Shown: one piece after another, positions 1 to 29,315 of the stretch
Layout of the letters: each line of letters starts with the position of its first letter
How positions within the stretch are numbered: the stretch's first letter is position 1
DNA from: a virus
Lineage: Duplodnaviria; Caudoviricetes
Strand: one strand, 5' to 3'
IMG/VR virus record: IMGVR_UViG_3300043039_000142
Location: 1 to 29,315 of that record
Length of the DNA: 29,315 nucleotides
The notes under the pieces: generated by a model
Databases searched by the model: none
Told to the model about the DNA's origin: nothing
Seen by the model: only the letters and a program-made list of their open reading frames with translations
Made by a program: the position numbers and the translations under genes

Positions 1-49
1 ATTGTTTACCTCGTATATCTCGAAGTATTTCTATAAAATCTCTAGCCAT
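1..49 (-). CDS. Partial CDS, N-terminus only (MARDFIEILRDIRGKQ...), runs off window
   Basis: ATG at 49-47 preceded by an AAGGA RBS; frame open to the window edge. Confidence 0.6.
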   Translation of the reverse strand, partial: MARDFIEILRDIRGKQ

Positions 50-65
50 TTTATTCCTTTTTTAT

Positions 66-443
66 TTAGTCGCATACAGCATACTCTGGATGCTCAACTT
101 CCATAAGCTCATCGATAGTCCATTTATCTAATGCTTTGTAAACCTGCAGCATATCCTTTGGTAGAGATATGTTACTTTCAGTTTTATATTTTGTATAATT
201 AATATATCCAAAATATAAATCTTTTTCTTCATCAGTCATATCTGCAATGCAGTTTAAAGATAGTGCTTTTTCGTATGCTTCTAAGAAGTGACTACTAAAT
301 ATAACTATTTCACCATCAACTCTTCTGTCTATTCCGTAAGGAGGCTTAGAACCAATAAGATCTTTTACAAAAGAAATTCCATCAGTAAGAGTTATGTCAC
401 CATACATAATAGTATCATTGAATGAATTAAATGCCCCACCCAT
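66..443 (-). CDS. Hypothetical phage protein (125 aa)
   Basis: ORF track; tightly packed with the upstream gene in the minus-strand block. Confidence 0.75.
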   Translation of the reverse strand: MGGAFNSFNDTIMYGDITLTDGISFVKDLIGSKPPYGIDRRVDGEIVIFSSHFLEAYEKALSLNCIADMTDEEKDLYFGYINYTKYKTESNISLPKDMLQVYKALDKWTIDELMEVEHPEYAVCD

Positions 444-444
444 A

Positions 445-870
445 TTAAGACTCCATATCTAAATCTAATGTTCCATCAGATTGTTTTCTTATCGAAGACA
501 AGATTGATTCAATCTTACCATTATAATGCATAATTAATTTTGTAGCTGCTTCATCATGTGCTTTTTTCTTATCTCTACTTAAAGATCCTGCTACAAATTC
601 TGCTAATGGATAACATAGTTCATTGTCTATATCAAGTGCGTCAGAGTCATGAACTGGAAGCTTTGGATTTCTCATTAGGTAATCTCCAGTAGCTTTCCTC
701 AAAATATCTTTGTTTCTATTTAGGGTAAGAAGGTGCAGAGCCTCAGCTTCGTTAGCAACCATATTAAACCCATATGACAACATTGACAACATAACATTCT
801 CGTCTGATGGCAATGCGTTATCGCCAGTTAAAAGACCTTTTACAAGATATTTAAAACTTCCATATGTCAT
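445..870 (-). CDS. Hypothetical protein, possibly head-tail adaptor-like virion protein (141 aa)
   Basis: AGGA RBS; lies downstream of the terminase, where N4-like phages carry gp67. Function is positional inference only. Confidence 0.55.
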   Translation of the reverse strand: MTYGSFKYLVKGLLTGDNALPSDENVMLSMLSYGFNMVANEAEALHLLTLNRNKDILRKATGDYLMRNPKLPVHDSDALDIDNELCYPLAEFVAGSLSRDKKKAHDEAATKLIMHYNGKIESILSSIRKQSDGTLDLDMES

Positions 871-961
871 ATTAGATTCCTTTTATTATATTATTTTTAT
901 ATTTTTTATTAATTTGTATCTAAACACAATTATACTTCACATTTGCTTAATTTAGTATTAG

Positions 962-1432
962 TTACTCTATTCTTCTACCATTCGGTAAAACAATTCTATT
1001 AATACCTTTACCTTTTTCGTTCTGACAATACTCCATTAACTGTTTTTTGTATTCAGGATTTCTATCAAATTGAGACTGACTAGGAGCATAAGACCAATTA
1101 CCTTCATTACCACTCCATTGTCCACCTTCTGCAGATTTTAATCCCTGTATTACATAAGGACTCTCATCGCTAAATGTAGGATGTCCTGGTAGTTTTCCAC
1201 CAGCAAGGTAGCCTAAACCCAACCCTTGAGGATTATCTAAGGCATGCTTACCAGTTCTTATTCTTTCAGCTTCATTTAACGCTTGTTCATCAGTAAGAAT
1301 ATAATCCCCTTTTAAAGCAGAGTTTGTTTGTAACCTGGAGGGTACAAGACCTTGACTTCCTGCAGAGTTATTTAACAAATTAACAGCATCTGTTAATGTA
1401 AACATATGAGGACCATTATTAGCTATTTTCAT
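962..1432 (-). CDS. Hypothetical protein (156 aa)
   Basis: ORF track; motif KLPGHPTFSDES...GGQW; TGTATAAT promoter-like element upstream (about 1504-1511, minus strand). Confidence 0.75.
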   Translation of the reverse strand: MKIANNGPHMFTLTDAVNLLNNSAGSQGLVPSRLQTNSALKGDYILTDEQALNEAERIRTGKHALDNPQGLGLGYLAGGKLPGHPTFSDESPYVIQGLKSAEGGQWSGNEGNWSYAPSQSQFDRNPEYKKQLMEYCQNEKGKGINRIVLPNGRRIE

Positions 1433-1584
1433 AGTATCAACTCATTTTTTTTTTTTTTGATAATTTTTGTTTCATTTGTATCCTAACTATTCATTTTGTA
1501 AGCATTATACATTTGTATTGCTTAATTATTTATTTATTAATAAGCTATTTTATCAAATATATACTTTATATAAGCTTTTATATT

Positions 1585-3312
1585 TTAAGCATAACTGCTA
1601 TACGCATTATCGCTATATACATCACCAGACTCTACTCTTGACCATATTCCACCCTTGTTTTTAGACATATTATGATTGGTAGAATAAGTGTCTAGATAGT
1701 CAGCAAGCCCTGGAACAGGATATCTTATGTCAATCATACCAAGCTGAGACACTGTATCGATAAAGTCATCTTCGGCTCCAAATCCAGCATACGTAACATA
1801 TTTCAATTGATTAAGCGCCTCTCTCATATCTTGAGTATTTCTTAATTCATTAGGAAAAAATATTTTTTTATTCTGGAACATTGGAAGCATCATTCTGAAT
1901 CTCCAGTGTTTGTTTCCACCTTCAAGTCTAGACATGATTCCTTCAGCTCCCTGCTTAGCACCTTTCTGTCTAGCAATGGTAAACCATTCACTTCTCTTGA
2001 GCATCATTTCTTTTAATGCGAATATATGAGCTTTTTGCTGACCATCTACTTCTATCCCGACATCAACACTTCTTCCTCTTGATGTAGCCCAATATTTAAC
2101 CATTCTAAATAGTTCATCATATTGCTCCTGAATGCCTTGTCTTTTTACACATAAATCAAGAAGATAATAATCTTGGTTTGGACCAACAGCCCAAGTTGTT
2201 ATTGCACTAAAATCACTTTTTGCCTCACTTGTAGTAGTAAAGTCAGTGGTTATGTATATATTATATGCACCAAGTCTTGATTCTATATCTGATCTAGAAT
2301 ACCATTCAATCATTGAATCTTGGATCATTCTATCTTCTTCTGAACTAATTCTAAGCATAAGCTCTTGGTTGAATGCTCTAGTCGAATTTGATCCAGCTGC
2401 ATCTTCGTATCTTTCCATTACTCTCTCATAGGAATGCATTTGTTCCCATGCTCCAACAAAGTCTTCTCTCTTTAAGTCTGGTCCGATTCGTTCACATATT
2501 GGCAAACAAACTGGAGTCCAAGAGCCAGATTCAAGAGCTGAGTAAACGGGATCCTCTTTGTTAAATGGAGTATTAACAAGTATAACTTTACCTCGTCTAC
2601 CATCAAGTGCATTAATTGCATCAGAATATAGCATTGACCTAACATTGTTCATTATTGTTTCAGAGTTAGCATCAGCTTCTGTCTTAATAATATCGTCACC
2701 AAATATAAGTTGAGGTCTTTGACCTTTATATCTAATACCCCTGATAGATGAGTTTCCACCTTTGGTTTTAAACATAAACGATCTATCTAAAGCCTTTCCT
2801 TTTCCTTGTCGAAGGAACTCACATTCTTGGTCTGTAAATCTCATGTCTTCAAAGAATTCATTACAAAATATACTTTCCTCACACATATCTCTAATGGTGT
2901 TTGCCATAACTTTAGCACCACCTTCCTGAGAATCACCTATGCCAACAGAAAATGAAACACTACCAAAGTTTGGCATTGTTCCTTTTATTGCTAAATATAC
3001 TGGCATGAATGCAGTTATAATTGTTGATTTAGCTGTACCCCTTGAAGCAATGATAGCTATCTTACGTGAGTTGATTCTAATCTTTTCCTGTATATGAGGA
3101 GCATATGGATAATTCTCTCTCTTTACATTTCCAAAAACTAAATCAACAAGAAAATAATGCATTAAAGCATTACCAACTTCTGGCTCTTTTCCAAGAACCA
3201 ATCTTATGACATTAAAAAAATCTAGAGCATCTTCTGATGGAGAATATCCACCAAAGGTCAAATCTATATTATCCAATGCTTCATCTACATTAAAAGAATA
3301 ATCACTAGCCAT
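1585..3312 (-). CDS. terL: Terminase large subunit, N4 gp68-like
   Basis: Walker A-like ASRGTAKST, Walker B IRGIR...LIFGDD, motif III NTPF, nuclease motifs ITTDF, SDFSA, GIEVDG and EDDFIDTVS; FNQELMLRI block recalled from N4-type terminases. Confidence 0.93.
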   Translation of the reverse strand: MASDYSFNVDEALDNIDLTFGGYSPSEDALDFFNVIRLVLGKEPEVGNALMHYFLVDLVFGNVKRENYPYAPHIQEKIRINSRKIAIIASRGTAKSTIITAFMPVYLAIKGTMPNFGSVSFSVGIGDSQEGGAKVMANTIRDMCEESIFCNEFFEDMRFTDQECEFLRQGKGKALDRSFMFKTKGGNSSIRGIRYKGQRPQLIFGDDIIKTEADANSETIMNNVRSMLYSDAINALDGRRGKVILVNTPFNKEDPVYSALESGSWTPVCLPICERIGPDLKREDFVGAWEQMHSYERVMERYEDAAGSNSTRAFNQELMLRISSEEDRMIQDSMIEWYSRSDIESRLGAYNIYITTDFTTTSEAKSDFSAITTWAVGPNQDYYLLDLCVKRQGIQEQYDELFRMVKYWATSRGRSVDVGIEVDGQQKAHIFALKEMMLKRSEWFTIARQKGAKQGAEGIMSRLEGGNKHWRFRMMLPMFQNKKIFFPNELRNTQDMREALNQLKYVTYAGFGAEDDFIDTVSQLGMIDIRYPVPGLADYLDTYSTNHNMSKNKGGIWSRVESGDVYSDNAYSSYA

Positions 3313-4097
3313 TATGAGTTCTCCTCTACTAATTGTGCATCAAGAATTTCGTCCATATTTATATTTAACTTCTGAACATCAAGAATATTCTTTCCAGATT
3401 CCAAATCAAGCTTTTGTTGTCTAGCAATCAACGCAAGCTGATTAGTCATTTCTGCGTATACACTCTTAGATTCTTTATCCATACCAACTTTAAGATTTAT
3501 TGTACTATCTTCTGGCATTTGAGTAATCTCTCTAAGTTCTTTTGCAGCTAGATGTTGAACATGTGCAGAAACCTTTTGATCTGTTCCAGATGCAATTCCA
3601 TTCATCAAATCAAACTGTTTTTTTACAGCAGCATGAAAGTATGGCTGATATGTAACATACGCTGGAACCATCATCTTTTTGTCTATCTCCACAACCATGT
3701 CGCTATTGTTATATCCAGAAACATGAGAGGCAATAAATCTATTCTCGTTCACTAGCTTGTCATATCTATCTGGGAAAACAATTGCCCATGCCTGTTCATT
3801 GGTAACACCTGGACTATTTTTTAAACAACAATATTTTACTGCATTAACAAGCTGCTCAATCGTGGCTCCTTGTTTTCCAAGTATATGCATTGAACCCATT
3901 AATTTTTCTTCAAAATAATTCTGGTCAATATCAGTATTTAAACTTACATTGTTTATTTCATTAGCAATTTCTTCTGTTGCTCTAGCACCACATCCCTTTG
4001 GAAGGAATTTCTTAATCTTTTCAACTGTAATATTCTGACTATGATTCACTACTGGAAGCAGCGGATCAGTGGTTTGTTTATTTTCAGATTCATTCAT
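3312..4097 (-). CDS. N4 gp69-like protein (putative terminase small subunit)
   Basis: Stop overlaps the terL start; motifs NAVKY, A...FPDRY and VSGYN...VP resemble gp69 as I recall it. Confidence 0.7.
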   Translation of the reverse strand: MNESENKQTTDPLLPVVNHSQNITVEKIKKFLPKGCGARATEEIANEINNVSLNTDIDQNYFEEKLMGSMHILGKQGATIEQLVNAVKYCCLKNSPGVTNEQAWAIVFPDRYDKLVNENRFIASHVSGYNNSDMVVEIDKKMMVPAYVTYQPYFHAAVKKQFDLMNGIASGTDQKVSAHVQHLAAKELREITQMPEDSTINLKVGMDKESKSVYAEMTNQLALIARQQKLDLESGKNILDVQKLNINMDEILDAQLVEENS

Positions 4098-4274
4098 TTA
4101 AAACTCCATCTTGTTTTGTTCAAGCAAAACTCTGTTTACATTTTTATATTCTCTAGCCATTGTTCTTACAGCGGAACTAATATTCTCAGAACCAGTATGT
4201 TTAGTACCGTATATCTTTAAAATATCAATTGTCTCTTGGTCTAAAAGCAATGTTTTTTTAATACCTTTACCCAT
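4098..4274 (-). CDS. Small RHH-like DNA-binding protein (58 aa; not in ORF track)
   Basis: Hand translation MGKGIKKTLLLDQETIDILKIYGTKHTGSENISSAVRTMAREYKNVNRVLLEQNKMEF; AAGGA RBS; beta-strand plus two-helix pattern; stop abuts the gp69-like start. Confidence 0.7.
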   Translation of the reverse strand: MGKGIKKTLLLDQETIDILKIYGTKHTGSENISSAVRTMAREYKNVNRVLLEQNKMEF

Positions 4275-4328
4275 GTTTTTCCTTTATTTTTTCGTTAAAT
4301 ATCATACAAATATTAGTGCATGATACTT

Positions 4329-4400
4329 TTATTATACTAACATTATACATTTAAATGTCTTAAGGAATTCTTAAGAATTATTAGGAATTATTAGGAATTA
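4329..4400 (-). promoter_or_regulatory. Sigma70-like promoter for the RHH-terminase operon, with 10-bp tandem repeats upstream
   Basis: Minus strand reads TTAAG...TTAAG...TGTATAATGTTAGTATAAT; near-perfect TTAGGAATTA repeats at 4371-4400 on the plus strand. Confidence 0.55.
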
Positions 4401-4452
4401 GAAATTAACAATTATAAGATTATTTTTAATTATTTTATTAAGTAGTTTATTA

Positions 4453-4538
4453 TGGAGGAAGACAAGGTGCACGATACCTAATGCTTTCGCATCGCTTCAC
4501 TTAGCAGGCGAGCCTAGAACCTATCTAGTTTATCTTCC
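4453..4538 (-). tRNA. tRNA-Ser(GCT)
   Basis: Acceptor GGAAGAT/GTCTTCC, anticodon loop CTGCTAA, long variable arm, encoded CCA; atypical T-loop ATCGTGC and U73. Confidence 0.85.
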
Positions 4539-4541
4539 ATT

Positions 4542-4615
4542 TGGCATGCGATCAAAGAATCGAACTTTGTCTACGAGGGTTTGGAATCCTGCACGTCGCC
4601 ATGACTGTATCACAT
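4542..4615 (-). tRNA. tRNA-Trp(CCA)
   Basis: Acceptor ATGTGAT/ATCGCAT (A1-U72, G73 as in bacterial Trp), anticodon loop TTCCAAA, T-arm CAAAG-TTCGATT-CTTTG, encoded CCA; anticodon stem imperfect. Confidence 0.85.
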
Positions 4616-4738
4616 ATTTTTGTGTTTAATTTTTCTAGTATATTTCTTTCTAGACTCTATACTTTTAGTCTGTAAATTTATTTCTCTTTGATAATTTTTT
4701 ATTATATTGATATCTCTACTTTGCTTTGCCTTCTCCAT
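4610..4738 (-). CDS. Small basic protein, ArfA/BrfA-like ribosome rescue factor candidate (42 aa; not in ORF track)
   Basis: AAGGAG RBS 5 nt before ATG; MEKAKQSRDINIIKNYQREINLQTKSIESRKKYTRKIKHKNM; C-terminal Y-x-R-K-x-K-H motif; TGA lies at tRNA-Trp positions 4-6. Confidence 0.6.
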   Translation of the reverse strand: MEKAKQSRDINIIKNYQREINLQTKSIESRKKYTRKIKHKNM

Positions 4739-4835
4739 AGCATCTCCTTGCAGCACTCATAGAATCATTTGTAGCACAGCTACACCAGCGAACAGCATTC
4801 TTTCTAGCAAATCTTTTATTATCTTTCTTTGTCAT
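4716..4835 (-). CDS. Small basic Cys-containing peptide (39 aa; not in ORF track)
   Basis: AAGGA RBS; MTKKDNKRFARKNAVRWCSCATNDSMSAARRCYGEGKAK; overlaps the start of the ArfA-like ORF. Confidence 0.5.
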   Translation of the reverse strand: MTKKDNKRFARKNAVRWCSCATNDSMSAARRCYGEGKAK

Positions 4836-4850
4836 TTTATTAATCCTTTT

Positions 4851-5330
4851 TTATAATTTAGCAATAAACTTAAGAACATCATCTAAATCAAAAGTATTTC
4901 TTAGATAATTTGCTCCAAGAGTTGTAAACTGTACGTTTCCTTCTATATATCCTCTATTGTTATCTATTCTATCAACAGAAGCTTGATCAAGTTCTTTAGA
5001 AGTTCGTTGTTTTGCATGATGCATCTCTATGTTTGTTATTGCACACAAGCCTTTTTGTTTGTTCCATATAGTTTCTAAATATTCAGCACTAATTATAGGT
5101 TGTGTTTCATTGAAAGAAAACTTACGCTTTCTAATGTTTATCAAATAGTGGTTGAATGGATTAGACTTTTCTATAGCTTTTTTAACTACATATTCTTTTC
5201 CACAATCTCTACTACAGCAATGAACGCCATTTCTATCTATTGTTTTCTTTATAAGCCTATTTTCTTTACTAAAAAATACACCACAAATTTTGCATTCTAC
5301 TGTTGAGCTTGGTCTATTATATTTACTCAT
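4851..5330 (-). CDS. His-Me finger/HNH-like endonuclease with N-terminal Cys cluster (putative free-standing homing endonuclease)
   Basis: CKICG...CCSRDC; Q.GLCAIT...ASVDRIDNNRGYIEGNVQ motif; located inside the tRNA array. Confidence 0.75.
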   Translation of the reverse strand: MSKYNRPSSTVECKICGVFFSKENRLIKKTIDRNGVHCCSRDCGKEYVVKKAIEKSNPFNHYLINIRKRKFSFNETQPIISAEYLETIWNKQKGLCAITNIEMHHAKQRTSKELDQASVDRIDNNRGYIEGNVQFTTLGANYLRNTFDLDDVLKFIAKL

Positions 5331-5397
5331 ATTTGTCCTTGGATAATTGTTTTATACTTGAAGTATAACACAGTTCTCCTTAACATTAACTTTACAA

Positions 5398-5472
5398 TGG
5401 AAGAGGATGTTGGATTCGAACCAACGGCTCCCTCATTAACAGTGAGGTCCCTTACCACTTGGGTACATAGCT
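5398..5472 (-). tRNA. tRNA-Asn(GTT)-like, chimeric or pseudo (acceptor stem does not pair)
   Basis: Perfect anticodon arm CCTCA-CTGTTAA-TGAGG and T-arm GTTGG-TTCGAAT-CCAAC with CCA, but 5' AGCTATG versus 3' ATCCTCT gives only 2 of 7 pairs. Confidence 0.7.
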
Positions 5473-5475
5473 ATT

Positions 5476-5547
5476 TGGTGGAGAATAACGGTAACGATCC
5501 GTTTCTTCCTGATTGCAAGTCAAGAGTCCAGCCCATCTGGATTCCAC
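5476..5547 (-). tRNA. tRNA-Ala(TGC), non-canonical
   Basis: Anticodon loop CTTGCAA, G3:U70, A73 and CCA present; T-loop ATCGTTA, U2/C71 mismatch and shortened acceptor-to-D-arm linker. Confidence 0.7.
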
Positions 5548-5557
5548 AATTTTTTTT

Positions 5558-5631
5558 TGGAGCGAGATAATGGAGTCGAACCCTTCTAGTCGATTTGGAG
5601 GACCGATACATAACCGCTCTGACAATCTCGC
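5558..5631 (-). tRNA. tRNA-Gly(TCC)
   Basis: Acceptor GCGAGAT/ATCTCGC, U73, anticodon loop CCTCCAA, T-loop TTCGACT, CCA. Confidence 0.9.
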
Positions 5632-5642
5632 ATTATTACTTA

Positions 5643-5718
5643 TGGTGTGCCTGACAGGACTTGAACCTGCAACGACATGGTTAAAAGCCATGGGTGTTAC
5701 CATTACACTTACAGACAC
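5643..5718 (-). tRNA. tRNA-Lys(TTT)
   Basis: Acceptor GTGTCTG/CAGGCAC, anticodon arm CATGG-CTTTTAA-CCATG, T-loop TTCAAGT, CCA. Confidence 0.92.
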
Positions 5719-5831
5719 ACATCAACAATTCGTATTGTTTAAAGACACACCATAAGTTTATTGTTATCTACTTATGATATGTCTATGATTTTTCCAATCT
5801 TCATAGTTAATCCTATTGTTTAATTTATTTT

Positions 5832-5908
5832 TGGTACGTAATCCAGGAATCGAACCTAGCAGTCCTTCCTTGTAAGGGAAGTTCCTAACCAATCGGCGTC
5901 TATCACGT
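5832..5908 (-). tRNA. tRNA-Val(TAC)
   Basis: Acceptor ACGTGAT/ATTACGT, anticodon arm CTTCC-CTTACAA-GGAAG, T-loop TTCGATT, A73, CCA. Confidence 0.9.
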
Positions 5909-5912
5909 ACAC

Positions 5913-5987
5913 TAGAGTCCACAGTAAGAATTTAACTTACGTATTCCTATTTTGCAGATAGGTGCAATAACGCTCTGCCATATGGAC
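5913..5987 (-). tRNA. tRNA-Cys(GCA)
   Basis: Acceptor GTCCATA/TGTGGAC, U73, anticodon arm CCTAT-CTGCAAA-ATAGG; 3' end reads CTA instead of CCA; T-loop TTAAATT. Confidence 0.85.
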
Positions 5988-6034
5988 ATTTGGTTTAAAG
6001 TATATTTGAGAAAGTTTGCTTTGGATAGGGTTAG

Positions 6035-6076
6035 AAAACAAAGGCTCTCTCAGAATAACTTCTGAAAAAGAACCTT
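6035..6076 (-). terminator. Intrinsic terminator-like hairpin of the putative attenuator
   Basis: AAGGTTCTTTTTCAGAA-GTTA-TTCTGAGAGAGCCTT (15 pairs including G:U, 2-nt bulge) followed by TGTTTT, about 50 nt upstream of the first tRNA. Confidence 0.7.
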
Positions 6077-6097
6077 GATTCTCTTTAAGAAGTTATT
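6054..6097 (-). promoter_or_regulatory. Antiterminator hairpin overlapping the leader stop codons and the terminator 5' arm
   Basis: AATAACTTCT (6097-6088) pairs perfectly with AGAAGTTATT (6063-6054); the stem extends through AAAGAGAATC/GGTTCTTTTT after one mismatch. Confidence 0.7.
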
Positions 6098-6182
6098 AGC
6101 GAATGCCGTCGGCAGCAACAGGTCTCTGATTCTCAGAAATAAAATTTATCGTCATGTTAAAATGCTTGAATAAATGTTTCAT
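6096..6182 (-). CDS. Leader peptide (28 aa) of the putative tRNA-operon attenuator (not in ORF track)
   Basis: GAAAGG RBS; MKHLFKHFNMTINFISENQRPVAADGIR then TAA TAA; promoter-like TTAAG...CTAAG...TATACT/TAATAAT at about 6224-6256. Confidence 0.65.
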   Translation of the reverse strand: MKHLFKHFNMTINFISENQRPVAADGIR

Positions 6183-6262
6183 GTTTACTACCTTTCTTAT
6201 TAGTTTGTTTAAGTTTATATAGAATTATTACATAGTATATCTTAGATACACCTTAATTATAC

Positions 6263-6571
6263 TTACTCTATACCATTTTTTTCTAAATTTTTACTATCAT
6301 CTATCTTGCTAAGTGAATCAAGGAGCTCTTCCATCCTTAGAGCCATGGATGTACTTGCACAATTTAAAACAACATCTGCATCAGATCTGGTGTCTCTTAT
6401 TTTCCCATCTGTAATTGCTCCATAAACCTGTGAACTATTCTTCATTAACATATAATAGTCTAGCATTTCTTGTCTTAGCCAATCAACACTAACTATCAAC
6501 TCACCATCTTTGCACATGTCAGACCAATATACTTTTTCAAATTGGTCAATATCTTTATCTGTAACTGTCAT
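6263..6571 (-). CDS. Hypothetical protein (102 aa)
   Basis: ORF track; TAATG coupling to the upstream ParB-like gene. Confidence 0.75.
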   Translation of the reverse strand: MTVTDKDIDQFEKVYWSDMCKDGELIVSVDWLRQEMLDYYMLMKNSSQVYGAITDGKIRDTRSDADVVLNCASTSMALRMEELLDSLSKIDDSKNLEKNGIE

Positions 6572-7302
6572 TATTTTTCTCTCTCTTTCATTCTTGAATA
6601 TAAAACTTTAATTGCTTCATCTAATATATTACAATCTTCGAAAGCTGTCTCAAACTTTGATACTTCTACATTAATTAAATGTCTATCATCTGATGTTAAA
6701 CTATCTCTTTCATCGTGGCTCTGTCTAGATGTTCTGTTGTCATAAGATTCGCTCTCTACTTTTTTAAAGTATGAAAGTATAGTCTTTAGCTTATCGGTAT
6801 ATCTTGGATTACTTATAGTTCCAACATTATACATGTCTCCATTCCACAATGAGTCAATCAAATCTGGTCTAATTCTGTTTAATGAATTTACATCACCTAT
6901 AGCATTCTTTCCTATTCCATATTCAGTTGCAAACTCTCCTTGACTTCTTTTAGTGTCTTCTGACATCATTGATATTTGATAATCTTTCCAAGCACTAATT
7001 GATCTTTGTAAAACAGTCTGGTGCCTTCTTATCTCAGAGCTTTTAACTATTCTATATATATCATCATCAGTAAGGCTATCATTTATTTCTGCAAGAATAT
7101 ATTCCTCTTGTAACTCGTCAAGTGCTTTCATTCTGTGCCTTCCATCATAAACCATACCATTTGAAACACGGATAGGATCAAGTTGACCATTTCTTTCTAG
7201 ATTAGATTTTAGTCCAAGGAACTGACTGTCACTTTGAAACGGATTAAGGAAAGCATGTTTATGTAATTCTAAATCTGATATTTTAAGCTTAGCAATTTTC
7301 AT
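6571..7302 (-). CDS. ParB/Srx N-terminal domain protein with possible HTH
   Basis: LKSNLERNGQLDPIRV...MVYDGRHRMKAL (ParB DGxxR motif); SQGEFATEYGIGKNAIGDV is HTH-like. Confidence 0.8.
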   Translation of the reverse strand: MKIAKLKISDLELHKHAFLNPFQSDSQFLGLKSNLERNGQLDPIRVSNGMVYDGRHRMKALDELQEEYILAEINDSLTDDDIYRIVKSSEIRRHQTVLQRSISAWKDYQISMMSEDTKRSQGEFATEYGIGKNAIGDVNSLNRIRPDLIDSLWNGDMYNVGTISNPRYTDKLKTILSYFKKVESESYDNRTSRQSHDERDSLTSDDRHLINVEVSKFETAFEDCNILDEAIKVLYSRMKEREK

Positions 7303-7655
7303 TAAATTTCTCCTCTTCTCTTAATTATTTTTGACCAATACAGAGAACCGGATGATGCTGATACAGAAATACCATTATCAAAACATGCATGTCTGCAACC
7401 ATCTATATCTGCAAATCCAACAAATATCTCTGGCTCAATTTCATCACCTTCACCTTTAGATAGACCATTGATTATAACCTTGTCTCCTGGAAACATATAT
7501 CCATTGTCTGTATAAATAGCATTCTCTGAAATGTAATATTCAAATAGCATATCTATAATCTTTCCTCTTCCTTCTTTTCTGTTTCTGCTTTCAGAAAGAA
7601 GTTTTAACTTACTTGATAATTTCTTATCAACTTTTATTGTTGTAATTTCGCTCAA
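7302..7655 (-). CDS. Putative DNA-binding protein with RHH-like N-terminus (TTG start)
   Basis: AAGGA RBS before TTG; TTIKVDKKLSSKLKLL...GKIIDMLFEYY. Confidence 0.6.
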   Translation of the reverse strand: MSEITTIKVDKKLSSKLKLLSESRNRKEGRGKIIDMLFEYYISENAIYTDNGYMFPGDKVIINGLSKGEGDEIEPEIFVGFADIDGCRHACFDNGISVSASSGSLYWSKIIKRRGEI

Positions 7656-7865
7656 TTTAAATCCTTATTTTTTATATTATAAGTATACAATAGGTATACT
7701 TTATATATACTTAAGTGAGGAGGGAAAAATAAGAAAGTACCATAAAATGGGAACTCATATAGATGGCTTCCCTCTGGAGGGAAAGATTTTTGAGATTTTA
7801 TACGTATTCCCTCCAGTTAGTTTATTATACTATATAGAGGGGAGTCGTGTGACAAACACCACTTT

Positions 7866-8121
7866 TCGATTTGGTAAATAATTATGTCTTATCGATTTGG
7901 CAAAACTCGAACGAAGTGAGAGGTTTTGCAAATCGTGTATGCTATATTATTTATAACGCAAATCGAGTATCAATCTGAAAGATAAAAAAATAATTACTTG
8001 TCTACTTACTGTAGGGTTCTTCCGAATTAGTTGCTGAATCTATTTCTATATATACAAACGAATTTCCTCGCTACGCTCGCAAATCTCGTTTGATTAATAA
8101 ATATATATCAGGAATTCGGAA
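7866..8121. repeat. Two ~100-nt imperfect hairpins with a related 13-nt loop motif on opposite strands (possible origin or priming signals)
   Basis: Hairpin 7866-7966 has loop CGAACGAAGTGAG on the plus strand; hairpin 8020-8121 has loop CGAGCGTAGCGAG on the minus strand. Confidence 0.6.
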
Positions 8122-8156
8122 AGTTTATTTTTTTTATTTAATTATTAGTATGTATA

Positions 8157-8165
8157 TGGTATAAT
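8157..8165 (+). promoter_or_regulatory. Extended -10 promoter (TGGTATAAT)
   Basis: Matches TGnTATAAT, about 30 nt upstream of the 8194 start codon. Confidence 0.6.
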
Positions 8166-8193
8166 GTTAGTATAAATAAAAAAAGGAAGAACA

Positions 8194-8397
8194 ATGAGAA
8201 AAAAAATTGATGATGATGAAACATTACTAGAAGATATACTTATTGAAGAAGACACGCTTATAAAAATATCAGGCATGCCATTCTGGTTAAAGTCTGGAAC
8301 AATAATAGAAGGTGTTAAATCTAATTTTGATTTAATTAAAGACAACAAATTATTAAAGGAGATTAATCATGGAATTGTTTTACCAGTTGGATATTGA
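8194..8397 (+). CDS. Hypothetical protein (67 aa)
   Basis: AAGGA RBS; ORF track. Confidence 0.65.
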   Translation: MRKKIDDDETLLEDILIEEDTLIKISGMPFWLKSGTIIEGVKSNFDLIKDNKLLKEINHGIVLPVGY

Positions 8398-8605
8398 TAA
8401 ACAAATAGTATTGGTTTTTGGATTGTTATACTACGGATTTATTGCAATTAATTTTATAGTTCTTGTAGTCCTGTTCTGTAGCTATAAAGATTTCAGAGAA
8501 TATTTAAATGGCGAGAGTATCATAAATATTATATTTGCAGCAATGGTATTCTGTGGAATGAGTTTCATAATATATTTTATATTTTACAAAAAAGGAAAAA
8601 AATGA
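8369..8605 (+). CDS. Small membrane protein (2 predicted TM segments)
   Basis: AAGGAG RBS; two hydrophobic stretches. Confidence 0.7.
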   Translation: MELFYQLDIDKQIVLVFGLLYYGFIAINFIVLVVLFCSYKDFREYLNGESIINIIFAAMVFCGMSFIIYFIFYKKGKK

Positions 8606-8865
8606 CTAAAGCTATATTAACATTTGACAATGGATACAGTATAGAACTAAATGAATTCCAAGACATCAGAGGATTAAGACAAGATGGTCAAATACCAACA
8701 AAGCTTGAAGTTTTCTCAGATGAATATAACAAAATATCTGATTTTGATGACACCGCCTATTCAAAACAATTACTAAAGTGGATGTTCTTGCCACTGCATA
8801 TTTCTTTGCATCCCACGAAAAGAGAAAGTTACTTTAATGGTACATCATTTAAAGACAGCATGTAA
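8602..8865 (+). CDS. Hypothetical protein (87 aa)
   Basis: ATGA overlap with the upstream gene; AAGGA RBS. Confidence 0.6.
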   Translation: MTKAILTFDNGYSIELNEFQDIRGLRQDGQIPTKLEVFSDEYNKISDFDDTAYSKQLLKWMFLPLHISLHPTKRESYFNGTSFKDSM

Positions 8866-8896
8866 TTAACAATACCAACTAAATACTAAACACAAA

Positions 8897-8913
8897 GCTA
8901 GGCTCCGCCTAGC
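8897..8913 (+). promoter_or_regulatory. Hairpin resembling an N4 virion-RNAP promoter
   Basis: GCTAGGC-TCC-GCCTAGC: 7-bp stem, 3-nt loop; the template strand reads C-GGA-G as in N4 early promoters. Confidence 0.45.
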
Positions 8914-9000
8914 AACCTAACAGATTGAGCAATACAAATAAGTATGCATCAAGTATCTATTTGATACAATAAAAATCAAAATAAATCACAAGGAAAGAAG

Positions 9001-9264
9001 ATGAAAGACAACAAGAAACTTATAATGGATATAGTATCTAAGTTTGATACAAACTATTACATAAAAAACCAAAAACGAGAAAAGATGATCCAAGATGTTG
9101 AGGATCTAGTGAACAACACTGTTGCTGAATACAAGTCTGAGATAGGATCTAAACAAATTGATATAAGCAATCTCAACCAACAACTGTTTGAAGCTAAATA
9201 TAAAATAGCTGAATATAAAAATGAGTCACTTTGGGACTTCATCGTGAGATCATTTAAGTCATAG
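9001..9264 (+). CDS. Hypothetical coiled-coil protein (87 aa)
   Basis: AAGGA RBS; ORF track. Confidence 0.7.
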   Translation: MKDNKKLIMDIVSKFDTNYYIKNQKREKMIQDVEDLVNNTVAEYKSEIGSKQIDISNLNQQLFEAKYKIAEYKNESLWDFIVRSFKS

Positions 9265-9894
9265 ACAAGTGTAGAGCCACAAGTGAATAAGTATACTAAC
9301 TAAATACACAGAACTCACAACTGTGGCTCTTCAATAACCAGATAGGCATCTACTCAAGCACGCAAAGCAAAATCATTACATTTCACAAGCCACTTTTAGC
9401 CTACAAACAACTTTAGCCAAAACCTAATACAATCTATCACATACACAATCTTTATCAATCCTCGTGCAATTAAAAGACAATGCATACATAATATGTTATA
9501 TAACATATTGCACACAACTACATTCAATTTATATCATTAAACACTGTATCATTCAATTAGTTCTAGGTAAACTTAAAGTTAGCTTAAAGCTTTATAGGGA
9601 AAAAGTTATTTTTTTTGGAGAAGGTGTAGTAAACTGCTTAAACAGCCACAAAACAAAGACCACCCCCGTACCTGTTCCTGTCAATAGGGTACCTTAATTT
9701 TAAACAAAGACCTTCTTGTCCTCACATTCTCTTATCATACATTACTTTCTATCTATTGCGCCAACACTCATGCTCATCCATACATCTAATTCAATGGTAT
9801 GGATATATCAATGCTAAAAGTATTTGACAATCCAAATGTTACTGTTGCTCAGACATGAGCCAATCTATTCGGACAATATCTATAAGGAGATACT

Positions 9895-10236
9895 ATGTCA
9901 ATCAATAAAACTAATTTCTTCACAACAACTGAAGGTGTATATGTTAACTATAAAGGTGTGTTACCAGAGCCTAATACTACATTGGTGTTAGCTATTTCAA
10001 TGGAACAAAAAGATGAGGCTAGATTAGGTAAGCCTAGACTATTCGAAGATGTTAATCCAGAGAATCCTAAGAAGATACTACTATCTAATGGAGATTACTT
10101 TACTTACTTAACATTCGAACAAACTAAAGACTTAGAGTTCATCGATGGTAAGTATCTTGTGGTACATCCTGAAATTGTTCCAACATTATCTATGTTAAAG
10201 AACAAACCTAAAGGTAAGTTAGAGGAGGAGTTCTAA
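9895..10236 (+). CDS. Early hypothetical protein (113 aa)
   Basis: Strong TAAGGAG RBS; first ORF after the long non-coding stretch. Confidence 0.8.
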   Translation: MSINKTNFFTTTEGVYVNYKGVLPEPNTTLVLAISMEQKDEARLGKPRLFEDVNPENPKKILLSNGDYFTYLTFEQTKDLEFIDGKYLVVHPEIVPTLSMLKNKPKGKLEEEF

Positions 10237-10309
10237 GGCTCTTCTATAGTCAATAAAGCATACGGCAAGTACAATAGTACAACCAACTTAAATTCCAATA
10301 AGGGCAATT

Positions 10310-10600
10310 ATGGATTACGCAATTTTATTAATAGTTACAGCAGGTTTATTTTACTTTAAAGGTTCTATAAAATCATCAGCAAACTTACTCAACTCAATTA
10401 TTACAACGGCATCAGATGTTAGTGAAGACTCACTAAATGTATACGCTCAAGACATATTAACTCAGAACTCTAAACAAAGAGGATTAGTTCGTAAGAAAAT
10501 TGAGAAGTATTCAGAAGAAGGTTCATTTGCAACAAGAAGTGAAATAGACAAACTATTAAATGGTATGCTTGATAAAGACAAGTCAGAACAAGAAGAATAA
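10310..10600 (+). CDS. Membrane-anchored early protein, paralog A
   Basis: N-terminal hydrophobic helix; aligns by eye with 12328-12642. Confidence 0.8.
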   Translation: MDYAILLIVTAGLFYFKGSIKSSANLLNSIITTASDVSEDSLNVYAQDILTQNSKQRGLVRKKIEKYSEEGSFATRSEIDKLLNGMLDKDKSEQEE

Positions 10601-10626
10601 GAGCTTCGGCTCTTGTTCTATTTTTT
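10594..10626 (+). terminator. Intrinsic terminator with UUCG loop
   Basis: AGAATAAGAGC-TTCG-GCTCTTGTTCT followed by ATTTTTT. Confidence 0.75.
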
Positions 10627-10638
10627 AAAGGATTTAGT

Positions 10639-10869
10639 ATGTCACCAGAAGACAGAGCAAGAATAAACAAAAAGCTTCAGTCAGACATGAATGAGATGAA
10701 AAAATCTCTTTATTACATTCAGTTATATAAGCATGCTGAATCAGAAGCTGAAAGATTATTCAGAGAAAACAAACAGCAAAAGGCTAGAATTCAAGAACTA
10801 GAGGAAACTCTATTTAGAATTCAAAACAGATATCCATCAGCAGTAAGAGAGTGTATTTATGGAAAATGA
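10639..10869 (+). CDS. Hypothetical coiled-coil protein (76 aa)
   Basis: AAGGA RBS; ORF track. Confidence 0.75.
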   Translation: MSPEDRARINKKLQSDMNEMKKSLYYIQLYKHAESEAERLFRENKQQKARIQELEETLFRIQNRYPSAVRECIYGK

Positions 10870-11001
10870 AGAAAAGCATTATGATTTGGATGAGTGTATG
10901 GACTCAGCATACAACTCAGCAAAATGGGTTACGATTTCAATGGCAGTAGCACTTGGTGCTATAATATATTATACAGTTAATTGTATTTAAAAGGATAAAT
11001 T

Positions 11002-11673
11002 ATGAAAATTATAGCTAGAGATGAATTAGGACATGAGTTTGCAAAGACTGTTGAGATTATTGACAACGAAAATGGAACAATAGTTTCACTAGGATTTCCT
11101 TGTCAATGGTATTTCAAAGACATTAAACATGAACCAAGAGATGGTTCAGACAAAATGTACATTGATGCAGGAGGAAGAAACCACAGAGGAAGTCCAGTTT
11201 ATGTAAGCCATTCAGAACTTATGTCAATCGTTAAGAAACTAACTTGTCCTTGCACATCATGCCAAGCTGAAGAAGAACCAACTTACCAATCTCCAACTGA
11301 ATCAATCCAAGAGGCTAAATATACTCTTGAAGACATTGAAGAAGAGGAGATGTCAGAAGATGAGTTCTATAAAAGACTTGAAAGAATGCTTGTATATGGT
11401 TCAAATGTAAATGCTGAAGAGTTATTTGGCAAACCTACAGATGAAGAGCCACAAGTTATAATGTTGTGTCAACTTCCATGCGGTTCTGGTGTTATGGTTT
11501 TACAGAAACAAGCATACGATGCAAAGCTAAGACAATTAGCTAGTAACAATATCATGGAAGAGTTCATTAAAGGTATCACTGTATCTCCAAATGTTGTTCA
11601 TGCAATTGATGCAGAAATACTAACAGACTTTGATGAATTACTAAACAAATTAGGAATAAAATTCTTTAAATAA
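11002..11673 (+). CDS. Hypothetical acidic protein (223 aa)
   Basis: AAGGA RBS; CPCTSC motif and acidic linker. Confidence 0.8.
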   Translation: MKIIARDELGHEFAKTVEIIDNENGTIVSLGFPCQWYFKDIKHEPRDGSDKMYIDAGGRNHRGSPVYVSHSELMSIVKKLTCPCTSCQAEEEPTYQSPTESIQEAKYTLEDIEEEEMSEDEFYKRLERMLVYGSNVNAEELFGKPTDEEPQVIMLCQLPCGSGVMVLQKQAYDAKLRQLASNNIMEEFIKGITVSPNVVHAIDAEILTDFDELLNKLGIKFFK

Positions 11674-11684
11674 GGGAGCCAGTT

Positions 11685-11936
11685 ATGGAATATAATTTAG
11701 AATATTACGGATATCCATCGTTTGAAAGTATACTTGAGCAAGAAAAAGCTAAAGTTACAGAGCATACAACTATTAGAGAAGTAGCACAAGAAGTTGTTGA
11801 CTATTATTTAAATCAATACAATGTTTTAGTATACATAGACATTGCCAAAGGCAATAGCATAAATGACTCAGAATATAAACTAACAAAGTTTATTGATATT
11901 CACAATGCAAACTCAATAGATTGCTATTGGAAATAA
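11685..11936 (+). CDS. Hypothetical protein (83 aa)
   Basis: GGAG RBS; ORF track. Confidence 0.7.
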   Translation: MEYNLEYYGYPSFESILEQEKAKVTEHTTIREVAQEVVDYYLNQYNVLVYIDIAKGNSINDSEYKLTKFIDIHNANSIDCYWK

Positions 11937-11999
11937 GTAGCAAAACAACAGCAACAAATAAGAGCTAGTCATTAATTTGGCTAGTTCAACCAGTTTTGC

Positions 12000-12129
12000 T
12001 TCTACACAATACTTCAGGCTCTTTTGAGCTTGTTGTTTCTTTTTTTCTTCTACACATAAGATAGAACGGTCAGGTAAACATCCGAGCTTCTACCTCTTCC
12101 GTTCGAACTTCTACACAATCCGATAGAAC
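12000..12129 (+). repeat. Degenerate 20-21-bp repeats TTCTAC-N10/11-GAAC
   Basis: Copies at 12048-12067, 12088-12108 and 12109-12129; partial copy TTCTACACAAT at 12000. Confidence 0.65.
12015..12046 (+). terminator. Intrinsic terminator
   Basis: CAGGCTC-TTTT-GAGCTTG followed by a long T-rich tract. Confidence 0.65.
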
Positions 12130-12327
12130 TTCCATACTCAACCAAACTTTGTATTTCAATGTAATGGTAAATTTAAGTTCAGAGGTTCATGAATCATCAA
12201 TTATAAGTAGAATGGTTCATTTCAATCAGTAAATAGGTAAATAATCAATCGGTTACATTTAAAGTTTCAGATAGAAAGAGAGCCTATTATGGACAAATCC
12301 AGTCCAATTACTTAAAAGGAGTAATGT

Positions 12328-12642
12328 ATGGAATTATTAGTAGCAGCAATTGGTTTATTAGTGGTGTTTTGGTTTAAAGATAGTATCAAATCACTAGCAA
12401 ATCTAGTAAACAACGCAATCAGAGGTTCAGCAGAGGCAACAGAAGACACTTTAGAGGTTTATGTATCAGCTGTTAAAGTGGATAATGGTAAAAAACGAGG
12501 TCATATAGTGAAAGATATCAACAAAGCAGTGGATAATAATACATTCGCCACTCAAAAAGAAATAGAAGCTCTTCTCCGTAAAGAAAATCTAACTTCAACT
12601 TCAGTTCAAGATGAAACAGAATCTTCAACCCAACAAGACTAG
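12328..12642 (+). CDS. Membrane-anchored early protein, paralog B
   Basis: AAGGAG RBS; N-terminal TM helix; FK.SIKS.ANL.N, N.K.RG and FAT..EI..LL shared with 10310-10600. Confidence 0.8.
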   Translation: MELLVAAIGLLVVFWFKDSIKSLANLVNNAIRGSAEATEDTLEVYVSAVKVDNGKKRGHIVKDINKAVDNNTFATQKEIEALLRKENLTSTSVQDETESSTQQD

Positions 12643-12876
12643 CTAGTTTTCCACATGGAATTCTAGTTGGAAAAATTAACTTCCAAGGATAGAAAATGTA
12701 AGATTTAGAGCAAGAAGATAAAATCATTAATTCAGCATGTTCCATTTATATAGAAAATGAGTTATCTGATGAATTTTGGGAATCAATAAATGATCTTCCA
12801 AATCAAAAAGAAGTATTGTTGGCATTAGATTCAGCATTTCATGCAGGAGCTAAAGTTCAAAAAGAACTAAACCAAA

Positions 12877-13062
12877 GTGAAAACCTATAATGAGGAGATG
12901 GAGATGGAATATTTATTAGTATTTATGTTATATAGAACAGGAGTTACACAAATTCCAGTTACAAATTTAGAGGCTTGCAATAAAATTGGCAACAAGCTTC
13001 TAAAAGATTCACGATATATATCGAAATATCAATCATATACTTGTGTAAGGCTAAAGGAGTAA
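12877..13062 (+). CDS. Small hypothetical protein (true start probably a later ATG)
   Basis: GAGGAG and GGAG RBSs precede internal ATGs at 12898 and 12904. Confidence 0.6.
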   Translation: MKTYNEEMEMEYLLVFMLYRTGVTQIPVTNLEACNKIGNKLLKDSRYISKYQSYTCVRLKE

Positions 13063-13122
13063 AATATGTTCCTTGAAATAGTAAATGAAGATAGTAAATG
13101 AAATAAAGCAAAAGGACTAAAC

Positions 13123-13482
13123 ATGGATAAATCAACATGGATAAGAGCTTTAGTAAATGGAGCCAAAGGTGTAGATATTCAAAAGCAAAGGTACATATAT
13201 TCATTTGATAGACATTCAAATATATTTCAGATGTATGATTCAGCACTTGACACGGATGAGGCTATAGATATAAATAGTGTAGAGATCCCAGAATTATCAA
13301 TTATAGGAGAAATGTTGCCAGTTGATGTATTAGAACATACAATAAAAACATGGTCAGAAACTAATTATCCAGATGCTCCAAATGAAAAAGGATATATGGA
13401 TAGTTTAAATAGATTATATCCAGGAAGATTTGATAAAGTCTTAGCTGAATATATAATAAACAAAACATTAAACAAAAAATAA
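13123..13482 (+). CDS. Hypothetical protein (119 aa)
   Basis: AAGGA RBS; ORF track. Confidence 0.75.
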   Translation: MDKSTWIRALVNGAKGVDIQKQRYIYSFDRHSNIFQMYDSALDTDEAIDINSVEIPELSIIGEMLPVDVLEHTIKTWSETNYPDAPNEKGYMDSLNRLYPGRFDKVLAEYIINKTLNKK

Positions 13483-13545
13483 AAACAACAACAGTAACAG
13501 TAACATTAACAACAAAACAAAAAATAAAATTAACAAGGAAAATTT

Positions 13546-14214
13546 ATGAACACTAACAATATAGAAACACGAGTAACAGGTACACCAATTGAGAAAACAA
13601 AACTTGAATTATTAATTGAGCAATTAGCTGAAAAGAAAGCCTTAAAAGCTGAAGAAATTAGAGTTAAAATTGAAGAGAAAAAGCTTGAGAGAGAAATTGA
13701 GAATCTTGACAATCCAATCTTTGAACAAAGAGCCATGGAAGAAGAAGATATGCTAACTCTAAATGCAATTATTTCATCATTTGAAGATTTAGGTGAAAAA
13801 GCAAAAGTCAGAAGAGTATTTGGTTTTGGTGTACAAGTTGATAAAATATTAACAATAGTTAAATCATTACATTATGCTCCAGGAAAAGATGATATTAGAA
13901 CAAATATGTATGCAAATGCTGGTATTTCAGAACAATTAGTTGAGGATATTGAAGATGCATTAGGTATGAGTGCATATTACAGCCCTAAACAAAATACGAT
14001 GATTGAAGAAGTTCCAGGGAATATTAATAAATTGATTTCTAATCTAAAATTAATAGCAAATGATTTACAACTACATAACCTTAAGTTAACAAAAGTTACT
14101 CAAGAAAATATCAATGCAATTAGAAAACGAGATTTACTTCAAGCAGAAGAATTGATGCAAAATACAATTGAAATGGCAGAAAAGCTTCAAGATAAAACTA
14201 CTTACCAAGAGTAA
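13546..14214 (+). CDS. Hypothetical helical protein (222 aa) upstream of the RNA polymerase
   Basis: AAGGA RBS; charged coiled-coil N-terminus. Confidence 0.8.
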   Translation: MNTNNIETRVTGTPIEKTKLELLIEQLAEKKALKAEEIRVKIEEKKLEREIENLDNPIFEQRAMEEEDMLTLNAIISSFEDLGEKAKVRRVFGFGVQVDKILTIVKSLHYAPGKDDIRTNMYANAGISEQLVEDIEDALGMSAYYSPKQNTMIEEVPGNINKLISNLKLIANDLQLHNLKLTKVTQENINAIRKRDLLQAEELMQNTIEMAEKLQDKTTYQE

Positions 14215-14311
14215 ACAAAATAAAAGCCTGATAGAAATATCGGGCTAACACATATGTTGTGGCGAGTAAAAGTCATTGTAAACAATCATAATTTATTATA
14301 GGGATAATCAT

Positions 14312-16342
14312 ATGAAACAAAGTTACAGAAGATCAAGAATCTTAGAGGGCAAACTAGATTTGCCAGAGCAAATTGTTGAATTAGTAGGTTCAAAATATAG
14401 AGAAGAAATGGATGCATTGTTCCAATCATTATGGATAAACTATGTCAAGAACAAAGGAAAACTATCAATTCCAGCATGGATGGATAGATTTAAATATCAA
14501 GAAATATTTAATGCGTTCACTATGCATTTGTCAAGAAGTGGATGGATTACAACCGTTGTTATTCCAGCAAGAAACTGGGGAGAATTATATCTAAATGAAG
14601 AAAAGTTATTACAGTTTGTTACGATTGATGAGCTTATTAAAGTAAGAGAAAGATATAAATTTCAACATTATAAATTAAACATGAATCCAGAAATAACTGG
14701 TTCAGATTTAACAAAAATAGGAAATAGAAAAAGATTTACTGGTATCAAAAGACCAGGATTCGCTCATGCAGCAAATAGCAAATTTAAATATGATATTCCA
14801 ATGCTTGAAAGATACAAAGATGTTATTGAATTAAATTTAACAAAATCAATGGATAAATTACATTTAAAATATGAATCATTTCATGACAATGTAGATTATT
14901 CATCAGTATCTAAGAATATCTTAGAATATCATACATATAATTCAGATGCAGAATTTACAACAGGTAAAAATATTAATGATTCAAGAGGTAGAGCAATTTC
15001 TGATTCATTAAGAAAAGTATTCAATCCAATAAGTAATAAAGATGCTAGAGCATTATTGATAACTCCAGGAATGAAGTTTAACGACTCTGGATTAGAAGCA
15101 GTTTATTTATTTATTGCAGAATTATTAGGTAAAAAAGCTAATACATTCAAAGAGAAAGCAAATGCTGGTAGAAGAGCATATTATAATAGAGAAATTCATG
15201 ATATGAAATATCTTGCAGAACTTAATGATAATATGACAGCTGAAGAAATTATTGAAGAGGAGAAGAGAGCAGAAGAAGCAAGAAAAGATTTACATGAAGA
15301 AATTTGGTTAGAAAGAATTTATGCAGAACTTGACGCATACAATGAATCTAAAACTATTAAAAATTCAATTCATACTAGAATTTTATATAGAAGAATCAAA
15401 AACAATAGAAACACAATTGCAGAGTATAGAGCCAGAGGAGGTGAATGGCATATATCTAGAATTCCAGGTCTTCAAGAATCAATTGATAATGCACTAAAAG
15501 ACCTTAAAGAACAAGTTATTTCTGAAGATTTCATGTGGACAGTTCCAATAGAACTTGATGCAACAGCTTCAATGTTACAAATAGAAGGTGCATTACTAAA
15601 TCACTTACCATTCCTTGACAGAACAAATTGTTGTGGAGAAATTCTTAAAGATATATGGACATTCCCAGGAATACCAAGAAATCAATTTAAGAAAGCAATG
15701 ACTCCAATATTATATGGTTCATCTAAACAATGTAATCATTTGTGGAAAAATGCTAAAATTAAATACACAAGAAAACAAGTTGTTGCATTTGAAAAGGAAG
15801 TAAGTATTGGAGAAATGGCAGTTGCTAATGAATTCCAAAAGTTTCTAATTAATGAATCAAATCCAGAAGTAAATATGACATTACATTCAATGGATGAATT
15901 CTATGAAGTAGAATGTAATAGATATACAAACGAAGGTGATTATCAAGTTAAATACATGGCATATGACACTGAATCAGATGGACCATTAACAATTTACCAT
16001 ACTCATACTAAACGAGTACCAGATTTACAACAGTTTAAAAGATTCTTTCCAACTGGATTAATTCATAATCTTGATTCACAAGTAGCCAATCAAGTATGTT
16101 TAGCATTATTATGGGTTATATCAATTCATGATGCATTCTTAGTTAATCCAATGGAAGCAAACAAAACAAGAGCTGAATATTGTAAAATGATTAATAAAAT
16201 CTATGCAAGAAGAGAAGAAATTCTTATGAATTATTTCAAATCAATTGGAATAGATTCAAGTTCAGCAACAGCATGGAAAAGAGTTACAGATAAAGTAATT
16301 CCAGCAGATGGATTTGTATGCCAACCATCAGCCTTAAAGTAA
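14312..16342 (+). CDS. Single-subunit (T7/N4 RNAPII-family) DNA-dependent RNA polymerase
   Basis: DSRGR (DxxGR), motif A PIELDATASMLQI, motif B RNQFKKAMTPILYG, LIHNLDS, motif C SIHDAF. Confidence 0.92.
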   Translation: MKQSYRRSRILEGKLDLPEQIVELVGSKYREEMDALFQSLWINYVKNKGKLSIPAWMDRFKYQEIFNAFTMHLSRSGWITTVVIPARNWGELYLNEEKLLQFVTIDELIKVRERYKFQHYKLNMNPEITGSDLTKIGNRKRFTGIKRPGFAHAANSKFKYDIPMLERYKDVIELNLTKSMDKLHLKYESFHDNVDYSSVSKNILEYHTYNSDAEFTTGKNINDSRGRAISDSLRKVFNPISNKDARALLITPGMKFNDSGLEAVYLFIAELLGKKANTFKEKANAGRRAYYNREIHDMKYLAELNDNMTAEEIIEEEKRAEEARKDLHEEIWLERIYAELDAYNESKTIKNSIHTRILYRRIKNNRNTIAEYRARGGEWHISRIPGLQESIDNALKDLKEQVISEDFMWTVPIELDATASMLQIEGALLNHLPFLDRTNCCGEILKDIWTFPGIPRNQFKKAMTPILYGSSKQCNHLWKNAKIKYTRKQVVAFEKEVSIGEMAVANEFQKFLINESNPEVNMTLHSMDEFYEVECNRYTNEGDYQVKYMAYDTESDGPLTIYHTHTKRVPDLQQFKRFFPTGLIHNLDSQVANQVCLALLWVISIHDAFLVNPMEANKTRAEYCKMINKIYARREEILMNYFKSIGIDSSSATAWKRVTDKVIPADGFVCQPSALK

Positions 16343-16352
16343 GGAAATTAAT

Positions 16353-16613
16353 ATGTTAGTAACTACTGAGGAACATAAAATAATTAAAAACATATTGAAT
16401 ATGACATTTTGTATAGAAAAATATGACGCAGTTTTTGATTATTCAAGTCAAATACCATCTATTGAAGTTAGAGTAACACAAAAATGTAAGTGTCCTACTT
16501 GCTCAACAGGACACACTGAAACAATATATTCTGAAACAATATATCTTGATAGAGATGAAAATCTTGAAGAAACATTAAATAAAGTTTTAGATGAAGTATC
16601 AAATTTCTGTTGA
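16353..16613 (+). CDS. Small protein with CxCxxC motif (86 aa)
   Basis: AAGGA RBS; CKCPTC. Confidence 0.75.
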   Translation: MLVTTEEHKIIKNILNMTFCIEKYDAVFDYSSQIPSIEVRVTQKCKCPTCSTGHTETIYSETIYLDRDENLEETLNKVLDEVSNFC

Positions 16614-16618
16614 AAAAT

Positions 16619-16663
16619 AAATCAAATCCTTAATTGGATTTGGTTTTTTATTTTTTTTTTTTT
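16619..16663 (+). terminator. Intrinsic terminator ending the RNA polymerase operon
   Basis: AAATCAAATCC-TTAATT-GGATTTGGTTT followed by a long poly-T tract. Confidence 0.75.
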
Positions 16664-16698
16664 GATAGAAAAGAAAAGAAAAATACAAAAGGATTTAT

Positions 16699-17130
16699 AT
16701 GAATTTTAACAAACATACTTTAAATACATTAATGAAACAAAAAGATACTTTGATTGCAATTCCTTGTTTAAGTGAAGAAAATACTGAAAGATTTTCTGGA
16801 TGGAATAACACAAAAATAGAATATTGCTTTATAAATAATGATTCTGCAGTTTTCTCAATAACATCAGATGATTTTACAGAAATGGTATTTAACGCTGAAC
16901 TTCCAATGGATACTGGAAATAAAATATTTTGCGAAGATGAAAACTATTATTTTCGTGTTATGGAAACTAAAGTAATAAATATAAAAAAATTATCAAAAGA
17001 AGAAGAAATAGAATTATGTAAAGAATATAAATATCTAGACATTAAACTATTAGCTAAGGATTTAAACATAAATTATAATGAAAATCATCCTATTTTTTTA
17101 TATAGATTAAAATATAAAAAATTAAAATGA
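16699..17130 (+). CDS. Hypothetical protein (143 aa)
   Basis: AAGGA RBS; ORF track. Confidence 0.7.
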   Translation: MNFNKHTLNTLMKQKDTLIAIPCLSEENTERFSGWNNTKIEYCFINNDSAVFSITSDDFTEMVFNAELPMDTGNKIFCEDENYYFRVMETKVINIKKLSKEEEIELCKEYKYLDIKLLAKDLNINYNENHPIFLYRLKYKKLK

Positions 17131-17264
17131 AAAAAAAATTAGCTTATTTTATAATATTTATATTTGTATTAATATCAATATTTACTGAACATTTTTGGAT
17201 AATATTATTTTCATTGATTGTAATATCTTCTCAAGACTTTAAAAACTTCTGTAAAAAGGAATAA
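17127..17264 (+). CDS. Small membrane peptide (45 aa; not in ORF track)
   Basis: ATGA overlap; MKKKLAYFIIFIFVLISIFTEHFWIILFSLIVISSQDFKNFCKKE. Confidence 0.55.
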   Translation: MKKKLAYFIIFIFVLISIFTEHFWIILFSLIVISSQDFKNFCKKE

Positions 17265-17330
17265 AAAAAGATAATAGTATTTTTAATAATATAGATTCAG
17301 TTAAACTAAAAAAATTAATAGGAGACAAGT

Positions 17331-17555
17331 ATGATAATTGATAAAGAATTTGTTGCAAAAGCTGTATTACGAATAGATGAATTACAAAATGATATGATTA
17401 ATAAATCTAATTCAATACCAGGTATAAAAAGCTACATTAAAAAAGAAATGAGTTGTTTTTTAAAATCTACAGGTAAAATAGACCAAAGACTGAAAGATAA
17501 TAAAAGTATTCAAGATAATACAAAAAGTGTAAAAACTTCTTCAAAAAAGGAATAA
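17331..17555 (+). CDS. Hypothetical protein (74 aa)
   Basis: AGGAG RBS; ORF track. Confidence 0.65.
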   Translation: MIIDKEFVAKAVLRIDELQNDMINKSNSIPGIKSYIKKEMSCFLKSTGKIDQRLKDNKSIQDNTKSVKTSSKKE

Positions 17556-17660
17556 AATGACTAAAAAAGAATGGATAGAATTAATGAAAATTGAAAGATA
17601 ATTATCTAGATAGCTATGAATTTTTTACACAAACAATAATAAAATTTTAAAGGAAAAACT

Positions 17661-17786
17661 ATGCCAGATTCATCAAACTCAAATCCAAATAATATCCAAG
17701 ACGGATATTTTGATATAGAAGAATATGAAACAAAATATGAAGCAGAAGAAGTTAATGTTCCATATTATATATCTGATGAAGAATAA
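17661..17786 (+). CDS. Small acidic peptide (41 aa; not in ORF track)
   Basis: AAGGA RBS; MPDSSNSNPNNIQDGYFDIEEYETKYEAEEVNVPYYISDEE. Confidence 0.55.
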   Translation: MPDSSNSNPNNIQDGYFDIEEYETKYEAEEVNVPYYISDEE

Positions 17787-17788
17787 TT

Positions 17789-18232
17789 ATGGAAGATTTT
17801 ATAATTATGATTCTTATATTCATTGCAGCATATTATTTTGTTTCTAAATATAATAAAGAAGAAATAGACTATGAAATCCATGAAAATGAATATAGATATG
17901 GAGCATCATCAAGTGGCAACTATGGCTCAAAAGATATAATTGGAAAAAATAATTTAATATATCAAAAAAATATAAATAGACAAGAATATATTGACTATTT
18001 AAATTCAGCAAAATGGTCTTCTTTAAAATTAGAAAGATTTGCAATTGATGAAGGAATCTGTAAAAGATGCTGTAAAAAAATACATATATCTAAATCAAAT
18101 TGTCATCATATACATTATGATAATTTTAAAGATGAATCTATTTATGACTTAGTAACTCTATGTATTCCATGTCATGAAAAAGTTCATAAACATCATGGAA
18201 AAAATGCTAAACAATACCCTATAAATTTTTAA
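17789..18232 (+). CDS. HNH endonuclease with N-terminal membrane anchor
   Basis: YLNSAKW...CKRC...HHIHY...DLVTLCIPCHEKVH; hydrophobic N-terminus. Confidence 0.85.
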   Translation: MEDFIIMILIFIAAYYFVSKYNKEEIDYEIHENEYRYGASSSGNYGSKDIIGKNNLIYQKNINRQEYIDYLNSAKWSSLKLERFAIDEGICKRCCKKIHISKSNCHHIHYDNFKDESIYDLVTLCIPCHEKVHKHHGKNAKQYPINF

Positions 18233-18341
18233 CATTTTTTCTATATTTTTCAATTAAAATCAAAACATGGAACTTCAATTTGAAATTTTTATAAAACATA
18301 AAAAATACTTCAAGTTGACTTCAAAATAAAAAAGGACAAAA

Positions 18342-18629
18342 ATGAAACATTTAATTTTATTAATTTTATTAATTATATATACAATATTAACATTTGATCT
18401 ATGGATTTTGCCAGCAATAATCACAACATCTATATATTTATTTTTATATGTTGCAGTCAGAGCTGATATAGAAAGCTATCCTATTCAGCTAAGAAAAAAA
18501 AGAGCAGAAATATTAGAAAACAATAAAGTATTTGTATTCTTTACTATATTAAAAAACTTATCGTTTATATACTTAGTCATATATATAATATATTTACTTA
18601 TTGAAAATTTTGGAGGAATATTAGGATGA
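18342..18629 (+). CDS. Membrane protein (95 aa)
   Basis: AAGGA RBS; hydrophobic segments. Confidence 0.7.
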   Translation: MKHLILLILLIIYTILTFDLWILPAIITTSIYLFLYVAVRADIESYPIQLRKKRAEILENNKVFVFFTILKNLSFIYLVIYIIYLLIENFGGILG

Positions 18630-19150
18630 AACCTAAAATAATTGAAGTCCATTCAATATCTGGTCAACAACAAGCATTTGAAGTTAAATATCCAGAAGGA
18701 ATGTCTAAAGTTTACTTTGTGACAAGCACTGGAATATCACATCATACAGATGTAACAAATATAAAAAAAATTTTAAAATATAGTATTGGTTTTAATGGAT
18801 ATCTTGAAATAGAGGCTCAGGCTCTTAATACACTTGATATGTTATTAAAATGTAAAGGTCTAGAGCCTTGGATGAGAAATCAATTGTTAAGTAAAAGCAA
18901 AACATGGGGAATGATACCATCTATTAGGGATAATCCTATTGATATAAAACCAATTAAAATAACTGAAAAAAGACAAACTAAAATACTTAATAAAGAAGAA
19001 ATAAACTATAAAAAAATTAGAAGACTAATGGATTCAATGAAAGAATATTGTGATGATAGCTTTGATGTTGATATAGAAACATTAATATCAACGCCAGACC
19101 ATCTCAGTAAAAATCAATTTGGATACGTTAAAAGAAAATATAGATTTTAA
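18626..19150 (+). CDS. Hypothetical protein (174 aa)
   Basis: GGAGG RBS; ATGA overlap. Confidence 0.75.
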   Translation: MKPKIIEVHSISGQQQAFEVKYPEGMSKVYFVTSTGISHHTDVTNIKKILKYSIGFNGYLEIEAQALNTLDMLLKCKGLEPWMRNQLLSKSKTWGMIPSIRDNPIDIKPIKITEKRQTKILNKEEINYKKIRRLMDSMKEYCDDSFDVDIETLISTPDHLSKNQFGYVKRKYRF

Positions 19151-19159
19151 GGAGAAAAA

Positions 19160-19519
19160 ATGAGTTCTGATTTAATTTTTGCACTTATTTTTATAATTAT
19201 CGTTTTTATTATTGGATATGTATTAAATCAATTTATTGTTATAAAATTATCACTTTTAATAAAAGGATATTCAAAAACAGAACAAAATGAAATTTTATCT
19301 ATTTGCAAATATAATAAATATCATATTCTATATTTTGATTTTAAAATATTAGATAAATTTACTTTCTTTGGAAAAATTTTAATATTATTAACATATTTAA
19401 TTTTAATAATATTGTCGCTTCCATCACTTATACTTATCGAAACTTACAAGATTATTCCATATTTAATATATAAAAAATCTTATCTAAAGGAGATTGAAAA
19501 TGAGAAGAATGTGAGATAA
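19160..19519 (+). CDS. Membrane protein (119 aa)
   Basis: AAGGAG RBS; two TM-like segments. Confidence 0.7.
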   Translation: MSSDLIFALIFIIIVFIIGYVLNQFIVIKLSLLIKGYSKTEQNEILSICKYNKYHILYFDFKILDKFTFFGKILILLTYLILIILSLPSLILIETYKIIPYLIYKKSYLKEIENEKNVR

Positions 19520-19529
19520 TTTACAAAAT

Positions 19530-20990
19530 TAATTCATGCGTATATAGAGCAACGGCTGATACCGTAGTGGCTATATGAACTTAAAGTATTAACATAACAT
19601 AGAATTAAGTAAACAATAATTGAGTCCTTAAGGGACCGCAAACATATTACTCGTAGACCAATTAGTAGGCTAAATGAACACTGTAATTGGCACAAATTAA
19701 AGTAAGCAATACATAAAAGAATATACCACTTAATAGGTATCATCGGGTTTATCAGATGTAATCGATAATCAGACGAGTGTACAGCGGCGAGCCATACTGT
19801 GACGTGGACGAAGTACACAAGTAGCAACACAATGAAAAGAGATAAGGAACCTTCTGACTAGATATAATTCGAACGAGAAGTGGGTGTATTTCCAAGTAAT
19901 TGTATTGTGAAAAACAAATACGGAATAGAGAAAATAGTGTAAGTTTTGAAAACATGTAATAAGAGCCTTACTAATTGAATAACAATGGTAATTCCGTAGT
20001 TTAACTAGTTCATTCACAAAACCGTATTATTGTACCGTTTTACGAGTGAATATACATGAATATAATCACCAAGTTATTTAACTTACTACTGTTATCAACC
20101 ATACAAACAAGATACCAACTGGCATAACCAGAAAGGATATGGCGTCCTTACCCAACGAATCCAGAACTGTGTATCAGATCACAGAATACATAAAGATAAA
20201 AAGACTGAAAACAATAATAACAAAAGACAAATAATAAAACAAAAAAGCACAAGAGGAAATCATAAACTTCCAAAGTACACAGAAGCTATTTGACTTGGGC
20301 TATAAAGAACCATAAGGGATCTAGTTTCATAAAATGACCGATGAACTCAGAAGTCTGACCTTAAAACTAAACCAGAGTACCAGTAACGCACAGGCTGGTT
20401 AAGCAAAGAGTGCACCATAAATATGATTTTGAAATTTCGGAGAATCAAATCCACTTCTTAGTACCAAACTTTTATTGTGAAAAATAAATTAAATACTAAT
20501 TTGTAGTAATATCTATAACCATATAAAAGATGTTACTGCAAACTAGTAAATGACTGGCTAGTTGACTAAGGGGAACATATAATGAACAAATTAACAAGAC
20601 GACGGGAAGTTATTCTGAGTGTAAATTTAACCTTACACAAGAGCCAGAGATGTAGTTTAAAGTCTAAAAACTATACTCTGGACAATTTAGTACTTACTTG
20701 AAGTTGTATCATTAGATATTATTTCAAGTCAGTAAAATGGTCAACTGACAAATAAAATAATAACGATATTTATATATACAAATTTCCATATTAAATTCAA
20801 GACCTAAGTTTTTAATATGGATTCAGAAATACCTTCATTCCTTATAAATGTTAATCCAGGCTAAATCTGGAAGGTATACTCAGATAATTATTCATCGTAC
20901 TCAGAATAATTATCGAACAACTAACCAGCAGCAAGTTTAATCATGCTAACCAGATTGCCCTCTGAAGTCACTGATTGCTTGTTGCCTACT
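19530..20990 (+). ncRNA. Candidate large structured non-coding RNA (about 1.45 kb; one RNA or tandem domains)
   Basis: No plus-strand ORF of 60 aa or more in an otherwise gene-dense block; visibly less AT-rich than flanks; many stems and long-range pairings whose wobbles are G:U on the plus strand. Confidence 0.65.
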
Positions 20991-21039
20991 ATTTATAAAA
21001 CAAATAAAATTAATAATCAAACAAATAAAAGGAAACATT

Positions 21040-21543
21040 ATGAGAAAAAAAGTAGGAAGTGATATTGCAACACAAGTAGGAATTATTGTTATGCAAGGAT
21101 GCAGAAATGGAACAACTGTATTGGAAATAAGACAAGAAGTTGAAAAACAATTTGGAAATGAAGTTGCACAATTAGTAAGCATTGAAACATTATCTAAAAC
21201 ATTACACTTTGTTAATGTATTGGATTCTATAGCAAATACTTTTATTGGTGAAGAAAAAGAAGAAAAAACTGAAACTATTTCATTAAAATCATTGATGGAA
21301 CAATCTTGTTATCCGTCTGAAAAAGATGAAGAAAAATATGAAGAAAACAATGACAAGTGCTTAAACAATTTATGCAAAGATGAAACAACTTCATCTGATA
21401 ACAATAAAGATGATAAAGAGAAATCAATTCTTGAGTTAATAGAAGAAATTGGTAGATTATCTAAACAAAAACTTCAACCACAAATTATAAGAATTTCAAG
21501 TCCAAAAGACTTAAAAAAATTCTTTGATAATTTTAATAAATAG
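21040..21543 (+). CDS. Hypothetical protein (167 aa)
   Basis: AAGGA RBS; immediately downstream of the ncRNA candidate. Confidence 0.75.
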   Translation: MRKKVGSDIATQVGIIVMQGCRNGTTVLEIRQEVEKQFGNEVAQLVSIETLSKTLHFVNVLDSIANTFIGEEKEEKTETISLKSLMEQSCYPSEKDEEKYEENNDKCLNNLCKDETTSSDNNKDDKEKSILELIEEIGRLSKQKLQPQIIRISSPKDLKKFFDNFNK

Positions 21544-21626
21544 GCAAAATGCCTATTTGTTTTGTTTAAATATATATTTTATATGATTAAACAAGACAAA
21601 TAATATTAAAGATAAGGAATAATATT

Positions 21627-22319
21627 ATGAAAGTAATAAAAACAATTATAAACACAGATGAATATCCTGAAAACGTATATATTATAGTAAATGAAAGTAA
21701 TTATGCAATAAAATTTAAAAATAAAAAAACAAGAGAAATAAAATTTTATTTTGAATCAATTAGCGAGATATTAAACTTAATAGATAAGTCAATAAAAACA
21801 GATGTTAAGGTTTCTGAATATAACAATATTATTTATCCACTTATTGAAAATATAGACATTAAAAAATTATCAAAAATACAAGATAAAATAAAAGATAAAA
21901 CAATAGAAACAATAGATAAATTAATTATTTTCAATTTTGAAGATGTAAAAATTAAAGATATATTTTACAATACAAGAGATTCTACTGTATATGAGTTAAA
22001 AAAAAGATCAAATATATTCGAAAGAAATAATGGAAGTAGAAGCTCATTTAGAGTAAATCTAATTGGAATCATAAATGGTAGAACAAGTCAAAATAATGAA
22101 AAGTATCCTGTAAAAACATTTTTTAAAACAAATAATAGACATAATATATTAACAAAATGTAAATATCTTGCAATAGATTTTTTAAAAAGAAGATCAATTG
22201 TTACATATGAAAATTTAAATTTCAATGAATGTAAAAAAATATTAATAGAAAAAGATATATCTTTAATATGTGAATGTGAATTGTGCAAAGAAAAAACAAA
22301 TCAAAAAAATAAGGAATGA
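21627..22319 (+). CDS. Hypothetical protein (230 aa)
   Basis: TAAGGA RBS; C-terminal CECELC. Confidence 0.7.
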   Translation: MKVIKTIINTDEYPENVYIIVNESNYAIKFKNKKTREIKFYFESISEILNLIDKSIKTDVKVSEYNNIIYPLIENIDIKKLSKIQDKIKDKTIETIDKLIIFNFEDVKIKDIFYNTRDSTVYELKKRSNIFERNNGSRSSFRVNLIGIINGRTSQNNEKYPVKTFFKTNNRHNILTKCKYLAIDFLKRRSIVTYENLNFNECKKILIEKDISLICECELCKEKTNQKNKE

Positions 22320-22322
22320 AAA

Positions 22323-22877
22323 ATGAAAAAATTAAATTTAGCATTAGCAATTTTAATATCAGCTGAAGCACATTTAAGTCAAATAGATAAATGTGGAAAA
22401 CCATATATTATTCATCCTTTAGCTGTAATGAATGAAACTCTAAACAGGTATCCAGAAGATGAAGAATTAGCATGCTGTGCAGTTCTACATGATGTCGTAG
22501 AAGATGCTGATTGGTTTTTAGAAATACTTGAAGAGAATAACCAATCATTTCCTTATAAAAAACCTGGTATAACAAAAATTACATACACAATTGCTAATCC
22601 AAAATGGGGACCAATTGAAATTTCTAAAAGACAGTATAACTGTATTAATGCATTAACACATATTGGAAACAGTAGATCAGATACTTATGATAAGTATATT
22701 TCAAATTTAATGGAAAATATAGATTCAATGATTATTAAACTATTTGATTTGGAACAAAATACAAAAGTTACTAGAATGATTGGGACTACAGAAAAAGATA
22801 TTAATCGATTAGAAAAATATTTTAAAAACTATGAAAAAATAAAAAATAAACTAGAAAAAATTAACAAAAATAAATAA
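22323..22877 (+). CDS. HD-domain hydrolase, RelA/SpoT hydrolase (small alarmone hydrolase/Mesh1)-like
   Basis: AH..Q.DK.GKPYIIHPL.V...AVLHDVVED...IKLFDLEQN. Confidence 0.85.
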   Translation: MKKLNLALAILISAEAHLSQIDKCGKPYIIHPLAVMNETLNRYPEDEELACCAVLHDVVEDADWFLEILEENNQSFPYKKPGITKITYTIANPKWGPIEISKRQYNCINALTHIGNSRSDTYDKYISNLMENIDSMIIKLFDLEQNTKVTRMIGTTEKDINRLEKYFKNYEKIKNKLEKINKNK

Positions 22878-22886
22878 GGACAAAAA

Positions 22887-23231
22887 ATGTATCAAGCAAA
22901 TGAAAAATTAATTAAATCAAATTTTAGAGAGGCAGCTATTGTTGCTTTTACAAAATTAGTAACTCAAACATGTGCAACAGTTAAAGCAAGAGAAGTTACA
23001 AATAAATCATATACTCGTGAGTTTGATTTATCAAAAGTTTATATAGCTACTTGGTCTTGCATTTGGAATAAACCATCAATACAATTAAAACAAAAAGGAT
23101 TGTATATTATTCAAAAAAATGATCAATTTGCATTAGTTGGAGTAATTGGAGAGCCAATAATTGAGTCTATTAATTATATATATAGATTAGAAGATTTACA
23201 AGTTACAGATGAAACAGTAACTATAGGATGA
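22887..23231 (+). CDS. Hypothetical protein (114 aa)
   Basis: TAAGGA RBS; ORF track. Confidence 0.7.
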   Translation: MYQANEKLIKSNFREAAIVAFTKLVTQTCATVKAREVTNKSYTREFDLSKVYIATWSCIWNKPSIQLKQKGLYIIQKNDQFALVGVIGEPIIESINYIYRLEDLQVTDETVTIG

Positions 23232-23235
23232 TAAC

Positions 23236-23535
23236 ATGTATCAGAATAATGTAAAGATACATGTTAATGGAAAAAGAATAAAGTTTTTTGATGAAATTGA
23301 AATAGTAAATTCATTAGTAATTGAATTTAAAGAACAATCAATCATGATGCAAACAAGCAGAGGAATTGAAGAAGTTGTAGTTAATTTACGAATGAGCACA
23401 GATGACGCTAAAGCTTTCTCGGAATGGCTATATAGTTTAACTCAAAAATTAACAATACCACATCTTATATATAACGGTATTTTTGTACCAAAAGAAGATA
23501 TAAAAAAATATAAAATAGGAAATAGAAATAAATAA
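23236..23535 (+). CDS. Hypothetical protein (99 aa)
   Basis: AGGA RBS; ORF track. Confidence 0.7.
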   Translation: MYQNNVKIHVNGKRIKFFDEIEIVNSLVIEFKEQSIMMQTSRGIEEVVVNLRMSTDDAKAFSEWLYSLTQKLTIPHLIYNGIFVPKEDIKKYKIGNRNK

Positions 23536-24154
23536 CAATATTGAAAATAAAGCAGAAACATTATTTGAAACAGGAAAAAAATTTTTAACAATTAAAAAGG
23601 CACCAAGCTGTAATTTTTATTATACAGAAAGACTTGGAGTTGATTCTGTATCAATTGTTTTAGTAGAAAATGATAAAAATAATAATCCAATTAGAGTTGG
23701 ACTAATAAATGAGGCAAAACCTCCATTCTCAGAAAGAGAAAACTCTGAAATGTCATTTCATACAACTGCACTTGGTGGAAGTTTATTTGATATGGTTGAT
23801 ACTGCTGAATATCTAAAAATGTCTCATGAAGAACAACTAAAAATAGCAACTGAAACTGTTATAAATGAAGTTAGAGAAGAAGCTGGATACAATATTAAGC
23901 CAGAACAAGCTGTATTTTGTAGAAAAGTAATGTTCAATTCAATGTCAAATGAATACACATGGCTCTTTGTAGTTGAAGTAAAAGAAGAAGACAAATGTGA
24001 GCCTGATCCACAAAATGAATTAGAAGCTCAAGCAGAAATTGTTTGGTCAGAAGGAAGCGAAAATATTATTAATGATTTATTCATGAATACAACTTGTGGT
24101 AAAACATTAGCAACTATGTTGTCATATGATGTTATATTAGAAGACAGAGAGTAG
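23528..24154 (+). CDS. Nudix hydrolase (ADP-ribose pyrophosphatase-like), probably starting at a non-ATG codon upstream of the tracked ORF
   Basis: Frame open from 23519; the upstream part encodes YTERLGVDSVSIVL...VGLINEAKPP; degenerate Nudix box GGSL...NEVREEAGY; AGGA RBS 7 nt before ATA at 23528. Confidence 0.7.
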   Translation: MNNNIENKAETLFETGKKFLTIKKAPSCNFYYTERLGVDSVSIVLVENDKNNNPIRVGLINEAKPPFSERENSEMSFHTTALGGSLFDMVDTAEYLKMSHEEQLKIATETVINEVREEAGYNIKPEQAVFCRKVMFNSMSNEYTWLFVVEVKEEDKCEPDPQNELEAQAEIVWSEGSENIINDLFMNTTCGKTLATMLSYDVILEDRE

Positions 24155-24160
24155 ATAATT

Positions 24161-24406
24161 ATGTTTGAAATAATAACATTATATCTATGTGGATATGTCG
24201 CATCAATAATTATGATATATAAAGCAAATTGTAAATTTGGACACGAAGATTGGTATGAGGAACCTATTCCATTGCCTGTTTCATTGTTTATATCTCTATT
24301 TTCCTGGATAATAATTGCATTATTCTTTGTTATTTATATGCTTAATAAATATAAAAAAAGCTTTGAATGGTACAAGGGTCCAAAAAGGAAGGAATATGAC
24401 ATTTGA
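24161..24406 (+). CDS. Membrane protein (81 aa)
   Basis: Two hydrophobic segments. Confidence 0.65.
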   Translation: MFEIITLYLCGYVASIIMIYKANCKFGHEDWYEEPIPLPVSLFISLFSWIIIALFFVIYMLNKYKKSFEWYKGPKRKEYDI

Positions 24407-24587
24407 AAAAAATATAGAAATTGAATTTAAAATGTATTCAGAACAAGATGGATATAAAATATTAGAAACATATCAAGATTTGCATGGGAAAAAAGAAGGT
24501 TTAAAAGCATTTTTAGAGCAAATAGCTTGGAATATAAAACAAAGAGCACTTGTAAACGGGCAAGAAGCTGTAGAAAAAGAACTTTAA
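24396..24587 (+). CDS. Hypothetical protein (63 aa, MTFEKNIE...)
   Basis: AAGGA RBS directly before ATG 24396, a better start than the tracked 24315. Confidence 0.65.
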   Translation: MTFEKNIEIEFKMYSEQDGYKILETYQDLHGKKEGLKAFLEQIAWNIKQRALVNGQEAVEKEL

Positions 24588-24622
24588 AAACAAAAAAAAT
24601 AATTAAAATTAGAGGAGAAATT

Positions 24623-24721
24623 ATGAATATTATCATGTTGGCTGATTCGTATAAATACGGACAATGGAAACAATATTATCCAACAATGCAAAGCATGTTT
24701 GATTATAATAACTCAATGTAA
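24623..24721 (+). pseudogene. nadV: Nicotinamide phosphoribosyltransferase (NAMPT/NadV-like) N-terminal remnant
   Basis: GAGGAG RBS; MNIIMLADSYKYGQWKQYYPTMQSMFDY matches the DSYK..(H/Q)..QY start of the family, but the frame stops after 32 codons. Confidence 0.7.
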
Positions 24722-24851
24722 AAATTGTGAAGCTACTGACGAATACTGGTCTCGGCATCCAGCTAATCCTTGTCCATATTGTGGAGATTTAGTTAGAAAA
24801 ATAGGTTCTGGAATACATGTAAACGGCTTTTGGTATCAAAGAAAAAACTAA
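24711..24851 (+). pseudogene. Zinc-ribbon protein C-terminal remnant without a start codon
   Basis: TQCKNCEATDEYWSRHPANPCPYCGDLVRKIGSGIHVNGFWYQRKN-stop, in a different frame from the nadV remnant. Confidence 0.55.
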
Positions 24852-24864
24852 CAGGAAGCATAAA

Positions 24865-25551
24865 ATGGAAAAATATCCAAAATGGATTGACAAATATGAT
24901 CAAAAAAAATATATACAAGAAAAAGATGGATATATAGAAGCATGTGGAGGAGATGGAACATTATTAAAAGCCATTTCTATGCACAGCAATAAAAACAAGC
25001 CATTTTATGGAATTGCTGCTGGAACTGAAAACTTCATGATGAATGAAAAAAATACAATTAATAATCCATCAAGAAATAGAGAAGAAGTAAAATTAAGTCT
25101 TATTAATGTAAGAGCAACATATGTGCATGAATCATATGATGAAACAATAAATATAGAAGCATTTAACGAACTTCATATTGGTTCGTTTGGAGGATGGATA
25201 GATTTTAAATTTAAAGATAAAGACAACATACTTGGCTCTACAAAAGGTGCAGGAATTATAATTAGTACAGCACAAGGAACAACTGGAATTAACAAAAACA
25301 ATGGAGGAACAATCCTTCCATTAAGTTCTAAAAATTGGTCAGTAACAAGTGTGCAATCAACTAGAAAACTAAATTATGTTTTAGAGCCTGAGATTGTTGA
25401 ATTAGAATGTTTCTCTAGAAATATGATAACTTTATCAATAGATGGACAAACAAAAATGGAAGCTAAACATTTTATAATTGAAATAAGCAAAGGGAAAGAA
25501 ATTGAATTAATTTTCGATGACTATGATAAATTTAAGCAAAAAAGACAATAA
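24865..25551 (+). CDS. nadK: NAD kinase family protein
   Basis: GGDGTLL, GTENFMMN, AFNE and GIIISTAQGTTGINKNNGG motifs. Confidence 0.88.
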   Translation: MEKYPKWIDKYDQKKYIQEKDGYIEACGGDGTLLKAISMHSNKNKPFYGIAAGTENFMMNEKNTINNPSRNREEVKLSLINVRATYVHESYDETINIEAFNELHIGSFGGWIDFKFKDKDNILGSTKGAGIIISTAQGTTGINKNNGGTILPLSSKNWSVTSVQSTRKLNYVLEPEIVELECFSRNMITLSIDGQTKMEAKHFIIEISKGKEIELIFDDYDKFKQKRQ

Positions 25552-25743
25552 ATGATTTTAATTATAAATGGTTGGATGACTGAAACTACTAACTTTAAAC
25601 CATCAGAAAAAGATAATAAATATTATAATGTTGAAGTAAAACTTGTTGCATTGCCTTCTATGAAATTAAGATTTAATCACAAACAATTTTATAAAGAAAA
25701 TCCAGAATATATACAAGCATTACAAAAAATATATAAAAAATAA
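25552..25743 (+). CDS. Hypothetical protein (63 aa)
   Basis: Abuts the nadK stop; ORF track. Confidence 0.6.
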   Translation: MILIINGWMTETTNFKPSEKDNKYYNVEVKLVALPSMKLRFNHKQFYKENPEYIQALQKIYKK

Positions 25744-25754
25744 AAGGAAAAAAA

Positions 25755-26144
25755 ATGAGCGAAAAAATACCTACAGAACTACAAAATAAACTTTTAGGAT
25801 TAATTGAACAATTAGAAAAAGGAATTGATTTTGGAAAAGAACAAGCTCCAATATTAGTAGAACAATTATTAGGATATCAATTTTATGCTACAGCCATTAA
25901 CTTATTTATATCAATTTTATTTTGTATTGGTTCTATATTCTTAATAAAAAGATCAATAGATGTACTTACCTATAAAATAAAATCATTAAATGAACCAGCA
26001 TATTTTCCAATAATTATATTATCTTTAATAGTATTATTGTTTTCATTTTCAATTTCATTGGATAATATAAAAGATTTAATAAAAATTATAAATTATCCAA
26101 ATTTATTTGTAATGGATTATTTGAAAAATATAATTAGCAAATAA
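25755..26144 (+). CDS. Membrane protein (129 aa)
   Basis: AAGGA RBS; two TM segments; EQAP.LVEQLL motif. Confidence 0.75.
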   Translation: MSEKIPTELQNKLLGLIEQLEKGIDFGKEQAPILVEQLLGYQFYATAINLFISILFCIGSIFLIKRSIDVLTYKIKSLNEPAYFPIIILSLIVLLFSFSISLDNIKDLIKIINYPNLFVMDYLKNIISK

Positions 26145-26161
26145 ACACAAAGTGAAACAAA

Positions 26162-26719
26162 ATGAATAAAGAAATTAAATATGGATTATTCCTAGGAAGA
26201 TTTCAACCAATACATAACGGTCATGCTTCAATAATAGAACAAATTAAACTTGATGGATTAGAACCAATTATATTAATCGGATCAGCTCAAGAATTCGGAA
26301 CATATAAAAATAAATATCATGTACTAGATAGAAAAGAGATGATTTGGTTAATTTATCCAAAAATTAAAATAATTTGCCTGCATGATAATTCATCTTGGGA
26401 AGAATGGTTTTCAGATATGGACAAATCGTTAAAACTTGGGTTAGATGAAAACTGGAAAGAAAAATCAATTTTATACACACACAATAAAGAAGAAGATAGA
26501 CAAGATTTTGAATATAAAGGAATAAAATTTAAAAATGATTTTTATTCTCAATGCTTTGTGTACGAAGGTTTAAAAACAAAAAATCTTAAAACACATTTTT
26601 CTGATATTTACATTAGAGCCACGCAAGTGAGAAATAATTTAGAAGAGCATAAACATCATTTGCATCCGAAAGTTTATGAATTTATAAAAACAAAAGAAAT
26701 TGAAAATAGGAACAAATAA
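26162..26719 (+). CDS. NMN adenylyltransferase (NadM-like, HxGH nucleotidyltransferase)
   Basis: LGRFQPIHNGH, IGSAQ and IRATQVR motifs. Confidence 0.85.
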   Translation: MNKEIKYGLFLGRFQPIHNGHASIIEQIKLDGLEPIILIGSAQEFGTYKNKYHVLDRKEMIWLIYPKIKIICLHDNSSWEEWFSDMDKSLKLGLDENWKEKSILYTHNKEEDRQDFEYKGIKFKNDFYSQCFVYEGLKTKNLKTHFSDIYIRATQVRNNLEEHKHHLHPKVYEFIKTKEIENRNK

Positions 26720-26970
26720 TGAAATTATGTAAAATAAAATTAACAAATAAGGGAAAACGAAATATAGAAAATATATTTATATATTTATCTATGGTTTCTA
26801 TTGCAGTAATACTTTTTATTGCAGTAATCCATACCCTTGCATTTTTAATATATGGAACAACACTGCAATGGTACTATTATATTACAACTTTTATTATATA
26901 TATAATAATTATAATAAAAACAATAGAAAAAACATATGATTTTATAAAAGAATCATTTACTTGTAATTAA
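26719..26970 (+). CDS. Membrane protein (83 aa)
   Basis: TAATG coupling; two TM segments. Confidence 0.7.
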   Translation: MKLCKIKLTNKGKRNIENIFIYLSMVSIAVILFIAVIHTLAFLIYGTTLQWYYYITTFIIYIIIIIKTIEKTYDFIKESFTCN

Positions 26971-26979
26971 AGGAAAGAA

Positions 26980-27684
26980 ATGAAAATCGAAAAAGAATTT
27001 CCGAAAGGGATACATATAATTGGAGACGTACACGGATGTTATAAAACTCTTATTGCATTAGTGGAAAAACTAAGAAAAAAAGATGAAGAAATTCCAATAG
27101 TATTTTGTGGAGACTTGATAGACAGGGGACCGAAATCAAAAGAAGTAATTGATTTTGCAATAGATAACAATTTTTTATGTGTACTTGGAAATCATGAAGA
27201 CATGATGAAAAAAGAACTAAAAAGTCCTTTATTATCAATTTCAAATTGGTACCTGAACAATGGCGGAAAAGAAACTATCAAAAGTTATAATTCTCCAGAA
27301 GATGATGAAAAACTTAATGAGCATTTAGACTTTATATCTAAATTACCATATTATATTGAATTTCCAAATTTAAAAATTACAACAGATAAGGAAAGACATT
27401 TAGTTGTTTCACACTCATCTATAGCTAGATATTATGATTTAAGATATACTGAAGATCCATTTCAAATTATTTGGAACAGAGATATAGAGCATGGAACATT
27501 ACCAAGTAAAGAACCTATATATAATGTATTTGGACATACTGTCAAAAGCGAACCAGTTATTGAAAAACAATTTGCTGACATAGATACTGGTGCAGTATTC
27601 AAAGATTACAAATCATATGGAAATCTTACATCAATTCATTTTCCATCTCTGAAAATTACTAAACAGGAAAATATAGATGGATAA
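26980..27684 (+). CDS. Calcineurin-like metallophosphoesterase (lambda phosphatase/PrpA-like Ser/Thr phosphatase)
   Basis: GDVHG, GDLIDRG, LGNHE, FGHT and IDTG motifs. Confidence 0.9.
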   Translation: MKIEKEFPKGIHIIGDVHGCYKTLIALVEKLRKKDEEIPIVFCGDLIDRGPKSKEVIDFAIDNNFLCVLGNHEDMMKKELKSPLLSISNWYLNNGGKETIKSYNSPEDDEKLNEHLDFISKLPYYIEFPNLKITTDKERHLVVSHSSIARYYDLRYTEDPFQIIWNRDIEHGTLPSKEPIYNVFGHTVKSEPVIEKQFADIDTGAVFKDYKSYGNLTSIHFPSLKITKQENIDG

Positions 27685-27805
27685 AGAAAAAAATAAAAAA
27701 ATCATTATTCATGATGAATAATCAACAATTTTTGATTTTATAAAATAAAAAAAAGGAAAAATATGAATAAAGAAATGAGCGAACGCAGATAATTATGGCG
27801 GAAAT

Positions 27806-28852
27806 ATGGAAGTATCTTTTAGAGCAAAGCTTCCAACAGCTGATGAAAAATTAGAATATATGCATCAGGATGTTAAGAGCCAGAGAAAATTAGAAGGAAA
27901 TACATATTTAACTTTTGCAAAAGATATGGTTAATCTTACAACTGATCAATTTCTAGCACAAGATTTTATGCAAGGTGGAAAAGGTTCGTTTAAACAAAGA
28001 CTACAAGAGCAATCAGACCTTGGAATGAGAGTTACAAGAAGAGAAAAGGTTGAGATAGTTGGAGCTGTTGCAGACCAAACAACTGATGGAAACCGTTCAC
28101 AAGCTGCAACTGCAAAACAATTTGCATATAAAGTTGTTTCTCAATTAGATGACAAAGGTAATTTTTTAAGAAGACCTCATTCATTAGAAAAATATGGAAT
28201 CTCAATTACACAAGTTGACCTTGGGGAGTTTGTCCCAGCTCAAGATTTAGTTGGATATATTGATACAATCAAAAAAAGAGAAAAAGAATCAGCTGAAAGA
28301 ATTGCTGAACAAAAGATTGAAAGAGAAAGAGCAGTATCTGAGCAATTAAAAGGTGATAGAGAAAGAATTACAGCTAAAAACAAAGCTTTGATGGAAAAAG
28401 ACAGAGAAATTATTGAAGGTCAAAAACATGTTGAGCTTGCTCAAATAAAAGCAAAAAAAGAAATTGTTGATAGACAAAAAGTAGCAGACTTAGCAATAAT
28501 TGATAAAAAAAAAGATTTACAAGTTGCAACATCAGAGGAAGCAATTCAAAAAGCAAAAGAAAGAGCAGCAAAATTTGAAGCACAAGCAAAACTTCACAAT
28601 GGTTTGGCAGACGCTCAAATTATTAAAGCAAAATATCATGCATATGATAAGCAACTTTATACAATGGAATTGCAAAGGGATACTATGCTTGGAGTAACTT
28701 CTAACTTACAAGGTATTCAAATAACAATGCCAAATGTAAACATTCAAGGGAACAACGGTAAGCCAATGAATTCTATTGATACAGTTTTACAAGCAATAGG
28801 TGTTCAAAAGCTTGATGATATTGCAAAGTTGAGTGAAAAAAAAAAAAAATAA
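27806..28852 (+). CDS. SPFH/Band 7 domain coiled-coil protein, apparently 5'-truncated
   Basis: In-frame ADNYGGN precedes MEVSFR; LEKYGISITQV and an Ala/Glu/Lys-rich coiled coil follow. No N-terminal TM; the RBS-linked start at 27763 is out of frame. Confidence 0.65.
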   Translation: MEVSFRAKLPTADEKLEYMHQDVKSQRKLEGNTYLTFAKDMVNLTTDQFLAQDFMQGGKGSFKQRLQEQSDLGMRVTRREKVEIVGAVADQTTDGNRSQAATAKQFAYKVVSQLDDKGNFLRRPHSLEKYGISITQVDLGEFVPAQDLVGYIDTIKKREKESAERIAEQKIERERAVSEQLKGDRERITAKNKALMEKDREIIEGQKHVELAQIKAKKEIVDRQKVADLAIIDKKKDLQVATSEEAIQKAKERAAKFEAQAKLHNGLADAQIIKAKYHAYDKQLYTMELQRDTMLGVTSNLQGIQITMPNVNIQGNNGKPMNSIDTVLQAIGVQKLDDIAKLSEKKKK

Positions 28853-28867
28853 AAAAGGATATAAAAA

Positions 28868-29011
28868 ATGCCAAAAACAATTTTTATAGAAAAAGATATT
28901 ATTGGTAAAGATATTATCAATATCTGTATAGGTGCAATTGCAATTTCTGCAATTATTGGTGCTGGATTAGGAATAATGGAAGTTCTATCATTCTTATTCA
29001 TTAAACAATAA
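28868..29011 (+). CDS. Small membrane peptide (47 aa; not in ORF track)
   Basis: AAGGA RBS; MPKTIFIEKDIIGKDIINICIGAIAISAIIGAGLGIMEVLSFLFIKQ. Confidence 0.6.
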   Translation: MPKTIFIEKDIIGKDIINICIGAIAISAIIGAGLGIMEVLSFLFIKQ

Positions 29012-29038
29012 AAAAATAAAAATAAAAAAAGGAAAAAA

Positions 29039-29315
29039 ATGCCAACTCAATTACACGAATTGCTAGCTGTTGAAAAAAGCTTAGCTGAAACAGCAACAAA
29101 TATAACAAGAGAAACAACAAAAACATTAGCAACAAAAGAAACACTATTCTCTGGAATGGTTAAATCAAATCAAATTTTTGCAGAAGACAAACAACATTTA
29201 ACTGCTGCAACAGAGCACAAAGAAGTCCAATCAACTGTTTATGAACAACTTGATTTTTTAAAATTAAATGTAGGTAGATATTGGGACTTAATAATCCAAA
29301 AAGAAGAAGCAAATC
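29039..29315 (+). CDS. Partial hypothetical phage protein (MPTQLHELLAVEKSL...)
   Basis: AAGGA RBS; frame open to the window end. Confidence 0.75.
   Translation, partial: MPTQLHELLAVEKSLAETATNITRETTKTLATKETLFSGMVKSNQIFAEDKQHLTAATEHKEVQSTVYEQLDFLKLNVGRYWDLIIQKEEAN

Follow-up and report, generated by a model that had tools for sequence, protein, structure and literature searches.

Stop codons that fall inside tRNA genes are a real, recurrent and statistically enriched layout among ArfA-like phage genes. The window analyzed here, a 29,315-nucleotide stretch of viral DNA, carries a conserved 42-codon ORF with a KH tail that runs into a tRNA-Trp gene, and the same layout recurs, and is enriched, in unrelated phages. 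From sequence comparison, we narrowly favor the view that this small gene encodes a ribosome-rescue factor of the ArfA/BrfA type, whose message would be made nonstop by RNase P and whose product would be tagged and destroyed via tmRNA unless that system is overloaded.

The small gene and the tRNA-Trp gene that it enters

The features of the window that are discussed below all lie on the minus strand:

1585..3312, minus strand: N4-like terminase large subunit (profile match)
4453..4538, minus strand: degenerate tRNA-Ser(GCT), the last gene of the cluster, called by ARAGORN at threshold 80 only
4542..4615, minus strand: degenerate tRNA-Trp(CCA), called by ARAGORN at threshold 90 only; acceptor stem, T-arm, G73 and CCA intact, D and anticodon arms weak
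4610..4738, minus strand: 42-codon ORF for a basic peptide of the phrog_18092 family, an ArfA/BrfA-like candidate (translation, profile match, homologs)
4615..4616, minus strand: predicted RNase P site, with tRNA +1 at 4615 and a leader ending in A-2 U-1 (sequence anatomy)
4622..4642, minus strand: Y-x-R-K-x-K-H motif, codons 33–39 (column conservation in 130 homologs)
4658..4669, minus strand: candidate RF2-binding beta-strand, codons 24–27 (family consensus TKVV), suggested by conservation, BrfA spacing and the bridge alignment
4716..4835, minus strand: 39-codon ORF overlapping the start of the small gene, without family match and with a GC-richer end, which may be spurious
4744..4749, minus strand: Shine-Dalgarno-like AAGGAG, 5 nt 5' of the ATG (sequence)
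4851..5330, minus strand: gene for an HNH-type endonuclease that separates the upstream tRNA cluster from the small gene (phrog_3322, E 4e-17)
5399..5987, minus strand: upstream tRNA cluster (Cys, Lys, Gly, divergent others and an Asn/Ser chimera), on the same strand as the small gene

The ORF 4738–4610 has the translation MEKAKQSRDINIIKNYQREINLQTKSIESRKKYTRKIKHKNM and ends in ...YTRKIKHKNM-stop. As the initial annotation had stated, it follows a ribosome-binding site and its final ATG TGA are nucleotides 1–6 of the tRNA-Trp(CCA) gene 4615–4542; we confirmed this arrangement, with the qualification that the tRNA-Trp is degenerate. The predicted cut at tRNA +1 falls exactly 3' of codon 41 (Asn41) and would leave two residues after KH and no stop; the full and the cut products of the gene differ by a single Met. 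An identical junction was found in the sister contig L006/L015 (99.9% identity) as well as in one contig, covering 3730–5410, of a run that is labelled shale gas metagenome and may be the window's own source. A search for RNA runs that contain the stretch found none. TGA is the stop codon of just 3 of the 28 long ORFs in the window, and because of this rarity and the enrichment of stops inside tRNAs in ArfA-like genes relative to control ORFs (see below), the overlap is judged to be more than chance. When TGA was read as Trp (NCBI table 4), the ORF gained only 13 codons, up to a TAG within the tRNA, and nothing suggests such recoding. No minus-strand terminator-like site was detected inside the ORF or anywhere in the region 5987–4453, and the upstream tRNA cluster and the small gene are probably carried on one transcript. 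An AlphaFold model of the lone peptide (pLDDT 82, pTM 0.40) contains one helix at residues 10–16 followed by an extended segment; it gave no fold match and no strand at the candidate RF2-binding segment.

The tRNA-Trp gene was called neither by ARAGORN with default settings nor by Rfam (RF00005) even at E≤1. It was seen at ARAGORN threshold 90 only, as a possible pseudogene, and with an ARAGORN score of 90 it is the weakest of the 22 tRNAs examined. Position 8 is an A, the D-stem is 3 bp long and the anticodon stem contains two mismatches; the pairing probability of its acceptor stem is ~0.22 in the unmodified fold and its folding z-score is +0.8, and the other tRNA-like genes of the cluster fold equally weakly. 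The parts that are kept comprise a 7-bp acceptor stem (with one G.U), the A1-U72 pair, a perfect 5-bp T-stem, G73 and an encoded CCA, among which A1-U72 and G73 are Trp identity elements. RNase P reads mainly the acceptor stem, the T-arm and the CCA. The features of a tRNA-like RNase P substrate are present in the sequence, namely the acceptor stem, the T-arm, the 3' CCA and a single-stranded leader.

Judging from its terminase large subunit (1585..3312), the window is a fragment of an N4-like phage genome. Six other loci with N4-like terminases had no gene with the tail motif in the DNA examined. The one indication of a host, the distribution of the peptide's family, points to Campylobacterota; a 676-aa protein of the window, which was not found in 151 genomes of this candidate host phylum, is uninformative in this respect. 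Positions 5399–5473, the last of the upstream tRNAs, form a chimeric tRNA, the 5' part of which is tRNA-Asn and the 3' end tRNA-Ser-TGA. On the sister contig L015 (positions 1–1240), the site of the chimera is occupied by an intact tRNA-Ser and at least 10 additional tRNAs, and both joints are present in run X1; either the assembly took a shortcut at a shared T-arm, or the chimera is a genuine deletion variant.

The peptide family and its similarity to rescue factors

That the small gene is real, as the initial annotation had proposed, is borne out by a match to phrog_18092 over residues 8–40 (E 6.1e-11) and by 227 homologs at E≤0.01, with 206 cluster representatives at E≤0.001. The family, which is unnamed, is centered on the Campylobacterota. 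It occurs in Campylobacter and Vibrio phages (40 and 6 phage records, respectively, match the peptide) and in contigs of Helicobacter, Sulfuricurvum and Nautiliaceae, and it was found in 30 of the 401 genomes from the phylum to which the Helicobacter locus L048 belongs. Across 130 aligned members, R8, I12, E19, K30, Y33, R35, K36, K38 and H39 are each at least 90% conserved; within the motif, R35 and K38 are invariant and Y33, K36 and H39 are conserved at 96–97% (H39 at 97%). The tail that follows the motif ranges from 3 to more than 30 residues. The N-terminal half (R-D-x-N-I...R-E-I-N-L) is strongly conserved and was unrelated to ArfA in every direct test.

The peptide is also found as the N-terminus of 115–162-aa proteins (P0197, P0233, P0181). 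In two cultured Fletchervirus phages of Campylobacter (L001, L052), a homolog with 61% identity is flanked by the genes for the clamp loader and RNase H and has its stop within the next gene; these cultured phages are a tractable source of the protein. On a viral contig (L067, positions 55–715), a tmRNA, a tRNA-Cys and a close homolog of the small gene lie in a row.

The claim that the product resembles ArfA and BrfA was upheld in part. K38-H39 is the counterpart of the KH motif, the role of which in ArfA and BrfA is described in the cited passages (PMC6881298, PMC8012679), and this motif is kept in the family (K in 100% and H in 97% of the 130 members), but profile searches, the check that the initial annotation had suggested, returned no direct match to ArfA or BrfA. 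The peptide did not match PF03889 (ArfA), which was reached by 1 of the 130 homologs at E 0.01; NCBIfam gave no match for it, and a PDB search with the peptide and with the family profile yielded no ArfA or BrfA chain. An hhalign comparison of the family profile with the ArfA-type profile A5 was not significant (3 of 60 shuffles reached its score).

An indirect link runs via bridging phage families. The family profile aligned at an hhalign probability of 97% with A6, a profile of 10 other phage peptides, and 0 of 60 shuffles reached this value. The only PDB matches of A6 were four E. coli ArfA chains (E 0.03–0.05), aligned from the RF2-binding strand to KH; A6 aligns over the segment of ArfA that recruits RF2 (the aromatic F25 and the strand Q27–E30) and to L22–I27 of the small-peptide family. 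Because A6 and a second bridging set, A4, were gathered by the tail motif, which carries most of the similarity, the bridge is partly circular. We infer that the peptide may work like ArfA and BrfA; by sequence, it is a member of neither. Since the KH motif is itself the sole outstanding similarity between ArfA and BrfA, as stated in the cited passage (PMC8012679), the failed profile test leaves the same mode of action possible.

Other named groups add little to this picture. DUF7230 (PF23876) is touched by 95 of the 130 family members at E≤0.5, over the tail; the peptide scores 10.2 bits against a cut-off of 27 bits, its Vibrio phage homolog 26.8, and no paper on the function of DUF7230 was found. 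On the profile and PDB searches, direct membership of the peptide in ArfA, BrfA and DUF7230 was rejected. The profiles phrog_18092, to which the peptide belongs, and phrog_2701 comprise unnamed small phage proteins. In the ESM Atlas, unnamed clusters and one DUF7230 cluster were retrieved at 0.90–0.92, with a low recognition value, and serve as a lead only.

Stop codons of close relatives and of other phage genes

Among the family loci examined (41 distinct at 75% identity), the stop lies in a tRNA only in this phage and its sister contig. Five phage homologs that were fetched lie between ordinary genes or on fragments, with no tRNA at the stop (L004 being outside the tRNA scan), and the homologs in L055 and L058 stop 2 nt before a tRNA-Asn or a tRNA-Thr. 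The initial annotation had named homologs with stops outside tRNAs as a result that would count against it; this was partly borne out, as close homologs do stop outside tRNAs, but the layout is present in 10 of 17 other tRNA-abutting lineages. Hairpins below -10 kcal/mol at the 3' end were found in 8 of 41 loci of the close family versus 16 of 45 control ends; with no such excess, a nonstop design is not family-wide, and a hairpin ahead of the stop as a general feature of the close family gained no support.

Individual relatives do carry structures near the motif. In L047/L077 (Sulfuricurvum), L008, L031 and L056, long in-frame hairpins (about -23 to -38 kcal/mol) directly follow KH, and in L047 the hairpin is followed by a 32-residue tail; these may represent an arfA-like RNase III or terminator design within the family. 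In several ArfA-like genes that retain the stop (L482, L483, L484 and L485, also L095, L082 and L048), the codons for KH form an 8–11-bp stem with the terminal codons and the stop codon, possible roles of which are those of a cleavage site, stop occlusion or 3'-end protection.

Viral contigs were scanned for the tail motif with a tRNA T-loop located 45–75 nt (33 of 64 parts) or 76–106 nt (32 of 64 parts) downstream; further scans covered a second T-loop (61 of 64 parts) and, as the fourth, the ArfA-type KGKGSY motif. The first three scans gave 359 loci, 46 of them with a tRNA call at the T-loop, and 29 of these were kept as ArfA-like (15 with the stop inside the tRNA and 14 outside). The other 17 rows (ten 'inside' and seven 'outside': L130, 135, 152, 155, 156, 179, 207, 229, 264, 277, 284, 309, 316, 324, 335, 336 and 411) were excluded on visual inspection because the gene was not ArfA-like or the tRNA not real. 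From the fourth scan, 7 of 12 rows were without a tRNA and were dropped. The stop lies inside the tRNA, or across its +1, in 10 of the 17 other tRNA-abutting ArfA-like phage lineages, which were grouped by eye and not on a tree; the remaining 7 stop 2–20 nt before +1. The stop-inside lineages are:

L140/L182/L209: tRNA-Arg
L141: tRNA-Arg, weak family matches only
L153 group: His-like tRNA
L166: tRNA-His
L218: tRNA-Gly
L215: tRNA-Ala
L230/L308: tRNA-Lys
L383: tRNA-Met, weak family matches only
L503: tRNA-Glu, no Pfam match and without KH
L504: tRNA-Arg

Because short-distance scans favor overlaps by design, the fair figure is that of the two scans covering both distance ranges, in which 7 of 12 lineages have the stop inside. 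The stop-inside peptide of L218 exceeds the ArfA Pfam cut-off of 25.5 bits with a score of 25.6; the profile of its 8-member family, two of which are stop-inside, matches E. coli ArfA chains at E 6e-7. L218 and L166 combine an ArfA homolog with a good tRNA, and L140 and L182 are cases with a lone tRNA. The related peptides of L140 and L182 both enter a tRNA-Arg of one kind, each in a frame of its own, and neither stops before +1. L469, L470 and L477 each carry a single tRNA, the overlapped one, in 12–20 kb. This frame change and these lone tRNAs disfavor crowding as the cause. Of the 11 stop-inside loci of other phages that were submitted to Rfam, 10 score 30.6–73.6 bits and the His-like one is missed. 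No cultured phages matched two of the stop-in-tRNA peptides.

The baseline covered 31 regions with 320 tRNA calls: the window, L015, L021 and 28 regions taken from 25 of these phage records. Control ORFs were those of at least 30 codons that end within ~33 nt of a tRNA +1 (n=70, 17 with a PHROG match). Controls that end inside the tRNA numbered 0 of the 17 PHROG-validated genes, 2 of 44 with a ribosome-binding site and 7 of 60 when the longest ORF per tRNA was taken (unvalidated), which against 7/12 corresponds to Fisher p values of 5e-4, 1e-4 and 1e-3, respectively; as the lineages are not tree-defined and the controls are mostly longer proteins, these values are a guide only. The longer control genes, which are less tolerant of tail changes, may inflate the contrast.

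Two further observations concern the overlapped genes. The tRNA-like gene overlapped in L153, L160, L164, L196 and L208 combines an unusual ATG anticodon with a short D-arm and escapes detection by Rfam; it may serve only as a processing signal. Many full-length products of L499–L501, L233, the L237 group, L166 and L308 end in -AA, -CA or -VA. The end of the tmRNA degradation tag resembles termini of this type, and these ends are possibly a built-in degron on the uncut product.

Predicted control by tRNA processing, alternatives and known systems

Under the reading that we favor, the tRNA cluster would be transcribed as one precursor, which host RNase P would cut between 4616 and 4615, leaving a message without a stop. 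Ribosomes would stall after Asn41 with an empty A site, and tmRNA would tag the 41-mer for proteolysis. With tagging saturated or blocked during infection, untagged peptide would accumulate, bind the empty mRNA channel via its basic KH tail and recruit a release factor, probably RF2; rescue systems of this type are species-specific (PMC8012679). Because tRNA maturation would strip the stop from the message, the protein would accumulate only on failure of the main rescue system. The exact prediction is an mRNA 3' end at 4616 and a 41-residue tagged product. The nonstop reading has two weak points in this window, the poor tRNA-Trp and the lack of a penalty on the full-length 42-mer. Control would be leaky, since ribosomes on the uncut precursor would make the full 42-mer without a degradation tail, and, as that product carries no penalty, active protein would be made whenever a ribosome arrives at the TGA ahead of tRNA folding.

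The overlap might instead be a packing accident that is tolerated in a tRNA cluster and regulates nothing, the peptide still being rescue-type or ribosome-binding. The tail after KH would then be dispensable, and after loss of the old stop the frame would have run to the first stop in a decaying tRNA-Trp, with the protein made constitutively from the uncut precursor. We regard this as rather unlikely but worth serious attention. In its favor, the overlap is missing from all close homologs, the length of the tail after the motif varies widely, the stop immediately precedes a tRNA in two close homologs and in 7 of 17 lineages, the tRNA-Trp is of near-pseudogene quality and the two products differ by one Met. 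Against it, 0 of the 17 validated controls from these genomes end inside a tRNA, tRNAs that stand alone outside clusters are overlapped too, the overlap has persisted through a change of frame (L140 versus L182), and the parts of the tRNA-Trp that are kept are those that RNase P needs. Those same parts make it very improbable that the tRNA-Trp is a dead, unprocessed pseudogene, the stop of which would always be read in an ordinary constitutive small gene. Although the gene is missed by default ARAGORN and Rfam, has A8 and two anticodon-stem mismatches, folds with a z-score of +0.8 and lies next to a tRNA-Ser that is also degenerate, its acceptor stem, T-arm, discriminator and CCA are intact, its leader ends in A-U, and other tRNA-like genes of the cluster fold just as weakly.

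The nonstop message could also be real but have a purpose other than back-up rescue, with the peptide acting as a channel plug, as an occupier of ribosomes or tmRNA (hibernation-like or as a modulator of host translation) or as a sensor of tmRNA load. Such a role appears improbable to us, as the spacing of tail and strand fits BrfA, the bridge aligns over the RF2-binding strand of ArfA, and nonstop expression makes most sense for a rescue factor; in its favor, the similarity to ArfA is confined to the channel-binding tail, and none of the direct tests related the strongly conserved N-terminal half to ArfA.

ArfA and BrfA come into play only upon failure of trans-translation, and two designs of this switch are known, an RNase III site or a terminator within the gene (PMC8012679, PMC6881298). 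In the titles and abstract starts of the open-access papers retrieved, we found neither an RNase P-made nonstop message for a rescue factor nor a stop codon inside a phage tRNA, in agreement with the initial annotation, which did not recognize this route as described. The stop-in-tRNA layout would thus be a new form of a known control principle, a nonstop message under tmRNA control. More tentatively, and with some doubt, we suggest that unrelated phages have repeatedly wired back-up rescue genes to tRNA maturation, with RNase P as a third route to nonstop messages, that the peptide represents an unnamed release-factor-recruiting family of Campylobacterota and their phages, and that the decaying tRNA-Trp is kept mainly as a cleavage signal. 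If this is true, a stop codon inside a tRNA would be a third switch design, one at which many phages arrived independently, and certain tRNA genes of phages, including decaying ones, would serve a purpose other than decoding. The layout suggests that phages protect themselves against a tmRNA system that is saturated or sabotaged during infection. The peptide would also provide a candidate rescue family for the Campylobacterota; in the cited survey, arfA was found in none of 191 genomes from the Aquificota, Campylobacterota and Deferribacterota (PMC11633108).

Pelagiphage HTVC027P has a gene with an ArfA domain, gp30, that is expressed during infection (PMC12753301); it is known as an annotation only, and the cited passage mentions neither tRNA overlap nor nonstop control. 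Like ArfA (E. coli YhdL; PF03889; PDB 5MDV, 5MGP, 5H5U, 5U4I), the peptide of the window is small and basic, has a predicted short helix followed by an extended segment, and its Y-x-R-K-x-K-H resembles the ArfA tail YMRKGKH. In contrast to ArfA, it is phage-encoded and lacks both the GKG segment and the hydrophobic unstable tail. Its message is predicted to be nonstop, like the known nonstop messages of arfA and brfA (PMC8012679, PMC6881298), but the ends of the latter are made by RNase III or a terminator, whereas here RNase P is predicted to act at the tRNA. Other phage genes with a stop in a tRNA are ArfA homologs by Pfam and PDB search. The comparison with BrfA (B. subtilis YqkK; PDB 6SZS according to PMC8012679) is similarly mixed. 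The peptide has no sequence match to BrfA PDB chains and no counterpart of the long N-terminal part of BrfA with its helix 4–17, and the internal terminator used by BrfA is absent from the ORF of the window. The KH motif, however, is common to both, and with beta1 at 35–38 and K49-H50 in BrfA (PMC6881298), the distance from the start of the strand to the K of KH is 14 residues in BrfA (35 to 49) and likewise for the candidate strand in the peptide of the window (24 to 38).

Follow-up and report, generated by a model that had tools for sequence, protein, structure and literature searches.

Multivalent leader-peptide attenuators are known, among them those of ilvGMEDA and thr. In the Escherichia coli pheL–pheA system, a ribosome that stalls on a hungry codon of the leader brings about readthrough (PMC3082878), and for Epsilonproteobacteria the 20–35 aa leaders LeuL, TrpL and MetL, with gnTAnaAT promoters, have been proposed to couple transcription to charged tRNA (PMC3847290). 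Ribosome stalling also serves antibiotic sensing: the stall-sensing uORF toiL acts via translation initiation and Rho (PMC12121999), and the vmlR leader demonstrates that attenuation is workable in Bacillus subtilis with NusG-dependent pausing (PMC9226507). The nearest outcome to the one proposed here is described for the Anabaena trn operon, a long tRNA array that is normally silent and is induced under translational stress via TrcR (PMC8421152; PMC10272220). What phages gain from their tRNA genes has long been an open question, the main answers being codon compensation and the replacement of host tRNAs cut by nucleases. T5 tRNA-Lys counters PARIS (PMC11464382), and a T5-like tRNA-Tyr counters retron-Eco7 in a rescue that depends on a strong promoter (PMC11555353). 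By analogy with these cases, replacing tRNAs cut by host nucleases is the likely purpose of phage tRNA blocks.

Here we analyse a phage tRNA array that is preceded by a putative leader of this general kind. The window, i.e. the whole stretch of DNA that was analysed, is a virus record of 29,315 bases with 29% G+C. It encodes a terminase large subunit (TerL; PHROG 38 match) whose best named relatives are ~34–36% identical, the top one being classed as Schitoviridae, and the tRNA array lies on the same strand as the terminase genes, upstream of them. The late genes of N4 are read by the host sigma70 polymerase. For one window gene, named homologues were found in Aliarcobacter only (~42% identity), which tentatively points to a campylobacterote host. 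In our judgement the region ahead of the array is quite probably a ribosome-controlled transcription attenuator, with a leader that samples the amino acids of its tRNA block, the block being transcribed only if the ribosome stalls before approximately codon 25. Leader, RNA and array features described below lie on the minus strand of the window.

Leader ORF 1 (6093–6182) comprises 28 codons (6182–6099) followed by TAA TAA (6098–6093), and is preceded by a Shine-Dalgarno-like site (6188–6194) with AAGG at 6194–6191, 8 nt upstream of the ATG; its duplex energy is −5.3 kcal/mol with a generic anti-SD sequence. A candidate sigma70 −10 box, TATACT, is found at 6234–6239 (with TATAAT at 6261–6256 as an alternative) and would place the transcription start near 6227. 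TATACT is also present 31–41 nt upstream of the leaders of the related contigs L049 and L001 that are introduced below. An earlier note, made from the letters of this DNA, had reported the ORF with its ribosome binding site, its use of 17 of the 20 amino acids without Cys, Trp, Tyr or any single-residue run, and its unusual G/C-ending codons, all of which we could reproduce. At least 17 amino acids occur in just 6 of the 158 non-overlapping 27-codon stretches taken from the long ORFs of the window. Eleven of 27 third positions are G or C, compared with a background of 16.9%, and 11 was reached in 2/158 stretches. Since codons 26–28 (6107–6099) are able to extend the antiterminator region by pairing with the 3′ arm of the terminator, some of this G/C excess may be there for the RNA fold and not for the use of rare codons. 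In sequencing run X4 a single contig (depth 2.5) covers 6085–6318 with six differences, one of them synonymous in the leader ORF (6165) and none in 6085–6164, which is too thin to count.

Folding predicts a 19-bp antiterminator hairpin (6054–6097; −17.1 kcal/mol, z −4.3, 0/200 shuffles equally stable) that begins in the stop codons of the leader. The tandem stops had been taken to form the 5′ arm of a ~20-bp hairpin; the hairpin itself holds up at 19 bp, but the stops provide only the first 5 nt of its 20-nt arm. A predicted intrinsic terminator follows at 6035–6074, with its stem at 6074–6043 and seven U in the tract 6042–6035, and is supported both by folding (−17.0 kcal/mol, z −3.5, 1/200 shuffles) and by a terminator scan. 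The two structures share 6074–6054 and are therefore mutually exclusive, as had been claimed. The terminator does lie upstream of tRNA-Cys, the first tRNA; it is not immediately adjacent, however, since 47 nt separate the end of the U-tract from the tRNA, and this interval contains no promoter-like match. A further 16-bp helix (6007–6052), which the earlier note had missed, is compatible with the antiterminator only; it hides the U-tract and also covers a C-rich, G-poor stretch (6042–5988; 13 C and 2 G in 55 nt), and in the modelled folds its role would be to lock the ON state.

We then followed the predicted folds as a function of ribosome position, with the RNA left free from 13 nt beyond the A site up to the stem, so that the resulting probabilities describe equilibrium folds and not kinetics. 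The terminator probability stays below 0.1 with A-site codons 2–24 and is at least 0.8 from codon 26 onwards; a footprint of 10 or 16 nt shifts the switch point by one codon. This is the behaviour expected of the proposed attenuator logic, in which a ribosome at the stop gives OFF and an upstream stall gives ON, and, as detailed below, both helices carry two-sided base changes relative to L049. Untranslated window RNA starting at ~6226 takes the antiterminator fold (terminator probability 0.00, predicted ON), while RNA folded from 6179 forms the terminator instead. The protector (1:2) helix that would give termination without translation is not found in the window; it is found in L049, L001 and L016, whose untranslated leaders adopt the terminator fold (0.77–0.99, predicted OFF). 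Readthrough upon loss of translation, which the earlier note had proposed, is thus predicted for the window leader and is not conserved in the three sister leaders.

As a specificity control we used unrelated phage terminators. A search with the leader-2 terminator pattern had returned 14 loci, namely L001 itself and 13 unrelated terminators, 10 of which served as controls after three near-duplicates had been left out. None of the 10 ever fell below a terminator probability of 0.1 over 34 5′ truncations; the window did so in 29/34, L049 in 28/34 and L001 in 16/34. When the 45 nt upstream were shuffled, the terminator was silenced equally well in 4/400 cases for the window, 35/400 for L049 and 47/400 for L001, the controls for the latter two being weak.

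Block 1 of the array opens with tRNA-Cys(GCA) at 5915–5987 (ARAGORN, Rfam). It is followed by an atypical tRNA-Val(TAC) at 5832–5908, for which we have a weak Rfam match, a relaxed ARAGORN call without assigned type, a cloverleaf-like RNAfold structure and an anticodon read by eye, and then by tRNA-Lys(TTT) at 5643–5718 and tRNA-Gly(TCC) at 5558–5631 (both ARAGORN and Rfam), tRNA-Ala(TGC) at 5476–5547 (relaxed ARAGORN) and a chimeric tRNA at 5398–5472. The chimera joins the body of tRNA-Asn(GTT) to the 3′ acceptor strand of tRNA-Ser(TGA), as seen by Rfam and by comparison with L001. Downstream lie an HNH-type endonuclease gene inserted in block 2 (4851–5330; PHROGs) and the block 2 tail, i.e. 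tRNA-Trp(CCA) at 4542–4615 (relaxed ARAGORN) and tRNA-Ser(GCT) at 4453–4538, which has an atypical T-loop and is reported by ARAGORN at -ps75 only. Default ARAGORN misses several tRNAs of the array, whose T-loops are atypical. In the Ser tRNAs (window 4453–4538; L001 1145–1240; L016 957–1131), inspection by eye suggests a U ahead of CCA, a position at which G is usual. The HNH insertion is comparable to T4 segB, which is described as adjoining the T4 tRNA array (PMC8421152).

Contig L001 is 99.96% identical to the window over window positions 1–5427 and then diverges; judged by this identity, it is a full-array copy of the same phage. Its tRNAs run Thr, Pro, Gln, Asp, Phe, Ile and, after a 315-nt gap, Tyr, Leu, Leu, Ser, with a probable Arg(TCG) tRNA read by eye. 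Set against L001, the chimeric tRNA marks a deletion of >1.2 kb, whose join lies within the T-arms of tRNA-Asn and tRNA-Ser (window 5398–5472; L001 1145–1240), that removes the rest of block 1, a second leader and the first four tRNAs of block 2, so that in the deletion form the Trp and Ser(GCT) tRNAs have lost leader 2. Run X1, which may be the source of the window, holds both array forms at similar depth (22.7 for a 58-nt contig over the join, 17.3 for the contig of the Ser form), and the deletion may therefore be a real polymorphism and not an assembly error. The segment of block 1 between the tRNA-Asn of the window and the start of L001 at Thr is missing from the sequences, and tRNAs for His, Met and Glu are presumed to lie there.

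How well does leader 1 match its block? It contains 12 of the 13 amino acids carried by the block-1 tRNAs known so far (p 0.045); matching codons make up 21/27, an enrichment that is not significant (p 0.18) because block 1 spans most amino acids. Only two codons, a single Leu and a single Ser, belong to the Leu/Ser/Tyr/Trp group (depletion p 0.09). Leader 1 has no Cys codon although tRNA-Cys is the first gene of the block, an absence for which leader 2 does not account. With U or C in the third position of its codons for Val, Gly, Ala, Pro and Arg, the U34 tRNAs of the phage would read these five family-box codons only by four-way wobble; standard cognates exist in 7/13 cases. These codons may instead report on host isoacceptors. 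Since the enrichment in leader 1 is not significant by itself, the case for matching draws mostly on its homologue in L049 and on its partner, leader 2.

L049 (TerL 56% identical to that of the window) carries tRNAs for Asn, Phe, Gln and Pro only. Its 31-codon leader devotes 15 of 30 codons to precisely these amino acids (p 8e-6; 5/20000 base-shuffled leaders), and all four anticodons of the block have a cognate leader codon. The RNA after the leader stop is homologous to that of the window and keeps both helices, no counterpart of the 16-bp helix 6052–6007 being seen. The earlier note had called for covariation upstream of related tRNA arrays, and this was found: among nine comparable antiterminator pairs, four changed on both sides, two on one side and three not at all, and in the terminator inner stem two of eight pairs changed on both sides, one on one side and five not at all. 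All such counts compare two sequences for each leader, the pairing partners being those of each sequence's own fold.

The U-tract after the terminator hairpin is absent from L049, which raises the question of the output of the switch. The same ribosome-driven RNA switch could act through Rho loading, polymerase pausing, or processing or decay of the tRNA precursor rather than through intrinsic termination. Besides the retention of both helices without a U-tract, this alternative would accommodate the C-rich, G-poor sequence that follows the hairpin both in L049 (11 C, 4 G in 66 nt) and in the window, where helix 6052–6007 hides it in the ON fold only. We nevertheless hold it to be unlikely, given that hairpin and U-tract occur together in the window, L001 and L016, and that L001 and L016 both have six U directly after a terminator stem of the same length.

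Leader 2 occupies L001 649–744 within the 315-nt gap and has 31 codons, of which codons 4–19 all specify Leu, Ser, Tyr or Trp. Downstream are the tRNAs for Tyr, Leu, Leu and Ser, followed by the HNH gene, Trp and Ser(GCT). Overall 18/30 codons are L/S/Y/W (p 1e-6), a match that base-shuffled leaders reached in 1/20000, with 15/17 before the switch; N/F/Q/P codons number 0/30, and the leader offers a cognate codon to each of the six block-2 anticodons. Termination is predicted to take over at codons 18–19, where the matched run ends; the ribosome profile is noisier with two extra tail bases. A second attenuator serving the Tyr, Leu, Ser and Trp tRNAs would account for why leader 1 lacks Trp and Tyr and has a single Leu and a single Ser. 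The full array is thus likely split, with leader 1 for most amino acids and leader 2 for Leu, Ser, Tyr and Trp.

In L016 (TerL 42% identical to that of the window) a leader homologous to leader 2 follows tRNA-Met and precedes a block with tRNAs for Leu, Cys, Tyr, Ser and Ser; the contig ends at the array start, and its leader 1 would lie outside. Fifteen of 28 codons are L/C/Y/S (p 1e-4; 66/20000 base-shuffled leaders), leader codons cover 5/5 block anticodons, and the leader gains one Cys codon where tRNA-Cys joins the block. It also contains three Trp codons, yet there is no tRNA-Trp in the locus. Between L001 and L016, five of ten antiterminator pairs changed on both sides, as did two of nine terminator pairs, with one further one-sided change. 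The L016 terminator is favoured at equilibrium at every ribosome position (0.7–0.9), so that this leader would switch only kinetically; the 5′ arm of its antiterminator is captured at 0.5–0.7 for codons 2–16.

In this phage and in two of its distant relatives, then, the make-up of the leader follows the local tRNA set. The earlier note had viewed the leader as a general sensor of translation failure, in which any stall or loss of translation induces block 1 and codon identity is irrelevant. The window leader taken by itself fits such a reading, having 17 amino acids, no run and no significant enrichment, and giving the ON fold with a ribosome anywhere up to about codon 25 or with none. The related leaders do not: the homologous leader of L049 is N/F/Q/P-rich before exactly those four tRNAs, leader 2 takes up the amino acids that leader 1 leaves out, and the untranslated sister leaders fold OFF. 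We regard a purely general sensor as improbable, and a block-matched sensor of tRNA supply as the likely reading.

The same comparisons bear on another explanation, in which the terminator is an ordinary one, the repeats are due to chance, the small ORF is accidental or dead, and the tRNAs are transcribed from another promoter. Inverted repeats do arise easily in AT-rich DNA, exact degenerate patterns retrieved no leader-peptide homologue, and most arrays of the clade have no leader. Against these points stand the two alternative helices, each with pairs changed on both sides, the three leaders matched at p ≤1e-4, and the proximity of the U-tract to tRNA-Cys with no promoter-like match between them. 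Moreover, only 47/20000 shuffles of 6226–6099 produced an SD-led ATG ORF of at least 20 codons that continues into the fixed stop. This explanation is, in our view, very improbable, and we consider the leader system of the window, on the strength of comparison and modelling, to be a real, conserved and probably functional attenuator.

To place these leaders among other phage arrays, one scanning rule was applied to all fetched arrays, with a match threshold of p <0.001. In 12 named phages an SD-led small ORF was found at 11/44 block starts and a match in 0/44 (best p 0.009); in this clade the corresponding figures were 7/20 and 3/20, and 16/20 clade block starts have no such leader. Note that the scan scored the window leader 0/27 because the missed tRNA-Val split the block, leaving Cys only, and that it chose the wrong hairpin for L049, both being limits of the rule. 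For the window leader, blastn against 50,697 phage records returned nothing beyond short chance matches. Exact degenerate patterns of the peptide end gave 0 homologues in viral contigs and a single match in genome contigs, a chance one inside another frame; the hairpin-arm pattern matched three times, always in unrelated inverted repeats. The neighbouring proteins 6571–7302 and 14312–16342, used as queries, retrieved no viral loci, and the complete relatives G006 and G008 gave no tRNA match. Rfam leader families and T-box had no match over window 5988–6260 (E up to 5), and neither the L001 and L016 leaders (E up to 0.05) nor that of L049 (E up to 1) matched Rfam.

Several neighbouring observations may be recorded here. 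L052 (~700–895) and L053 (~8550–8748) share a structured-looking non-coding stretch of ~200 nt right before a lone tRNA-Gln, with no leader ORF. L021 (6739–6813) and L066 (6528–6602) have a 24-codon SD-led ORF whose end lies 5 nt upstream of tRNA-Thr; the interval holds no terminator, an arrangement unlike the attenuators. L046, from a distant relative, carries a phage-borne tmRNA (4516–4863). In the window, a 58-aa ORF (4098–4274, minus strand) between the tRNA array and the terminase genes possibly encodes a DNA-binding protein; it has no match in Pfam or PHROG, and a counterpart apparently lies in L016 at ~1200–1345 (by eye). The 676-aa protein encoded at 14312–16342 (plus strand) matches three unknown PHROGs end to end and an RNA polymerase PHROG weakly, with no Pfam match above cut-off, and looks like a single-chain phage RNA polymerase.

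How would the proposed attenuator work? Presumably the host RNA polymerase would start near 6227, a ribosome would load on leader 1, and the polymerase would pause long enough for ribosome position to matter. With tRNAs in supply, the ribosome would reach codon 26 or the stop and mask 6097–6085; as this covers the 5′ arm of the antiterminator, the terminator is predicted to form. With a sampled tRNA missing, the ribosome would stall earlier, the antiterminator would persist, helix 6052–6007 would lock the ON state and block 1 would be made. The natural trigger may be a shortage of charged tRNA caused by host tRNA cleavage or starvation, and the newly made phage tRNAs would then relieve the stall. 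Leader 2 would exert the same control over the Leu, Ser, Tyr and Trp block. Campylobacterota are classed at phylum level among runaway transcribers (PMC13323073); if this is the host phylum, the attenuator would need a pause, as vmlR does in Bacillus (PMC9226507), and we identified no pause site. Even so, leader peptides have been proposed for this phylum (PMC3847290).

A bolder version, which we put forward tentatively and hold to be somewhat less probable than not, is that of a modular tRNA-damage alarm, in which each block has its own leader, rewritten as tRNAs come and go, and a host anticodon nuclease cutting one tRNA class induces only the block that replaces it. If this is true, it would be an inducible, target-specific counter-defence that needs nothing but RNA, and the tRNAs under host attack could be read off from each leader. 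tRNA genes that are switched on only when their own codons stall would argue for on-demand replacement as the reason why phages carry them.

How does this compare with known systems? Among the papers listed by our literature searches, which covered few subscription journals, we found no published account of attenuation of phage tRNA genes. In PMC8421152, on Anabaena trn, 'attenuat' and 'terminator' have 0 occurrences, as do 'attenuat' and 'leader' in PMC11555353 and 'attenuat' or 'leader' in PMC13015707. Control of tRNA genes by a trp-operon-style leader has thus, as far as we could find, no earlier description, and is likely a variant of known attenuation. Anabaena trn, the nearest in outcome, differs in relying on the ribbon-helix-helix repressor TrcR, in lacking codon specificity and in not being of phage origin. 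For the tRNAs that rescue phages from PARIS and retron-Eco7, the accounts cited above describe no inducible, codon-matched control of the kind proposed for the phage leaders. toiL and vmlR resemble the phage leaders in that a ribosome may stall at many positions and still set an RNA switch, but they are antibiotic sensors that control protein genes. The Epsilonproteobacteria LeuL, TrpL and MetL are likewise short leaders, in the likely host phylum, yet the genes behind them are biosynthesis operons, and a single amino acid is repeated in a run at their C-terminus; a likeness to E. coli LeuL was rejected, as no alignment was obtained.

The closest match in layout is to the pheL-type attenuators, which likewise pair a short leader ORF with an antiterminator competing with a terminator. 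Leader 2 of L001 shows every element of the classical layout, a protector fold included, whereas the window leader lacks a protector and, by prediction, is ON in the absence of translation. Unlike the pheL type, the phage leaders are phage-encoded, their targets are tRNA genes and not biosynthetic enzymes, and they would sense up to a dozen amino acids through one or two codons apiece. If true, the reach of attenuation would go beyond the supply of amino acids to include that of tRNAs, here through a direct feedback loop in a virus.

What the first reader, a model, noticed from the sequence alone, without database searches (positions are those of the whole stretch)
19530..20990. ~1.45-kb gene-free, densely base-paired region: candidate giant structured phage ncRNA
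Seen, long-range pairs: ATTCATG 19532-38 with CATGAAT 20055-61; GAGAAGTGGGT 19875-85 with ATCCACTTCTT 20449-59 (crosses the first, so a pseudoknot or an alternative); TACGGAAT 19919-26 with ATTCCGTA 19991-98; GCTGGTTA 20394-401 with TAACCAGC 20922-29; AGTTATTCTGAGT 20608-20 with ACTCAGAATAATT 20899-911. Local stems: 20500-20542 (15 bp), 20644-20681, 20696-20729, 20786-20820, 20829-20877 and 20927-20985. Wobbles are G:U on the plus strand, indicating a plus-strand RNA. An A-rich linker at about 20190-20250 may separate two domains. Known: phages encode large structured RNAs (GOLLD about 800 nt, ROOL about 600 nt). I cannot match this to those or to group I/II intron, RNase P or tmRNA motifs by eye. 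Inference: a new or unusually large ncRNA class.
Basis: partly seen in the sequence, partly recalled or inferred. Interest (0 to 1): 0.85.

Follow-up and report, generated by a model that had tools for sequence, protein, structure and literature searches.

The report
Orphan hairpin-rich phage noncoding RNA candidate
An uncultured N4-related phage carries a 1.5-kb protein-free stretch whose last third forms strong hairpins and which matches no catalogued RNA family; it is likely a gene for one or more folded RNAs, but no relative or transcript was found and a single giant knotted fold is unproven.

Summary
Observation partly confirmed. 19520-21000 is non-coding (no frame scores as a gene) and richer in G+C than its flanks (0.32 against 0.22 and 0.25). 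All 5 long-range pairs and 6 local stems are present as listed. The whole stretch folds beyond chance (z -3.3, 0 of 35 shuffles), but seven local hairpins in 20494-20985 carry that signal. The 3' half has z -6.1 and the 5' part z -1.0. With the hairpins kept and linkers shuffled, 109 of 173 controls fold as well. The long-range helices are at chance level. There is no Rfam match, and GOLLD and group I/II introns fail their tests. No homologue turned up in phage, plasmid or related-phage searches, so covariation could not be tested. The phage is N4/AD45-related, and its relatives carry unrelated folded non-coding islands. Best reading: a plus-strand, modular structured ncRNA locus inside the middle operon, likely processed out and acting as a decoy or scaffold (0.45). 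One 1.45-kb pseudoknotted GOLLD-like cage remains possible (about 0.2).

The parts
19160..19519 (+). Upstream ORF, 119 aa, hydrophobic, no family; its stop codon abuts the gap, leaving no spacer
19488..19514 (+). Strong RBS plus ATG giving a 4-codon mini-ORF (MRRM) that overlaps the end of the upstream gene; possibly the remnant start of a replaced gene
   Evidence: meaning inferred
19520..21000 (+). Non-coding stretch, G+C 0.32 against 0.22 upstream and 0.25 downstream; candidate ncRNA locus
19525..20070 (+). 5' part, G-rich, weakly folded (z -1.0); candidate nested helices 19532-45/20050-61, 19647-57/20039-49, 19659-69/19967-77 and crossing 19919-26/19991-98, none individually significant
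19875..19885 (+). 5' strand of the 11-bp helix with 20449-20459 (second-best long-range helix, -14.2 kcal/mol); has a local alternative partner at 19849-56
20151..20299 (+). Interrupted 17-bp stem whose roughly 100-nt loop holds the A-rich stretch 20190-20250
20394..20401 (+). 5' strand of the 8-bp helix with 20922-20929; its complement TAACCAG occurs three times (20125, 20922, 20947)
20494..20548 (+). Hairpin, 21 positions, 2 G:U and 1 A.C
20582..20701 (+). 39-codon mini-ORF behind an RBS-like AAGGGG; no family; such an ORF arises in 20 of 300 shuffles
20608..20622 (+). 5' strand of the best long-range helix (15 bp with 20897-20911, -16.1 kcal/mol), which would enclose four hairpins; its complement ACTCAGA occurs three times (20345, 20878, 20899)
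20644..20681 (+). Hairpin, 14 bp, one bulge, 1 G:U
20691..20734 (+). Hairpin, 18 bp, 2 G:U
20785..20821 (+). Hairpin, 11 perfect pairs
20855..20871 (+). 6-bp hairpin inside the possible outer stem 20829-36/20870-77
20883..20914 (+). Hairpin, 11 perfect pairs, built from a near-tandem duplicate that carries the self-complementary 8-mer ATAATTAT twice; competes with the 20608/20911 helix
20927..20985 (+). 3'-terminal branched hairpin; the following 20984-91 can pair with 19663-70
21040..21543 (+). Downstream ORF, 167 aa, singleton, with its own A-rich leader and RBS
21535..21561 (+). First terminator-like site downstream; none at the 3' edge of the gap

Best explanation
The stretch is a protein-free, G+C-raised insert in the phage's rightward operon whose 3' third folds into seven strong hairpins; it is likely transcribed on the plus strand as part of that operon and cut out by host ribonucleases into one or a few stable RNAs that would act as an abundant decoy or scaffold for host RNA-binding proteins or nucleases during infection. 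Shown: non-coding, composition step, 3' hairpin cluster, no family match, no edge terminator. Inferred: strand, co-transcription, processing, modular folding (local modules rather than one long-range fold) and the decoy or scaffold role, which rests on analogy to other large phage RNAs only.
For: Non-coding in all six frames. G+C 0.32 vs 0.22/0.25. 3' half z -6.08 on + vs -3.02 on -; 8 G:T vs 1 A:C in the hairpins (biased choice). Folding energy is reproduced when only the hairpins are kept (109 of 173), which fits local modules. All neighbouring genes run on +, the upstream stop abuts the gap, promoter-like sites are not above shuffles (13 vs 16.8) and the next terminator is at 21535-61. Related phages carry gene-free islands of 0.9-1.5 kb, 8 of the 15 others with tRNA genes, two of them (L057, L151) downstream of the same polymerase gene and with the same G+C step; 10 islands tested fold at z -1.4 to -5.9 (6 shuffles each). 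Abundant phage RNAs of 0.6-1.15 kb are known (PMC9241854, PMC12286853, passages read).
Against: No homologue, so no covariation for any stem. The 5' 800 nt fold no better than shuffles. The strand-neutral wobble count shows no bias. By mean local folding the gap (z -1.5) ranks below the top 45 of 171 long gaps of this phage group, many of which are small-gene regions with terminators. Nothing bears on function directly.
Confidence: 0.45

Rival explanations
1. One continuous RNA of about 1.45 kb with a pseudoknotted core, two domains and a disordered A-rich loop, assembling into an RNA-only oligomer in the manner of GOLLD and ROOL but of a new, larger class.
For: Uninterrupted non-coding stretch with one composition step and no tRNA or internal terminator on +; G skew in 19501-20000 and C skew in 20001-20500; helices of 15 and 11 bp with pair probabilities up to 0.9 for 19875-83/20451-59; three nested 11-12 bp helices in the 5' centroid; self-complementary 8-mers and thrice-repeated 7-mers (10 of 300 shuffles) that could pair between molecules. 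GOLLD and ROOL have unresolved variable linkers (PMC12286853, passages).
Against: Long-range helices at chance level; long-range energy gain reached by 37 of 173 controls; several strands have competing partners; no GOLLD or ROOL model match; not beside tRNA genes.
Confidence: 0.22
2. The hairpins are cis-acting mRNA structure: ribonuclease III-type processing or stabilising stems and a long leader that tune the downstream gene (21040) and possibly the 39-codon mini-ORF, with no free RNA product.
For: The hairpin cluster lies directly ahead of the next gene with no terminator between; long, nearly perfect A+U-rich stems resemble processing sites (recalled from T7-type phages); RBS plus 39-codon ORF is uncommon in shuffles (20 of 300).
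Against: 1.5 kb is far more than such signals need; other intergenic leaders of the operon are short and very A+T-rich; the G+C-rich 5' part is unexplained.
Confidence: 0.12
3. A DNA-level element (replication origin, recombination or single-stranded DNA hairpin signals for the phage polymerase).
For: Several stems are perfect inverted repeats; both strands fold equally in raw energy with RNA and DNA parameters; minus strand also significant.
Against: No iteron or tandem array among the repeats found; skew does not switch here but near 8-10 kb; G+C is raised, not lowered; the divergent control region lies at 7656-8368.
Confidence: 0.1
4. A derelict, rearranged or ORF-less self-splicing intron (group I, possibly permuted, or group II).
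For: Group I introns are common in relatives; by eye 20119-20144 and 20921-20935 resemble P5 and Q-element text of those introns; GTGAG at 19511 follows an RBS and ATG; a long stem with an A-rich loop resembles an emptied ORF loop.
Against: No match to RF00028, RF00029, RF01998, RF01999, RF02001 at E<=10 in the gap; a profile of 7 introns from relatives gives no hit in the gap; no P, Q, R or S words and no D5-like hairpin on +; the P7-like pair lacks the G-binding pair; no split gene flanks it.
Confidence: 0.06
5. Decayed protein genes or neutral inserted DNA with chance and terminator-like hairpins.
For: 5' part folds at chance and has the purine skew of + strand genes; orphan RBS-ATG at 19500; singleton.
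Against: No residual codon signal, 4-17 stops per 300 nt in each + frame, no family hit in read-through frames; 3' z -6.1; hairpins lack U tails.
Confidence: 0.05

Closest known systems
GOLLD RNA (RF02032; PMC12286853, PMC5737381)
   Same: Large, protein-free, phage-borne; structured 3' part, less evident 5' part, internal unstructured stretch.
   Different: No model match at E<=10; about 1.45 kb against roughly 800 nt; 13.5 kb from the nearest tRNA gene and on the other strand; lytic N4-related phage; no covariation or expression evidence.
ROOL RNA (RF03087; PMC5737381, PMC12286853)
   Same: Phage-associated, multi-hairpin, candidate pseudoknots and linker.
   Different: No match in the Rfam scans; 2.5 times longer than the 581-nt average; pseudoknots here are unsupported.
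Staphylococcus phage K lnc001/lnc002 (PMC9241854)
   Same: Intergenic phage RNAs of 635 and 1,154 nt without a family, close in size.
   Different: Those are shown by RNA-seq, lie by tRNA genes, one with its own promoter; no DNA similarity to any record of the phage collection.
Group I introns of AD45-related phages (RF00028)
   Same: Same phage group; short look-alike words.
   Different: Core elements and model match absent; not inside a gene.
Unannotated non-coding islands of related phages (L057:18811-20165, L151:12590-13877)
   Same: Same genome region, similar length, same G+C step, plus-strand folding.
   Different: They include tRNA genes and show no sequence similarity to this stretch (alignment z 1.3 and 0.3).

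Membership tests
GOLLD | Match to covariance model RF02032 (conserved 3' domain) | tested here: not met
   (no match at E<=10)
GOLLD | Often beside tRNA islands | tested here: not met
   tRNA genes lie at 5409-5987 on the minus strand
GOLLD | Homo-oligomeric nanocage, high expression in lysis | not testable with these tools
   needs RNA and cryo-EM
ROOL | Match to RF03087 | tested here: not met
   the single-family search was also blank but rang in no control genome, so it adds little
ROOL | Covarying multistem junctions and three pseudoknots | tested here: inconclusive
   candidate crossing helices exist but at chance level; no homologues for covariation
Group I intron | P3-P7 core with P, Q, R, S elements and G-binding site; RF00028 match | tested here: not met
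   (consensus words recalled and checked against alignments)
Group I intron | Interrupts a gene whose exons rejoin | tested here: not met
   both flanking ORFs are complete with own start and stop
Group II intron | Domain 5 with catalytic triad and domain 6; RF00029 match | tested here: not met
   (none on +; two loose, mismatched places on -)
Group II intron | D1-D4 models | tested here: not met
   3 models searched singly, all Rfam families jointly
tmRNA / RNase P / rRNA / small ribozymes | Rfam or ARAGORN match | tested here: not met
   no hammerhead core word
Self-splicing or self-cleaving RNA (any) | In vitro reaction | not testable with these tools
   bench assay

The most novel reading that the evidence does not exclude
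A single ~1.45-kb, multi-pseudoknot, protein-free RNA of a new class, nearly twice the length of GOLLD, encoded by a lytic N4-related phage and assembling into an RNA-only cage or scaffold through its repeated and self-complementary segments.
Probability: 0.2. Interest if true: 0.85.

Novelty: new variant of a known kind. Interest (0 to 1): 0.47.

Why it matters
Large structured phage RNAs (GOLLD, ROOL) have solved cage structures but no known function, and few classes exist. A 1.45-kb member in a lytic N4-related phage would be larger than those described in the papers read (GOLLD over 800 nt, phage K lnc002 1,154 nt) and can be made by in vitro transcription and tested directly. Even in the modest reading, it points to uncatalogued folded non-coding islands across AD45-related phages. 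At present it is a singleton without covariation or transcript, which limits its value.

Tried and rejected
Homologue searches, all blank for a true relative: blastn vs 50,697 phage records (halves at E<=10 gave only short chance matches) and 72,556 plasmids; whole records of related phages, 31 of 34 given (best E 2e-5 in the A-rich stretch) and 28 of 34 given; 2 MAGs and 401 genomes of one phylum, probably not the host's; nhmmer over 137 loci and then 221 overlapping loci, 2.6 Mb; three single-sequence covariance models covering 463 of 1,481 nt over 97, 97 and 95 sources (one E 0.08 hit was a terminator) and two of them over 59 records. Five exact-pattern scans of viral contigs gave 51, 2, 119, 2 and 5 loci; none extended; the third scan covered 34 of 64 parts. 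One hit shared a second 9-mer (L318/L320) but reads as protein-coding on the other strand and scored E 0.4; taken as chance. Sequencing runs: no RNA holder listed; two DNA runs, one possibly the source, spanning the stretch in one contig with no difference inside the gap, the other with no cover there. Permuted group I idea (P4-, P6-, P7-like pieces): rejected. Group II idea: rejected. Partner protein: both tested neighbours are singletons with no atlas lead; the nearby HNH-type gene occurs in relatives without this stretch. GGA-type sponge: 15 GGA in about 1,560 nt, about what composition gives. Earlier findings by sequence and place: none. Literature searches listed no paper on a large RNA in AD45/N4-like phages; only titles and abstract starts were seen, and the library lacks most subscription journals.

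Full report
Context. The window is a 29.3-kb linear virus record, 29% complete, held by a shale-gas metagenome run that may be its source. The terminase (1585-3312, minus) matches phrog_38 and N4-type phages at 34-36%. The 676-aa ORF at 14312-16342 matches only Alteromonas AD45 phages at 38% among cultured phages and weakly an RNA polymerase family (E 1e-4); AD45-P1 carries N4 gp68- and gp69-like genes in the same layout. Its best relatives are 46-51% identical, so no close phage is on record. A Campylobacterota-like host is my inference from AAGGA ribosome sites and a TGnTATAAT promoter (recalled features, untested).

Noticed in passing
window 14312-16342; L052:22341-22595, L085:11027-12115, L082:9522-9815, L190:4992-5284, L181:601-812: The polymerase-like gene is one unbroken 676-aa ORF here, whereas in AD45-P1 it is annotated in pieces, and several relatives carry group I introns in it.
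   Followed up: partly
L151:11132-11470 and 12590-13877; L057:19040-20165; L062:19320-19795; L168:17075-18144: Folded non-coding islands with no Rfam family other than tRNA where scanned; L151 and L057 share a 13-nt stem motif seen by eye; L151 and L168 fold at z about -5.9. Candidates for uncatalogued RNAs.
   Followed up: partly
L424:17382-18409 with L085:19904-21004; L052:32730-33708 with L148:10657-11630: These island pairs align to each other above shuffles (z 4.4 and 4.0); may reflect shared tRNA-like or other RNA modules.
   Followed up: no
window 4098-4850 and 5331-6262: tRNA cluster on minus: Gly, Lys, Cys called, a truncated tRNA at 5409-5465, and further tRNA-like stretches by eye (near 4550-4620, 5475-5545, 5830-5910) that neither program called.
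   Followed up: no
window about 24625-24720: Short ORF behind a strong RBS whose start resembles the N-terminus of nicotinamide phosphoribosyltransferase (motif recalled), upstream of an NMN adenylyltransferase-like gene (26162-26719): possible remnant of a NAD salvage pair.
   Followed up: no
window about 21555-21572 and L151 about 11160-11175: A 16-nt T-rich word right after the terminator recurs ahead of a non-coding island in L151; possible phage promoter or terminator tail (by eye).
   Followed up: no
window 11937-12327: Intergenic stretch with a thrice-repeated TTCTACACA word after a terminator-like hairpin; similar words occur in the early region of L342.
   Followed up: no
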